Source: Epithemia pelagica
Taxonomy: Eukaryota > Protista > Bacillariophyta
Length of the DNA: 64,000 nt
Reading direction: 5' to 3'
NCBI GenBank assembly: GCA_946965045.2
Contig: OX337228.1
Location: forward strand, 6,919,077-6,983,076
The translations under genes were made by a program, and so were the position numbers. Positions 1-64,000 of this stretch are shown here, one piece after another. How positions within the stretch are numbered: position 1 is the stretch's first letter; each line of letters starts with the position of its first letter. Under the pieces are notes generated by a model. It saw only the letters and a list, made by a program, of their open reading frames with translations, made no database searches and had not been told where the DNA came from.

Positions 1-978
1 TACTGACGGCAACAACTGTTTGACCCGCCGACAAACTCTGCTATCTATTCTTCTTCTTCTTGTGGGTCGTTGTCGTCACAGACAGTGGTCCAGGAGAGGA
101 ACCGAAGATGGTGGTGTTGCGTTGGGTGTTGTTGCTGTTGTTTTGTTCTCAGTAGCAGTAGCAGCTATTAGTTTTTCGGGTGTACACTGCTTTCCAGACA
201 GAACGCGACCTGACACGGGGGTGCTTTCGTTTGGTCCAAAGAGTACGAGAGTGGCAGAACGAGTACGATGGTGGAGGGAGACATTCGAACCGACCTTCTG
301 TAGGTCCAACTAGTACGAGTACTTAGGAACTCCTCCACCTATGCCCCAGTCGTGGTCAGCGGACCCAGCGGCGCGCGGCGCACCGCCAGAGACGCCGGCT
401 GTTCCTTCGTTGTGGCGGCCCATCCTCACGATAGTATGAGTCGATCGATCCACCTCGTATCTTATGGGGGAATCGAATCCATCAGTTCTAGATGCCAGAT
501 TTCTCCATAGATCCAGTTGACCGGATATCCCAAACGTATCCACACTCGACATGCCATTGTACGGTCAAGACTCTGTGCTTCGTGTCGTCATGTCCTCTTC
601 TTCTGTTTTGGATCACTTTGATCAGTCGATTGTTTCTTTCACCAGCTCTGGCGGATCCAAACTATGAGTATGTACGTGTGAGATTTTAGAAGCAGAAGTG
701 GCCGAGTTTGTGGGAACTCCAACACTCCCCCGATCCAACGACCACCCATGTGTCCCTCCCCGACAGATTTGATTGCCAGTCATTGCATGCATCAACGGTT
801 GGCACCATTGCGCAACGCGAACGCATTCGAACAAAATGGTGAGACAAAGTTCCAACTCGGAAAAGGACGGATCCTTGGATTCGTTGGATGATGATTGACT
901 TGAAGCAAAAGTATTGGTGGTCTTCGTGTCGGCAGTTTCTTGCTCGTTCTCTGCAAAAGAATGCGCTGCTACCCGATC
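1..978 (-). pseudogene. Decayed gene fragment of unknown family
   Basis: ORFs 622-1053, 310-552 and 76-309 share one minus-strand frame, broken by in-frame stops (TGA x3 between 624 and 553, TAG at 310-312). No recognisable domain. Confidence 0.35.
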
Positions 979-2415
979 ATGGCTCAACTCAAGAGAACTG
1001 CAAAATTGTTGTTGGAGACGACAAATGACTCGTTTATGGCCAATGGCTCCCAAGGATCCTTGTTATCGCGACTGACCGTGGCGGCCTTGCGTCTCAACAA
1101 TCATGCAATCGCCACGAACGCCATTTCCCATCGTCAAAATCAGTTTCGCAATGACATGAATCCTCTGGAAAGTTGTGCGATTGTACGAAATCTATTGCGC
1201 GCTGGAAATGGGACAGAGGCGTACCAAATCCTCGAGGAGGAATTGTCGTTGCCCATGATATCAACCAACGAGGACGAAACGACTGAAACACATTGCAATT
1301 TGTTAAAATTTCGAGCCCAAGCCCTGGCATCCATTGCCTCGTGGCATTTTTTCGGGGGAGAACCTCGAGCTGCAGTGTATGCGTGTCGTATAATGTGTGC
1401 CATGGGACCTGCTGTGCGCCAGGCAGAGATTTCGGGTTCGGAACTGGGAGTGCCCTTTTTGCGTCTCTTACAAGGCGCCAGTCAATGTCAATCCAAGATT
1501 CGTACAGGAGAAATAGTCAACGAGGCTTTCCTTGGCCCCAACAGCGAAAAAGTGAGCAAACTCCAAGTTCCCTGTAACGTAGTGTATGCCGTTTTGGATG
1601 TCATGATGACTTTACCTTCGGAAAATGACGACCGCGTCTACGAGGTACTTTCGAATGCCTTGGTACGCCGCGTTCTGTTTGTGACGGGGGCAGTCAACAT
1701 GGATGGTTGTCCTCCACCCGATCGAGGGGAAGCGGCCTTTATCGGAAGAAGCAATGTGGGCAAGAGTAGCCTGGTCAATGGCGTGACGAACCGCAAAGCA
1801 CTGGCCTATACTAGCAAACGACCCGGCAAGACACAACAGTTCAACTTTTTTGCCGTCAATGACAAGGTCGGTAGAGAACAAGAAATCAAATACGGCGACA
1901 TGGTGCATGGAAGCAAGGATGCAGATTCGTTCTATATGGTAGACGTAAGTGAAATTGCTGTTTCGTGGACATCTGGAAAGAGCGCTCGTTCTCACACGTG
2001 CTGCTTCTACCAGCTCTCCGGATTTGGCTACGCCAGGGTACCAGAGAAACAACGCCAAGAATGGTCCTCCTTTATGCAAGATTACATTGCAACTCGCCCA
2101 ACCCTTCGAGTCTTGTTTCACTTGATTGATAGTAGGCATGGTCCAACTGAAGAGGATGCCGCTATTATGAAGCAAGTCGAGGAAAACATTCCTCCCACAG
2201 CCAAATATGTAATTGTCCTAACAAAGGCGGATAAGAATAGCAAAGGAGCACCGGGAAACTATTCTGGAAAGGTATCCAACGATGTCATGAACAAGCTGCG
2301 CCAGGTAATGGGAGAAACGTTACAGCATGATGTTCCTGTTGTTTTGACATCGGCGGAAAGCAAGCTCGGCAGAGATAAAATGTGGAGCTATCTTCGCCGT
2401 GCTGCCATTTCCTAA
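979..2415 (+). CDS. engB: EngB/YihA-family GTPase lacking the N-terminal presequence (intron 1945-2013)
   Basis: G1 GRSNVGKSS, switch I SKRPGKTQ, G3 DLSG after splicing GTAAGT..CAG, G4 TKADK. The ATG at 979 comes from the duplication junction. The first ~120 aa seen in copy 2 are absent. Confidence 0.8.
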   Translation: MAQLKRTAKLLLETTNDSFMANGSQGSLLSRLTVAALRLNNHAIATNAISHRQNQFRNDMNPLESCAIVRNLLRAGNGTEAYQILEEELSLPMISTNEDETTETHCNLLKFRAQALASIASWHFFGGEPRAAVYACRIMCAMGPAVRQAEISGSELGVPFLRLLQGASQCQSKIRTGEIVNEAFLGPNSEKVSKLQVPCNVVYAVLDVMMTLPSENDDRVYEVLSNALVRRVLFVTGAVNMDGCPPPDRGEAAFIGRSNVGKSSLVNGVTNRKALAYTSKRPGKTQQFNFFAVNDKVGREQEIKYGDMVHGSKDADSFYMVDVSEIAVSWTSGKSARSHTCCFYQLSGFGYARVPEKQRQEWSSFMQDYIATRPTLRVLFHLIDSRHGPTEEDAAIMKQVEENIPPTAKYVIVLTKADKNSKGAPGNYSGKVSNDVMNKLRQVMGETLQHDVPVVLTSAESKLGRDKMWSYLRRAAIS

Positions 2416-2443
2416 ACTGTGGCGCACGGTTCTCTTAAGTCTA

Positions 2444-3930
2444 TCAACTGGTTTCGGTCCCTTGTTTCCCCGACGACATGACCCAATCCGGCATGCGATT
2501 CAGTTTCCAATGACTCAGATCGACCTTGTTCCGTTCGGCCAGGGCAAGCACTTTCAAAAACAGCAGTGTTGCCGGTTCGGCATTGGAACCAATTTCTTCG
2601 CAGATAATGTTCAAAACAATCTCAAAGGCGTGATGTGACGGTGGATCATCGATATCGTACAGCATTTCGACCTTCGAACCTCGGTGGCATTCATTAACAG
2701 GGGAGTGGTAAGACTGTCCATTTTTACCAAGAGATCCCATGCTTTCTTGGACCAATATAGTTCCTCTGGGGGCGTTTCTCCTTTTTGCTTAGCTTCTTGC
2801 CAATAAGCCCATAGGACACGTTTGTAGTCGGCTCCTTTTACTTGTACACCCAATCAGGGTTCGCAGCTACAAGTGCGCCAGCCATGTCGTAAAGTGTTGT
2901 CCCACTTGCGGAGGAGAAATGAGGGTGAGCAGCGTCGTATGTTGCGAGGTGCTGGTTAATGACTCCGACTTGGACATGGACGAATCCAGCAAGGCCATGA
3001 CAAATTCCACGTCACTGACAGAGTTTCGATCGGATTTGGGTGTGTCGCATAATAATGGCAGAGCAGATGTTTGCACTGTTCAAGGTACCACCCAGACAGA
3101 GGAACTGGAGGACTTTTTCGGTTTGCGAGGCATCCAAAATGGTAAAGGTGGGATCTTGTTTGAGTGCAATGTCCAAGAGCTCGATAAAGCGTTCCGAAGC
3201 CTCTCGACAATATTCGGGCAAGGTGAATCCAATTCCTGCCGGAGTGGATTACGACGATGTGGTTGTTGAGCTTGGAGCAAACGGGCAAACGAAAAGAGCA
3301 TGGGTCGCAACACGTTGAGAGTGGTGGATTGTCCCACTTTGGTATACTCGTGAATCGCCGTATCCGATTTGGAGTTTTTCGGATTGTCGTCTGGTTTCGA
3401 TTCAGAGTCTGCTTCTTCTTCCTCTTCTTTTTGTGCACGACCGGTCAAAAAGTTGACAATGCTGGATGCGGTGCAACCCTCGAAGAGCCGCCAGTGCCAA
3501 ATCCAAGAGTTGCATTTGAGTTCGTCTCTGTTTTCGGTAGGTGGTTCGTCGTCAAGGGAAAGCTTTGGTTTGGACGACACAGCCCCATCTCGCACAAAGG
3601 ACTCGAATCATATGGTCCTCTCGACTGTGCACCACGGCACTCTTTTCAATGGCAACTTGCGCCTTGCAAATCGCTTCGTCGAATGATTTGGAGGCACCAT
3701 CAAAGTCACCTTGCTTCAGAAGCGCCCGACCATGTCGTGTTAAGAGTTTCACTTCGAGCGGTGGCCCCCATCTCTAGAGAAATGCTCTCCGTTTTTGGAA
3801 ATGTGCTTAAGGCCATCACGGCAATCACAGGCCGACACTTCGAATAGACCCCATCATTAACAGTGAGGCTGCTCGTTTCGAATGGAGAACTGCTAACAAA
3901 TCTCCCAATTGGATACAAGCTGGGCTTTCG
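2444..3930 (-). pseudogene. TPR-like-motif protein pseudogene, copy 1
   Basis: TPR-like helix pair KLLTRHGRALLKQGDFDGASKSFDEAI, then a 1-nt frameshift (ctt-t-gtg) and in-frame stops (e.g. KLCQ*RGICHG). Fragments spread over several frames. Confidence 0.55.
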
Positions 3931-3978
3931 GATAGCATTCTAATACCATGGTATAATGGCGAATTGAAGCCCCGTAGT

Positions 3979-4020
3979 CACCTTTCATGTAGCACCTTTC
4001 ATGAAGCACCTTTCATGTAG
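3979..4020 (+). repeat. 14-bp tandem repeat CACCTTTCATG(T/A)AG x3
   Basis: Units at 3979, 3993, 4007. Confidence 0.95.
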
Positions 4021-4317
4021 CATCGACGAGCGTCTTCCTTGATTGCCGCAATGGAATTCTTCATCTCCATTCTTGCGACCGTGTCACGATGCCCCTCTGG
4101 TTGATTGTTGCGCCGAACTCCGTTGCCCTCGAGGAACGTGTTGTTGCCGTAGAGGTGCGTGCAAGACTGCCCCGACGGTTGATTGTTGCACTGTGTTAAA
4201 CCGACCCCGCTGCCTCGCAGCTCCAGGGTCCGATCGCCAATCAACACGAAACGCCAACAACAACACGCAACAATCCAACACGCACAAAAAACAAATACGA
4301 ACGAAATACGATTGACC

Positions 4318-5238
4318 ATGATGATGTGTGATTGTAATTACTGTTACGAAAAGATGATCAGCTCCGAATGGGCTCTGTTAGTTGCTCCTTTTGTGGTTCT
4401 CATACTGTGTTACGGTGTCGCTGATGTCCTCGATGAGGCGAAACTTATCGTCCAACACCTGTTTCGGGTCATTTTCAGCAAGAAAAGTCGTACTACAAGT
4501 AGCGAGCATACGGAGCTTCGACACGAACATGCGGAGCTTCGACAGCTTCGACACGACAAAGCTCAGCTTCAACAACAGCTGGCCATTGCCGAAGCTAAGC
4601 AACAAAAAGAAATTGCAGCGAAGGATGGAGCCTACAAGAAGCTTCGTCGCGAGAATGCGGCGCTTCGAGTGAGGAAAGTGCGGTCTGGCCGAAAGCTTCG
4701 ACGCGAAAATGCTCAGCTTCAACAACAGCTTGCTGTTGCCGAAGCAAAGCTTGCTGCGAAGCAACGCGAGAATGGTCGCCACGAGGATGGAGAGATCGAG
4801 ATTCGCGATCGCGAGGAGGAGGTCGACGTCGACACTGTTGCTGTTCTGCCTTGCGAGTTCGACGCTGACTTGGACTTCCCTCCTCTCGCACTCGCAGACG
4901 ATCTCGAGGACGACGAGGAGACCCCTCTAGTTCCAGTGGACCGTCCTGAGCCTGAACCCGCGCTCATCCCCGACAACGACGACGAAATCACTTTGGGGCA
5001 CGACTCACCCCCTCGAAAGTCCACCCCTCCTTCCCCCTACCCCACCCCCACTGAAAAAGATACCTCGCCTCAGATGGATGAGAATGCCCCCCAGAGCGTG
5101 ATCGAGAGTTCCGCCGGCCCCGAGAACACCCCACATTTGGGCAGAATCCTTACTGTTGCCTACTCCAAAAAGGCACGCCGAATGGTTCACGTTCGACGAT
5201 CCGCTCGTCTTTTGTCAGCGGGTACGGGTAAAAAATAG
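4318..5238 (+). CDS. Orphan 306-aa protein: hydrophobic helix, repeated coiled coil, acidic/Pro region, basic C-terminus RRSARLLSA
   Basis: Intact ORF in both duplicate copies. Hydrophobic segment WALLVAPFVVLILCYGVA; internal repeat (K/E)AQLQQQLA(I/V)AEAK. Confidence 0.7.
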   Translation: MMMCDCNYCYEKMISSEWALLVAPFVVLILCYGVADVLDEAKLIVQHLFRVIFSKKSRTTSSEHTELRHEHAELRQLRHDKAQLQQQLAIAEAKQQKEIAAKDGAYKKLRRENAALRVRKVRSGRKLRRENAQLQQQLAVAEAKLAAKQRENGRHEDGEIEIRDREEEVDVDTVAVLPCEFDADLDFPPLALADDLEDDEETPLVPVDRPEPEPALIPDNDDEITLGHDSPPRKSTPPSPYPTPTEKDTSPQMDENAPQSVIESSAGPENTPHLGRILTVAYSKKARRMVHVRRSARLLSAGTGKK

Positions 5239-5478
5239 AAAAACAGAAAAATAACATGTCGGTTGTCGGTTGCCAGTGGTACGTGCGCACGTTCGTGTCG
5301 GTTATGAATCTTTCCATACTCTCACTCTACCCCTTCTTCTGTTTCTAGCGATTGCAAAATTCTACTCCTACTCCTACATCAGCTGAGTCTAGCTCGAGTC
5401 CTTGTCGGAGATGTCCTTGTTGGTTTGTTGGTTTGTTGGTGTGTTGGTTGTCGGTGTGTTGGTTGTCGGTGTTATCAC

Positions 5479-5895
5479 AAAACCCTGGTGGCACGAGGAC
5501 TTTGTCCTTGTGTCATCAGGTATGGCATGGAGACTTCGGTCTCTGTGCCATTTGGGAAGAGTGCCATAGTTGCCCCTGGAGAATCCATTGATTCCTCCAG
5601 GCTTCCCAAATTTCACAAAATCCTGGTGGCACGAGGACTTTGTCCTTGTGTCACCAGGTATGGCATGGAGACTTCGGTCTCTGTGCCATCCCAAAATCCT
5701 GGTGGCACGAGGACTTTGTCCTTGTGTCACCAGGTATGGCATGGAGACTTCGGTCTCTGTGCCATCCCAAAATCCTGGTGGCACGAGGACTTTGTCCTTG
5801 TGTCACCAGGTATGGCATGGAGACTTCGGTCTCTGTGCCATTCGGGAAGAGTGCCATAGTTGCCCCTGGAGAATCCATTGATTCCTCCGCTTCCC
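5479..5895 (+). ncRNA. Array of 76-bp double-hairpin units (4 copies) with two copies of a third structured module; candidate structured RNA
   Basis: Units at 5479, 5617, 5693, 5769. H1 is a 17-bp stem with a TTT loop; H2 is a 13-bp stem with a C(TTCG)G loop. All non-Watson-Crick pairs in H1 and H2 are G-U on the + strand. Confidence 0.6.
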
Positions 5896-6436
5896 TACCC
5901 GCTGTATTTAAGTGTTGGGTTGATCGATAACGAGTGGATTAGTGTTTCGGCTAAAATGTTTCTATATAACATGTAGTGGTAACAATAGCAAGTGGAATTT
6001 TTGAACATGCACGACAACATTGCTGACTAGTGATTCCTAGGAGTAGTCGACAATCAGAGAGGATAAATGGTAATTGCTGTTTAAGTGGCTGAAGCTACTT
6101 CATGCGCTTCTTTGTGAGCTTTCTTGCCTTTCCTACACCAGAGCGACCCTTCTTTTTCCGGAAACTTGATGGTCCAAATCCATCATCCTATTCGTAGTCG
6201 ATCTCCCTTGGCGTATTGTCCCTTTCTTATCTTTCTCTCTTTTTCAAAACACCACCACCCTCAACTACGCTCTTTAGCACCTTCATACTTGGTTCTCGTT
6301 CATTCTGCGAAACCTTCTTATTTCCAGTGGCACTCTTGTATTTTGGTTTCTTCCGATTGGACAACACATCTTTTTGCGCTATGGTTCATCCTCTCTCATT
6401 GTGTCAAATCGCTCCATAGATGCAGTCGATCGTTGA

Positions 6437-6928
6437 GTGACCCAGAGAGGAGAAACCGTGGAATCCTTGCCACGCTTCCTGGATGATATATCGGTCTACT
6501 CTTTTTTGTCGCCTGCAAGTCTACTGGGACGCCAGGTATGTGGACGGTGGAACCATTGTCACGATCCATGGGTATTTGATTTCATGGAGCGACAAGTGGT
6601 GCCGCTTGCCAAGACTCTTGCACGTTCCGGATTGCGCATACCTTGTTCTGTGTGTTTCTCCATTCGGGCACGCTTTTCGCTTCGCGCTGCCGTTCCCATG
6701 GATCTGCATGAGAGGGATCCTCCTTGTTTTTGACCTCCACATAATTTGGCCATTCGTTGCTGTCGTCGTTTGCTGTTTGATATCCTCCATGACGGAACAT
6801 TCATGTTCCAGTGGCTTTGTCCCATACCGTTCGCGAGCGCTTGTTCTTTGGCAATGGAATTCCTCTCTCCCCCGCGCAAACGTTTCCCATTTCGTCTTGT
6901 TCTTTGCTTCTGGAGGAGGCTGGAATGA
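6437..6928 (+). pseudogene. F-box protein pseudogene, copy 1
   Basis: LPRFLDDISVYSFLSPASLLGRQVCGRW fits the F-box pattern LP..I.SFL...L..VC.RW. Early stop at 6733; the continuation is fragmented. Confidence 0.6.
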
Positions 6929-6949
6929 CCACGTACGTTGCGTGAGAGT

Positions 6950-7560
6950 CTGACAAACTGGACAAGAACACGAGGAACTCGACAATCGTCTGGCAGAGGC
7001 AGACGCACCATTGCCCCAGCGTCACTCGTTTCGTTGGGGAGTTGCCACACGGCCTCTACAAGAAACTGGGCACAACCACCATTGGAGGCGTTCTGGAGTA
7101 AACAAGCCTCGTCGACACGGTCAAAGTCGAACGCAGGGGTCCACGATGCTTTGAGTTTGCTGGTTTTTGTTTCTGGTCGATTGAGAGCATATCGACGAGG
7201 TGCGCAATCATGGCCAACAACCAATTTTTCAAATCCAAAAAGTGCCAAAGGTTCTCCGTTGGACGACACGGGCTGCCGAATTGGCGTTTCCATTGTCATT
7301 GGAGTTGCGCTTTCCGCTTCACGTTCCTGTTGTGAATTTTCCGATGCACTGGCACTTTCTTGGTCGTCCTCGACGGCAAGGCCGTCTTGGCATTCTGAAC
7401 CATCAATTCCTATAGTTCCTCCATATTGGTTGTCACAGCAGCAACCTTATGGGACACCAATTCTCCCGTGGCGAATTCCTGTGGAGAATGAATCCGTCTT
7501 GAGAAGGACAATTCCTTGCACCATGATATTCGAGATTTTATAAAACAAACACACACACTC
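6950..7560 (-). pseudogene. Decayed unknown gene, copy 1
   Basis: Minus-strand frames give SWTPAFDFDRVDEAC...VWQLP.ETSD...MVRLPLPDD, conserved with 17520-18260 despite many indels. Confidence 0.45.
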
Positions 7561-8469
7561 AAGTCCAACGAACATGGAGTAGTCGACCAAACTGATGACT
7601 GTGGATCTTTTGAGCGAGAAAAAGATCTGAAGGATACGTGTGTTGAAAAGATACGTGTCTTGTCTACAGTATGGGCTATTCTAGAGGAAAACCACAGAAA
7701 CTACCTATACTATGTTGTCGTATCGTCGACCGATTCACGAGCGACCCACTTCTGTCGTTCGAACTTGCGCGCCCACGCGAGGCGGCCCGGTGCGCGAAAT
7801 GTGCGACCAAAACTTGGTAGCAGCAGGAAACCCTCCAATTAGAAGGCATACGAGTAGTGTAGTTGCCCTTTGGAATCCGCTCGATAAGGAGTACACCTCC
7901 GTGTGGTTGATTCACACTCAAGACTCAATCTATCCTAACTAGTTCTCTGACTTTGATACCGACAGCAATGACGACTCGACGAGTTCGAGAAAGGACCGTT
8001 CTGCACAGGCGGTGGATTTGTGCCATAAGATTTCAAGTCGATTGGCGAGCTTGATAGACCAGCACAAAGAGGAGGAGGAGGAGAATGATGATGATGGCTG
8101 CTTGGAGAAGAAGGAAGATCCAGACCGTGTTGGTGATGGCCTTCGTTGGTCCACAGAGGCCGAGTTTCATGATCCGGACAATTCGTACGATATCAGGAGG
8201 ATGACAAGCCTGCACACGACGAGACCACAGTGAGTCTTTGAGGGCGTGCTCCAGAACGCGATGCAGAGTTTGAAGACAAGGTTCAAAACAAGAGTCGTCG
8301 TCAAGAGCAAAAGAAGACCCACCAAAAGAAAAGGCAAGACGCTCGGTTGGTGTCTTGTTTATTGAGAGTTTCGGAAAATCGTGACTCCTCCACAGTACTC
8401 AGTCGCCAACAAGCCTTGAGTCAGTCGATGCGCCCAATGGCTCAGACGACTTGTGGCCAGTGAAAAGCT

Positions 8470-8805
8470 GCGATTCTTTGATCGGAGTGCTGCGGATATT
8501 CGCAAGGCCTATATCGCAGCATGGTCACCCGTGTACATCCAGATCAAAATCACAATGTTCGAGCGGACCGTGCATTGCCTACAGTATTCTGTCGGATAAG
8601 AATCAACACAAAGCGTACGATGAAACCTGGAGCGTTCAGTCCTATGATGGATGGATGGATGGATGGATGGAATGATCGACAAACGCGGCTGGCTCAAACC
8701 ACACAAGCGACTCTCATGACAGTCGTACGACTTGTTACCATGGTCCAGAAAGTTGTAGGACCATTTGCCGTTCCTGTTGGAATTCTCGCGGCTGTTTTCC
8801 TTTGA
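8470..8805 (+). pseudogene. DnaJ (J-domain) protein pseudogene
   Basis: Across two frameshifts: ADIRKAY / RSMVTRVHPDQN (HPD motif) / IAYSILSDKNQHKAYD. A hydrophobic tail VVGPFAVPVGILAAVFL follows. Confidence 0.7.
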
Positions 8806-9037
8806 AGTTGGCGTTCCATACTGTTGGAGTCGGTTCATTGTCAAGTGGAATGGTTTTGTATCAGTATGAAACTCAAACATTCAAGTGAAGCCGTAGGAGA
8901 ACAACAAGGCATCTCATCCTCCTCCGACCATAGTACCAGATCCTATTACAAAAGCAGCACCACAGAGCAGCAGCGGTCCAATCTTGCATCAATTGGAACT
9001 GAATAATTTCACCTTGCAGGATGTGACACAACGCACA

Positions 9038-11002
9038 ATGGGTCAAGACAGTGAGGAAGCAGCAGAGTTTGTGGTGACGGTGCGAAATGAGCATGTGAAA
9101 ATGAAAGAGTGGTACAACAGCAGCCACACCCACAGCCCGGTGACACGAATGCTACAGGACAAGTACGGTCCGTATCCCTCCATGTGGAAAGAAGTCCTGA
9201 ATTGGCCAGGATGGAAGGAAACTCGGAAGGAATATCTCAAGGCAATGCAACAACAAGAAAATCGTCCAGGAGGAGTTGCCGTCAAAATTGAGAGCGACAC
9301 CAATAACAATGGCACTGCTGGAGAGGCTCCCCGCAAACGAAAATCGCGATGGGGCAAAGCGGCATCCGAACCTTCGAATGGCCAGTCGGATCCTCCAGTG
9401 AACAAACGATTCGCTCCCCTACCACCAGTCCCATCCTCACGACAACCACCCCGTGTCGTATTGCCGAGCATGTCCTTGGTCAACACCAACTTGACGCAGC
9501 AACAACAACAGGATCTCCGAACCATGCAAGCCAAGCTTCGTGCCGTGAACGATCGTCTGGAAAATCTAGAAGTGGAAGCAGCACGTGTCGATGCGCTCCC
9601 ACGAGAACATCGAGATCGATCGCCTTCGCCGCCTCCAAGTAAGTATAATCGTTTGCTCACAATCGACTTTTGTGTTGCCTTTTGGGGTTCGAATAAGAGT
9701 CCATTCCATGTTTCTTGTAGCTTACCATCTTTTTCTTGTTTCTATATGTCTCTAGTTTACGGTGCTGATGGGAAACGAAAAAATACACGAGCGGTCCGTT
9801 GGAGGGAACGATACACGGCGGAGCGTCAAGACTTGTTGGAAAGTATCATGCGGTTATCCAACAAGGGCAACGTTGGACCCGTGTTACCAACGGGGGCGGC
9901 TTCCTTATTGGTACGACGGCGAGTCAAAAAGATTCTAGTACCCGTAGAAGAACATCCGAACTACAATTTTATTGGATTAATCATTGGACCACGAGGCAAG
10001 ACGCAAAAAGAATTGGAAGCCAAGACGGGCTGCAAAATTGCCATTCGCGGTCGGGGATCGGTCAAGGAGGGAGCTCGTGGTCGCCGGGATGGTAAAGTCA
10101 TGGACGGAGACAATGAACCCTTGCATGTGGCCATTTCGGGAGATGATCAACGTGCTGTGGATGCGGCATCGGAGATGATTGAACAAATGCTCGTCGTCAT
10201 TGACGATGAAAAGAATGTGCACAAACAACAGCAGCTTCGAGAATTGGCCCTCTTGAATGGTACATTGAAGGAAAATGATGCCTTTTGCGAAATTTGTGGT
10301 GAGAAAGGACATCGATCCTTTGAATGTCCCAAACGATTCCTTAACAAGGGTGCCATGGGGAAAGGCATCAAGTGTGCCATTTGTGGTGACACTAGTCATC
10401 CCACACGCGATTGTACGCGACGCAATCTGGACCCTACCAATCCTGCGGGCGGTGATGCCAACCAACAAGGAAGTGAACAAAAGATTGATTCTGAATATCT
10501 CTCTTTCATGGCTGAACTGGATGGCTAAAAGGCCAACCAGCCAGCCAACGAACCGATATCAAATGACGGTGGGGACAAACTTCCACCTCCACCACCCAAT
10601 GGAAGCCTTCCACCCTTGCCGCCTGCACCGGAAGGGCCACCACCCTTACCTCCCTCTGCAGCATCGACTACCAGTGGAACTACGCAACCTCCTCGTCCCT
10701 CCGCGCATGCCCCAAATTCTTTGTATAGAAATTTCCAACCCGAAGGAAGTATGGCACAGCCACAACAACAACAATATCATCAACAAGCAGGATATGGTGC
10801 GGGCTATAACAACCAACAGTATCAGTATGGGAGCTATGGACCACAATCACACCAGCAGCAGCCCCAACAAGCTACACCGCCACCTCAACAACAGCAGCAA
10901 GCAGCCACACCGATCAAACCAGGTGAAGAAACTGCCGGGTGGGACCCTTCTAGTTACTACGGTAGCTACGACAATGGGGGAGGAGGATTCAATTGGTGGT
11001 GA
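9038..11002 (+). CDS. SF1: Splicing factor 1 / branchpoint-bridging protein (intron 9639-9755) with an in-frame TAA at 10526-10528 before the Pro/Gln-rich tail
   Basis: ULM RKRKSRW; RSPSPPPIYGADGKRKNTR after splicing; KH-QUA2 NFIGLIIGPRGKTQKELE..TGCKIAIRGRGSVKEG; two CCHC knuckles. The same frame continues past the TAA to 11002. Start codon uncertain. Confidence 0.92.
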
Positions 11003-11208
11003 TGACCATGTATCGACTTCTTCCTCGTTTCCATTCATAAAGACTAACACCTACTCCTAACTGAAATCTCTCCTTCCATAGCAAATAATAGCAGCACCAT
11101 CCTTTGCTCCATATTTCGTGACCGCGTTTGGGTCGCAGATTCGGAGGACCATCCATTCACGACATGATCATCCGAATGCCTGAAAGATACCCTGATGGAC
11201 AATGAACC

Positions 11209-13016
11209 ATGAACTCCAAGTCCTTGCTATTATGCGTCCCCCTTGCTGTTTGTTTCTACGAAACTGTCTCGTTCAATGTGCAATTCATTCCTCAAACCCT
11301 CGGTGCAAATAATGTCAGGAGATTCTGTTCTGCAGCAAATTCTGTAACTTCTGTCGAAAAAGACGATTCCGAGGCTCGTCCGAAGCTGACCAAATTGTCT
11401 CGTCCAGAGCGCAAAGCCTTGGAACGTGCAAGGAAAGCCAAAGCCTCATCGCAACAAGACGGCAATCGCAAAAGACAAACTTCCACGGTCGATTCTCCCG
11501 AATTGACGGCCGAATCCACGTCGGAGCAGGTGTTGACGGCCATTAAGAGAGCCCAAAATAGTCGAGATACAGCTCAACTCATGAGAATTGCAAAATTGTT
11601 GTTGGAGACGACAAATGACTCGTTTATGGCCAATGGTTCCCAAGGATCCTTGTTATCGCGACTGGCCGTGGCGGCCTTGCGTCTCAACAATCATGCAATC
11701 GCCACGGACGCCATTTCCTATCGTCAAAATCAGTTTCGCCATGACATGAATCCTCTGGAAAGTTGTGCGACTGTACGAAATCTATTGCGTGCTGGAAATG
11801 GGACAGAGGCGTACCAAATCCTCGAGGAGGAATTGTCGTTGCCCATGATATCAACCAACGAGGACGAAACGGCTGAAGCACAATGCAATTTGTTAAAATC
11901 TCGAGCCCAAGCCCTGGCATCCATTGCCTCGTGGCATTTTTTCGGGGGAGAACCTCGAGCTGCAGTGTATGCGTGTCGTATAATGTGTGCCATGGGACCT
12001 GCTGTGCGCCAGGCAGAGATTTCGGGTTCGGAACTGGGAGTGCCCTTTTTGCGTCTCTTTCAAGGCGCCAGTCAATGTCAATCCAAGATTCGTACAGGAG
12101 ACCAAATAGTCAAAGAGGCTTTCCTTGGCCCCAACAGCGAAAAAGTGAGCAAACTCCAAGTTCCCTGCAACGTAGTGTATGCCGTTTTGGATGTCATGAT
12201 GACTTTACCTTCGGAAAATGACGACCGCGTCTGCGAGGTACTTTCGAATGCCTTGGTACGCCGCGTTCTGTTTGTGACGGGGGCGGTCAACATGGATGGT
12301 TGTCCTCCACCCGATCGAGGGGAAGCGGCCTTTATCGGAAGAAGCAATGTGGGCAAGAGTAGCTTGGTCAATGCCGTGACGAACCGCAAAGCACTGGCCT
12401 ATACTAGCAAACGACTCGGCAAGACACAACAGTTCAACTTTTTTGCCGTCAATGACAAGGTCGGTCGAGAACAAGAAATCAAATACGGCGACATGGTGCA
12501 TGGAAGCAAGGATGCAGATTCGTTCTATATGGTAGACGTAAGTGAAATTGCTGTTTCGTGGGTCTGGAAAGAGTCTCATTGCGCGCTCGTTCTCACACGT
12601 GCTGCTTCTACGAGCTTCCCGGATTTGGCTACGCCAGGGTACCAGAGAAACAACGCCAAGAATGGTCCTCCTTTATGCAAGAATACATTGCAACTCGCCC
12701 AACCCTACGAGTCTTGTAGCACTTGATTGATAGTAGGCATGGTCCAACCGAAGAGGATGCCGCTATTATGAAGCACGTCGAGGAAAACATTCCTCCCACA
12801 GCCAAATATGTAATTGTCCTAACAAAGGCGGATAAGAATAGCAAAGGAGCACCGGGAAACTATTCTGGAAAGGTATCCAACGATGTCATGAACAAGCTGC
12901 GCCAGGTAATGGGAGAAACGTTACAGCATGATGTTCCTGTTGTTTTGACATCGGCGGAAAGCAAGCTCGGCAGAGATAAAATGTGGAGCTATCTTCGCCG
13001 TGCTGCCATTTCCTAA
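11209..13016 (+). pseudogene. engB: Plastid-targeted EngB/YihA GTPase with a nonsense codon (intron 12538-12614)
   Basis: Signal-peptide-like N-terminus MNSKSLLLCVPLAVCFYETVS-F; G1 GRSNVGKSS; DLPG after splicing. TAG at 12717-12719 where copy 1 has TTT; switch I reads SKRLGKTQ. Confidence 0.85.
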
Positions 13017-13044
13017 ACTGTAGCGCACGGTTCTCTAAAGTCTA

Positions 13045-14550
13045 TCAACTGGTTTCGGTCCCTTGTTTCCCCGACGACATGACCCAATCCGTCATGCGAT
13101 TCAGTTTCCAATGACTCAGATCGACCTTGTTCCGTTCGGCCAGGGCAAGCACTTTCAAAAACAGCAGTGTTGCCGGTTCGCCATTGGAACCAATTTCTTC
13201 GCAGATAATGTTCAAAACAATTTCATAGGCGCGATGTGACGGTGGATCATCGATATCGTACAGCATTTCGACCTTCGAACCTCGGTGGCATTCATTAACA
13301 GGGGAGTGGTAAGACTGTCCATTTTTACCAAGAGATCCCATGCTTTCTTGGACCAATATAGTTCCTCTGGGGGCGTTTCTCCTTTTTGCTTAGCTTCTTG
13401 CCAATAAGCCCATAGGACACGTTTGTAGTCGGCTCCTTTTACTTGTACATCACCGCCCCCAATCAGGGTTCGCAGCTCCAAGTGCGCCAGCCATGTCGTA
13501 AAGTGTTGTCCCACTTGCGGAGGAGAAATGAGGGTGAGCAGCGTCGTATGTTGCGAGGTGCTGGTTAATGACTCCGACTTGGACATGGACGAATCCAGCA
13601 AGGCCATGACAAATTCCACGTCACTGACAGAGTTTCGATCGGATTTGGGTGTGTCGCATAATAATGGCAGAGCAGATGTTTGCACTGTTCAAGGTACCAC
13701 CCAGACAGAGGAACTGGAGGACTTTTTCGGTTTGCGAGGCATCCAAAATGGTAAAGGTGGGATCTTGTTTGAGTGCAATGTCCAAGAGCTCGATAAAGCG
13801 TTCCGAAGCCTCTCGACAATATTCGGGCAAGGTGAATCCAATTCCTGCCGGAGTGGATTACGACGATGTGGTTGTTGAGCTTGGAGCAAACGGGCAAACG
13901 AAAAGAGCATGGGTCGCAACACGTTGAGAGTGGTGGATTGTCCCACTTTGGTATACTCGTGAATCGCCGTATCCGATTTGGAGTTTTTCGGATTGTCGTC
14001 TGGTTTCGATTCAGAGTCTGCTTCTTCTTCTTCTTCTTCTTCTTCTTTTTGTGCACGACCGGTCAAAAAGTTGACAATGCTGGATGCGGTGCAACCCTCG
14101 AAGAGCCGCCAGTGCCAAATCCAAGAGTTGCATTTGAGTTCGTCTCTGTTTTCGGTAGGTGGTTCGTCGTCAAGGGAAAGCTTTGGTTTGGACGACACAG
14201 CCCCATCTCGCACAAAGGACTCGAATCATATGGTCCTCTCGACTGTGCACCACGGCACTCTTTTCAATGGCAACTTGCGCCTTGCAAATCGCTTCGTCGA
14301 ATGATTTGGAGGCACCATCAAAGTCACCTTGCTTCAGAAGCGCCCGACCATGTCGTGTTAAGAGTTTCACTTCGAGCGGTGGCCCCCATCTCTAGAGAAA
14401 TGCTCTCCGTTTTTGGAAATGTGCTTAAGGCCATCACGGCAATCACAGGCCGACACTTCAAATAGACCCAATCATTAACAGTGAGGCTGCTCGTTTCGAA
14501 TGGAGAACTGCTAACAAATCTCCCAATTGGATACAAGCTGGGCTTTCGGA
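13045..14550 (-). pseudogene. TPR-like-motif protein pseudogene, copy 2
   Basis: Same frameshift and stop pattern as 2444-3930; longer poly-Glu tract. Confidence 0.55.
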
Positions 14551-14969
14551 TAGCATTCTAATACCATGGTATAATGGCGAATTGAAGTCCCGTAGTCACC
14601 TTTCATGTAGCACCTTTCATGAAGCACCTTTCATGAAGCACCTTTCATGTAGCATCGACGAGCGTCTTCCTTGATTGCCGCAATGGAATTCTTCATCTCC
14701 ATTCTTGCGACCGTGTCACGATGCCCCTCTGTTGTGGAACTGCACCCGACGGTTGATTGTTGCGCCGAACTCCGTTGCCCTCGAGGAACGTGTTGTTGCC
14801 GTAGAGGTGCGTGCAAGACTGCCCCGACGGTTGATTGTTGCGCTGTGTTAAACCGACCCCGCTGCCTCGCAGCTCCAGGGTCCGATCGCCAATCAACACG
14901 AAACGCCAACAACAACACGCAACAATCCAACACGCACAAAAAACAAATACGAACGAAATACGATTGACC

Positions 14970-15890
14970 ATGATGATGTGTGATTGTGATTACTGTTACG
15001 AAAAGATGATCAGCTCCGAATGGGCTCTGTTAGTTGCTCCTTTTGTGGTTCTCATACTGTGTTACGGTGTCGCTGATGTCCTCGATGAGGCGAAACTTAT
15101 CGTCCAACACCTGCTTCGGGTCATTTTCAGCAAGAAAAGTCGTACTACAAGTAGCGAAACTGCGGAGCTTCGACACGAACATGCGGAGCTTCGACAGCTT
15201 CGACACGACAAAGCTCAGCTTCAACAACAGCTGGCCATTGCCGAAGCTAAGCAACAAAAAGAAATTGCAGCGAAGGATGGAGCCTACAAGAAGCTTCGTC
15301 GCGAGAATGCGGCGCTTCGAGTGAGGAAAGTGCGGTCTGGCCGAAAGCTTCGACGCGAAAATGCTCAGCTTCAACAACAGCTTGCTGTTGCCGAAGCAAA
15401 GCTTGCTGCGAAGCAACGCGAGAATGGTCGCCACGAGGATGGAGAGATCGAGATTCGCGATCGCGAGGAGGAGGTCGACGTCGACACTGTTGCTGTTCTG
15501 CCTTGCGAGTTCGACGCTGACTTGGACTTCCCTCCTCTCGCACTCGCAGACGATCTCGAGGACGACGAGGAGACCCCTCTAGTTCCAGTGGACCGTCCTG
15601 AGCCTGAACCCGCGCTCATCCCCGACAACGACGACGAAATCACTTTGGGGCACGACTCACCCCCTCGAAAGTCCACCCCTCCTTCCCCCTACCCCACCCC
15701 CACTGAAAAAGATACCTCGCCTCAGATGGATGAGAATGCCCCCCAGAGCGTGATCGAGAGTTCCGCCGGCCCCGAGAACACCCCACATTTGGGCAGAATC
15801 CTTACTGTTGCCTACTCCAAAAAGGCACGCCGAATGGTTCACGTTCGACGATCCGCTCGTCTTTTGTCAGCGGGTACGGGTAAAAAATAG
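14970..15890 (+). CDS. Orphan 306-aa protein, copy 2
   Basis: Intact ORF, a few substitutions relative to 4318-5238. Confidence 0.7.
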   Translation: MMMCDCDYCYEKMISSEWALLVAPFVVLILCYGVADVLDEAKLIVQHLLRVIFSKKSRTTSSETAELRHEHAELRQLRHDKAQLQQQLAIAEAKQQKEIAAKDGAYKKLRRENAALRVRKVRSGRKLRRENAQLQQQLAVAEAKLAAKQRENGRHEDGEIEIRDREEEVDVDTVAVLPCEFDADLDFPPLALADDLEDDEETPLVPVDRPEPEPALIPDNDDEITLGHDSPPRKSTPPSPYPTPTEKDTSPQMDENAPQSVIESSAGPENTPHLGRILTVAYSKKARRMVHVRRSARLLSAGTGKK

Positions 15891-16130
15891 AAAAACAGAA
15901 AAATAACATGTCGGTTGTCGGTTGCCAGTGGTACGTGCGCACGTTCGTGTCGGTTATGAATCTTTCCATACTCTCACTCTACCCCTTCTTCTGTTTCTAG
16001 CGATTGCAAAATTCTACTCCTACTCCTACATCAGCTGAGTCTAGCTCGAGTCCTTGTCGGAGATGTCCTTGTTGGTTTGTTGGTTTGTTGGTGTGTTGGT
16101 TGTCGGTGTGTTGGTTGTCGGTGTTATCAC

Positions 16131-16471
16131 AAAACCCTGGTGGCACGAGGACTTTGTCCTTGTGTCATCAGGTATGGCATGGAGACTTCGGTCTCTGTGC
16201 CATTTGGGAAGAGTGCCATAGTTGCCCCTGGAGAATCCATTGATTCCTCCAGGCTTCCCAAATTTCACAAAATCCTGGTGGCACGAGGACTTTGTCCTTG
16301 TGTCACCAGGTATGGCATGGAGACTTCGGTCTCTGTGCCATCCCAAAATCCTGGTGGCACGAGGACTTTGTCCTTGTGTCACCAGGTATGGCATGGAGAC
16401 TTCGGTCTCTGTGCCATTCGGGAAGAGTGCCATAGTTGCCCCTGGAGAATCCATTGATTCCTCCGCTTCCC
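16131..16471 (+). ncRNA. 76-bp double-hairpin array, copy 2 (3 units)
   Basis: Same H1/H2 hairpins; one unit fewer than copy 1. Confidence 0.6.
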
Positions 16472-17010
16472 TACCCGCTGTATTTAAGTGTTGGGTTGAT
16501 CGATAACGAGTGGATTAGTGTTTCGGCTAAAATGTTTCTATATAACATGTAGTGGTAACAATAGCAAGTGGAACATTTGAACATGCACGACAACATTGCT
16601 GACTAGTGATTCCTAGGAGTAGTCGACAATCAGAGAGGATAAATGGTAATTGCTGTTTAAGTGGCTGAAGCTACTTCATGCGCTTCTTTGTGAGCTTTCT
16701 TGCCTTTCCTACACCAGAGCGACCCTTCTTTTTCCGGAAACTTGATGGTCCAAATCCATCATCCTATTCGTAGTCGATCTCCCTTGGCGTATTGTCCCTT
16801 TCTTATCTTTCTCTCTTTTTCAAAACACCACCACCCTCAACTACGCTCTTTAGCACCTTCATACTTGGTTCTCGTTCATTCTGCGAAACCTTCTTATTTC
16901 CAGTGGCACTCTTGTATTTTGGTTTCTTCCGATTGGACAACACATCTTTTTGCGCTATGGTTCATCCTCTCTCATTGTGTCAAATCGCTCCATATGCAGT
17001 CGATCGTTGA

Positions 17011-17502
17011 GTGACCCAGAGAGGAGAAACCGTGGAATCCTTGCCACGCTTCCTGGATGATATATCGGTCTACTCTTTTTTGTCGCCTGCAAGTCTACTG
17101 GGACGCCAGGTATGTGGACGGTGGAACCATTGTCACGATCCATGGGTATTTGATTTCATGGAGCGACAAGTGGTGCCGCTTGCCAAGACTCTTGCACGTT
17201 CCGGATTGCGCATACCTTGTTCTGTGTGTTTCTCCATTCGGACACGCTTTTCGCTTCGCGCTGCCGTTCCCATGGATCTGCATGAGAGGGATCCTCCTTG
17301 TTTTTGACCTCCACATAATTTGGCCATTCGTTGCTGTCGTCGTTTGCTGTTTGATATCCTCCATGACGGAACATTCATGTTCCAGTGGCTTTGTCCCATA
17401 CCGTTCGCGAGCGCTTGTTCTTTGGCAATGGAATTCCTCTCTCCCCCGCGCAAACGTTTCCCATTTCGTCTTGTTCTTTGCTTCTGGAGGAGGCTGGAAT
17501 GA
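17011..17502 (+). pseudogene. F-box protein pseudogene, copy 2
   Basis: Same motif and early stop as 6437-6928. Confidence 0.6.
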
Positions 17503-17519
17503 CCACGTACGTTGCGTGA

Positions 17520-18260
17520 GAGAGTCGGACACACTGGATCAGAAGACTGTCGTCCAACCACACGTTCGACAACTTACCAGCTGAGCACACGAGGAACTCG
17601 ACCATCGTCTGGTAGAGGCAGACGCACCATTTCTCTAGTGTCACTCGTTTCTGGGGGGAATTGCCACACGACCTCTACAACACAAACTGGGCACAACCAC
17701 CACCATTGGAGGCTTTTGGGAGGAAACAAGCCTCGTCGTCGACACGGGCAACGTCGAACGCTGGGGTCCACGAGATCAACGTCTTGTGTGTCCGTGGTGT
17801 TGGGCTTGGAGGAGTTTGCTGGTTTTTTTTCTGGTCGATTGACTTGAGCATATCGACGAGGTGCGCAATCATGGCCAACAACCAATTTTTCAAATCCAAA
17901 CGTGCCAAAGTTTCTCCGTTGGACGACAACACGGGCTGTTGGATCTCCGTCTCGTCGACGACAGGATCCTCCTCCACGTCATGCGTTTCATTGGCTATTC
18001 CATTGTCATCGATGGAGCTGCTATCCGATTCACGTTCCTGTTTTTGTGAAGTTTCAAATGCACGGGCACTTTCTTGATCGTCCTTGACAGCAAGGCCGTC
18101 GTGGCATTCTGAACCATCAGTTTCTAATATAGTTCATCCACATTGGTTGTCACAGCAACCTTATGGGACGCCAATTCCTGTGGAGAATGAATCCGTCTTG
18201 AATAGCAATTCCTTGCACCATGATACGAGTATTCGAGATATTACACTCAAGTCCAACGAA
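17520..18260 (-). pseudogene. Decayed unknown gene, copy 2
   Basis: LKNWLLAMIAHLVDML..SWTPAFDVARVDDEAC..VWQFPPETSD..MVRLPLPDD with stops; diverged paralog of 6950-7560. Confidence 0.45.
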
Positions 18261-18901
18261 CCATGGAGGAGTCGACCAAACTGATGGAGCGAGAAAAAGA
18301 TATCCGTACGTGTCTTGTCTAATAGAGTACGGGTTATTCTAGCTAGAGGAAGACCACAGAAACTACCTATACTATGTTGTCGTATCGTCGACGATGAGCT
18401 TTTGTTCGAACCTGCGCGCCCACGCGAGGCGGTCCGGTGCGCGAAATGTGTGACCAAAACTGGGTACCCTAGAGGGCATAACGTATTGTAGGTGCCCTAT
18501 GGAATCGTCTCGATAAGGAGTACACCTCCGTGTGGTTGATTCACACACAAGACTCAATCTATCATGACTAGTTCTCTCTAGGCATGCGATAGGAGGCGCC
18601 ATAATAGTCTCTCGAATGCCCACAAGCTACCTATTAGTCTCCTATAGTCTAAAGCCACGATGGTGTGGGATGGATTCCCCTTGTGTGTGTGTGTGTGTGT
18701 GTGATGATTGAATTCTCTGTGGTTATACTGTTACACTGTGCTGCTAGATACACTCCATGGCTGGTTCCCAGCTCCATTTGTTGGTTCCATCCCGTTTCGT
18801 TCCCCAGGGTCCGTAGTCTTTTATTTCCCAGATTGCGCCCATGTATAAGAGGGGGTGGTGTCATTTCCTCGTTGTCATCGTATTATTTATAAAGAATGAT
18901 T

Positions 18902-21229
18902 TTAGACCAATGGCGCCTGGTCGAGGTTGTTACTGCTCGGATGTGAGGATGCATTGGAAAGACTGGACACGACGACGCGAGTTGGCAGTTCTCCGGCATC
19001 GTCTTCAATAATGACAAAGCCATGGGGAACACGGGCATGAGCCAAGGCGGCCGCCATGGCGGCGGCAGGACTTTCCATGACCACTTCAACGGAATTTTGT
19101 TGAATGACCGGAATGGGTGTATGCGGCAAGGTACTCCTTGTGTTGTTGTTGTTCTTGTTCTTGCTGTTGCGAGAACAGGTTGCCACGGAATATCCGGATT
19201 GGGGTGTGCCAGTGGGATCGCCCACGGCAAAGTATCGGCCCCATCCCAAGCGACGGAAAAAGGATGTGTTGGTGTTTGAGTTGGTAGTATTGTTGGAGTT
19301 GTTGTTGTTGTTGCTGTTGCTGGTGGCTTGGTTATTGGCCGACGTGACGTTGCGAGACGACGAGACTTTGAAGGTGGAAGGATTGCGACTACTACTGGCT
19401 TCCGGCGGACTAGTACTGTTGAGAATGGCACTGTCTCGGCCACGAGACGCACTTCGCGAGGTTCCTCGACCTCGTGAAGAAGATGCCTGACGAGACGCAC
19501 TTTGGGAACGGGGACGGGTGGCAGTCTTGGCCGAAGCCGATTTGTGGTTGGACGAAGATGTTCCGTTGCGACCTCGCGAGATGCTGCGAGCATTGCGTTT
19601 CTTGGCATCGGCCCCAGCAGCAGCTGCTCCTCCTTTGAGTGCTGCGGATCGGCCTCGAGAGACACTGCGCCCTGATCGAGTCGTAGATGGTTTCTTGTTG
19701 TTGGTAGCCGTTCGTCCCCGGGAGGCACTGCGGGCTCGTGTGGGAGTTGCCGCTCGACCCGAACGTCCCCGTGAAGTGGATCGCTTCTTGGTGGTATTCT
19801 TGGGGGCCTTTTGGGTGTTGTTGTTCTTGTTCTTGTTGTGGTTGTGGTCGTCCATGGCCAAGACGACAGCTCCTGCTGCGGCGGCAGTAACCCCAACGGC
19901 CGTGGCGGCTCCCATCCCGGTAGGAGCAGCAGCCGCATCTTCCTTGTTGTGGCGGTTGTGGTTGGTGTTGGTCGGTGTCGTGGATTCCACTCCTCGTGAT
20001 TTCCGACGCGACGACGGAGTCGTGGATCGTTTGGGGGTGGACGATCGGACCAGTTTGGACGGAGAAGTTCGTCCCGACCGCCGCGGCGAAGTCGTCGTTG
20101 TCTTGTCGGGTGGTCGACCGGTCCGACTCACATATTCCAGTTCTTGTTCGACTTCGTGGGCTTCATGTTGCGGTTGCGAATGGTCCTGGACGAGCAAGAC
20201 AGGTTTGCTGCTTGCCGTGGTTTCTTCGGGATAGACGAGCTTGGTGTAGTACGAATTGGATTTTCGAGTGTGATGATGATTGTTTTGAATGCGGGGCGTC
20301 GACTGCGTCGTGGTGGTGGTCTTGGACTTGCGCGACGGTTGTGAACTTGGGGATCGGGTTTGCGGATAGGGCTGCTGGAGGTTCGGGTGGGTGTGGTGCG
20401 TAACGACGCGGCGACTGGGGGACGCCGTACGACCCGTGGGAGTCCGAGATCGACCATGCGATGGATGATGGTGGTTTCGATGAGAGGCTTGTTGTTGTTG
20501 TTCAGCTTGATCCAAGGTACTGACATTCCAGGCCATTGGCGAGGACGGTGAGGATGCATGCCGACTGTGATAGGGACTCTTGGATCGTCGTTGTCGTGGA
20601 TCGCTGCCAGACTCGACTCCTCCACGTCGTCGCGAACCAGAAGATGCGGGCATGAGGACTTGAACGGGATCCCAGGTACTACATTCTTCCGTCAAATCTT
20701 CTTCGGCCAAGCGTTGTTGCAGGGGATGGAACCGATCTTGCAAATAGACTTCGGGATATTGATCGGCATTTGTCAAGGTATCATCAAAACTTTGATTCGA
20801 ATTGGCCTGGTGCTGGTATGGTTGTTGCTGTGCGGCGGCCCATTGCGCTTGTTGCTGGGCCAATTGTTGCTGTTGCTGTTGCTGTTGTTTGTATTCCTGA
20901 TACTGGTCGACCAAGTATTGATCGTCCTTTTGATAGTGTTGCACATCATAGGCCTCGTCTCGTTGCATTCGAGGCGTGTTGCGACTGGAGGATGGCGGGT
21001 GTGGTGGTTGTTGTGGTGGTTGTCGATACTCGTCCTGTTCCGCTGCTGGATGATTCAGAACGGGTGGTGCTACGGCGACGGTGGACGAGTATCGATCCAT
21101 TCCACCATAGCCGGGAGGAGGAGGAGGAGCACCACCGCCAGCCTCGGGTGCTTTGTACCGAGGAGCATACCCCATGGTGGTGGTCGGGTCCGGACCCTCG
21201 TACGGCTGCTGCTGCTGGTGCGTCCTCAT
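18902..21229 (-). CDS. Hypothetical intrinsically disordered protein (~775 aa) with RSxSRGR repeats
   Basis: Long open frame (track ORF 18902-21277; first ATG at 21229), rich in Gln, Thr, Ser and Arg. Confidence 0.75.
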   Translation of the reverse strand: MRTHQQQQPYEGPDPTTTMGYAPRYKAPEAGGGAPPPPPGYGGMDRYSSTVAVAPPVLNHPAAEQDEYRQPPQQPPHPPSSSRNTPRMQRDEAYDVQHYQKDDQYLVDQYQEYKQQQQQQQQLAQQQAQWAAAQQQPYQHQANSNQSFDDTLTNADQYPEVYLQDRFHPLQQRLAEEDLTEECSTWDPVQVLMPASSGSRRRGGVESGSDPRQRRSKSPYHSRHASSPSSPMAWNVSTLDQAEQQQQASHRNHHHPSHGRSRTPTGRTASPSRRVVTHHTHPNLQQPYPQTRSPSSQPSRKSKTTTTTQSTPRIQNNHHHTRKSNSYYTKLVYPEETTASSKPVLLVQDHSQPQHEAHEVEQELEYVSRTGRPPDKTTTTSPRRSGRTSPSKLVRSSTPKRSTTPSSRRKSRGVESTTPTNTNHNRHNKEDAAAAPTGMGAATAVGVTAAAAGAVVLAMDDHNHNKNKNNNTQKAPKNTTKKRSTSRGRSGRAATPTRARSASRGRTATNNKKPSTTRSGRSVSRGRSAALKGGAAAAGADAKKRNARSISRGRNGTSSSNHKSASAKTATRPRSQSASRQASSSRGRGTSRSASRGRDSAILNSTSPPEASSSRNPSTFKVSSSRNVTSANNQATSNSNNNNNSNNTTNSNTNTSFFRRLGWGRYFAVGDPTGTPQSGYSVATCSRNSKNKNNNNTRSTLPHTPIPVIQQNSVEVVMESPAAAMAAALAHARVPHGFVIIEDDAGELPTRVVVSSLSNASSHPSSNNLDQAPLV

Positions 21230-21996
21230 ATGATGGTGTTGTTTCCTTGGCAACTCCCACAACGAACAAGAGATCAAAGAGTGATAGTGAAAACGAACGA
21301 CGATATCAACACTCTATTAATTGGTCTTTTCCTCCTCTCGTGTTATGTTGTGTGTATGTTGTGCCAATCCGTTGTCCCATCTCTACTAGCTAGAGAGAGA
21401 ATAAGATGCGTTGGACGGGAACGAGTGTGGTCTAAGTAACATCATGAGGAGTGCGCCATGGTTCGGCCGGACGTATCGACGTCGGGTTGCGAAGGTGCGC
21501 CGTGCACCTCTGTCCCATGGTCCATTCCGAATTATTGTGAGATGGAGGACGGTGGGGCAACGGATACTTAGAGGATCCCGAGGTTCCTATCTATTCCTCG
21601 TTTTGCTAACTATCCCTCTTGGCTCCGTTGGCAGAACGGAATTCCGAGTCGTTGCGACTCCCGAGAACCCTGGGCCGGCGTGCCCTCGAAAACTATGTGT
21701 GCTAGCGGTGCTATCCAAAGATTCCTCCCCCTCTATGTTGGGGAACATGGATCGATCGACCATGACACACTCGAGTGCAATGCGGTTCCATCGTTTTCAT
21801 GAAGCACGGGGATCTTAACACTCACTGAATAGTACTCCATCTGGATCAAGAAGTCACCATGTCGTATGGGAGAGAGACAGAAACTCCACACAAGAGTCTA
21901 CTTTACTCGCGACTTGAGATTCAAACCATGGTGATCTCTATTCTAGATTGGACGGATTTCGGTCCCGAATGCATCCTTTGAATGCTGGAGCATTCA

Positions 21997-22700
21997 GGGA
22001 AACGCCTCTTGGTGAGGGTCCAACACACTAGGTATAGAAATGTAATATGAATCTAGAGAGACGAAGGATCTTTAGATGGATCCGTCATCCCCGCCGTCCC
22101 CTGTAATGTGTGCGCTAGTGTTTGTGCAAATTTCTGGGAACCTTTTTTGTCGCTCTGAGAATTGGGTCGGCCGTGTGGCTGTAGTACCTAGTTCCATCTC
22201 TCGATCAAGATCACCAGTGATCCACGTTGCATGGGAAACTCCCAAGAGTCTCTTATACCCTCGACTACTACTACTCGATTCATGTCCATGGTGATGGTTG
22301 CGTTTGTCTAATACCTAGTGCGTAACCTATGCAGATTGGGTGGTTGAACGCTGCAGCTAAATGGGAAACGCCTCTTGGTGTGAGCGTCTAACGAACTATG
22401 TACGAATGTATTATGAATCTGGAGAGAAGAAGAATCTACCTAGATGGGTCCTGTATCCGTCTTCCACAGGCCGTCCCCTGGAATGTATATGCTTGTGTTG
22501 GCGTGTTTGTGCAGACTATGGAACCTTGTAGTAGATGTCGTTTGGGGAATCGGGTCGGCCCTTTTTTGGCTTTGGTGGCCAAGAAGAAGAATCTAGATGG
22601 GCCCTGGATCCGTCGGTCCGTGCCGTCCCCTGTGTGTTTTTGTCTTTCGAGTTGGGAGCCTTGACTGTCGTTGGGGAATCGGGTCGGTCGTTTTTGGCTT
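21997..22700. repeat. Diverged intergenic triplication
   Basis: gggaaacgcctcttggtg at 21997 and 22363. The blocks tagatgg..gccgtcccctg..gaat(c/t)gggtcgg occur three times (third copy partial, from ~22582). Confidence 0.75.
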
Positions 22701-22714
22701 TCTTTTCTAGCAAG

Positions 22715-24769
22715 TTAGGTGGCCGAGGATACGGAAAAATCCACCACGGACGACGATTCCAAGACGACGGTTCCCGTGTAATGGTCGGAATATCGCAAAA
22801 ACAAGGTTTCAATGCCCGATTCCATGCGATCTTGATGCTGCAAAAAGCTTTCAAGTTTCGACGCAGATTTCCTCGGCGGAGAGGAGGAGGAGGAGGATGG
22901 AGCATTCGTGTCGCGTGCGTCGTCTGGTTCTTTGGGTTTGGACGAATGGTCCAAGACGGTGGCGTCCCGTTCTTCAGCGACAGCGGCCGCGGTTTGTTCT
23001 CGGGGAGCCACGGCGTACTTGTCGAGTTGTACCAGCGTGTTCTTCGTCTTCTTGTTGTTCTTGTGGATCTTCTTGTCCACCAGCGAGTTTGGTGCCGAAC
23101 AAGCGACTGGTTCCAACAGATTGTCTTCGTCGTCCTCCCTGTCGTGTGGAAACTCCTCTTCCAGAGTGGTATTATGGGAGGCACACACTTCCAAGACTGT
23201 ACTACTAGGAGCTGCCGTGTCGGTTCCTTGTACCAACAAATCAGCCGATGACATGGGCGTCAAGAGACTCAACATTTCATTGGGAAACAAGAGAGAGGTC
23301 AAGGTGGAGGAGGACGAAAAGACACTTTGGTTGTCGTCCTTATCGTTGTGGTTGGCTGTCGGATAGCGACTGGCAATGGGAATAATGGGCAATCGTTCTC
23401 GGAACCATCGCTTCTTGGTGAGAGCGGTAGTACGGTTGTTATTGTTGTTCTTGGTATTGTTGTTCTTGGTTTTGTGGATGGGTTTCCCATTCTTGTGGTT
23501 GTTGCTAGTGTTTGGATTTGGAGTTGCTTTGTGATGGGTGGACGGGTACTTGGGCGGACGGGATGGGACAACAACCGGAGATACTGCTACTGGTGGCTCT
23601 GCCATTCGGGCAGAACCTTGTTCTAGCATGGGACTAGAGGACCGACGCATCATTGCAACACCACCCTTTTGTTTGTTGCTGCTATGATTGTGGTTCTTGG
23701 TTGGAGGAGGACCTCGTGCACTACTTGGTGATGGAAATCCTCCATATCCCGAACAAGGACATGCCGGAGAGTCCAATTCGTGGGGTTTTGGGTGGTTTCG
23801 ACCTTGTTGTCGTCGCCTCGAGGATGCGCTCGTACTGCTACTGTTTCCTTCCAAAGACGATCGACGACTCGGTCGGGGCTTGTTGCTGGTGTGGCTACGA
23901 GTTCCATCGGCCGAAGAGGAGGCATAGGATGCCATGGAGGATCTTCTGTGTCTTGTTGATGGTGGTGGTGGTGGTGGTGCTGTGTTTCTCTGTGGTGCCT
24001 TGTCTTGTGCATGTTCTTGTTGTTGTTGCCGATGCATCCTAGAAGAGGAACTACACGAAGACGATCGTCGTCGTCGTGCAGGATTCTCGTGAGGCATGGC
24101 TGCTACCGGATCTTTGTGTTCTTCTGGTTGGTGGTCTTGTTGAGGATTATAAGGATAGGGGTGTCCCTCGTGTGGGGGTTCCCTTTCACGCTCCTCTTGT
24201 CGGAGAACTTTGTCCTGTCTTTGCTGGTACTGTTGATATTGTTGTTGTTCCTCCCACGACGAGGGATGTGGTGTTTCAATCATAATTACCGGTGGGGGAA
24301 TGACGCCATTGTGACTGGAGCTTCGCACGGGAGGAATTCGTTCGGCTGGTTCGACAATTCTCAAGGCCCGTGGCACTCCTACTCCTGCTGCTGCTCCAAA
24401 GGATCCCTTGAAACGTCTCAGGGGAGCAGTGGGACCGTTGGGTTGCTGTTGTTGTTGTTGCTGCGCATGTTGCAGTTGTGATTTGGAGGAGACGCGCCGT
24501 TTGAGACGGTGATACTTGTTGGGAGCCTTGGGATTGCTCGCATACCAGACCGAAGGTGCATCTGCTTCCTTCTCCATTCGCAGCTTCTTGTCGTTGTCGT
24601 CGTTGCGGCTGTCGTTTTCGGTAGGAAGTATGACCACCTCGGCTGTAGTAGTACCAACAATGGTTGTGGCAGCGGTCGTGGGAGCCGTCGTCGTTGTTCG
24701 GGGAGCAGTATCCTTGGTGTTATCCTTGGTGTTATCCTTGGTGTTGGTATTGTGGGTGTTTCTCACCAT
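22715..24769 (-). CDS. Hypothetical intrinsically disordered protein (684 aa)
   Basis: Long ATG-initiated ORF; KDNT repeats; several RRxS motifs. Confidence 0.75.
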   Translation of the reverse strand: MVRNTHNTNTKDNTKDNTKDTAPRTTTTAPTTAATTIVGTTTAEVVILPTENDSRNDDNDKKLRMEKEADAPSVWYASNPKAPNKYHRLKRRVSSKSQLQHAQQQQQQQPNGPTAPLRRFKGSFGAAAGVGVPRALRIVEPAERIPPVRSSSHNGVIPPPVIMIETPHPSSWEEQQQYQQYQQRQDKVLRQEEREREPPHEGHPYPYNPQQDHQPEEHKDPVAAMPHENPARRRRSSSCSSSSRMHRQQQQEHAQDKAPQRNTAPPPPPPSTRHRRSSMASYASSSADGTRSHTSNKPRPSRRSSLEGNSSSTSASSRRRQQGRNHPKPHELDSPACPCSGYGGFPSPSSARGPPPTKNHNHSSNKQKGGVAMMRRSSSPMLEQGSARMAEPPVAVSPVVVPSRPPKYPSTHHKATPNPNTSNNHKNGKPIHKTKNNNTKNNNNNRTTALTKKRWFRERLPIIPIASRYPTANHNDKDDNQSVFSSSSTLTSLLFPNEMLSLLTPMSSADLLVQGTDTAAPSSTVLEVCASHNTTLEEEFPHDREDDEDNLLEPVACSAPNSLVDKKIHKNNKKTKNTLVQLDKYAVAPREQTAAAVAEERDATVLDHSSKPKEPDDARDTNAPSSSSSSPPRKSASKLESFLQHQDRMESGIETLFLRYSDHYTGTVVLESSSVVDFSVSSAT

Positions 24770-26224
24770 TCTGTGATGGACTCAATGGTATTCTGAACTG
24801 GGAGGAGGAGGAAGAGAAGAGAATCACTCTCGTTCCTCAGCAGTCTCCTTGTTTCTTATGGACTCCTATAATATGTACATACAGCAGATAGAAAAGAGTG
24901 GCGTAGTGTCTCATTTTTCTCAATGCTGTTTCGGCTCATCCATTTCATCAGTTGAGAGCAGACAATGGTTCACGGCGCATCTAAGGTAGGATGTTGTTCG
25001 CCTATGTGTCTTTCTCAACGCGTCCTCTCGACTTGAGTAGTTAGAGGAAAATGGATGGGATGCGCACCATGGTTGCGTACCGAAAAAACGTCTCTACGTA
25101 TCTTTGTCTTGGTGCATAGGATTCCGCTCATGCGTTGAAGCGTTACAGTGGCGCACTGGGACTTGAATGGAGCATGACCAACGTCTTTTTGGTGGTTCAA
25201 CGGATGAGATGGGGGATGTCGTGTTTGCACGTTGTTTGGTGTGTCGGTGGTTTGTCTGTCTATACTGACTCGATGCGAGACCAAAGAAACAAGTCACTTT
25301 ACATTATAGTAGTAGAACGACGAACCGAAGGATGATGAGTCTTTGTGGTTGCGCTGTCTAGTTTGTGAGACGAAAGGATCAAGTCTCTATACAATTAGAT
25401 GCTAAAGGAGTTGTAGGAACTACGATCCGACCACGGTTTTACGCTCAACGAGTGGCTATATGGATGATTACTGATTGTTAGTCTCTCTCAAAGGGAGCGA
25501 CACAAAGAGGGAATCGCCTTTCACGCATGCGTCCGAGTCCAAGGGAAAGAACGTCTCCTCTTGAACGAATGGTGGTGTATGTCTGTACTCGTATGTATAC
25601 CCATTTCCCCGAGAAGTGTCGCCTGGCGTTCCAGATCCGTTGGCCTATTGACTGATAAATCGGAATTGGCGTTGAGGATCCGCTGGCTGTATTTGATAAA
25701 CAACAAATCGGAAGCTGTGCGTTGAGAATCCGTCTACTTGTTCTTTGAAAGGTAACAATTCGGAAGCTCGGCGTACGTCTTACGTCGAAGTACTTCTGTC
25801 ACTCCTTTTCTCACATACATAGAAAGCATTTGGTCTTTGTCGTGTACGAGCTCCATCAATCGATATGGGTAACCGTAGTGGCCCGTGCTTTTCATACCCC
25901 CACTGTTTTTTCTACAGTGATTCTAACTTCGTAGGGACACCACTACGGTCATTTTGCACTGCGTAACACCACCATGACACACTCAAGCCGGTGTGCACCT
26001 CCAACGAAAGGTGCCAGCTCTCTTGCGACCATCAAGGATGCCTAAGAATCAAGTGTACCGTGAGGGAATGGGCGGGCAGGGATGAGTTGGCTTTTTTTAT
26101 GGACCGACGGCAAGATTTTGAAGTCTTCCTTATTTGGCATCCGAAACAGAGGAAGTGACCTTGAGAAGAAGACGACGACAACCGATAGAATGCATCCAGC
26201 AAGTCACCGATCATACGTCCGCAT

Positions 26225-27250
26225 GCAGCAATCAACTCCTCGTCACTTAATAGACCGAGCACAACATTGGAAAGCCTCGACCGTTGGTGGCTCAAACGCA
26301 ACAAAGCTGATTTGTCCAGACAAAACAAACGTGAACCGTGGGTGGAAGGACTGCTTCTACTGCGACAGACGATGGTGGTGCCGGTGGTGCGGCTGATTCC
26401 CACAGCACAATTTGAGTGGAAGAAGGAGGGGATGCCATGAAGCTGATGGGCGGTGGTCGAAGAGCCTTGCGAGTCGACAAGACTCGGCAACAACAACAAC
26501 AACCCAAAACCCAAACACAACAATCAACTTCTCACTCCTCGCTGCCACCGAACGAACAACAACAACACTCGGCAACAACACTCGACAACGACACTCGGCG
26601 GCAAGACTCGGCGACAAGATGGTGTGGTCGTCCTCCTTCTTCTACCGTGCGACGAAACAATCAACTCCTCGTCTTTTCGTTGCCCTCACCCAACAAATCG
26701 AAGCCTCGTCCACTGGTGGTAACAAGCGACGACAACGACAACCACAAGCGGCTCAACTACAAATGGCGAAACAATCGACGACGATGTCACAGCTGATCGA
26801 TCGAATGAACGAACGAAAGAACGAACGAATGAACGACAACAACAACACTCGGCGACAACAAAAATCCAAACACAACAATCAACTACTCACCGCCACTGAT
26901 CGAACGAACGAACGAACGAATGAACAAACAACAACAAAAACAACACTCGGCAACAACAACAACAACAACAACAACAACAACCCCCACGCAACAATCAACT
27001 ATTCGCTGTCACCGAACCCTCTGCCCGAGACTGTGCCCTTCAACAACAGCAAGCGGTGACAGCGACAAGCGACGACAACGGCATGCGACAAGACAGCAAG
27101 CGGCAACAACGACAAGCGGCGACAACGACAAGCGACGACAGCGACATCCGACGACAATGACATACTCAACAATCAACTGCTCGTTTCGGCCAAACGGCAA
27201 AACATTCGGCGACCACGGCACGGCAACAGCACCATACTCAACACCGAAAC
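26225..27250 (+). repeat. Complex A/C-rich minisatellite region anchored on CAATCAACT
   Basis: Anchor at 26229, 26521, 26658, 26876, 26992, 27170, with interspersed ACTCGGC(A/G)AC, (CAA)n, (GAAC)n and GCGACAACGACAA motifs. Confidence 0.8.
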
Positions 27251-28296
27251 GATTGCCTATTGTACGACCTACGACACAGAGAAGCATGTACTAAGCTAGA
27301 TAGATGTTCTGTACTAGTAGCTGTTTATATGCATACTCGTAGAGGAGGCGGGTTGATCATTGTGCTAGCGCCGCCTCACCATGGTGATGGTGTGGGTGCA
27401 GTTGGTGAGAAGAATCTCGCAACAAAATGTGCAAGAGCATGAGGGCAATTCATTTTACTTTAGGAAAATGTATGGTGTAGTGAATCTTGTAGGGCCGGAA
27501 GTTCAACCGAGTATCGGAAACGTGAAGCACGGGCCACTACGGTTACCCATATCGATTGATGGAGCTCGTACGAGTACGAAAACATAATACATCCGTTGGT
27601 TTCATGTGCATGGCGCAGATTTCCGAATGGCGCACCGCTTGTGGAACGAGTGGGGTTACCGAACACAATAGCGACGCACATCCGAAACTTCCAGGGCCTC
27701 TCATTCATCAAACCAGTGACAATGAACATGTGGTTTCGTCGTCGCCAGACAACGACGATTCACCTCGAGCCTCAACAACCGTGTCGAATGCTGCGAGTGC
27801 ACCACTGCCACAAGTACTATCGCTGTCTTTGGATAGTGCAGCGTTGGATGACATGTTTGGTATTCCAAGCCAAGCCGACCATCTGCAGACAGTCCGTCGC
27901 AAGATGACGACGAACAATCACACGACAAAGAGAACATGGAAATATAAGATCGTTATATGTGGCAACCAGTGCTAAGCTAAAGGCGACAAGCTAGCTCCTC
28001 TTCTCGCCTACCTGAAGCAACAAGGTAAGTTCCTGTTTGAAACAATGAACCAATGCCACTGGTCTCGTATTCTCATGTTCTCTCTCTTGCGCAGACTCTG
28101 TCATTCCCACGGAGTACCTGGTGGACGTTGATTCAGCGATCAGGGATGGTTGAATCAATGCCTGTTTTGCGATGAAAAAACAAAGGCAGTGGTGTGGCGC
28201 GACGACGACTGGGCATTCAATCCGAAATTGAACGAAACCCCGTCGAACAATGCAAGCGCGTCGACATTGACTGGGTAGACGTCAATTGGAAGGAAA

Positions 28297-29523
28297 TTGG
28301 CTTTGAAGACTAACAACGACAACAAGAAGAAGAAGAAAGGTACAAGGATCGCCAATTGGTGGAGGAGGAGTGTCAAGACGACGCACATATGTAATGCTCG
28401 TATCCACCGCCGACGAGGACGAGGATTGTTGATCTCTCGACGACAAAATCCTCACAACGACAAGGAGGATGATGTTGACTACGATGATGATGATGAATCT
28501 TGTTCGTCCTGGAGCACGGCATGGTCCAGTTGCCATAGTTCCAACAATGGCAAGACGAATCATAACGACCGTCACAAGAACAGTCTGTTGGATACCGCCA
28601 CCACCGGTCCTCCCAAAACCATATCGGAATCCTCGTCGTCGTCGTCCTCCTTGTTGTCACTTTCTCGATTGCGACCCTTGAAGACCAACAATCCTAGCGG
28701 CAGCAACAAGAACAAAACCAAGGACGCAACGACCATTGCCCAGTCCAATCGTTCCAGTGCGACTTGTACAACGTGGAGTAAAAAGGAGCCTCGCAAGAAG
28801 AACAAGGCCCATCGTACTCGATCCGAACAGCCCACGCAAACGAAACTGAAAACGAAAAAGAACCAAAAGAAGGGCCCCGAAACTGGTGACGGTTTGGACG
28901 ATTTGTCATCGTCCACCTTGCAAAGCACTGGCAGCAGTAGTACTAGCAGCATCCATCACCATGGAAGCCAACAACGTCGTGTCGTTTCGTTTGACCCCTA
29001 CGTGACCCTGATTCCAACTGCCACCATCGACAAGAACGACGATTCTACCACGAATACTTCTACGACAGCTTCGGCAGAATCCGTCTTGTGGTATACGACG
29101 GCCGAATGCAATACCATGAAATACAACCATTCGGTCCAAGCCTATGAAAAGGTTCGCAAATTGGTCTGGATGGAATATGGACAGGGCGCTGCCCTTCTGG
29201 ATCCATCCTCCTATCCCAGTGTCTTGTTGCAAGTGTACCAATGTGCCGTGCAGGGACAAAACTCGAAACAAAAGACTGGAAGCACCACCACGACCACCAG
29301 TGACAAGGACGACCAGAAATCACACCCAGCCAAGGAGACCGACAATTGTGAGGACGACAAAGAAGAAGAAGCGATCGTGGAGTTGGATCCTCGGTTACTG
29401 GATGAATTTCGAATGCATTTGCAATCGACACTCCCTCGCACTGGATTGGTCCAACGATTGGCGCTTTCCTTGGCGGCAGTCCTTGTCCGAGAAAGACAAG
29501 CCAAAAGGGCGTTGGTGTCGTGA
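28297..29523 (+). CDS. Hypothetical protein with a VSF...WY...R.GL motif set (type common in diatoms); 5' end uncertain
   Basis: 408-codon open frame containing RRVVSFDPYVTLIP, VLWYTTAEC and RTGLVQRL. Confidence 0.6.
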   Translation: MALKTNNDNKKKKKGTRIANWWRRSVKTTHICNARIHRRRGRGLLISRRQNPHNDKEDDVDYDDDDESCSSWSTAWSSCHSSNNGKTNHNDRHKNSLLDTATTGPPKTISESSSSSSSLLSLSRLRPLKTNNPSGSNKNKTKDATTIAQSNRSSATCTTWSKKEPRKKNKAHRTRSEQPTQTKLKTKKNQKKGPETGDGLDDLSSSTLQSTGSSSTSSIHHHGSQQRRVVSFDPYVTLIPTATIDKNDDSTTNTSTTASAESVLWYTTAECNTMKYNHSVQAYEKVRKLVWMEYGQGAALLDPSSYPSVLLQVYQCAVQGQNSKQKTGSTTTTTSDKDDQKSHPAKETDNCEDDKEEEAIVELDPRLLDEFRMHLQSTLPRTGLVQRLALSLAAVLVRERQAKRALVS

Positions 29524-29715
29524 TTGTGGATGGAAGGGTGAACGTGTCCTTCTCTTTTGTTGTTGTTGTTGCTGCTGCCACCCCCGGAATGAATCATTCT
29601 CCAACACTTGTTGTCGCGTTGTTCCACAAGTATTCGGCTGTAGGATGGATCATGGACGACTGCCAGCCCACCCAACACAGCAGCAACAGGAACATCTGCC
29701 CCATTCGCCATAGCA

Positions 29716-31110
29716 TTGGCCCACATGCAACTCACGGTCAAACGTCAAGATCCTCTCTTTTCCAACAGCATCATCAATGAAAACACTTTGAAACAGGCAT
29801 TGGATGAAGGAATGAAACTACCAGGAATCTTGACCAAAGCGTGGGGATCAGCAGTCTCCTCGCTTCAACCCAAATCAAGAGGAGGAACAAATGATGGTAT
29901 TGCCGAACGAAACCAGCAGCAGCAAACCCAATCCATGGTATTGATACCCAACAGAAGCCGTACTAATAATGATGAAGAGGAGGAGGATGTGGAAGGCCAC
30001 CCAGACGATGTCTCGTGCCTTTCCGAAGACTACGATGAAGAATCGGTCCAACACTTGGCGCAATTGAAACAAGTCTTTGTCAGTGATTTGTATTTTTTGG
30101 TCTTGAGTACGGCGGAATGGATGGGCTGTGAGACACAGACACCACCGGAATGGAGGGTGGCCGAACCGGACAATCATACCATTAAAACACCCGTCAATCA
30201 AGACTTTTTTGAATTTGCCTTGGCCGATTATGTGCAAACCATGTGCATTTCGGCGATTGATGGTGGAACCGGCACTGCCCGAAAACGACAATCGATCAAC
30301 CGCAAGACACTCCGCCTCACAGCAGGGGATAGTTCTGTGGACGGCAACAACAACAAGAGCCAGTCGGACACCAAAGAACCAAGCAAAGTCTCCCCTTCCA
30401 AGATCACAAAGAAGAACAAGAAGAGCATCAAGACGAGAGGTGCTGTCCTCCAAAACGAAAAGGACAACCACGTGAAGGATGCTGTCTCTGGCAAAACCCC
30501 ATCGTCCTTCTTTTCCGTATCCAGCGCAGACCCTCAAGAAGAACGAGAACCATTGGCTTCGTCCTCCCGTTCTGCGCAACAGCAGGATCGACTGGCAAGT
30601 TTTCGACAACGCGTCCTGTCCAAACCCGACGAGGCTTCGTTTGTTTCTTCGTCTTCGTCGTCTCGAAAAACAGTCGAGACCAATGCCAGCGCAAGTGTCC
30701 GAGAGTCTTCATTGCCATCCCCCAGTACTCGTACCGTCGAATCCTCGTCTCCCTTTCCTCCTCCTTCCGAGTCCAACCAGGGAGATGGCAGTCTTGTTCT
30801 AGAGGGTCGGAACCAAGGACGATCCCGCACATGGTCGTTTGCTCCAACGCCTCCTGCGCATCCCTATGCGGTTCCGGCTGCTCCACCTCCTCAGGGATGG
30901 AGGGTGGAGGAGTACGGACGTGATTATACGATCATTTCGTCGTCCAATTCCATGGTATCGCTGCAAGAATTGGAACAGCATCGAAATCAACAAAAGAATC
31001 ACCACAACAAGTCGTCCTTTCGAGGACCAAAGCGACGACCAGGACCACAACGACGCTCCATGGTGCGATCCCACACCCACACTGGAGTTTCTGCCATGTA
31101 CCGACGATAA
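29716..31110 (+). CDS. Hypothetical protein (464 aa), mostly disordered; start uncertain
   Basis: Long ORF in the same frame as 28297-29523; central ordered block DDVSCLSED..FVSDLYFLVLSTAEW..FFEFALADY. Confidence 0.6.
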   Translation: MAHMQLTVKRQDPLFSNSIINENTLKQALDEGMKLPGILTKAWGSAVSSLQPKSRGGTNDGIAERNQQQQTQSMVLIPNRSRTNNDEEEEDVEGHPDDVSCLSEDYDEESVQHLAQLKQVFVSDLYFLVLSTAEWMGCETQTPPEWRVAEPDNHTIKTPVNQDFFEFALADYVQTMCISAIDGGTGTARKRQSINRKTLRLTAGDSSVDGNNNKSQSDTKEPSKVSPSKITKKNKKSIKTRGAVLQNEKDNHVKDAVSGKTPSSFFSVSSADPQEEREPLASSSRSAQQQDRLASFRQRVLSKPDEASFVSSSSSSRKTVETNASASVRESSLPSPSTRTVESSSPFPPPSESNQGDGSLVLEGRNQGRSRTWSFAPTPPAHPYAVPAAPPPQGWRVEEYGRDYTIISSSNSMVSLQELEQHRNQQKNHHNKSSFRGPKRRPGPQRRSMVRSHTHTGVSAMYRR

Positions 31111-32861
31111 TGATCACACAACAAATAAAAAGGTGAGGGAGATCGCAACCACAACCACCAGGGGATATAGTAGAGATACACGCAGTGCAAGAATGTGATG
31201 CACATCCTACAAACAAGAAAGAGGGAAACATTGTGTGTCTGTGGCATACGATATAGTAGTGGCGTTTCCAGTTTAATAGGTACGACAAGAGTCATATTCC
31301 AATGGATAGGTTTCTCAAAAACTGGGAATTTTCTCGACCATTGCAGGGGACGCCTCCGTTTTTTCAGTCTCGGCCGATCCATGCCTGTTGACCCGATCGA
31401 CCACTGTCGATTTGGCAGACTCAGGACGATAAATTCGTCCATCGATTGGTGTCCCTCCAAACACAGTGTGGAAGTGCGATTCCGCTTTTCTGCGATTCTT
31501 AATTTCTGCACTTCCGCGAATCGAAAATGGTGATGTTATTCGGAAGCTACAGGATGCGATCTGATAGCATTTTAGATTGCGATTTTTCGAACACTGCGAT
31601 TTCGCAAGTCGGAAGCAGAAGATGTCAGTCAATGTCGGTAATTCGACGTACATGTAGGTACAATAAATCGAAAGTGTAGGTAGCACTATGTACTATTAAG
31701 GAAAATGTAGCTGTATGTCGGTCGAGTGTTTCAAGATGTAGGTATTCACCCACAAAACTCAGCTCACTGTCGGTTTCTCGACCTACATCTATCGCGCTGG
31801 ATGGAATTTGATATCGCATCAATAGCGATTGGAATGTAATCGCATATGTCCTGCAAAATGGGAGCATCGGCGAAAGCGCGTTCCAAAAAGCATGGCGATA
31901 CTGCTACCGCAAAGTAGCGGAGCGAATCGAAGTTCGGTCGGGGGCTCGATCGCATTTCCGTTTGCCGTGTCCCCAAAGAACCTCGTTTGACTGGATCTAT
32001 ATACGCCGACACAATGTACGAAGACCTCTTGGAGTGCGACACACGGGCGGGCGGCGCCACCCACAGCGATGCGTCCTATCCAATCTACAGACAAGAGAGC
32101 GGCAACCGTAGAGGGAGGGATTCGGGTTGGTTTGGACCAGACAGGGAACTGTGCACTTTCTCCTCGTTCGGCCATGGGCGCAAGCATGTATGTATCACAT
32201 ACTGATAAAGTACGATCCGTTTTGCTGAATTGGATGATATTAGACGGGTAGGTACTCTGGAAGTGGCTGGAGAGATTCTTCCAACCGAGACATCGCGATT
32301 CGCGATGAAGAGAGGATGAAGGTGTTCGACTGTGTTGTGGCAAGCCGCTGTGGATGCAGTTCGGTCGGCGTGCACGTCAGCCGCACAAATGCCAACAGCA
32401 TGATGGGTGGGAGTGCGATGGTAATATTCATTCGCCAAACGGAATGCATATTCCGTTGATTAAATCTACTTAGACTTGATGGCACGATCCGTGACCGTCG
32501 CGAGCTTGGTTTGGGGGACTGTAAAATGTATGTAACCAAGTGGCTCGTCTATGTATCATTCCGTTGTGCCCTGACGGGGGACCCAATCAACGGATCAACC
32601 GATGAGGCCATCACATTTTTATTTCGTCGCTTTTGGCCTTGGTTGTCGTCGTCGGTCAAGTCTTTTGGAATATTGAACCTCTCGGTCTGGATTCCGACAT
32701 TCTCCTCTTTCCCTTGTTCTAAATTGTATCTGTTTTCAGTTTCAAACGCTGGCAAGCAACAATGCTACGTGGAGAATCATAACAACAACCAGTACACGAG
32801 GTTTCGTTTGCACGCAAGCAACCAACAAAACAGCGCAACTAGAGATACTAGATACTACAAA

Positions 32862-35800
32862 ATGGTTCGTGAACGCAAACATGTTCAAATGGTCAAGGGT
32901 TCGCTGTCTCCCACACGACTTCGCAAGCCCATTCAAATGATGACCAAAACAAGTGTCATCAAGATGGAATCTTCACCAGGCAAACAAGGTCCGGATGCTG
33001 CTTTGCCAAACAACAACAACAACAAGGACCACAACAACAACAACAACACGACAAAGGACCAGCAGGAACTGGCCGAAACAAGTTCGATTCCTTCCTCGCA
33101 TCCCTCGGTTTCCGTATCCTCGTGTTCCGGAACCACCTTGTCTGGTTCTTCATCCTCTGTTTCGTTTCATGCGACTGCGGCTACCGCTGGCACCACCAAT
33201 CTACGAACGACCATGCCGGGAGCGACCGTCGTGGGAGCCTCCCAGCGGCCTTTGGAAACCACAGCACGCTTGCGTCAAAAGATTATTCAAAAACATGCCG
33301 CCCAACAACGCCATGGTCCTTCTTTTCACAACAAGAACAACAAGAAGAAGCATATCCAGCAGCAGCAACAACAACAACAACAACGACAAGACCGAGACCC
33401 GGATTCTCAAGGACCATCACTCGCAGCAGCAACAGCAGCAGCAACAACAACAGCGTCTCGTGTGGTTGCCTCCTCCTCCTCCGCCAAGTTTCCGCCTCGC
33501 GCTTCGAGTAGTACTACGAATGCCATTCGACAAAAGTTGGGTTCGCCACTGGGGCGGCAACGAATGAACCAACCACAAACAGAACAGCACGAAGAGCAAG
33601 AACAAGAACTGGTCGAGTCCTACAAGGGTATTACTACTGATAAGAATTACGATCATGCGGACAACAAGGACCCTCGCAAAGAAACAGACATGGAGAACGA
33701 CGACGACGATGACGACGAGGATGATCCCTGGGTGCGTCACCACGAGGATGATTTAACGGCCGCCGATGCCGCCACGGTCGTGACGGGTTGGGATTCGATT
33801 CGATCCAAATTAGTGGCCCAACAACAACAACAACAAACGCAAACACCACAGGCACAACCACACCGTCCCGAGACGACTGGTTCTTCTGCTTCTTCTAGTA
33901 GCAGGAGTGGTACGACAACAAGTCGTAGCAGCAAGCCCTCATCGTCACCAAAACCGCATCCTCCTGCTCCTTTGGTACCGCCCCAGCAATCGCCACAAAC
34001 ACGTATGTCCATCCGCGGCCTCCCTGGAGGTGCTCCTCTTTCTCCTACGGTGGTCGACAGCCAGAAGAACAACACCAACACTCCCCATACTACTCCCCAA
34101 AAGAACCGACCAACTCCATCAGTACTTTGGACTGTTTCGTCGTCATCGTCGTCCTGTTCCTTGGAGGCCTTTTTGGTGGATAGTGCGACCGTCCTTTCCC
34201 AGGAGGGAAAACCACAAGAAAAAGAAGAACCGCAAGAAAACGAAAAAAAAGAACGACAACAACACGAAATAGAAGAACCAGAAGCAGCCGCCACTGGACC
34301 CGCATGCTCCGTCCTGTCACCCTTGACGACACCCACAGCCCTGGCCAGCGTGGTAGATGGTACAACTCATACAAGACAGCCAATGAACAACCAGCACCCG
34401 AACCACACGGCGGCACAAGTGGAATCGTCCGTGCCGAATGACCGTCCTCCACAAGAAGGACGCGACGACGACGACGAAGACTCGATCCTCCGACTGAGCC
34501 ACCACCAAGACTTTCTTCCTCCCCAACCGGACCAGGACGAGTATTCGACTTCGTATATTTTGGATCCCTTGAATTCCCTCTTGGAGGAGGATGACCATGA
34601 ATCCAAGGACCCGACAGTTGCAGTGCTTCGGCCACCGTCTCAAGCTGCATCGCTCGTGCAAGAAGCAGCAGCAGCAGTCGATCAACGAGAGGATGCCAAG
34701 AATGGACCGTACCAAAATGACAGTTATCCTCGCGATGGGTCCCATCTTCCCCAGGAATTGTATGCCCAAGTCTCGGATCCCAGTGCTCACATTCTCGCTG
34801 TGGCGCAAAAAATGTATCGTCTCAACCGCAATCAAGTTCCCGCCGCCATACCACCACCAGCAGAACAGCATCATCCGTTCCACGTCATTGGCATTCCCCA
34901 TACCATTCAGGATCCATCAGAGAATCGTGAACCGCCAGAGGCACTCTCCGAACCAAAAGGACCACTGGATCCTTCCAGTACTAATAAGCACCAAACTAGA
35001 CGACGAAGAAGAAAAGCCACCAGCATGAAAAGAGGCGAACACTCGTTGATATCCTCCTCCTCGGAACCGTCGGCCTCTCTCCAAAGGACGACGGACCACC
35101 ACCATTCCAGTGCGGATCCAGCAACACGTCCCAAACACAGCAACAACAACAACAAGGCCAAAACGGCTCGCAGTACTTCTACGAGTCGATGGGATCCCGA
35201 GAGCCTGGTCGGCAAAGTCATTGGAGGAACCTTGTACCATGATCCGACGAGTCCCTTTGCTGTCAAACCCAAAGACAGTGACGAAGAGGATGAAACCAAT
35301 AGTGAATGGACACCCCTATTGATTCGACCTGCTGGTGTGGCAACGACTACTACCGACAAAGGACATGCCTCTGCCCATGCGGCAGATCCGTCTCTACTAG
35401 CAAAAGATGGCACGGTACCACTCTCTTCTGCGCCCCAGCAACAAGAACAAGATCAACATCCATCCGAATGGCTACAACCAGAAGGACGAAGTCGATCGCT
35501 GCCAACCATTCGTTTGTGTGGACCCGGTCGACGTCGTCCCACTTCCTTTCGATCTTCCGCGACAACGACAGATGCTGCCATGGCGCACTACCATACAGGA
35601 AAGCATTATCCCGTACACGAGACTCATCCAAAGTCCAATAAGAATCCACCCAAGGAAAACACCCTGAAACGAGAGGAACCGGCACGTACGGCCAAAGAGA
35701 ATCCTTCTGTGGAACGAAGCGTTCATCATGGAGGATATCAAACAGTGTCGGAATCCTCCATGGAAGAGGGAAAAGCGTCGGAGGATGATGGTTCCCATCA

Positions 35801-38090
35801 TGGTCTATTGGTAGACTCGGTAGATACAGAGAGCAAGTCTTATCTTGTGCTCAAAGATGGTTCCTATCGGCACTTTATGATTTCCAGCCTTCTTTCCAAT
35901 TGGCTAATGGGGAGAAAAACCTCAACGAGACTAGTGTCAGAGCCATTGGTAGGAGTGGAACAATCGCAACAAGCAAAAGAATTTCACGATCACAAAAGTG
36001 AATCAGAGGATCGCTTGCTACAGTCCATGTCCTATGGTGGTGCGTACAATCCTTCCACAACGAGGCAAAAACCGACCCATTCTCCTGGCGTATTTCGCAA
36101 TGCTCCCACCATGAACCGGGATAACACGGTAGAAGCAAAGGAAGGTATCAAAAGAGAAGGAAAAGAAGCGAGCCACGACCAAAACCATACGGTCTCGGCC
36201 GAAGTGGAGGAACCAGAGCTGCAAAATGACGATCCCACTGTAGATCCAATATTGATCATTGGCACCGCTCCAAATAGAAAGGACAAGGCTGCAAAAAGTC
36301 GCAATCATCTCAATCAGGCTCAATCGCGTCTATTTCAGGGGTTACTGCGAGTACGGAGCTCGAACAATGGTCGCCGTCGCGATACTACTGCAACGAATCC
36401 AGAGGACATTCAACAGGATGACGATCTGGTGATATTGAATCCATGCACCGCAGTAGACTCTCGTCGTCTTCTGGAAATCGAGAGATATGAGCCACAGCAC
36501 GATCCCCCGCGAGCAGCATACGACCTCGATTCTTCCGCCTCTTTGGTGGTACTGCCTCGACGATCTCGATCTCTCCCCCTAGTAGGCCAGAAAACAAGAA
36601 ACACGGCGAATATCGACACCAGCGGTTCACTCGAGGAAGCAGCCGACTTGGCAGTCAATACAGCTGTTCTTTCTTCCCTCTCCGTATCTACCGTAGTATC
36701 TTCCATTGGATCCATGTCTCGAAACCTACCGAACCAGCGACAGGCTCCGACAAGTACCAAGAATCTTTCGCTCAAGTCTCTATGGCAACGTCGTCTGAAT
36801 AAGACTGCCAATCCTTCTCAAAATGGCATGAGGGATGAACCAACGCGATCGACGACCCGCCGCATGGGTCCACGTGCTCGTTCTTCGTGGAAGAAACCCG
36901 TTTCCAAGAATGGTATTGGTCTACGATTGTGGCGCCCCCGGAATTCGGGTGACAACATGGCCAATCATGGTCGTCGGGGTCAGGACAAGAACAAGCAGGA
37001 TGGCGACGACGACGACATGTTGGATCATGAAATTGTGCTCCATCTTGTCAACGTGGACGACAAGGATTCTGCGCATCATGGCCAGGAAAAGGGTCGACAA
37101 GACGGAAGCAATGGTACTGGAAGTATGACCCCAATACAGCCCGCCGGATGCATGGTACCCTCATTGGTGGACCACCACGCGTTTATCAAGTCTACTACTA
37201 CGGCTGCCGAAGCTGCGGCCGCTGCCTGGTCCAAAAGTATTGCTTCGCATCCGTGGGTTGGTTTCTGTCAACCCATGGAGGGGGACGATGATCTGAATAA
37301 AGGCTTTCACCACAAGCAACTCAAAGTCCTGGATTCTTGCAAGGCTCTTGAGCACTGGAAGGAACAGCAACAGCATCAATCCTTTAAATCATCGACCATT
37401 CGAAAAAATGTATCCTTTAATCTCAATGCTAATGCTACCTACGAAACGGAGAACAACAACGGTGACCACGAGGATCGATCCGTGGTGGTGGAGAATGGAG
37501 GAGGAGGCTGCTGGGTGGGACCAGACAATGGTTGGTGGGCCCAACAGCTTGTTGGATATGCTGTCATGGCCCGTGCTCCATTACTCTTCCTACTGAGTGC
37601 CACTTCGGTCCTGCCCAACAAATCCAGCCATCGGGACCACGACGACGACGATGACGATGAGGATTCCGAAGATGCTGCATCGGAGAAGGAGGACGAGGAA
37701 TCGAGTCAAGACGAAAAGGAACAACAAGAAGAAAAAGATCCGGAAGAGGAGGAGGAAGACGACGAAGACGCTTCTGCAACATCTCCCGAATATTTTGGAC
37801 AAGAATGGAACGCTGGTGTTACTGCGGCCTGTACCAAGCACCCTTCCTCCAGTCAAGACGATCTCATCCTGGCAGCGCCGTGTACAATACCGAGACTGCG
37901 GCAGCCAAGGCAACACCCAAACAGAGGTGACCGCCGCCATCGGGTCGTGACACCTCCTTCTTCTTCTTCTCAGCACCAGGTCACATTGTCTTCTCGAGAA
38001 AGTCCCTTTTCGCAGGAGAGTAGTGCCGTAGCATCCCGCGAATCGCCCTTTCGATTTCCGTCCACATCGGCCAGTACGACCATGGAATAG
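32862..38090 (+). CDS. Very large intronless intrinsically disordered protein (~1740 aa)
   Basis: 5.2-kb open frame; likely start MVRERK at 32862; acidic C-terminal tract; RSRSLP x2; KNVSF. Confidence 0.8.
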   Translation: MVRERKHVQMVKGSLSPTRLRKPIQMMTKTSVIKMESSPGKQGPDAALPNNNNNKDHNNNNNTTKDQQELAETSSIPSSHPSVSVSSCSGTTLSGSSSSVSFHATAATAGTTNLRTTMPGATVVGASQRPLETTARLRQKIIQKHAAQQRHGPSFHNKNNKKKHIQQQQQQQQQRQDRDPDSQGPSLAAATAAATTTASRVVASSSSAKFPPRASSSTTNAIRQKLGSPLGRQRMNQPQTEQHEEQEQELVESYKGITTDKNYDHADNKDPRKETDMENDDDDDDEDDPWVRHHEDDLTAADAATVVTGWDSIRSKLVAQQQQQQTQTPQAQPHRPETTGSSASSSSRSGTTTSRSSKPSSSPKPHPPAPLVPPQQSPQTRMSIRGLPGGAPLSPTVVDSQKNNTNTPHTTPQKNRPTPSVLWTVSSSSSSCSLEAFLVDSATVLSQEGKPQEKEEPQENEKKERQQHEIEEPEAAATGPACSVLSPLTTPTALASVVDGTTHTRQPMNNQHPNHTAAQVESSVPNDRPPQEGRDDDDEDSILRLSHHQDFLPPQPDQDEYSTSYILDPLNSLLEEDDHESKDPTVAVLRPPSQAASLVQEAAAAVDQREDAKNGPYQNDSYPRDGSHLPQELYAQVSDPSAHILAVAQKMYRLNRNQVPAAIPPPAEQHHPFHVIGIPHTIQDPSENREPPEALSEPKGPLDPSSTNKHQTRRRRRKATSMKRGEHSLISSSSEPSASLQRTTDHHHSSADPATRPKHSNNNNKAKTARSTSTSRWDPESLVGKVIGGTLYHDPTSPFAVKPKDSDEEDETNSEWTPLLIRPAGVATTTTDKGHASAHAADPSLLAKDGTVPLSSAPQQQEQDQHPSEWLQPEGRSRSLPTIRLCGPGRRRPTSFRSSATTTDAAMAHYHTGKHYPVHETHPKSNKNPPKENTLKREEPARTAKENPSVERSVHHGGYQTVSESSMEEGKASEDDGSHHGLLVDSVDTESKSYLVLKDGSYRHFMISSLLSNWLMGRKTSTRLVSEPLVGVEQSQQAKEFHDHKSESEDRLLQSMSYGGAYNPSTTRQKPTHSPGVFRNAPTMNRDNTVEAKEGIKREGKEASHDQNHTVSAEVEEPELQNDDPTVDPILIIGTAPNRKDKAAKSRNHLNQAQSRLFQGLLRVRSSNNGRRRDTTATNPEDIQQDDDLVILNPCTAVDSRRLLEIERYEPQHDPPRAAYDLDSSASLVVLPRRSRSLPLVGQKTRNTANIDTSGSLEEAADLAVNTAVLSSLSVSTVVSSIGSMSRNLPNQRQAPTSTKNLSLKSLWQRRLNKTANPSQNGMRDEPTRSTTRRMGPRARSSWKKPVSKNGIGLRLWRPRNSGDNMANHGRRGQDKNKQDGDDDDMLDHEIVLHLVNVDDKDSAHHGQEKGRQDGSNGTGSMTPIQPAGCMVPSLVDHHAFIKSTTTAAEAAAAAWSKSIASHPWVGFCQPMEGDDDLNKGFHHKQLKVLDSCKALEHWKEQQQHQSFKSSTIRKNVSFNLNANATYETENNNGDHEDRSVVVENGGGGCWVGPDNGWWAQQLVGYAVMARAPLLFLLSATSVLPNKSSHRDHDDDDDDEDSEDAASEKEDEESSQDEKEQQEEKDPEEEEEDDEDASATSPEYFGQEWNAGVTAACTKHPSSSQDDLILAAPCTIPRLRQPRQHPNRGDRRHRVVTPPSSSSQHQVTLSSRESPFSQESSAVASRESPFRFPSTSASTTME

Positions 38091-38806
38091 CTAGCTAGTA
38101 AGATTCACACACACACACACAAGACACATTTACATTCATAACTTGCAACCATGTATGCACAACAGAACTTTTTAATTTTCGCTCCCTGCTTCAAAACTAG
38201 ATCTCTCGCCCAATATATACTTCTCGTTCGGAAGCTTCATCTTGGCTTGTAATGTTTACCAGTGCTCCTGTACCATTTGGACTGCCATGGATGGTTTCGG
38301 TTGTCGCCATGGTCTTGTGCCCAGTCGTTATCCTACGCATCCGCTTTTGCACCATAGAGAATGAGGTTGCACGTCACTCGATCGTTCCTCCCATGTTGCT
38401 CCCTCGTGCCAAGAATGATTGTGCTTCGAATGATAGACACTACACTAGTAGGCGTGAGCGGCTTTGGCCTCGTTCTGATTGGGGTAGAGAACAAGTTCGT
38501 GTTACGCGCAAGAGGTCAACGAGTAGAATGGATGCCATGGGCTTCTCTATGAAAGGTCGCTCTTGTGTGTGTGTGTGTCAATGGTGTTTCTAGTTTATGA
38601 CGCGGCGCATCGTTGTTTCGTCCAACATGTTCGTTCCATTGACCAGGCATTGTGTGTGATCGTATAGTAGTGTACATCTAGATGGAGTATCGGTAGTCCA
38701 GGAGGATACCAAGCGTCGTCTCTTCCTGTGCGAATCCACCGAGACAGCTTCCCATTCGGTTCAACAAGAGAGAACGAGCGAGAAGAGCAATCGTAGGTCG
38801 TCCAAA

Positions 38807-39195
38807 TTACCATCCATCATCGGCTTCTTCCGCAATTCGCTTCTTTTCTTCTTCGGAGAGTTCGAGTTCGTTTTGTAGGACAGCTTCGGCCTCGGTTTTT
38901 CCCGTTTCGGCCGTGGTTTCTTTGAGGGCTTGTTCCAATTGCGCCGTGAGCGATCCCAAATCACTGACACTGGAAACTTCGACATCTTCCATCAATCCAC
39001 CCGTGATACGGGTACTCATGGAATCGGACAAACCACTGCCTCGTACCTTGGCCCGTTCTCCTTGTTGTTCCGTAAAGGCCACCAATCCAATGCCGGCCAC
39101 CAAGCCAGCAATGGCCACACCCGCTCCTTGAATCATGGCATCGTCCACCATTTGCAAACGACTCGTACTACTACTCCAAGTCGATGGTCGTGTAG

Positions 39196-39229
<34 letters not shown>

Positions 39230-39376
39230 AAAAGATGTCGACTGCCGTGTCAGTGCCACAGCTTGCTGCGTTGTGGTTCGACCGACAAAGGCATAGGCAG
39301 CTTCCGTGGTACCGACCATGGACAGTGCCCAAAGGCTCACAAGAACAGCAATCTTGGAAAAGGAAGAATCGACCAT
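38807..39376 (-). CDS. Plastid-targeted single-pass membrane protein of unknown function (189 aa)
   Basis: Signal peptide ending AAYA-F, Thr/Ser-rich transit peptide ending RLQM, helix AMIQGAGVAIAGLVAGIGLVAF, C-terminus EEADDGW. Confidence 0.8.
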
Positions 39377-39639
39377 GGTCAAACCGAGCTTGGACAACAG
39401 AGTGGCAGCAGACGAAGAAGATGTTATATGGAATGAACTGTTACAAGTGGTAAGTGGTAGCCGTCGAGAGTCCAGCGTCGAGATGACGACAATGGGAAGC
39501 GAAGGACGAGATGAATGACAAAGCATGTCGTACGTGTTGCACTTGGGTGGAGCGATTGCATCAGCTTGTTGTGGACGCAGTTAAGTCGCTGTAACAGAGT
39601 GAATGGGCTTCCTTTGCTACCCTTGATTTGTTCCTCTAT

Positions 39640-40025
39640 CTAGTCCTCTAGCTAATCTACCCTGTCGGTAGTCTCGGGAAGTGTCAGGAATGGTTGACGT
39701 TTTGCATTTCTTGGATAGAATTTTAGGATCGGTTCAGGTTGGAAAAAGATCCAAAACTGGATCGTTTGTGGTTTGTGTTCTTCGTTGACGAGAAATGAGA
39801 TGGACGACATGAGCCATGACACAGTCTATATTATTGTGATTCGTGGCGCTTCGTGGTACTACGTGGCGGTCTGGATTTCTCAAGAACGTAAAACGCAAAT
39901 CAGAGCGATCCGACTATTAAAAAAACAGAATTTCTATGAAATATCCCGAACGCAAAGCATTTCCTCTCAATTCGCGCAATCTCCAACGAAAAATACAATC
40001 CTTATCCCTAATGTGGATACTACGG
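39640..40025 (-). mobile_element. Internally deleted MITE-like copy, inverted relative to 48027-48944
   Basis: The reverse complement of 39836-40015 matches 48067-48250, and that of 39640-39750 matches 48845-48944. Confidence 0.8.
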
Positions 40026-40262
40026 CGATTTGAACCATAGCTTCCACATGGAGCCGAAGAAGAAGACCACGTCATTTTCCATGTCGAGATTGGGAAATGC
40101 GACACGATCTTTATCGTTCCCCCCATCATGGTAGACTTCAAACTCGATCCATCTCTGGCTTCTCTCTCTTGTTGACGCAAAAGGAAAACACTTGTGGCAG
40201 CATTACAAAGAACGTTCATTGCTTGCTTCCTCCAGCACTCGTAGAAAGATTTGGAAACAACA

Positions 40263-42116
40263 ATGAAGATCGCTGTGGTCGTGACGCATTTGCTCGTAGC
40301 GGGCATTCCCCTGGCGAGTGCCTTTACGGCCGTACCAACAACGGCTTGGTCCTCCCGAACAACCGTGGGATCCCTGTCGTCGACGACGGCACCGGAAGAA
40401 ACAATCGTGGAACGCAAGGCACCGGGTGCTGGATCCATGCCGGACTGGGCCAACAGCAACAAGGGTGTGTCACCTGACGAATTTTTGGCGTCGGATATGA
40501 GCAAACCCGACTTGTCGGAAATGTGGGAATGCCCCTTGACGCGATGGGATTCCGAAAAGTAAGGCCCAACTCAAAGGAACGGAGGAATGGACCATTTGTA
40601 TCATGTTTCGACCGGACCGGGGACCACCATTCTGGATGCCTGCTTGTTTCTCACTGACTCACGCGCATGTTTTTTCTTGTGCTTTCTTGGTGTGTAGCAT
40701 TGACACGGTCCAGGCGCAAAAGCAAGCGCGGGACGCGGTCAAGGTTGGTTCGAGTCCCTTGGAAGTCCGGGCCACGGATGCCGACAATGCCCTGGGCGCT
40801 CAATACTTTGCCGAGAATCGAGACGCCTTGCGCGCCGACTTGTTGAAATACGGCGCTCTGTGGTTGCGAGGCTTTGATTTGCCCCAAACGGTCCGAGGAT
40901 ATCGGGAAATGTACGAAGCCTTGGGCCTCGATCCCTGTTTGGATCCCTTGCATTCGTCCGGACTGCGCAAGTTTGCCTCGGAACGCGATGCCCTCTATGA
41001 AGAAGTACGTTGGAGTGTCGTAGCATGGTGGTGGTGGTGTGTTGTTGTTGTGTGCCTCTATACTTGGAGGTTCTCACTTGAATGCTTGCGTTTTGGTGTT
41101 TCCTGAATGGTTTGTTGTTGGATTTGCCGTTTCTTTTTACTCTCTACCTCTCTACTAGGTGAACAAACCATCTTTGCGCGGCCACTACATTGGCTTGCAT
41201 TGCGAATCGACGACCAAGCGAACGGCCGCGTACGCTGGCTTTGTGTGTTTTCAACGAGCGACGGAATCGGGCGGCCGATTCTTGATTGCCGATGGAGCGG
41301 CCATTTTGGCCGAATTGGATCCCACCTTGTTGCAAAAGTTGTACGATCAACAAATTCGCATTTCCGTCTCCAATTTGGATGTCCCACCGGCCCTGCCGCA
41401 AATGGTCAAGGATGGCTTTAAATCCGTCGTGGCGGCCGCCGTGGCGCCCAAATTTGATATGGATTTGGAAATGATGTACGAATACGATGGGACACCGGGA
41501 CGATTGCAGGTACGTGGTCGGTTGTGTATGCAGGAGAAGGAGGAGTGTGTGTGTGTATATATGTGTGTTTGTGGTGGCGGTCGGTATGGTGGTTTCGGAG
41601 CCAATCTCTCACCAGCAGGATCGGGTTCCTCCTGTCTCCTCTTTATTATTACGACACACACACACACAGGCTGTCGAAAAGGCGGAATCTCCCATTAATC
41701 GTCACCCCGTGACGGGCTTGCCGGTCTGGTTCAACAATGCGCACAATCACGCTCGTAAATTGCGCGATCGCCGTCCCTGCGGTGTTCCAGAAGTGGGCAT
41801 GACGGAAGTCTTTTATGCCGATACCATGGAACCGCTGAGTTTGGAGGATTGTTTGGAAATTCAACGCGCGAGTGAAAAGCACATTACGGCCGTTCCCATG
41901 GAACCCGGCGATGTCTTGTTGGTGGACAATTACCGGACCTTGCATGGTCGCGATGTCTTTCAAGGCGATCGGTTCCATGCCGTCACGTGGTTTACTTGGG
42001 ATTCGGCCGACTGGCGTGGTGACGAACGACGCATTTTGGAAAAGAATGCCTTGAATCAAGCCATTAACCAAATGATGGATTGGTTGCCCAAAGACTTTGA
42101 ATCGAAACAAAATTAG
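40263..42116 (+). CDS. Plastid-targeted TauD/TfdA-family Fe(II)/2-oxoglutarate dioxygenase (introns 40559-40697, 41005-41158, 41510-41669)
   Basis: Presequence ..PLASA-FTAVP; KYGALWLRGF; metal ligands LHCE; RHPVTG..VWFN; EPGDVLLVDNYRTLHGR. All splice junctions restore the frame. Confidence 0.9.
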
Positions 42117-43396
42117 AAGAACATGCAACAGAACAAGGGAATGCACACACGATACACACAAGTCTCTGGCTATGTTTGTGGAGAACAAAACGAAACTCTA
42201 ACTTGCATACCGTGAAACGAGGAGGAGAAGAAGAAGAAGAAGAAGAACCGAGGATCCACCACAAACACACCATATGCATGACAAGCTTTACACAATTCTC
42301 GAAACAACCACGACAACAATCAAGGAACAAAGAAAAAGGGTTGCTTGTGGATGGTCTAATTTCTTACAAATAATCTGTAGAATGCGTTCGTTAGCTATGG
42401 ATGAGACCACTAGTCCAGAGGGAACTTGCCGTAGGTGGAGACGATTCGAACAGCTTAGGTCTATATGGTTTGCAAAGAGGAAGGGTTCCCTACTTCCTAC
42501 ATCGAACTCATCCTACTCTACTTCCATTCCAGAAGAGAGTGGATGGGTTTGATCTGTTCATTATGCACGGCACAGGGACAAGTCGAAAAGGTCTCGACGC
42601 ATCATGGACCAAGGACGATTTTACCTCGTAGCCAAGGAACCAAGAGTTGACAGCAGGGCGTCGTCGTATGTGGAACGTTGAACTAAACACAAGGCATGGA
42701 TTCCAACAAAAGAACACGCCTTTGGGTGGTACGTAGTTTCCAGATACAAGTAGGGTGTCTGTGGATGGATGGTAAGCTCTCCTCCTGCAAAGGATCTTTT
42801 TGTTGGTTTGGTTGGACCGTATCTTTTTCGAGTTCTCGTTTGTGTCTTGTTGGTTGAATGCTTGTGGACACCAAAAATACCTTTTTGGCAACCAACAAAG
42901 GGGCAACGCAACGAGAGCCACAACAATCAATGCTCTCTCTCCTGGAGGCAAGTTCCCATTGCCCACAAGATACCCAAAGATACCCTCAACTTTGCGCGCA
43001 TCGCGCTCGAATAACTGCGACTCGCTACTTCCACCCGCAATCGGGCGATGCGAATTTCAGGCCTCGTTGCAGATGCTCTTCTGGATCGTACCGCCGAGAA
43101 GTAAGACAAGTTCTGAGTCTGCCACTGCCACGTTCCGACACACACAATACAGTGCCTCGCATACGCACATCACCACCATGTGGGTCAGAATTCAACAACC
43201 CACCAACAATACCGACGATTGAGGCGAATACAATCGACCAAAGTAGTCTCGCTGCTGCTGGAACTACGATTCATTCGTTGTTGCTGTTGTCAACGTCGTT
43301 GTTGTTGTCAGTTTCATCCACATTCTTCTATTCTGGCCACGATCGAACCGTCCATCTTTCTCTTTCTCATCCTCCTCCTTCGACTCGAGACATCCC

Positions 43397-43460
43397 TTTC
43401 GATTGATTGATCGACCAAACAAACAAACTTTCGATTGATTGATCGACCAAACAAACAAAC
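43397..43460. repeat. 32-bp tandem duplication just upstream of CYP97
   Basis: tttcgattgattgatcgaccaaacaaacaaac x2. Confidence 0.9.
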
Positions 43461-43499
43461 GACGACAAGTGCACCAAAGAACGAAACTATACCAATCTG

Positions 43500-46203
43500 A
43501 TGAGGAGTCCAACGTCCAGAAACCCTGCCGTCTCCAAGACCCATGCGGTTGTTTTGGTGTCGGCCATCATGGCCTGGTGTGCCAGTTTGTCGCAGGCCTT
43601 TGTGATTCCCCACTCGACGACCGCACGATCTTCGACACCATTGAAAGTGTCTCGAGAACTGGAACCACCACCCCCGACGCAACAAGAGGACGACAATGAC
43701 GACAACGACATGGACCAACCAACCAAGGGCCGCAACATTCCTCGAACCTTGCGCATTAGCAATCTCTCCAAAAAACTCTCGTCGTCGTCCTCCTCCTTTG
43801 CCTCGAGCAGCAGCAGTACGACAGGATCCACAGCAACAGCACCACCCACCGTGACACCCCTGACGATTACAACGCGCGGCCGTCAGGGTGGCAATGGTGG
43901 CGATCCTCCTCCGGTCCAATTTTTGGATTTGTCTTCGTACGAATCCACCTTGATTGATTCTTGGGAACAACAAGAGGATGCCCAACGCGGCTTTGATTGG
44001 GAAATTGAAAAGCTGCGTCGCTACTTTGCTGGTTTGCGCATGAAGGACGATGGTCAATGGATTCAACACAAGAAACAAGCCACACCGTGGTTGTCCAATT
44101 ACCTCGTTCAACCACCGGTCGAAGATCCGACACCACCCACGACACTTGATGTGGCCAAGGTCGTGGTGGCCAATGTCTGGACGACCGTGTCGCAAAAACC
44201 TTTTTTTGGTGGCGCCACACCGGTACCGACGGCCTTGATTCAAAAGTACGAAGGCTCCTTCTTTTCCTTTATCAAGGGCGTCTTGGGTGGCGATTTGCAA
44301 ACCTTGGCCGGGGGACCGCTGTTTCTTTTGTTGAACAAGTACTTTGCCACCTATGGACCCATTTTCAATCTATCCTTGTAAGTACCTAGTCGTTCTTGTT
44401 GTGCTGGTGGTTGTGGGAGTGGAACGTGAGTGTGTGTTTCGAGGTCGAGACCTTGAATTCTCGAGTGTCATTTCTCACTCGACTGGATGTGTCTGACTGT
44501 TTGACTCCTGTGTGTTCTCTCGGCATGTGTTCGGTGGATGGAATGCAACCTGTTGGCGTTCCGTTTGTGGTCATTTTCTCCTTGATTCGTCCAACGAACG
44601 ACACAGTGGTCCCAAATCCTTTCTCGTCATTTCGGACCCGGTCATGGCCAAGTCGGTCCTCAAATCTTCACCCGTTCATTATTGCAAGGGCATGTTGGCC
44701 GAAATTCTCGAACCCATTATGGGCAAGGGCCTCATTCCGGCCGATCCGCAAACGTGGAAGGTCCGACGACGGGCCATTGCCCCCGGCTTTCACAAAAAGT
44801 GGCTTCACAACATGATGAACTTGTTTGCCGATCGAGCCGACATTCTGACACACAATCTACTCCAACAAGTCGAACAAAACAGCAACAACAAGGACAAGAG
44901 TGTCGTGGTGGATATGGAAGAACGATTTTGCAGTGTCACATTGGATATTATTGGCAAGAGTATCTTCAATTACGATTTTGGCTCGGTCACCAAGGAGTCG
45001 CCCATTGTCAAGGCGGTCTACCGTGTCTTGCGCGAAGCCGAACATCGCTCCACAAGCTTTATTCCCTACTGGAATTTGCCCTACGCCGATCAATGGATGG
45101 GTGGACAAGTCGAGTTTCGTCAAGATTTGACCATGCTCAATGATATTCTGGCCAATCTCATCAATCAAGCCGTGTCGACCCGACGAGAAGCCACGATTGA
45201 AGAATTGGAACAACGGGAAAACTCGGACGATCCATCCTTGTTGCGATTCTTGGTTGATATGCGAGGAGAAGATTTGAGCTCCAACGTCTTGCGCGATGAT
45301 CTCATGACCATGTTGATTGCCGGCCATGAGACGACGGCGGCCATGTTGACGTGGACGCTGTTTGAACTCTATCGAGGAGATGCTGGATTGCTACAAGAAA
45401 TACAAAATGAAGTCCGAACAGTCCTCAAGGACAAGGATCGACCTGATTATGACGACTTGATTGCCATGAAAAAGTTGCGCTTTGCCCTGATTGAGTCCTT
45501 GAGATTGTATCCGGAACCTCCTGTACTGATTCGACGTGCCCGAACAGATGATACCCTACCCAAGGGCAGTTCCAAGCTCATGGAACATGCCAAGGGAATT
45601 CAACTCTTGAGAGGGACAGATATCTTTGTGTCCACCTTTAATTTGCACCGAAGTCCCGATTTGTGGGAAAATCCGCTCGAATTTGATCCAACCCGATGGG
45701 AACGACCCTTTCAGAATTCCAAGGTGACCGGTTGGGCTGGCTACGATCCCGACAAGGGTGCCATGGGTCTCTACCCCAACGAAGTATCGACCGATTTTGC
45801 CTTTTTGCCCTTTGGTGGTGGTCAACGCAAGTGTGTCGGCGATCAATTCGCCATGATGGAAGCCACGGTTACCATGTCCATGATTCTCAAAAACCTGGAC
45901 TTTTCCTTTGCCATTGCACCGGAAGATGTCGGAATGAAAACCGGAGCCACGATTCACACCATGAATGGACTCCTCATGAATGTGCGGCCCGCCGATTCCA
46001 ACCAGGCATCCTCATCAGCAGCGACGGAGGATGCCACTCCCACAACGACGGGTTGGTGGGAACTGCAACATTTGAAACGAGGATTCAGTGCCAGTGGACG
46101 GCCTTTTGAAGATTTGGCATCCAAAGGTAGTGGTGTTCCTCCCCGAAATGACGATGACAAGAAGGAGGATTCGACAGCGTCGGCGTGTCCAGCACACTTG
46201 TAA
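43500..46203 (+). CDS. CYP97: Cytochrome P450 CYP97-family carotenoid hydroxylase, plastid-targeted (intron 44378-44606)
   Basis: Presequence ..SLSQA-FVIP; NLSFGPKSFLVISDP after splicing; KGMLAEILEPIMGKGLIPAD; AGHETTAA; ESLRLYP; heme motif FLPFGGGQRKCVGDQFA. Confidence 0.95.
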
Positions 46204-46296
46204 CACAGTAGCTTGCTGGCCCTGGACATCCACCCACTGCCCGTCACGGCACCGACGGGTCCACCTGTACAGTACCACGTTCTCGACCACCATTAC

Positions 46297-46584
46297 CAAA
46301 GCCAAACGAGCAGAACACCACCACCACCAACAACAACAACAACAACGTCCCCTTATGGACTGTAGCATTGGCAGGGGAAAACCTTTCCTGAGTAACATTT
46401 GAGTAGCTGCAGCTATCCTAGAACGAATCTTTCTCCGACTGCATTGTCATGTTTCTAGTAAGTCGTAAGTCATGTTTCTAGTAAGTCTTTAATTAGGAAG
46501 GCCATCCAAAACAAGGGGATCCGTTCACCACTTCAGATCCGGCATTGTAGCCTCTATTGTAGCAGAGGATGGCTAGCCTTTGCG
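46297..46584 (+). repeat. Direct repeat A (partner 47791-48006)
   Basis: Shared blocks caaagccaaacga, tagcattggcaggggaaa, gagtaacatttgagtag, ccgactgcatt..catgtttcta. Confidence 0.85.
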
Positions 46585-46635
46585 AATGCGAAGGATAGCT
46601 CGGGTCGCGGATGGACTGCGAGTTCGTTAAAAACA

Positions 46636-47682
46636 ATGAGTGAGGACCTTGTCTCTGCAAAGAGGTCTATCGGATCCCTCGAAGGGAATAACGATGCCGG
46701 CAAAGAGAGCGACGATGAAACAAGCGGCCGCCCAGAAAAGGTTGCCCGCGTCAGCGAATCTCCGGAGGATTGTTTTTGGCTTGATGACACTGACGTTTTA
46801 ACGGCGATCCGAGAAATTGAGAAAATCCAACCCGCCAAACTGGAAGTGAAACACATTGTTGACTTTTACAAGCGCTTTCCAAATCACCCTATTGTACTGT
46901 CGTGTCTGGGTGATTCTATGGAGAAGGTTTGCGCTGGCATTGACCCCGAATGCATTGCTGACTTCTTGTTCCAAACAAAGAAGGGCGCACGCCGCTCACC
47001 TGTTTACCTGCGAGATGTAATCACTGCTCTTGTGGAAAGCGGAGTCGACAACACAACAGATTATAAAGGAAACTCTTCGTTTCTTCCTGTGGGGATAACG
47101 GGTGAAGATTGGGGTAATGCAATTGGGACCATTTTCTCCAAGTTTTCGAACCAAGTTTACTGTTTCCGAATGGGTAACGGCACTACAACAGTGCCCGATT
47201 TTGTTCGTCTGGCCAAGCCTTTGAAGAAGGGCCGAAAATGTACGGTCTGCGACCTCGTGCCACTACTTCGCCATTTGTGGATGAACCCATACCTTGGGGC
47301 TGGTGGGTGGACAGATGAAATGAAGGACCTACACGGTCGCTACGACAAGTTTGTGGACAGCCGTAAATGGTTGGATCGAGCTCTCGACCCAGGCTTTATC
47401 TTTGTGGAAAATCCTCCTGCTCATGCGATTCTTGCAGGTTGGATTGCCGATGTGCCTCTTCAGGCGAACCATGCTGGACCGCCAATCGCGGGTGTCACAC
47501 CAAGTTGTCTAGCTGCTGCACCTGCTGCCGTGGCGGGGTTTTCCAGCTTGTTTCGTGTGGCAGATCTCGAAGAAGCGCGTGTCGCAGTCCTGAGCCTGCG
47601 CAACAGCTCTACTGCAGCTGCAATGCCTAATACTCGGTTTTTTGCAGTCAACACGCGCTTGGGTGGTTGCACTCACTACTAG
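46636..47682 (+). CDS. Orphan intronless globular protein (348 aa)
   Basis: Intact ORF of ordinary complexity; no family recognised. Confidence 0.7.
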   Translation: MSEDLVSAKRSIGSLEGNNDAGKESDDETSGRPEKVARVSESPEDCFWLDDTDVLTAIREIEKIQPAKLEVKHIVDFYKRFPNHPIVLSCLGDSMEKVCAGIDPECIADFLFQTKKGARRSPVYLRDVITALVESGVDNTTDYKGNSSFLPVGITGEDWGNAIGTIFSKFSNQVYCFRMGNGTTTVPDFVRLAKPLKKGRKCTVCDLVPLLRHLWMNPYLGAGGWTDEMKDLHGRYDKFVDSRKWLDRALDPGFIFVENPPAHAILAGWIADVPLQANHAGPPIAGVTPSCLAAAPAAVAGFSSLFRVADLEEARVAVLSLRNSSTAAAMPNTRFFAVNTRLGGCTHY

Positions 47683-47790
47683 AGATGGCGTACTAACAAG
47701 ACATTCTGAATTGATTCAAAAATGAATAGCCTGAGAAATGATCTCGCACACCGGCTACAGGCACAACGCGAGCGGCAGGGATATATCACG

Positions 47791-48006
47791 CAAAGCCAAA
47801 CGAACACAACAACAACATCCCCTTGTGGACTATATAGCATTGGCAGGGGAAATCATCCACGAGTAACATTTGAGTAGGAACAGATATCCTAGAAAGAACC
47901 GACTGCATTTTCATGTTTCTATGGTAAAGTCTTTCTTTGGGAAAACCATCCAGATCCAGAGAACATCAGTAGTCCATTGTAGCTGTGAGATGGTTAGCCT
48001 AAAGCG
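47791..48006 (+). repeat. Direct repeat B
   Basis: Diverged copy of 46297-46584. Confidence 0.85.
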
Positions 48007-48026
48007 CAATACGGTGCGCTAGCTAG

Positions 48027-48944
48027 CTAGCTACTCCTCGATGTCTCAACTTGGTAGTATTCTAATTAGGGATAAGGAAAAACATTTTCGTTGGAGATTG
48101 CGGGAAATGGGAGGATATGCTTTACGTTCGGGATATTTCATAGAAAATCTGTTTTTGTCAATCTTCGGATCGCTCTGATTTGCGTTTTATGTTCTTGAGA
48201 AAAGATGACTGCCAGACCGCCACGTACTACCACGTATCGCCACGAATCACTTTAAAATGGCCGTTCCTTGATATTCTGCAAAAACAAAAATCGACACATG
48301 ACATCACCTTTTTGTAGACAATTGCGCGACACGCCGTCCTTTGGCATTTACAAAACCAAAACCTATAACCGCACTTTTTCCCCCAAGGCCCCCAATAGTC
48401 CCCATATTCACTTTGATGATTTGAATACTACAATTATCAAAGTAAGACATTAGGAGGACGTTCCGTCTTCCTCTTCATTGAGGTTAGGGGGGCCGTTGGA
48501 GTCGAACGCGCGCCGTTCAAATCCTAAACCGTCATTTTTGTTTCTGTAGGGCCCAATGTACACTAGCAAGAAGAAAGCACTATCCCTAATGTCTGTTCAG
48601 CTTTTGCCGGCCTGCAAAAGTTGGACCCAACTTTTGCAGTCTCAAAAGCTGAAACAGCGTAGAACCCGGATTTGACGCCATATTTCCGGGTTTTTTGTGA
48701 CGTGTCACGCTCCAACTTTTGTTTTTGCAGAATATCAAGGAACGGCCTCAAGTCGTCACGACAATACCACACTACAGCTCCATCTTATTTCTGAATCGGA
48801 AAACATAAACTAAAACGATGCAAATTTGGCTCTTGTTCGTAACGGATCCGATCTAAAAATTCTATCCAGAAAATGCAAAACGTCAACTATTCCTCACGAT
48901 TCCCGGGACTACCATGAGGGTAGACTAGCTAGAGGAGTAGCTAG
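48027..48944 (+). mobile_element. Non-autonomous DNA element (MITE-like) with 13-bp inverted termini
   Basis: CTAGCTACTCCTC (48027-48039) and GAGGAGTAGCTAG (48932-48944); may read as TA|CTCCTC...GAGGAG|TA. Second copy at 39640-40025; no long ORF. Confidence 0.8.
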
Positions 48945-49788
48945 AGCAATGGAGAACGGATAGCAAAGGTCGGATACATCTGCGACACAACGTGTACCGT
49001 CAAGTTCAAGTGCATCACGCATATCAGACCAAAGTTCCGTTGGGGGAGAAGGATGCGGGACATCTCAGCTGCGAATGGTAGTCTTCAAGTAATACTCTCA
49101 GTCGCAGAGCCGGCGAAAATTCAGACAGTTCACGCGCGTCACTGATGGCACTCATGACAAGTTGCTTGACACCATTCATGCCTGTTGTTTTCGCTTTGGC
49201 CATGTCCTATTCTGTGACCAACTATACCTTGTTCGAGGTTGGAGTTGAATGAGTGTCAGCAGTCAGCGTCAGCAGTCATTGATTGATTGATTGTGTTTGT
49301 TGTACTAGTATCATCACTGAGAGTTGATTGATTGATTGACATTTTGGGTCTTCTGGAAAAGAAGCGCATAGGGTTTGGTCGGCTTCTTCCCACTTTTCGG
49401 CTTCGCACTCGTTTTCAAACAACTTGCATCCAACCGAAACAACAACAAGAGACCTACCAACCATCAAATTTCACCTCGCTTGGCGTTTTTTGGTTCGGTT
49501 CGGCTTCGTAGATCAGTCCATCACACATCGGCTTGGATCCATCAACAAGGCAATCATCATCCAGGAAGCAAGCTTCGATCGTGAGATACGGTGAAGAGCG
49601 ATTCGTTTTTCGCGGAGAATGGAACAAAGAGGGGAGTCTTATCAAGAGTGATCGAGAAACACATCAAAATCAGCAGCAGCGAGTACGATTCCACCATCAA
49701 TTTTGCAGTCTAGAACATTTACCACCAACACACCACACATTGTTTATACCACTTTTCCCCCTTCTCATTCTCATTTTTCGGCTCCAGA

Positions 49789-50907
49789 ATGGGCAACCAA
49801 CCATCCTCTTCCGAAGCTGCTCCTCCATCCTCCGCTTGTGATTCACACGCTGCAACAATGGACCATCAAATTAGACAGCAAGTACTTGCAACATCATCGG
49901 CGGTCGCAACCGAGGCAGTTTCGGACGGCTCCCACTCCACGACTTTGAAGCCGACCATGACACGCTCGATATCCGTCCGAGATAACACTTTGAACCAAGA
50001 AGAGAATGCTTTCAAACTCAGAGATCAAGCAGCGGCTATACCGGGTTCCTTGCCACCAACTCATGCCCATTCTGTCTCAACCAAGACACGGCATCGTCCA
50101 CCACACAACTACTTGCCCCACATGGATCCCAAAGAGTCGATAGGAGGGATCCGTATGCCCTCTTTGTATCGTTCTACAGGTAATGATGCAGATTATTCCG
50201 AGAATGACCATGAGGAACGAGTCACCGTGAGTCCGCAATATGGCTTTTATGTCAATTTGACTCCAGAATCACCACAAAAGTACTATGCCGCACAACGAGG
50301 TGCCAGCCACACCAAGCACCCATCGAAATCGTCTCTCCCTGCCACGAGATTGACTACAGTGCCATCTGCCACGGAGGTGTCCTGCAGTAGCAATAGCACT
50401 GCCGAAACCAGCAGTTCCAGCTCAAACGGTGCGTCGTCTTCATCCTCGGATGCTGCTTCAGATGATGCAAGACACGTTTTCTCTCAGTCCTCCGATCCTG
50501 CATCGAGATCGCAAGTACTGGGCCCTTATCGGAACGGGAACGTTACGAGACCAGCCGGTGTTAATCCCGTCTTTCAAGGCTTGTTACAACAACATAAAAC
50601 CAACCGAGCGATGGCAATTCGATCGTCGGGAGGCGGTGCTTCACCGCGGCCTACCCATTCTTCCATCAGATCACAAGAACCGAATTCTACAAGAGTAATA
50701 CCACAACAACAACCGGCATCGAAAGCTCAGGAACATTCCGGTAGCCCGGAAGGACCCAACTGCTCTTTTCCCAATGCGCAATCGTCACAAGGTGACTGCG
50801 TACGATCCACCTCCGCTGCTATGTCCACCTGCTGGAAAGCACAATCCTATCCGGCTCATCCAGCACCACGCACTTGCTATGTCAATTTTCCTACTGCGCC
50901 GCTTTAG
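49789..50907 (+). CDS. Hypothetical disordered protein with an N-myristoylation consensus (372 aa)
   Basis: Starts MGNQPSS (G2, S6); short ordered motif VSPQYGFYVNLTP. Confidence 0.75.
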   Translation: MGNQPSSSEAAPPSSACDSHAATMDHQIRQQVLATSSAVATEAVSDGSHSTTLKPTMTRSISVRDNTLNQEENAFKLRDQAAAIPGSLPPTHAHSVSTKTRHRPPHNYLPHMDPKESIGGIRMPSLYRSTGNDADYSENDHEERVTVSPQYGFYVNLTPESPQKYYAAQRGASHTKHPSKSSLPATRLTTVPSATEVSCSSNSTAETSSSSSNGASSSSSDAASDDARHVFSQSSDPASRSQVLGPYRNGNVTRPAGVNPVFQGLLQQHKTNRAMAIRSSGGGASPRPTHSSIRSQEPNSTRVIPQQQPASKAQEHSGSPEGPNCSFPNAQSSQGDCVRSTSAAMSTCWKAQSYPAHPAPRTCYVNFPTAPL

Positions 50908-51126
50908 AACTCGTTCGTTCAGCAAAAACATCGTAAATGTATATAGTGAAATCTTGGGCAACCTATACGACATTGTACATCATTTTCCATCGGATGAGTG
51001 GATCTAGGCCGCCGAAAATGTGGGAAGCAAAACTATAGTGCATCTACAAATGGTTCACTCTTGGCATACAATTTCTCTGAAGTGCTACTACTCTTACGCT
51101 GGCTATCGACAGCAAAATAGGCTTTC

Positions 51127-53958
51127 TCACAGGTCAGGCTCCGATTTGTCCTTCGTCTCTTCACTTTCATTATCATTATTCTCCTCTTCGCTTTCGCTCG
51201 CCTCGGGCTTGGCATCCAAGTCCACTTCTTCATCTTGTTCATTCTCCTTCTTCTCCTTCAAGAGCATGGCCATGGTTTCAAAATCAGGAACACTCTCATC
51301 CAGAGCCGACTCAAACGACGATGAAGGCCATTCCTTCGGAACTGGAACACCATACTTTGTTTCTAGATTGTTCCAGAGCTTGTCTTTGTTGTGCCGATAC
51401 TTATACGCCAACCATCGAGCAGTATCATGGTCACCATCTTGCGGAGAACCAGGCAAGGCGACTTGGTAATACTCCAACAGACGACTCGTGTCGCGTTTCC
51501 ACACATAATCTTCCCAGTATGATTTACAAAAGAATCCACCAAAGAAAAGAATCGCAAAGGCTAGCCAACCATAGTACTCATACAGACGACCGCGTGCAGT
51601 CTTGACCGCCTGCACAACCGACTCTCGCTCACCTGGTCCCCATCCAGTCGTAAGGACACCCATCACAGCCAAACTCAATTCCAACGTCGTTTGCTCACAC
51701 GCGATCTTTTTCTCTTCTTCGTCATCTTTGATTTCCCCTTCAGCCGTTTCGTGAACTTGTGTATCCAACTTCACCAAAGGTGCCAACGGGTTGCCAACCG
51801 GATGCCAGGGACCATCTCGGCTGTATTTTTGAAAGATTTGGACTGTGAAGTCCAGAGCAGCTTTTTCACGGTGAGGAATATTTCGTGACGACTCTGCGTC
51901 CTTGACTGCCTTCCAAAAGGCCTCGTCTTCTTCATGATCCTGATTGTATACAGTCTCGGCATCTTTTTCTTCGGCACCACACGATCGCCGCTTATGAACA
52001 ACGCATTCCGATGCTTTGAATTCCATCGAATAAGGCCCTGCCGGTAAACGTCTATCAAAGTCGAAAATGACTTTGATTCGTTTGTCCACTGCACCAGTTC
52101 CTTCTTGGAGTTGCTGAAAGATTTTGGTCTGGTGCTTTTTTCGTTGTTCTGGAGTGTAGTATCGTGCCACGCCTGTTGCAACCGCCGCCACCGACTGAAC
52201 TCGTACTGGCAAATTGTTCTTGTTGCCCCGTCCGGACCGACTACCAACACGTCCCAGGGCAACACCTCCCAACAAAGCACAACCTGTGGGGACGGCTTCC
52301 GGAGAAGCAGACAAGACAGGCACCTTTTGTAGCCAGGATGCTAGGGAAGAAGATGAGTCTTTGAGCCCTTTGGTCAAGGTCTGATGCAAGGCATCTTGTT
52401 CGGCCGAAGATCCATACGACAAAACTACCGCTGGGCCATCCGAATCAGGTGCGACGGTATCCAGAATAAGTTCCAGCTCTTGTAAGCAAGATTCTAACAA
52501 GTTGTATGGTTTGTCCTCTTGGTTTGAGACAAGTCGACTCACATTTGCCAAGACTTGATATTCTTCGTATAAACAGTAATTGGCAACCGAATCATCGTCA
52601 TCTTCACTGGAATCTCTAGGATAAGATAGCTGAATGGCCGCAACTTCGCATCCCTCCAACGTGACACCTATGGTTAGAACCAAAGTAGTTGCGGAAAATC
52701 CGTCCTTTCCACTTCTATTCGAGGATCTCTGTTGCTGCTGTTTCCACAGCATTTGTTGAACCAACTGCAACCGCTTCACAAAAGGATTCGCATTGCTCGT
52801 ACTCGATGGATCAGGCTTGACCAGGGAACCAAAGACAGCACAGACGGATCGAGGATACAGCAATGTTGGTGGAGCGTCGTCGTCCAGATTCCACTGACTA
52901 CCAGCACCGGTTCCTGCAGCACCCGTCGACGCTGCAGCTTCATACAAGGCTTCCGCGGCGGCGTCATGCAAGGCCCAGCTAGGTAACGCAAAGGCAATCG
53001 GGAAGTGTGTCCATTCTTCGCCACCATCTGCCGCATCGCCCTTACTGGAGCCGTCTTCGGAACGGTCTTGAACGAATTTGGTTGCTGTGGCGACATGAGA
53101 ACGAGCTTGATGCAAAAGTAACTGTGTCGCTTCTTCCGGCAGAATCGTCAGTGGCTTTTTCTTCTTTTTCTTTTTCTTGGTATTGTCCGAGGAAGTGGCA
53201 TGTAGGCGCAGCTTGACAACTGCCCGATCCAAGTCATAATCGTGGATATCTTCGACTAGTTCTGATCCATCCAGAGTTGAGTTCGTCCACCAAGAAGCAG
53301 GTACGTCGTCGTCATCGTTTTCGTTGGTATCTCCATGTCGAATGGGATATTGTGACTGCAAAAAGGGATTCAGTTGCTGGATGCGTCGAATCCCCAACAT
53401 TAGATGAGGACGATCCACGTAAACCACGGTAGTGTCCTTGTCCTCTTTGTCGTGGTCAGCTCCATCCTTAGTGACTGCAAAGCATTCCCTTTTCATGGCA
53501 GCATAGGATGGCGGGTTGTCTTCCGACGACGCAGTCAAGTAGTTCCGCAAGGCCTTGTGAGAGGCTTCCGTGGCCTTGAACGCTAATTTGGCCTTCATTT
53601 TGCCCAGAAAGACGGGTTGCAGAACTTTCTGATCTTGCGGTTTCTCCCGAACAACTTTTGCTGGAAAGTAGGCCACCGTAGGCATGGCAGCATGTAGATC
53701 CACGGCCGTCAGTGGCAAGTGAGCTGTCGATTTGGCCTTGGCCAAATTGAGTCGTTGTGTTTTGTCGCAAACTTCCACCACCGGTGCAGATGCAGTCGAT
53801 GCTGATGAAGCTGCACCCTTTGCAAAACTCGCGGTCGTTGGTGGAGGTGGTGGCGCCAAGGCTGAAGAACCAGCAGCGTTGGCATCATGTGCCATCATCA
53901 ATCCACCGGCTCCTCCTCCGCCGCCCAATCCACCACCACCCGTAGTTGCCAACGACAT
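51127..53958 (-). CDS. Highly divergent Hsp70-fold protein with a C-terminal transmembrane helix (~943 aa)
   Basis: Collinear Hsp70-like blocks: PTVAYF, PEEATQLLL, IAFALPSW, LLYPRSVCAVFG, VLTIGVTLEGCEVAAI, VVLSYGSS, PEAVPTGCALLG, IFDFDRRLP, FTVQIFQ. Helix YYGWLAFAILFFGGFFC. Canonical phosphate-binding motifs are absent. Confidence 0.65.
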   Translation of the reverse strand: MSLATTGGGGLGGGGGAGGLMMAHDANAAGSSALAPPPPPTTASFAKGAASSASTASAPVVEVCDKTQRLNLAKAKSTAHLPLTAVDLHAAMPTVAYFPAKVVREKPQDQKVLQPVFLGKMKAKLAFKATEASHKALRNYLTASSEDNPPSYAAMKRECFAVTKDGADHDKEDKDTTVVYVDRPHLMLGIRRIQQLNPFLQSQYPIRHGDTNENDDDDVPASWWTNSTLDGSELVEDIHDYDLDRAVVKLRLHATSSDNTKKKKKKKKPLTILPEEATQLLLHQARSHVATATKFVQDRSEDGSSKGDAADGGEEWTHFPIAFALPSWALHDAAAEALYEAAASTGAAGTGAGSQWNLDDDAPPTLLYPRSVCAVFGSLVKPDPSSTSNANPFVKRLQLVQQMLWKQQQQRSSNRSGKDGFSATTLVLTIGVTLEGCEVAAIQLSYPRDSSEDDDDSVANYCLYEEYQVLANVSRLVSNQEDKPYNLLESCLQELELILDTVAPDSDGPAVVLSYGSSAEQDALHQTLTKGLKDSSSSLASWLQKVPVLSASPEAVPTGCALLGGVALGRVGSRSGRGNKNNLPVRVQSVAAVATGVARYYTPEQRKKHQTKIFQQLQEGTGAVDKRIKVIFDFDRRLPAGPYSMEFKASECVVHKRRSCGAEEKDAETVYNQDHEEDEAFWKAVKDAESSRNIPHREKAALDFTVQIFQKYSRDGPWHPVGNPLAPLVKLDTQVHETAEGEIKDDEEEKKIACEQTTLELSLAVMGVLTTGWGPGERESVVQAVKTARGRLYEYYGWLAFAILFFGGFFCKSYWEDYVWKRDTSRLLEYYQVALPGSPQDGDHDTARWLAYKYRHNKDKLWNNLETKYGVPVPKEWPSSSFESALDESVPDFETMAMLLKEKKENEQDEEVDLDAKPEASESEEENNDNESEETKDKSEPDL

Positions 53959-54429
53959 TTTCAATGAATAGATGTAAAGAGTTGCTGCGAACACTGGACT
54001 TGCTGACAATTCAGGCAGATCGACCCTCGAGGTAGAAAGCACGGTCTTTCGGTATCGATACGACAATAATGGCGACGATGAACGAAGAGCAAAAATGACG
54101 ACGATGGATGCAAATGGTTGGCAGTTCGAATGCGTGGAACTTTTGGACAGTGGACGACACTCCTATAAAGTTTGATGAGCGCTCGGAAATACATTTTGTT
54201 GACTGTGGAAAATGGAGAATTTCACACTCAGCATATTTTCTTGCCCGTCGGGTTTTTAAAGCCCGGTTGTCATTTAAAAGTTATGGCGGGCTCGAGCATT
54301 CACTCACACGATGATTGTTCGAGCCTTCCCATACACTTTTTTATGTCGAATAATTTTTCCTAAAATCAATATCCAAAGTCCAAACCTTATCGGTACGAAA
54401 AAAGGTCGACTATTGGTGATGCAAGACGT

Positions 54430-56438
54430 ATGTGTTTTTGGCACGCTTTGACAATGAGCATGAGTTCGACACCAGCACCACCTCCTTCTTCCAGTTCTAA
54501 TAACGAGAACGCATCCAACGGCTCCTCCTTCTCCTTGCCCTTTTTCGCCGATGCCACATTGGATTGGACACGGCTCAAGATATGGCTAAAGCACAATGAT
54601 CCATTGTCCGAATTCCACCGCTCCAGCAGCTAGAATATCATTCAGAGCGACAAGCACAACCACCACCAGCACAGGAGAGCCAGTGCATGTTCCACCACCA
54701 ACCGAGAGCCTCCGATTGTTCCTGCCATGCTGCCGGATTCCTTTTCCCTTTCTGCAACGGCCACAGCTGATTCGGCTTTCAACGCACCTCCACCTGCACG
54801 GCGGTCTCCGTCGTCGAATCGAGAGGGGGAGGTGCTCCATTTTCACAAGAGGAGCAGGGCACGCAAGGACTTGAACCATCCAAATCGGGAAATGCCGCCA
54901 CATAACGATGCAGCACCACTCTTTTCCTGTGGGCTATCAGCAACCAATTCTTCTGCCACTACCATTGCAGCAACAAAAGTGTCAAGGCCCTCGTCATGAC
55001 AGGTTTGACGACAAGTTTTGGATCCGTGGTCTATTGCGGTTTGGTTGGTGGTGTAGCTCAGAGCTATTATGGAGTCAACGGAAACAACTGGGTACCGCCG
55101 AAGACCATTCACAATCGCTGTGACGAGCATGGCAGCGACAGCAAGAATACCGAATGCAACAAAAAAAGGACAGCAGAGGTTGCCGGATTCTCCAAAACCA
55201 ATGAGTTCAACCAGTTCCGAGTCAATACATTGGCCAGACTCGTCACGCTATGGCTTTAAAACCCACAAGCCATGATTGTAACTGCTCCACAACGACTTAC
55301 CACCACCAAGAATGTGCGTTGGGGAACCAACATGGAAGTATCCGCACAAGAACCCTCACCTCTCTCGTCCTGAAGATGACGACAACGCAGACAATGACAC
55401 TGGTGGTCCCTTGCCGTCTCCAGGAAATTTGTTTGACCTCTTCCTTTACACATCACCCCGATGCCTTTTTGGATCTGCCCTCGACCTTTGATTCCTTGCA
55501 CAAGACTATCATCACTATGCATCCCTCGGACGAACCAACTACCCCAGTCGCTGCTGCTGCCACCACATCTGAGGTCAAAGCTGCAGCCAAACCCCAACGA
55601 TGGCGAAACTGCTACGGATCCAGCGACTACAACGACTGATGGTATCAAACAACCGAAAAAGGGATGCCGTAAACCAAGACCACGCGAAGAACAAAAACCC
55701 CTTGAAGAATTGTACGATTGACCCAAGCTATTACACGTGTACGTATCAATCCACTGTATATCTCTTTAATAATCTGGTGTCCAGAATATTATTTTGTGAG
55801 AACAGACTGTGTGTGTGTGAATGTCCGGATTTCACATCTATGCGCCCTTTTTCTGGTATATTAGAGTGGTCAAATCACACCAACAAGGAGGCTCACGAAG
55901 TAGAATTCGTGGATGAACAAGTCAAAATCCTGCATGAAACAAGATCAAAGTGGATTGTGCCAACGTAGCCAATCACATTCCGCTCAAAGCTTGTCCCAAA
56001 GTACGGAACGTAACCATTGAAGCCATGACTTCCGTGGTAGCAGGCTTGCGATGCCGAGGAGCCGTGGACGTGTCCATCCGGTTGGTGAATTTTGTCCTGG
56101 AGGAGCTGCGTTGGGCACTGGAACACCACAACTATCAAGATCAGCAACGAACCATCACATGTGCAAGACTGTTGGGCGTATGGTTTTGTCGAACACGGGT
56201 TCCCGGCAAACTGCTGGTGATTGATCAAGTATACTACGATAATCTGGGGCACACAATTCCTCCGGCCCTTCGCGAAGCATCCATAAATTTGGTCCGCCGT
56301 GTAGACGAGCAGCAGCAGCAACATGTCGTTGTCGTCGATGCCGTGATCATGACGCACGATCAAGAGTTTTCAAAGTACCTAGAATCTCGACAGCATCATT
56401 GTGTCAAGTCAGAACCATATCCAACACGAAATAGATAG
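54430..56438 (+). pseudogene. UPF2: UPF2 (NMD factor) pseudogene relic; clearest at MIF4G-3, about 55950-56250
   Basis: IEAMTSVVAGL..VSIRLVNFVLEELRWALEHHNYQDQQRTITCARLLG aligns to UPF2 IHCVANLLAGL..VGIHVVDGVLEDIRLGMEVNQPKFNQRRISSAKFLG. Upstream frames are broken by many stops; the 5' extent is uncertain. Confidence 0.65.
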
Positions 56439-57325
56439 TAATCATTTTAAGTATTGCATGGTTATCAGTCGCAACAAGGGCATGTCTCTTTTTCGCTTTG
56501 GTCCATCATTTTTCGTTGCAGTGATCAAAACCATTCATTCCTTACCAGTTGAAATCACGAGAGGGAGGACAAAACGGGATACCTCTGTTGTGCATGCGAC
56601 AATTGTTGTTGTTTGTGTCCTGCTGAATTTGCCCTTCGTGTCGTGCTGCTAAACGAACAAGCTGGACGGCTGTTCTCATTGTTGTTGTTTGGTGTAACTG
56701 TGGTTGTTGTTCTTGTTGTTGTCGGCATTATCGTAGTACAATCGAGTGACTGTGTAGCCATTGATCCTTTCCCAGACAAGCCAGGAGTTTCGACATCTGT
56801 TGGTCGTGCTCCTTGTGTGGCTTGGTTCATGGTCTCTTGTGGTCAATGAATCCAACAGAAGGACGAAACGGGTGGATTCCAATGTCTGATGATGAGAGAA
56901 GCAGTAAGCGAAGGAATACTCAGACAGCGGTATCACTTACAGTAGGACTAGCTTGGACTCTCGAGGTGATCAAGCTCTTGAGGGCAAGCCAGTAGGACGG
57001 ATCTAGATCAGTTGTAACTCAATAGGACAATTTCTAAGATTGTGAGCAATAAACATGGTTAGTACATGTAGCACATGAGAATCACATGACAAGCACATGA
57101 GTAGCACATAGTCTAACCGACTGCACTTCGAGCCCCTGATACCCCAACCCGAACGCGTGCATGGCCAAAAAGCACTGCTCGCAAAATCAGAAGCCCAAAA
57201 ATACACTATGGAGACAATCAGTAGAAGCGTTTTTAGTTAAATATAAGACGGGACTTAGCGTAGAAAAACGCCAATGGACACATTCTCACTTTGACAGCCA
57301 ATTCCAACGGATGAACATCATCCAA

Positions 57326-57394
57326 CCCACCATGTAAGTATTATCCAAGCTTCTTTGATATATAGAGAAGCTTGGATAATACTTACATGGTGGG
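57326..57394. mobile_element. 69-bp foldback micro-MITE with a 5-bp target-site duplication
   Basis: Perfect 29-bp inverted arms (57326-57354 / 57366-57394), 11-nt spacer, TCCAA on both sides (57321-57325, 57395-57399). Confidence 0.85.
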
Positions 57395-57716
57395 TCCAAC
57401 ACCGGCAATGCCTCTCTAAATGGCTCGGAAAGAGAGACCCGTTCGGCCCATAATTTATGAGATCAGTATTCCGACCTGCTCGCACCCGACCATAAAATAT
57501 TTTCATATCCTTATATAACATTCCTTCGCAGTCGCCTTTCATTCGTCCATAAATTGTCATCTCGGAACTCAGATGCTTGGGCCTGTTTGCTCACAAATTG
57601 GACCCAAAGCATGGAGTGGGGATGACCGAAACACAACGAGACACTTGAACCGTCGTTCAATACACAACAGACTCTCCCGAACCTTACCAATACGGAAAGT
57701 TAATAGAGAAAGCAAC

Positions 57717-58337
57717 ATGGAACCCCGCGACCTAGGAGATGAGTTCTTCCATTGCCAGTATATCGATGAAAGCAAAACAGAGGAGGAAAATATCCAAGCA
57801 AAGGAAAATTTGGATCAAGACGGCCCTCCTTTGTCTCCCAACCTACAGACTCGACATCAGAGGAGTTGCGGAGGAACCTCCATCGCTTCATCCTACAATG
57901 AACGCAAACGCGTCGCAAGACTGTGCCGCGAATTTAGAAAGAAGACCACCAAACCGTGTTCCGTGTTTGGTTACGATCGATACCAGCGGTTTCGCGGCTT
58001 CTTCTTCTTTTGCAGCAATTGCAAGGATGCTGACGACAAGGAGAGAGATTCATCTGTCCGTGTCAACCGTACAACCAAGGATGGACCGTATACCTGCATG
58101 GCAGAACACGAGAGCATCATTTACCCAACTGACCGGATAAAGATTGAAATCAAGAAGCCTCACACAAGGACAAATTTGGGAAAGCCCACGAAGAAGAAAG
58201 CACCCCCCGACAGCAACAGAAAACGCAAGGACCCCCCAAACGAGGAAGATAGTACTTCTTCCAAAGCACAGAAAACCGAAGCAACAGCGGAAAGCGAAAC
58301 ATACTCGTGTTTTGAATCGTCGGATGAAGAGCCCTAA
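57717..58337 (+). CDS. Cys/His-motif protein (C-x2-C-x24-C-x3-H), probably 3'-truncated
   Basis: FFCSNC...YTCMAEH. The stop codon is the TAA of the CCCTAAGG junction at 58332. Confidence 0.55.
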   Translation: MEPRDLGDEFFHCQYIDESKTEEENIQAKENLDQDGPPLSPNLQTRHQRSCGGTSIASSYNERKRVARLCREFRKKTTKPCSVFGYDRYQRFRGFFFFCSNCKDADDKERDSSVRVNRTTKDGPYTCMAEHESIIYPTDRIKIEIKKPHTRTNLGKPTKKKAPPDSNRKRKDPPNEEDSTSSKAQKTEATAESETYSCFESSDEEP

Positions 58338-58510
58338 GGAGAAAGTGCCTGTCCGTAGGCCTACGTAGACTCTAGCGTCCCACTGCAGAACAGCCCCCAT
58401 CCCACTTGTCCCACTGTAGAGCCGCCCTCTGTCCCACTGCAGAAGTGCCCTGTCCCACTGCAGAACAGCCTGCTGTCCCACTGCAGAACAGCCCACTAGA
58501 ACAGCCCTAT
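58332..58510 (+). repeat. Element end, class A: CCCTAAGG plus five ~21-23-bp TGTCCCACTGCAGAACAGCCC repeats
   Basis: Units at about 58377, 58407, 58430, 58451, 58474; leader homologous to 59616. Confidence 0.85.
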
Positions 58511-58526
58511 TCTAGTCATACCTATG

Positions 58527-59075
58527 CCCTAAGGATATTTGCCTTTTTTGGGTGTCTTTAGTACTAGACACCGTAGGATTTGAACGTGTGCATATGAGCA
58601 CAAGTGGCTATAGTATCTGTGCATATGAGCACTGATATATATGCCTTTTGTTGCAAAAGAGCACTGCCCGTTGTGCAGATGAGCACAGAATGTCTATGCC
58701 CCGCTCAAGTCTTATTTCTAAGCACTCATATTCAATATGAGTGACTAATTTCATTGATTACTAACCATTACCACACTCTTAGTTGTTCCCCCATTCTTTG
58801 GCGCGAAAAGCTCGCCTGCGTGTCCCTTCGCGCCAAACATCTTCACCTGACAACCTTAATTGGCCCTAAGGATATTTCACTTTTTTGGGAGCTTTTAGTA
58901 CTAGAGACCGTAGAATTTGAACATCTGCATATGAGCACAAAATCCTATAGTGCCTGTTGCATATGAGCAAGGATTTGTTGCGGATGAGCTGCAATTTGTT
59001 ACGCTTTTGTTGCGATTGAGCAGTGGCCTTGTCTATGCCCCTTTGACCACTCCCCAAAAGCAGTCATATTCAATA
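58527..59075 (+). repeat. Two class-B element ends (58527, 58864): CCCTAAGG plus GTGCATATGAGCAC-type pseudo-palindromes
   Basis: ccctaaggatattt..ttttttggg..tttagtactaga.accgtag.atttgaac in both. Motif copies at 58588, 58619, 58673, 58925, 58957. Confidence 0.85.
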
Positions 59076-59268
59076 TGCTCTAAACTGGCCCAATACTTTT
59101 CAGAGCTCTGCCAGTTAGGTTTTTGTCTCGCCCTACTCTACATAGAAGAATCAAATTGGATAAACAGCAAAGAGTGTGGAGGCTAGTTTAGGTTTTTCTA
59201 TCCAAAGATTTTGGAGTGTTCTACTTCCCGCTCGCTAACTCGCGCGCCAGCAAGCCACTTTGGATTGA

Positions 59269-59616
59269 CTAATCTACATCCACTCGCACCCGGTCGCCAT
59301 TATCAACTACATCGGTGGTCAGGGCATCAACGATAGGGAGCTCCTCTAGGTTGCCGTCATCCACAATGAGCACTGGTGGAGTGTCTTTGGGAGTGCTGAA
59401 TGCAAATCTAGCTTGGAGCCCCCGTCTACGTCGTTCTTGGTAAGACATGGGCGGGATCGCATCAATGATGCTTTCACTCCTCATGTCTGTGCCCTGGTCC
59501 ATATTGTCATTTGCAGTTGATAGGTTGGTGGGGGAGATTGATGAGGAGGTTGTCCATGAAAAAACCGAGGACCTTGAGCTTGCCGAGGTAGTCGAAATCG
59601 GGCGGCAAAGGAGGAC
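59269..59616 (-). pseudogene. 3' fragment of an unknown gene, cut at the 59616 junction
   Basis: Open minus frame from the CCCTAAGG site to a stop at 59269 (..SYQERRRRGLQARFAFSTP..). Confidence 0.35.
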
Positions 59617-59810
59617 CCTAAGGAGAAAGTGCTCGTGCGTAGGCCCTCGTAGACTCTGTACTGCATATTTTCCCACCTGGGAACAGCCCCTGTCTCATAT
59701 TTTCCCACCTGGGAACAGCCCCTGTCTCATATTTTCCCACCTGGGAACAGCCCTCGTCCTCATATTTTCCCACCTGGGAACAGCCCCTTTCTCACTATAG
59801 AACAGCCCAC
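59616..59810 (+). repeat. Element end, class A: CCCTAAGG plus four 32-33-bp CATATTTTCCCACCTGGGAACAGCCC repeats
   Basis: Units at 59664, 59696, 59728, 59761. Confidence 0.9.
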
Positions 59811-60267
59811 CTTCCCCATATTTTCCAATTTGGGGTCGTATTCCCCCTCTGTTGTACAGCCCTCATCCCCAATATACTCCCAAGCCCATACATATTCAAG
59901 CTAGGATTTCCTAGATATAAGCTAGATCTATACACATGACTATCGATAGTATTAATTTTCTTCACTTGAAAATCTCATTTTTTGGTCATTGGGCCCAACA
60001 CCAGTCATTCTGTTCAAGATTTCTGGTGAATGACCCTCCTTTGGGCCTGTTGCCTTTGGGTATGTTTTCGCACGAGAATCATACATAGATGACTCGTCAC
60101 ATTCTGCTGGGTGACTTCATAGTTCCTCCTGCCGTGGTACATGCATGTTTGATTGTTGCCAACACACACCTCTATCAGCAATCAACCAGTATTGTGAATC
60201 TATGGTGAGTGCTTGATACCGAAAGCATCTATGATTCATCATTCTCCATTCCTATTTCTTACATCAG

Positions 60268-60921
60268 CTACTTTCTACTATTCACATTGGCACACAGGAA
60301 GGAGTTGTACGAGGGAATGTCACATGTCAGCTCCAGTAAAGTCTCTTCCAGGCTTGCTGCAGGTCTCGTTCTCTTGTGGACATGAAAAATAAGTCGCTTC
60401 AAGCACCTTTGAAGTGGGCAGTCTCTGGGCCCATGAGGAACATAGCCTGGTCTGTTGAAGGGCTCGAAACAGGCTAAACAGGCTTTGTTCTTGAGCACCC
60501 GAGAAACACTCACCGGACAGTTACTTCTTCGGTGGTTCGTTGATCCACAATTGAAACAGGATCCATAGTCAAGGCACTTCTCCCCATTGCATGTTGCATC
60601 CATGCAAACAACACATTGAACAATCAACAGTTGGATGCACTCTTCTGCCATGGACGTTTCAATGTCTTGTCGTCTGACTCTTTCGACTACTTGTGTCTGT
60701 CCACTCTCTTGGGCCTTTTTCCTACAGAAATCGCAAACCCCACAATGTGTTACACGAATGCCAAACTTCTGTGAAATATTTGCAACACAACAACCATGCT
60801 CTTGCAACAAATTTTTTATGGAAGCTGATCCAAATATGGCTTCGAAGCTTTTCCTTGGCCGCTCTCCAACAATCAACCGTTTTGCCTGAAGCGTCTTCAG
60901 GGTCATGTCCTCGTCCATGTC
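60268..60921 (-). pseudogene. C-terminal fragment of a RecQ-type (telomere-linked-helicase-like) protein, cut at the 60922 junction
   Basis: GCCVANISQKFG..HCGVCDFC resembles the RecQ zinc-binding CRR..L..YFG..CG.CD.C. It is followed by the CCHC knuckle CFNCGSTNHRRSNC and more Cys/His motifs. No helicase core present. Confidence 0.6.
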
Positions 60922-63411
60922 CCCTAAGGGTTTTGCTAGAAATCGACCTTTTTGTCGTGCGCACTAAGCTCATTCTGTAGAATCACATGCGCGACCACAA
61001 AAAGGTCAATTTTGAATCACTGTATTGTTGCGTGCAAAAATTTAATGCAACCACAAAAAGGTCGATTTCGACCACAAGAAGGTCGATTTGCAAACCTACA
61101 TTAACTCTCCATAGTAAACCATATTCCTTCTTGTCGCTCAAAGATTTTGAGGTGAATGATCTCTGGTGTTAGGGCCTTTTCAGTTTTTGAGGTGAATGAC
61201 CCTCTTTAGGGCCTCTTTTTTGGCTGCAAAGGGTCATACGTCCCAAACCTATTTTGACCATAGGAACGACAACAGCCACCATGGAGTTTGACGATTACTT
61301 GGGGCTTGTGGACTTTGCCACACCCTGTGGCTTGGTCTGTAAGCTCTGTGGTGGTGGTTTCCGAGCAAACATGAAGTGTCTTGCCCGCCACGCCAAGACC
61401 TGCTCCAAAATTCATGGGGTGTCCTTTCGCTTTCCTGGGAGACATCTTGGTAACAAAATACACACTCTTGTGGAGAATGCCAACAACCAACCGTTTGATT
61501 GTTTCATTCATGAGTCAAATGATACAAGAATCAAGTATTTCTGTAGTGACTGTGACAAGATGTTTCATGTGAAGCTTTTGTGCGAGAAGCACGTTGCTGG
61601 TTGTTGCGCTAGTGCCAAAGTCATTGCCAAGACTTTCCTCAAGCTGAAGTGTGGATGCTTCATGCCAAGGCCCCAAAGAGAAACCATGCAGCAAGAAACC
61701 AACTGGACCCCAATAATTCAAGTTGAGAATTCAACATTTACCATGCCGCTGCCCTGCAGCAGGTTACCCAACGAGTTTGCAAGTTCGATTGAACCATTAT
61801 TGCATCCAAGCGACACTTTGGGAAGGTGGCCCGATGTACTGAGTAATATGATTCCTGGCACGTTGGAGAATGCCCTTGGAGACATTGAACAAGGAATTAT
61901 GTTTGAAGCCGAGTATCATAAGAGAGGAAATAACACTGCAATCAACCGACTCTATCAGGTTGGTTGTTACCTTCTGGACAGGATGGCTTCGATCGTAATG
62001 GGGATTCCAGCAGACATTCGGAGTCGGATTGCTAAGTTTGCTTTCCATGATGGTGATGTGGATCACTCATGGAATTTCAGCCATCGACATGATTATGACA
62101 AACGAGTGAAACCTCTACTCCTCTCTCTCTTGTGTTTCCTGCATCAGAGGCAGTGGAAGAGATGGGACTATTTTTGCCACCAGGTTGAAGGTGATGGATT
62201 CTCTGTGGACACTGCATTCCAAAATTGTGTTCTTGGGTCACTCCTGACAGAGTTGGTACTCGACAATGAGATTTCTTCTTGGTCCGACTCAGGGGTAGTG
62301 TTACTGTTCTCTCGGCAGAGGTTGTTCACTAAGACGAAGAATGGCTTGAGGTTGAAATCATGTGGAGTTGCCGCTCAAGAACTCGGTGAGTCCCCCTTTC
62401 CCCCTGTCAATGAATATACTTGGTTGTTCAAATCTCATGTCTTCTTTCATCTCTTTCTAGCTGACCTTTTACATCTGCTTCGCTGTGGGGTTGCGGCTGG
62501 CTTAAAGTACTACGATGGGCAGGGCAAGTTGGTCGAGCAGGTCATGGAACGGTACAGACATTGTCCTACAATACACTTTCTCTGTCCTAAGATTTATTCT
62601 TTGAGGAAGCAATATCAAGAGAAGCCTCCTAAAAGGGAGGTTGTGGTCGATGAGTTCTTCAATATCATTGTTGATGGACATGCATTCCAAAAAGCACATT
62701 GGTCTAAGGTCGTTCCTACGGTTGTGGAAAAGGCCCATGGTATTTTTGATGCATGCTTTGTCGGAAAGGCATCCGAGAAATTCCTCTGCTTAGATGGTGA
62801 CTTGACTATTGTGGAGTGGTCCAAGGGTTTGGGATCGCTGCCAGATGGTACCAACACACAAGATTTGGAATGCAAGGAACTGGTGAAAAGTCAGTTCGAA
62901 CGACTAACTGCCTTGATGGAATTTGCCATCCACGGTTTTGGCTGTGGTGCAGATCGGTTCTCAGAGGTCCATTGTCTCGATGTGACTCAGCTTCGGTGGA
63001 AAAATACAAACTACCAAGATTTATATGTTTCTGCACCGAGTCGTAAACAACCCAAACTGCAAGCTTATGATCGACCCCCCGTTGAACACAAGATGCCTCG
63101 GATCATAGCAAGGTGTCTATTTCTCTACAGAGTTGTGGTGCTGAAAGTTTGGAATGGGCCCAATGCAAGGAGATTTTTTCCACAATATGGTAATGACCGG
63201 AGGTTTTTCTTTGAGGATGTTGCCCAAGAGATTTTCAGCTTGGATAGTCGTCCTGGTTCGGTGGTTGTTCGACAGTTCTGGACTTCTCTTGTGAACTTGC
63301 TCTTTCCAGACAGCAACAGTCAGGCATTGGTCTCTTCAACAGCATTGAGTGAGTTGAGTAAGCACTCCCAACAGACTGCAATGTCCAACTACCAGACACG
63401 CGTGAGCAACA
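60922..63411 (+). mobile_element. Tyrosine-recombinase-encoding element, left end intact, right part replaced by telomere
   Basis: CCCTAAGGG terminus; subterminal ACCACAAAAAGGTCGATTT motif as 1 inverted (60940) and 3 direct copies (60994, 61050, 61071); long ORF. Confidence 0.7.
61281..63411 (+). CDS. ~685-aa zinc-finger plus tyrosine-recombinase-like protein with no stop codon (intron 62386-62460)
   Basis: GCCACCATGG start; CKLC..H..C and CSDCDKMF..KHV..C fingers; HGFGCGADRFSE (R), SRKQ (K), VRQFW (R), SKHSQQTAMSNY (H, Y at 63390). My codon-by-codon translation is open into the telomere. Confidence 0.75.
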
Positions 63412-64000
63412 TTAGGGTTAGGGTTAGGGTTAGGTTTAGGGTTAGGTTTAGGGTTAGGGTTAGGGTTAGGGTTAGGGTTAGGGTTAGGGTTAGGGTTAGG
63501 GTTAGGGTTAGGGTTAGGGTTAGGGTTAGGGTTAGGGTTAGGGTTAGGGTTAGGGTTAGGGTTAGGGTTAGGGTTAGGGTTAGGGTTAGGGTTAGGGTTA
63601 GGGTTAGGGTTAGGGTTAGGGTTAGGGTTAGGGTTAGGGTTAGGGTTAGGGTTAGGGTTAGGGTTAGGGTTAGGGTTAGGGTTAGGGTTAGGGTTAGGGT
63701 TAGGGTTAGGGTTAGGGTTAGGGTTAGGGTTAGGGTTAGGGTTAGGGTTAGGGTTAGGGTTAGGGTTAGGGTTAGGGTTAGGGTTAGGGTTAGGGTTAGG
63801 GTTAGGGTTAGGGTTAGGGTTAGGGTTAGGGTTAGGGTTAGGGTTAGGGTTAGGGTTAGGGTTAGGGTTAGGGTTAGGGTTAGGGTTAGGGTTAGGGTTA
63901 GGGTTAGGGTTAGGGTTAGGGTTAGGGTTAGGGTTAGGGTTAGGGTTAGGGTTAGGGTTAGGGTTAGGGTTAGGGTTAGGGTTAGGGTTAGGGTTAGGGT
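63412..64000 (+). repeat. Telomere (TTAGGG)n, about 98 units, with two TTAGGT variants near the junction
   Basis: Seen directly; variant units at about 63430-63450. Confidence 0.99.

Follow-up and report, generated by a model that had tools for sequence, protein, structure and literature searches.

Truncated telomere-linked-helicase elements stacked on a fixed eight-base tip at a chromosome end

Organization of the chromosome end

The window, which is the whole stretch of 64,000 nucleotides that was analysed, matches the end of ctg1309l, from an ENA assembly, at 100% identity. Its last 5 kb before the telomere form a pile of cut-short copies of telomere-linked-helicase (TLH) elements. An 8-base motif, CCCTAAGG, which contains one inverted telomere unit, is found at 58332, 58527, 58864, 59616 and 60922, always on the plus strand, and nowhere else on either strand of the 64 kb window. 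The five copies are confined to 2.6 kb just before the (TTAGGG)n telomere. When the window was shuffled, the motif occurred 0.88 times on average and four times at most, and at least five copies were seen in 0/100 shuffles; all positions of the original prediction, which had listed five same-strand copies within 2.6 kb as unique in the window, were reproduced. An allele with a different stack was sought, and the only record found for the locus is identical to the window. Three further ends of the same assembly are referred to as L001, L002 and L003. The features of the locus are as follows.

57717..58331, plus strand: open reading frame to the left of the oldest joint; its stop is the TAA of the first motif
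58332..58526, plus strand: unit 1, class A end fragment; motif 58332-58339; cut at CCC by unit 2
58527..58863, plus strand: unit 2, class B end fragment; motif 58527-58534; cut at CCC by unit 3
58864..59154, plus strand: unit 3, class B' end fragment; motif 58864-58871
59150..59154, no strand: joint without motif, where the B' end overlaps an unrelated repeated segment by 5 nt (ATCAA); three runs have loose ends to either side of it
59155..59615, minus strand: repeated segment, which unit 4 cuts at CCCT; its reading frame is on the minus strand
59616..60921, minus strand: unit 4, class A'; motif 59616-59623; a 32-nt repeat present four times at 59664-59794; truncated helicase gene
60922..63411, plus strand: unit 5, class C element; motif 60922-60929; 99% identical to L001 9634-12131
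63412..64000, plus strand: telomere, (TTAGGG)n, some 98 units long; a few of its first units are the variant TTAGGT

Alignment bears out the end classes that had been proposed, with A/A' at 58332 and 59616, B/B' at 58527 and 58864, and C at 60922, and every class has its own subterminal repeats beside the tip. Unit 1 has a 12-nt palindrome (58354-58365) and five copies of a 19-nt repeat (58377-58493); it is 97% identical to L001 6378-6576, and its unbroken copies go on CCCATGCTTA. Unit 2, with four TGCATATGAGCAC-like repeats, is 96% identical to L001 12745-13084, and its unbroken copies go on CCCAACAAAA. Unit 3 is 97.6% identical to L001 15073-15363, where 650 nt separate the counterpart from a recombinase-helicase gene (1307 aa) downstream. 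Unbroken copies of the repeated segment 59155-59615 run past 59619 in runs X9, X10 and X1. At the left edge of unit 5, contigs from other runs match the window up to 60925 (CCCT) only, and one of them has about 200 further letters there that are off the window. The motif-less joint at 59150-59154 and the telomere from 63412 were both absent from the original prediction.

Coding sequences had been described as cut at three of the motifs, and this description stands to different degrees. It is correct for 60268-60921 (minus strand) in unit 4, which is a real helicase tail, truncated on its 5' side: it corresponds to the 3' part of the gene, with the RecQ zinc region and a CCHC knuckle, and its product is 45% identical to residues 698-916 of the minus-strand helicase of L001. 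At 59616 the cut itself stands, the left flank being unbroken in other reads with loose ends at 59619, while the reading frame there (59272-59676) has no family relatives and no Pfam match. The plus-strand frame at 57717-58337 does end at the motif, its stop being supplied by the motif TAA, and for 57717-58334 no Pfam match and no family relatives were found.

Unit 5 carries a putative binding-site-like 19-nt repeat, with one inverted copy at 60940-60958 and three direct copies at 60994-61089. Its gene, 61281-63411, encodes zinc fingers and a recombinase-like domain and ends six residues past a conserved Tyr, running without a stop into the telomere that adjoins it at 63412. An intron at 62386-62460 was suspected and dropped; the frame is open without splicing. 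The L001 counterpart of this gene continues into a helicase. The terminal copy in the window has lost the helicase and cannot be autonomous.

A fixed donor end and a CCC-only target

L001, L002 and L003 contain 9, 8 and 2 further co-oriented joints, which makes 24 joints in total with those of the window. In all 24, the homology from copy to copy begins exactly at the motif and the left flanks are all different. The motifs are therefore real termini of an element family, as had been proposed, and homology extending leftward through the motif is absent from every copy. Neither terminal inverted repeats nor target-site duplications, the marks of a DDE transposon, are present: no inverted repeats link the unit ends and no duplications occur at the joints. 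The expected accumulation at chromosome ends is also seen, with joints piled up before the telomere in the window, L001 and L002. In L001 and L002 telomere arrays lie to the right of the joints, and full-length genes are found 2.7-3.7 kb from the telomeres. Joints without the motif also exist, at 59150-59154 in the window and at L003 9782.

The tip recurs in other sources. One Logan contig, from a different run, has CCCTAAGG as its very first bases, 227 nt ahead of a gene only 33% identical, and in another metagenome contig CCCTAAAG separates a CCHC stump from its gene. An assembly artefact, in which repeats are mis-joined at a common 8-mer, might be suspected in a region that is highly repetitive and in which short-read contigs break at the joints. 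We regard it as hardly credible: four separate contig ends have the same ordered architecture with different flanks and the same CCC rule, a long-read assembler would not be misled by anything as short as an 8-mer, and the same tip is present on contigs of other organisms.

The rule for the target comes from unbroken copies of the left flanks, the empty sites that had been proposed as a check. In 11/11 joints having such a copy, the unbroken copy matches the joint through CCC, CCCT or CCCTA only and then departs, the evidence from reads being that of Logan contigs, which do not bridge the joints; a match of at least three bases has a chance of 1 in 64 per joint. As the unbroken targets carry only CCC, CCCT or CCCTA, TAAGG comes in with the incoming element. 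A target reading GCCT gave a GCCTAAGG joint, and TCC and CTC variants exist too; joints that read GCC, TCC or CTC show that the first bases derive from the target.

The distal rest of a cut element never resumes downstream. It is this lack of a distal remainder that argues for serial terminal additions and not nesting. The original prediction held that circular tyrosine-recombinase elements enter a CCCTAAGG core common to element and target and nest in one another. The recurring motif, the recombinase-like domain and the cognate subterminal repeats of each class agree with it, but TAAGG is missing from 11/11 unbroken targets, which contradicts the common core. Nesting fails as well, as the interrupted element never returns and each addition replaced everything distal to it. 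The right ends of full-length elements had also been a point to check, and no right-hand junction occurs at any of the four ends; nor was an interstitial telomere tract or a circle junction seen. Circular, nesting elements are thus very improbable.

The plan of the elements is not uniform: class A/A' ends lie 3' of the gene, and class B and C ends lie 5' of it. We considered class A as the right end of the B/C elements and rejected it. No inverted copies are present in L001-L003, terminal B and B' copies run out distally in tandem repeats, with healing at GGG, the class A gene shares only 26-32% identity with those of B, B' and C, and no full-length class A copy was found.

The encoded protein

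The product of the elements combines zinc fingers and a RecQ-like helicase with a conserved middle domain; fungal TLH proteins have this architecture. Two Cx2Cx12Hx3-4C motifs were read by eye in the translation, and full-length members have DEAD and Helicase_C domains downstream of the conserved domain. Residues R175, K205, R280, H311 and Y320 of the middle domain are invariant in 37 sequences of 21-29% identity, in a spacing that we take to resemble that of Cre; the His of HxxR is not conserved. The predicted structure of the domain has a pLDDT of 87, and tyrosine recombinase and topoisomerase IB folds match the model. In Swiss-Prot its best structural matches are the yeast Y'-Help1 proteins (E 2e-5), where the matching part precedes the helicase; XerC/D/S and Flp come next. 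More matches are diatom proteins and uncharacterised helicase-annotated proteins, the latter (E 1e-5 to 1e-4) presumably fungal, as judged from accession numbers alone. The matches to Y'/TLH-type proteins have TM-scores of 0.4-0.5. By its predicted structure only, the middle domain is homologous to the TLH domain of fungi and yeast.

That the elements encode a recombinase, as originally proposed, agrees with the tyrosine-recombinase-like domain, identified by its predicted fold and carrying invariant residues of presumed catalytic type. A link to integrases at the level of sequence was looked for and none was found: Phage_integrase and its relatives in Pfam gave no match in any of the 37 members at E up to 10, and a profile search of PDB sequences found nothing for the middle domain.

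No reverse transcriptase or RNase H domain was found in any element protein. This bears on RNA-mediated addition, by which the chromosome 3' end (...CCC) would prime on a transcript ending ...CCUUAGGG, to be copied by a host reverse transcriptase or telomerase. Such priming would need 3-5 nt of pairing, and class A/A' genes point to the centromere with the 3' end proximal and the 5' end truncated, like HeT-A or Athena. With no reverse transcriptase in any element, with B, B' and C attached by the 5' side of the gene, which calls for an antisense template, and with the tip in untranscribed-looking, repeat-rich DNA, we give this explanation very little chance. Penelope-like or HeT-A-type addition was rejected for the absent reverse transcriptase and the wrong gene orientation in classes B and C.

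Probable terminal addition and known systems

We think it probable that TLH/Y'-type elements were added serially at the terminus and so built this chromosome end. Each of them would span from the fixed tip to the telomere, the tip being (C)CCTAAGG followed by class-specific subterminal repeats. The tip of a new copy would join purine-CCC inside the resident terminal element, and all DNA distal to the join would be replaced by the new element and its telomere, so that repeated rounds would leave a pile of stumps with one inverted telomere unit between each. The distal end would then be eroded and healed by telomerase, and in the window the telomere sits inside the gene. We infer that the joint is made by the recombinase-like domain, probably by a one-strand exchange at the left edge of the motif, in which the 2-3 swapped bases (CC or CCC) would act as a homology test. 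The helicase would help to complete the event, by copying or by end exchange, and the TTAGGG in the bottom strand of the motif may be an outward-facing telomere seed for a freed element.

Classical tyrosine recombinases require two half-sites and a shared core of 6-8 bp. The target here has only 2-5 bases in common with the tip and no left half-site, which counts against a recombinase. Further points against the favoured explanation are that neither a circular nor a free linear form was seen, that the helicase is missing from the terminal copy in the window, that the plan of the elements varies between classes, and that joints without the motif exist. XerCD in the integration of CTX phage and the poxvirus topoisomerase IB join DNA with very little shared sequence, with one strand exchanged or transferred. 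Both systems act at defined sites and come from bacteria or viruses, and their likeness to the elements described here is a mechanistic analogy only.

It also counts against a recombinase that the joints could arise by host microhomology-mediated joining to a pre-cut end. In such repair, a broken or eroded chromosome end would be resected, and its 3' strand would anneal via CCC to the GGG-3' at a discrete end of an element (a linear free copy or a donor with a nick) and would be extended by polymerase-theta-type joining or break-induced replication; the recombinase-like domain would at most make the donor end. Joining of this kind typically uses 3-5 nt of microhomology, the GCC and TCC variants fit trimming of an unpaired terminal base, nearby joints use plain microhomology (59150-59154; L003 9782), and distal telomerase healing shows that such ends break. 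But the bases of microhomology are invariably CCC at the extreme tip, and no other part of the donor is ever used. TAAGG, which microhomology alone does not need, is kept across classes whose proteins are under 30% identical and in other organisms. A telomere-capped linear donor, which should at times leave at least two units, is made unlikely by 0/24 joints having two, and a discrete donor end still calls for a site-specific cutter. Host repair is the less likely origin of the joints, at perhaps one chance in a few.

Known TLH genes are among the systems closest to these elements. The TLH protein has zinc fingers at its N terminus, then the conserved TLH domain (some 250-320 residues) and then a helicase of RecQ type (bioRxiv 10.1101/2024.02.27.582403). 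In fungal TLH regions (Magnaporthe oryzae, Fusarium, Ustilago and S. pombe tlh1/2) and in the choanoflagellate Monosiga, the gene is, like here, the last before the telomere, and truncated copies are healed by telomeres. TLH of M. oryzae has a discrete proximal boundary, which falls on the first or the second C of CCTAACC (a telomere unit in reverse complement) and was reported without a mechanism (PMC1635262). In contrast to these regions, the host here is diatom-like, several families less than 30% identical are stacked as many short stumps, and a single inverted unit is present with no repeat array. In the literature searched, we found no account of the CCC rule for the target or of a recombinase fold of the TLH domain.

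The Y' element of S. cerevisiae (Y'-Help1/YRF1) is, like the elements here, a tandem subtelomeric helicase element, and the likeness of the middle domain is structural only. Y' copies are separated by telomere repeats oriented as the telomere and spread by homologous recombination; we know of no fixed inverted single-unit joint in Y'. Cryptons, found in fungi, stramenopiles and animals, are tyrosine-recombinase DNA elements that have no inverted terminal repeats and are joined where element and target have a few identical bases. They are, however, complete interstitial insertions with two junctions, no helicase and no known telomere link, whereas here a proximal junction is the only one, the telomere takes up the distal side, and the cut element does not come back. 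Head-to-tail truncated piles with short telomere-related sequence at the joints are also formed by telomeric retrotransposons (HeT-A/TART, Athena Penelope-like elements, MoTeR/FoTeR). These carry or borrow a reverse transcriptase, and their attachment is, as far as is known, always by the 3' end, whereas here a DNA tip attaches, on either side of the gene, and there is no reverse transcriptase.

TLH and Y' genes have been known for decades; yeasts, many fungi and a choanoflagellate have them at their chromosome ends, and telomere crisis switches them on. To our knowledge, their middle domain and their mode of spread have so far had no explanation. The locus adds a donor end fixed to the base, a CCC rule for the target and a recombinase-like domain between zinc fingers and helicase, and suggests that TLH genes belong to mobile DNA that re-caps chromosome ends. 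With these additions, a descriptive puzzle becomes a testable mechanism, with a defined 8-base tip and a conserved Tyr. More tentatively, and with the balance slightly against it, TLH and Y' genes could be one ancient superfamily of DNA mobile elements, in which the TLH domain is an active tyrosine recombinase that grafts element and telomere onto damaged ends by means of a tip of one inverted unit and a homology test of 2-3 bases. If true, this would be a new class of eukaryotic DNA element that links fungal, yeast and stramenopile subtelomeres, with a site-specific enzyme that joins DNA to near-arbitrary ends; it would be a recombinase-based counterpart of the telomeric retrotransposons and a means of telomerase-independent end-capping.

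Anatomy of the stack in the window

The motif CCCTAAGG occurs five times in the 64-kb window, at positions 58332, 58527, 58864, 59616 and 60922, always on the plus strand. Shuffles that preserved dinucleotides averaged 0.88 occurrences over both strands, and none of the 100 reached five, which bears out the five co-oriented motifs of the original prediction: the clustering is real and far beyond chance. The telomere, about 98 TTAGGG units, runs from 63412 to the end of the window, and the cluster therefore lies within the final 5 kb of the chromosome. One telomere unit is contained in CCCTAAGG, in the orientation opposite to that of the chromosome's telomere. The ends that begin at 58332 and 59616 have about 42 nt in common after the motif (classes A and A'), those at 58527 and 58864 have about 100 nt in common (classes B and B'), and the end at 60922 is unlike the other four (class C). 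These common lengths agree with the order of end classes proposed earlier, A, B, B, A, C. The stack is composed of the following segments.

Segments of the stack and the joint without the motif, in window coordinates
57717-58331: uncharacterised reading frame, with the TAA of the motif as its stop codon
58332-58526: class A end, with a palindrome and five 19-nt repeats
58527-58863: class B end, with four 13-nt repeats
58864-59154: class B' end
59150-59154: joint without the motif, with a 5-nt overlap, ATCAA
59155-59615: unrelated multi-copy segment
59616-60921: class A' unit, with four 32-nt repeats and the 3' part of a helicase gene (minus strand) with a CCHC knuckle
60922-63411: class C unit
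63412-64000: telomere

In the class C unit, a 19-nt motif is found as one inverted copy 10 nt past the tip and as three direct copies at 60994-61089. At 59150-59154, the B' end meets the unrelated multi-copy segment and both unbroken partners are present in reads, so ordinary microhomology joining also reshapes this chromosome end. At 57325-57395, about 940 nt to the proximal side of the first joint, two perfect 30-nt inverted arms enclose an 11-nt loop. TTAGGT variants occur among the first telomere units (63412-63460), and a regular TTAGGG/TTAGGT alternation terminates L006, a contig of a relative (6244-6298). The summed contig word depth over 58200-63380 is about 200-300 in the A' unit, 1,500-5,000 in class C and 5,000-9,000 in the A and B ends, differences that hint at many copies genome-wide, word depth not being equivalent to copy number.

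Joints at four chromosome ends

The contig end L008, found via a gene unique to the window, matches the window at 100% identity over 21 kb. Since it belongs to the same ENA assembly as the contig ends L001, L002 and L003, these three are other chromosome ends of the same genome; L001 and L002 terminate in TTAGGG arrays. When exact motifs are counted together with variants recognised by the sequence that follows them, the four ends have 24 joints (5 in the window, 9 in L001, 8 in L002 and 2 in L003). The element body is on the telomere side in all 24, and two telomere units at a joint were seen in none of them. The tip variants GCCTAAGG, TCCTAAGG and CTCTAAGG differ in their first bases, while in CCCTAAGT and CCCTAATA, both class-specific, the last two bases are changed. 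An additional exact motif, on the minus strand of L001, falls within a helicase gene, where it probably arose by chance in the coding sequence. At L003 7879-11205, class C' copies with the tip variant CCCTAATA are rearranged through motif-less joints, with one partial tandem duplication, in which residue 635 runs directly into residue 21, and one internal deletion.

Copies align with one another only from the motif onward, and each joint has a left flank of its own; the leftward homology through the motif that would have refuted the original prediction is thus absent. For the target, an unbroken copy of the left flank of each joint was sought elsewhere, and its continuation was read.

Continuation of the unbroken left flank, and bases in common with the motif
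Window 58527: CCCATG..., 3 bases
Window 58864: CCCAAC..., 3 bases
L001 436: CCCAAG..., 3 bases
L001 6379: CCCTAC..., 5 bases
L002 7909: CCCGCC..., 3 bases
L002 8363: CCCATC..., 3 bases
L002 9727: CCCTAC..., 5 bases
L002 10677: CCCTTG..., 4 bases
L003 7484: CCCTCT..., 4 bases
Window 59616: CCCT, 4 bases (loose ends at 59619 in three runs)
Window 60922: CCCT, 4 bases (contigs match the window only to 60925)

At least CCC is present in all 11 unbroken targets, with a chance of 1 in 64 per joint. The original prediction had taken the whole 8-bp motif as the shared target, but these targets match it only at CCC, CCCT or CCCTA; TAAGG therefore arrives with the element. The joint at L002 7447 reads GCCTAAGG and its target reads GCCT, which places the crossover inside CC or CCC and makes the first base of the motif target-derived. 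A purine directly precedes the motif in 14 of the 16 exact-motif joints. Overlaps of 3-5 nt and variants of the first base would also fit host microhomology-mediated joining onto a pre-cut tip, the main rival explanation, which nevertheless still requires a site-specific cut and leaves the conservation of the tip across families unexplained.

The elements had further been proposed to nest into each other, a claim that fails at all four ends, where the remainder of a cut element was not found beyond the next unit. In L002 the class C gene breaks off once at residue 35 and once at residue 199, in L001 it does so within the helicase, and no remainder of it was seen downstream of these cuts. As the cut remainder never returns, each addition replaced everything distal. 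The distal boundary is variable, with the telomere starting inside the class C gene in the window and at a GGG within the tandem repeats of L001 and L002. Tandem repeats of 2-4 kb lie between the full-length B or B' genes and the telomere (L001 19587-22390, L002 15090-18801). Class A and A' ends always lie past the stop codon of a helicase gene on the minus strand, at a distance of about 340-650 nt; this gene is truncated at different lengths in four independent units. B, B' and C ends precede a gene on the plus strand by 360-650 nt. Hence the tip can be on either side of the gene, 3' in A and A' and 5' in B, B' and C.

The class C protein

The frame that starts at 61281 runs open into the telomere without a stop and has 710 residues. 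The word-indexed database gave a single near relative, P0001, which has 98% identity and is encoded at the L001 end. An exhaustive search with the window protein gave 174 cluster representatives, many of them of 1300-1600 residues. The region common to these relatives corresponds to query residues 393-708 and is followed, in full-length members, by DEAD and Helicase_C domains. In the window copy, only six residues separate the conserved Tyr from the telomere, and the helicase has been lost as a result. Residues R175, K205, R280, H311 and Y320 (alignment positions; Y320 is protein residue 704) are invariant in 37 sequences that are 21-29% identical to the window's domain, and their spacing resembles that of Cre and lambda integrase. 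No match of the domain to Pfam or PDB was found at the sequence level. The AlphaFold model of the domain has a pLDDT of 87, and its Foldseek matches in the PDB, with weak E-values, are almost wholly tyrosine recombinases and topoisomerase IB. Based on the model confidence and these matches, a tyrosine-recombinase-like fold is well supported, and catalysis by the domain is plausible. In relatives from other organisms, a second ORF of 330-560 residues directly follows the helicase gene (L009 4531-6210, L010 4789-5775, L004 6258-7280), with no Pfam match on record.

Proposed mechanism and related systems

The joints combine a base-precise donor end, CC or CCC identity at the target, a single orientation and distal replacement. 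Cognate repeats lie beside each tip, and the conserved recombinase-like domain is fused to a helicase. We propose that this domain would cut donor and target alike at the motif's left edge and that one strand would be exchanged, in which case the 2-3 swapped bases must pair. Lambda-type recombinases test homology through pairing of the swapped bases. Completion would occur through replication or chromosome-end exchange, with the helicase assisting. Homology testing does not account for the conserved TAAGG, which may be part of the binding site of the protein or, on the bottom strand once an element is freed, a seed for telomerase that faces outward.

The tip also occurs in other organisms. A Logan contig from another run starts exactly with CCCTAAGG, 227 nt ahead of a gene that encodes a protein with 33% identity to the class A helicase; such a start would be expected from branching of the assembly graph at the tip. 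In another metagenome contig, CCCTAAAG separates a CCHC-knuckle stump from the gene, and in a third relative the gene is followed, after about 600 nt, by a telomere-like array. The motif was not seen upstream of the gene in three further contigs, where the flanks are short.

Telomere-linked helicases (TLH) have been described as zinc fingers, a 'TLH domain', with its function stated as unknown, and RecQ motifs (bioRxiv 10.1101/2024.02.27.582403), which is the architecture of the elements reported here. The TLH regions of Magnaporthe oryzae have a discrete proximal boundary, located at either of the first two Cs of CCTAACC, for which a mechanism was not proposed (PMC1635262); it is the same kind of joint as here, variable first C included. 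Our literature search, with subscription journals mostly outside its scope, found no paper connecting TLH or YRF1 with tyrosine recombinases. The original prediction was right in spirit in having elements of recombinase type, each with a telomere-like tip, accumulate at chromosome ends; it was wrong on the shared 8-bp target and on the nesting. AlphaFold cluster matches comprise two diatom proteins and many proteins annotated as helicase or C2H2, which we take to be fungal, judging from accession numbers alone. The best Swiss-Prot structural matches of the model of P0001 residues 385-740 are eight copies of yeast Y'-Help1 (YRF1), upstream of their helicase, with XerC/D/S and Flp ranking after them. 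The same recombinase-like domain may therefore be present in the N-terminal half of the Y' protein.

Follow-up and report, generated by a model that had tools for sequence, protein, structure and literature searches.

A telomere-truncated gene of telomere-linked-helicase type in the diatom Epithemia pelagica encodes a predicted tyrosine-recombinase-fold domain

We examined the telomeric end of a 64,000-nucleotide stretch of Epithemia pelagica DNA (contig OX337228.1, positions 6,919,077 to 6,983,076), hereafter called the window. Positions 61281-63411 form one open frame of 710 codons, or 685 after removal of a 75-nt intron candidate. The ATG, at 61281-61283, lies within GCCACCATGG (61275-61284). 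The frame is open up to 63410 and goes on as (Arg-Val)n in the telomere repeats, which begin at 63412. The chance probability of 710 stop-free codons is (61/64)^710, or ~1e-15. The gene is missing from the ORF list because frames running off the sequence end were dropped from that listing. Hence, the original prediction was right that a gene absent from the ORF track runs from this ATG to the telomere. The features of the region are as follows.

58332..59623, forward strand: context; stack of four more CCCTAAGG boundaries (58332, 58527, 58864, 59616)
60268..60918, reverse strand: context; C-terminal part of a further unit of this gene type, inverted, with RecQ-C zinc region and CCHC knuckle
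60922..60929, forward strand: CCCTAAGG, the unit's centromere-side boundary, fused directly to the broken end of the preceding inverted unit
60930..61280, forward strand: 5′ leader of the unit
60931-61092: within the leader, four AAATCGACCTTTTTGTCG-like motif copies in both orientations (repeats D1 and I1-I3), candidate protein-binding sites
61200-61203: CCCT joining site in the leader, reused; in other copies, other units are attached after 61203
61281..62385, forward strand: exon 1, with the ATG, two C2HC-type zinc fingers and the start of a core-binding-like helical region
62386..62460, forward strand: putative intron GTGAGT...TAG, 75 nt, phase 1, in frame
62461..63411, forward strand: exon 2, predicted tyrosine-recombinase-fold catalytic domain with R559, K589, R664, H695 and Y704, broken 7 codons past the Tyr
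63412..64000, forward strand: (TTAGGG)n telomere, attached straight onto the broken gene

The zinc fingers anticipated by the original prediction were found by pattern matching at aa 16-41 and 88-109. The inverted fragment at 60268..60918 matches zf-CCHC (E 9.4e-5) and, by tblastn, aa 1120-1303 of a 1307-aa paralog. Its 5′ side is broken at the 60922 joint. Further from the telomere, each unit beginning at 58332, 58527, 58864 or 59616 is cut off by the boundary that follows.

Intact paralogs have further coding sequence beyond position 63411. Hence, the telomere truncates the gene. The window copy contains no helicase, RecQ zinc module, knuckles or stop codon. We conclude that it is the 5′ half of a telomere-linked-helicase (TLH)-type gene, the last gene before the chromosome end. 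The telomere repeats capping the broken gene were presumably added by telomerase. An intact frame had been taken to suggest recent activity, but the frame is truncated and stopless. Its 99% identity to L001 makes the open frame a sign of recent copying, not of an active gene. The window copy is a recent, non-functional dead end.

Positions 62386-62460 have the boundaries of the 75-nt GT-AG intron that was originally proposed. They are also in frame and stop-free. Hence, the open frame by itself is no proof of an intron. The exact 25 residues that this segment would encode are missing from all family members outside the window subfamily. In the AlphaFold model described below, the corresponding stretch (residues 215-237) has pLDDT <50. 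On the strength of the absence in relatives and the low model confidence, an intron at 62386-62460 is plausible. Three sequencing runs containing the sequence behave as genomic DNA, with contigs of up to 509 kb, and no splice joint was seen in them.

The Pfam models DEAD and Helicase_C match full-length paralogs, which are 1307 and 1421 aa long. A helicase profile matches RECQL5 at E 1.8e-22, above DEAD-box proteins. Briefly, the protein consists of two zinc fingers and a two-domain module with a predicted recombinase fold. These are followed, in complete copies, by a RecQ-like helicase, a cysteine-rich region and CCHC knuckles. The helicase part is thus present in paralogs only, not in the truncated window copy. 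Among 43 long homologs, Walker A comes straight after the recombinase-fold domain in 38, at a median offset of 13 residues. N-terminal fingers occur in 36/43 and knuckles in 38/43. The linkage between recombinase and helicase that had been foreseen is therefore borne out, as a single gene rather than two.

The fold of the middle domain was assessed using an AlphaFold model of a complete paralog, 98% identical to the window copy. The model, made with a 70-sequence alignment, has pLDDT 85.8 and pTM 0.79. An earlier run on a 6-sequence alignment gave pLDDT 56.7 and was set aside. We compared the model with 48,161 PDB chains in a wide structure search with VIA-align. XerA led with Z 9.4, followed by XerH (Z 9.0, 258 residues aligned) and Cre (Z 8.5, 241 residues aligned). 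XerD scored Z 8.0-8.5 and topoisomerase IB Z 6-7.2. The best 30 rows include Xer, Cre, IntI, lambda Int, Flp, topoisomerase IB and TelK; 28 of them are recombinases, topoisomerase IB, protelomerases, Ndc10, QRICH1 or related regulatory folds. Scores of Z 8-9.4 fall in the range that the tool grades as middling, and the case rests on the consistency of the hit list. Alignments with XerH, Cre, IntI, Tn1549 Int and lambda Int span model residues 66-300 and 303-576. Those with XerH, Cre and IntI begin at model residues 66-87, corresponding to aa 215-236. As expected of a tyrosine recombinase in the strict sense, a core-binding domain lies N-terminal to the catalytic domain. Foldseek and Atlas searches concur with a recombinase fold. 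Foldseek against the PDB gave no match with E <0.1, and Flp, TelA and XerH head its list. Sequence searches of Pfam and the PDB with the window ORF, 70 homologs and family profiles found no recombinase match. The comparison with recombinase folds that was suggested as a check on the original prediction thus supports the fold, with XerA, XerH and Cre as the leading matches. We conclude that the middle domain, as modelled, has the fold of the tyrosine recombinase / topoisomerase IB superfamily.

Five candidate catalytic residues had been named in the canonical order R, K, R, H and Y, and all five exist. They are R559 (62955-57), K589 (63045-47), R664 (63270-72), H695 (63363-65) and Y704 (63390-92) in unspliced numbering, or R534, K564, R639, H670 and Y679 after splicing. 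Word-indexed searches returned only same-genome copies and one relative. An exhaustive profile search widened the set to ~150 clusters, mutually <50% identical. In these homologs the residues are kept in 144/145 (R), 143/143 (K), 132/136 (R), 127/127 (H) and 125/127 (Y). Hence, the possibility that they would not be conserved, which would have spoken against the prediction, did not materialise; conservation is 97-100%. The same columns are invariant in alignments of 70 and 81 sequences. The series Arg-Lys-Arg-His/Trp-Tyr is in the order canonical for the superfamily. Its spacing is R-30-K-75-R-31-H-9-Y, which we take to agree with XerD and Cre. Consistent with this assignment, hhalign pairs R559 with R173 of Cre and with R148 of XerD, and it pairs K589 with K201 of Cre. 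Alignments with Cre, XerD and a three-sequence recombinase alignment are in register and weak, with probability <=8%. The position three residues before R664, the first of HxxR, is L, T, I, V or R and never His in 136 homologs. This agrees with the earlier remark that the first His is replaced; the His of a strict tyrosine recombinase is lacking. Since it is absent, the active site is as topoisomerase IB-like as it is recombinase-like. Diverged copies have dN/dS of 0.23-0.32, indicating purifying selection.

XerA, XerD, XerH, Cre, integron integrase and type IB topoisomerases thus have the predicted two-domain fold in common with the diatom protein. In both, R, K, R, H and Y also follow one another in the same order and at matching distances, including the nine residues from H to Y. 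Sequence similarity between the diatom domain and the bacterial or phage recombinases or topoisomerase IB is not detectable. Bacterial and phage recombinases have HxxR, whereas the diatom family has (L/T/I/V)xxR. Unlike them, the diatom module sits inside proteins of 1300-1600 residues.

The family is multicopy at chromosome ends. Its units are stacked, each shortened by the boundary of the next, and comprise a fixed CCCTAA(GG) boundary, the gene, a 178-bp satellite and the telomere. Of eight further copies, seven are at a contig end and the eighth is ~5 kb from one; telomere repeats are visible in two. The boundary at 60922 and its downstream sequence are found again at 9642 of L001 and at three places in L007. 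Subfamily C2 begins with CCCTAATAG, and the constant part of the boundary is CCCTAA. The gene had been linked to units beginning with CCCTAAGG, and units bearing the gene support this. The CCCTAAGG motifs point towards the telomere in 30/31 cases. The donor boundary is base-exact in 30 joints, and joints always hold exactly one telomere-type repeat. Where an uninterrupted counterpart exists, the target is CCC plus a T or an A, and neither G nor C occurs at the fourth base (15/15, against a background of 0.39). Target bases after CCCW are random. Each family has its own subterminal repeats adjoining the boundary. Three left flanks were each found joined to differing incoming families, and one joint is onto non-element DNA. 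This pattern fits site-specific joining. From the anatomy of the joints, we infer that the recombinase-fold enzyme makes the CCCTAAGG joints.

Other origins of the joints were considered. End-to-end telomere fusion was rejected on repeat polarity, which is wrong. Annealing of long telomeric overhangs was rejected on the single repeat in every joint. Protelomerase-type hairpin resolution was also rejected; a 9-bp palindrome occurs in one subfamily only, and TelK and TelA match weakly. Joints in L008 without CCCTAAGG were considered as reciprocal products and discarded, as they are not at CCCW. We saw neither a 3′ boundary of the units nor any circular forms or reciprocal products. The CCCTAA boundary was not found in contigs L012-L015 of other organisms, where homologs are flanked by ordinary genes. 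A three-base CCC overlap can also be obtained by microhomology-mediated end joining.

The best explanation of our data, to which we give a probability of about 60%, is a TLH-type gene whose recombinase module joins CCCTAA units to CCCW at other chromosome ends. The module would recognise the CCCTAA boundary and the neighbouring family-specific repeats. Strand exchange would follow, with a CCCW site on a different chromosome end as partner. The entire terminal unit, including its telomere, would be moved or copied onto the recipient end. The helicase may process a branched or single-stranded intermediate. Alternatively, the protein could be a host telomere-maintenance enzyme, combining a RecQ helicase with a topoisomerase-IB-like swivel or nicking module. 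The joints would then be passive products of microhomology joining or break-induced copying at CCC. The R-K-R-H-Y set without the HxxR His is that of topoisomerase IB, whose structures do match the model. Purifying selection and the frequency of telomere healing and variable ends in the host organism point the same way. Partnerships of helicase and topoisomerase are also established elsewhere, as in reverse gyrase and Sgs1-Top3. However, Xer, Cre and IntI score above topoisomerase IB and align with the N-terminal domain too. Passive joining would not predict that the fourth target base is A or T in every case, though A adds no homology, nor base-exact donor boundaries flanked by family-specific subterminal repeats. 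We consider a host enzyme of this kind unlikely, though it is the strongest competitor to recombinase-driven joining.

The units could instead be ordinary Crypton-type transposons that excise as circles and insert anywhere, their telomeric look reflecting tolerated insertions. Cryptons have the same recombinase fold, including CryptonS of oomycetes and a diatom. The mechanism that we propose resembles theirs, in that a short sequence at the element's end would recombine with a short target almost identical to it. In Chlamydomonas, Cryptons join CACCG with CAYCG, and Crypton terminal repeats are 5-6 bp. However, a Crypton codes for nothing but a recombinase, which may include GCR1_C, and it has two defined ends with short terminal direct repeats. 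The diatom unit differs by its fused RecQ helicase and zinc knuckles; Cryptons encode no helicase, and their defining paper does not mention one. The His of the Crypton R-H-R-Y set is missing in the diatom family. The unit also has one defined end, on the centromere side, the other being the telomere, and lies almost always telomere-ward. No downstream boundary or remainder of an interrupted target was seen, and complete units end in satellite and telomere. Starships, which carry cargo genes and have a Captain (DUF3435 recombinase) at their 5′ end, fit no better; no Pfam match was found in the N-terminal 640 residues of 70 members, and the units have no cargo. The original suggestion of a Crypton or Starship type is therefore not upheld, and we regard a conventional Crypton as improbable. 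Least probable, by a small step, is a domesticated and catalytically dead recombinase fold that binds DNA or protein, like Ndc10 and the DUF3504 proteins. Ndc10 and QRICH1 are among the structural matches, and one canonical catalytic His is missing. Conversely, no domesticated DUF3504 protein retains either the Tyr or the second Arg. The diatom family keeps the nucleophile Tyr in nearly all homologs, and both Arg, the Lys and the His in 97-100% of them across deep divergence.

Published TLH genes are from fungi (Magnaporthe, Ustilago, Metarhizium, Fusarium and S. pombe tlh1/2) and the choanoflagellate Monosiga. They encode, in order, two N-terminal C2H2-type fingers, a conserved "TLH domain" of ~250 residues immediately before the helicase, RecQ motifs and C-terminal zinc motifs. 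The diatom family has the same domain order; in both, the gene is multicopy and the last before the telomere. The lineage differs, being diatom here, with homologs including those of Fistulifera. The window subfamily has C2HC rather than C2H2 fingers. The domain is here read as a recombinase-fold catalytic domain, and the diatom unit has an exact boundary and a defined target site. Outside diatoms, the closest structural matches were fungal helicase and C2H2 proteins (E 1e-9 to 1e-4); S. pombe Tlh1 matched at E 0.14. By its predicted architecture, the gene belongs to the TLH family. The structural matches suggest that the middle domain may be akin to the fungal "TLH domain". We found no published description of the TLH family in diatoms.

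Among Swiss-Prot structures, the best match was to N-terminal residues (~100-860) of yeast Y′-Help1 (E 1e-6, probability 1.0, TM ~0.3). Like the diatom units, the Y′-Help1 / YRF1 elements of Saccharomyces cerevisiae are subtelomeric, multicopy, helicase-encoding and stackable repeats. They differ in that tracts of telomere repeats lie between the Y′ copies, which spread through homologous recombination. TLH genes and Y′ elements have been known for decades. A mobile-element origin of Y′ is an old suggestion. Our literature search found no paper joining "telomere-linked helicase" or YRF1 / Y′ to "tyrosine recombinase".

We tentatively propose, at somewhat less than even odds, that fungal TLH, Monosiga TLH and Y′ are remnants or still active representatives of a single ancient class of mobile element at chromosome ends, spread over several eukaryotic lineages. 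The "TLH domain" would then be an active tyrosine recombinase / topoisomerase-IB-type enzyme that joins the telomere-repeat-like CCCTAA boundary to CCCW, transplanting terminal units together with their telomere onto other chromosome ends. Our analysis extends the TLH family to diatoms. It proposes a catalytic role for the conserved middle domain, through a recombinase / topoisomerase-IB-type site of five near-invariant residues, and it defines the candidate DNA substrate as CCCTAA(GG) joined to CCCW. If the activity is real, it would be a DNA-based means of chromosome-end spread and repair, unlike telomerase and unlike the retrotransposon telomeres of Drosophila.

The original prediction placed a gene, absent from the ORF track, at 61281. 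The start ATG at this position, in the context GCCACCATGG, opens a frame of 710 stop-free codons (61281 to 63410) that runs on through the TTAGGG tract (from 63412). This confirms the hidden frame, open up to the telomere tract, which was missing from the ORF track because the ORF lister leaves out frames that run off the window. A 75-nt GT-AG intron had also been predicted. This can be located as follows.

62386-62460, forward strand: putative intron, GTGAGT...TAG, 75 nt, in frame

Since the segment is in frame, the ORF itself does not require its removal. Exactly these 25 residues are missing from every other subfamily. They are also the sole long segment of low confidence in an AlphaFold model. 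Both observations support the putative intron. Sequencing runs containing the locus had the character of genomic DNA.

The N-terminal 740 residues matched nothing by Pfam (70 members) or in PDB searches with single sequences and profiles. An exhaustive profile search returned 353 cluster representatives, of which 132 reached E <= 1e-30; many of the proteins are 1300-1600 aa long. Residues 150-790 of P0001, a paralogous protein, were modelled confidently by AlphaFold from a 70-sequence alignment (pLDDT 85.8, pTM 0.79). The model was used to query 48,161 PDB chains in a structural search independent of Foldseek. Nearly all of the top 30 rows were tyrosine recombinases and their relatives.

Structural matches to the P0001 model
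XerA: Z 9.4, 159 aligned residues
XerH: Z 9.0, 258 aligned residues
Cre: Z 8.5, 241 aligned residues
XerD: Z 8.0-8.5, 154-157 aligned residues
Integron integrase: Z 7.8, 237 aligned residues
Type IB topoisomerases: Z 6.0-7.2, 144-160 aligned residues

Further matches were the lambda, HP1, P2 and SSV1 integrases, Flp, TelK, TelA, Ndc10 and QRICH1. Long alignments span both domains, the helical N-terminal one (model 66-300) and the catalytic one (model 303-576, equivalent to aa 452-725). Single Z values are middling on the search tool's own scale; it is the consistency of the match list that carries the argument, and Foldseek and an ESM Atlas shape search back it up. We conclude from the model that the family has a predicted tyrosine-recombinase fold. 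Hence, the tyrosine recombinase originally proposed is supported by its modelled likeness to Xer proteins, Cre, integron integrase and topoisomerase IB.

The five candidate catalytic residues (unspliced numbering) are conserved in 97-100% of homologs, and they form the invariant columns of independent alignments.

62955-57, forward strand: codon for R559, conserved in 144/145 homologs
63045-47, forward strand: codon for K589, conserved in 143/143 homologs
63270-72, forward strand: codon for R664, conserved in 132/136 homologs
63363-65, forward strand: codon for H695, conserved in 127/127 homologs
63390-92, forward strand: codon for Y704, conserved in 125/127 homologs

The His of HxxR, scored across homologs, is present in none. 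Hence, the predicted site is an R-K-R-H-Y set, typical also of type IB topoisomerases, and this set is conserved in the family. Successive residues are 30, 75, 31 and 9 positions apart, close to the spacing in XerD (24, 75, 23, 9) and Cre (28, 91, 23, 9). In hhalign comparisons with single annotated sequences, R559 aligned with R173 of Cre and R148 of XerD, and K589 with K201 of Cre, with weak statistics and correct register. Diverged copies of the window subfamily have dN/dS values of 0.23-0.32. Hence, the protein is under constraint.

The frame had been read as intact and suggestive of recent activity. Instead, the window gene is a telomere-truncated copy. A single close relative was present in the database, P0001, which shares 98% identity with it across all 710 residues and extends beyond them into helicase motifs 0 and I. 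A second chromosome end, L001 from another assembly, carries the window gene sequence at 99% nucleotide identity and continues as coding sequence where the window changes to TTAGGG. Complete paralogs of 1307 aa (L001) and 1421 aa (P0156, at the chromosome end L002) match Pfam DEAD and Helicase_C; a zf-CCHC match was obtained by Pfam on a 951-aa inverted copy in L001. Hence, the window gene has lost its 3' half. The telomere begins 7 codons past the putative catalytic Tyr, and there is no stop codon. Between the window copy and its nearest relative there are 16 nucleotide differences, with a dN/dS of 0.82, as expected of recent dead copies. Two TTAGGT variants occur among the first telomere repeats (63412-63460), after which the tract is uniform.

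We compared nine chromosome ends: the window and L001-L008, all eight from one assembly. Seven of the eight sit at contig ends; L006 is ~5 kb away from such an end. The sequence CCCTAAGG occurs 31 times, with 30/31 copies pointing telomere-ward; the other sits within coding sequence. To the right of the motif are three sequence families, A, B and C, of which C includes the window gene. To its left is always a truncated remnant of something else. The C2 subfamily begins with CCCTAATAG. Hence, the constant part of the boundary is CCCTAA, one telomeric C-strand repeat, in polarity opposite to the adjacent telomere. Complete units start at this boundary and comprise the gene and then a 178-bp satellite before reaching the telomere, and no downstream boundary was seen in the nine ends. 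The satellite, G/T-rich and common to families B and C, lies between stop codon and telomere of complete copies (L001:19694-22386; L002:14293-17698). Leaders beside the boundary have family-specific repeats, that of family C containing four AAATCGACCTTTTTGTCG-like motif copies in both orientations. A family A boundary leads into C-rich 23-bp repeats and then an inverted helicase gene copy at window 59616-60918, in L001 and in L002. Hence, the boundary can flank the gene at its 3' side; boundary polarity goes with the telomere, not the gene. In L002, a Copia-type reverse transcriptase ORF (RVT_2; L002:6763-7734) is embedded in the inverted unit that lies upstream of the complete copy of family C.

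For 15 distinct joints, the left flank also exists uninterrupted elsewhere. The uninterrupted flank continues as CCC plus T (8) or A (7) in 15/15 cases. G or C followed in 0/15, against a background share of 39% after CCC, and positions beyond CCCW (CCC then A or T) are random. Joints always read CCCT, even where the target was CCCA. Hence, the exchange point is within CCC or at its edge. Public-run contigs give alternative chromosome ends: family A units attached behind 61203 and behind 61326 (target CCCT 61323-61326), both CCCT sites, and telomere added after 61295. Three left flanks each occur in identical form next to different incoming families (L001:12745/L007:9642; L006:6655/L007:5923; L006:7838/window 58864). 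Either one CCCW site was used more than once, or boundaries already in place were exchanged. Targets need not be elements. L007:1-1482 is 97% identical to window 9214-10700, ordinary genic DNA ~53 kb inside the window and far from elements, and a family C unit is attached directly at its CCCT (window 10697-10700). L007 may represent an allelic or duplicated version of the window arm, truncated and capped by elements. Rearrangements within a family C copy at L008:11905 and 12434 have overlaps of 1-2 bp and are not located at CCCW; other kinds of repair or misassembly may explain them. We conclude that the units are terminal and stacked, with an exact boundary and CCCW targets.

These properties suggest a mechanism. 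The recombinase module would bind the boundary region and exchange one strand with a CCCW site at another chromosome end, a first exchange needing CCC only. Helicase or replication would complete the reaction, so that the other end would receive the terminal unit together with its telomere. In the main, less probable rival reading, the protein would be a telomere-repair helicase-topoisomerase and the joints products of microhomology-mediated joining. Against this, A/T is required at a position that adds no homology, and the donor boundary is exact to the base.

The recombinase-fold module is fused to a RecQ-like helicase. RECQL5 (E 1.8e-22), RECQ1, E. coli RecQ, BLM and WRN rank above DEAD-box proteins among the matches to the helicase profile. 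Among 43 homologs of at least 1200 aa, a Walker A motif lies right behind the recombinase-fold domain in 38, N-terminal C2H2-like fingers are found in 36 and a CCHC knuckle in 38. Homologs include a Fistulifera solaris protein. In contigs of other organisms (L012-L015), full-length homologs lie between ordinary ORFs on both sides, with no upstream CCCTAA boundary seen. Family members may not all reside at chromosome ends; alternatively, the limited length of these contigs may hide such a position. In AlphaFold DB, two diatom-like entries come first; the next best matches are fungal (E 3e-9 to 1e-4), with the protein names DEAD/DEAH-box helicase, DNA 3'-5' helicase or C2H2-type domain protein. 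In Swiss-Prot, yeast Y' element helicase copies match best (N-terminal parts, E 1e-6), followed by S. pombe Tlh1 (E 0.14), then XerS, Flp and XerD. The published telomere-linked helicase (TLH) architecture comprises two N-terminal C2H2 motifs, a ~250-residue "TLH domain" immediately before the helicase, and RecQ motifs; the protein's function is there called undetermined. We found no paper linking TLH or YRF1 with "tyrosine recombinase", and the defining Crypton paper nowhere mentions helicases. The window gene family has the same domain architecture as TLH. Hence, rather than with Cryptons or Starships, as first compared, the element type is best filed under telomere-linked helicases.
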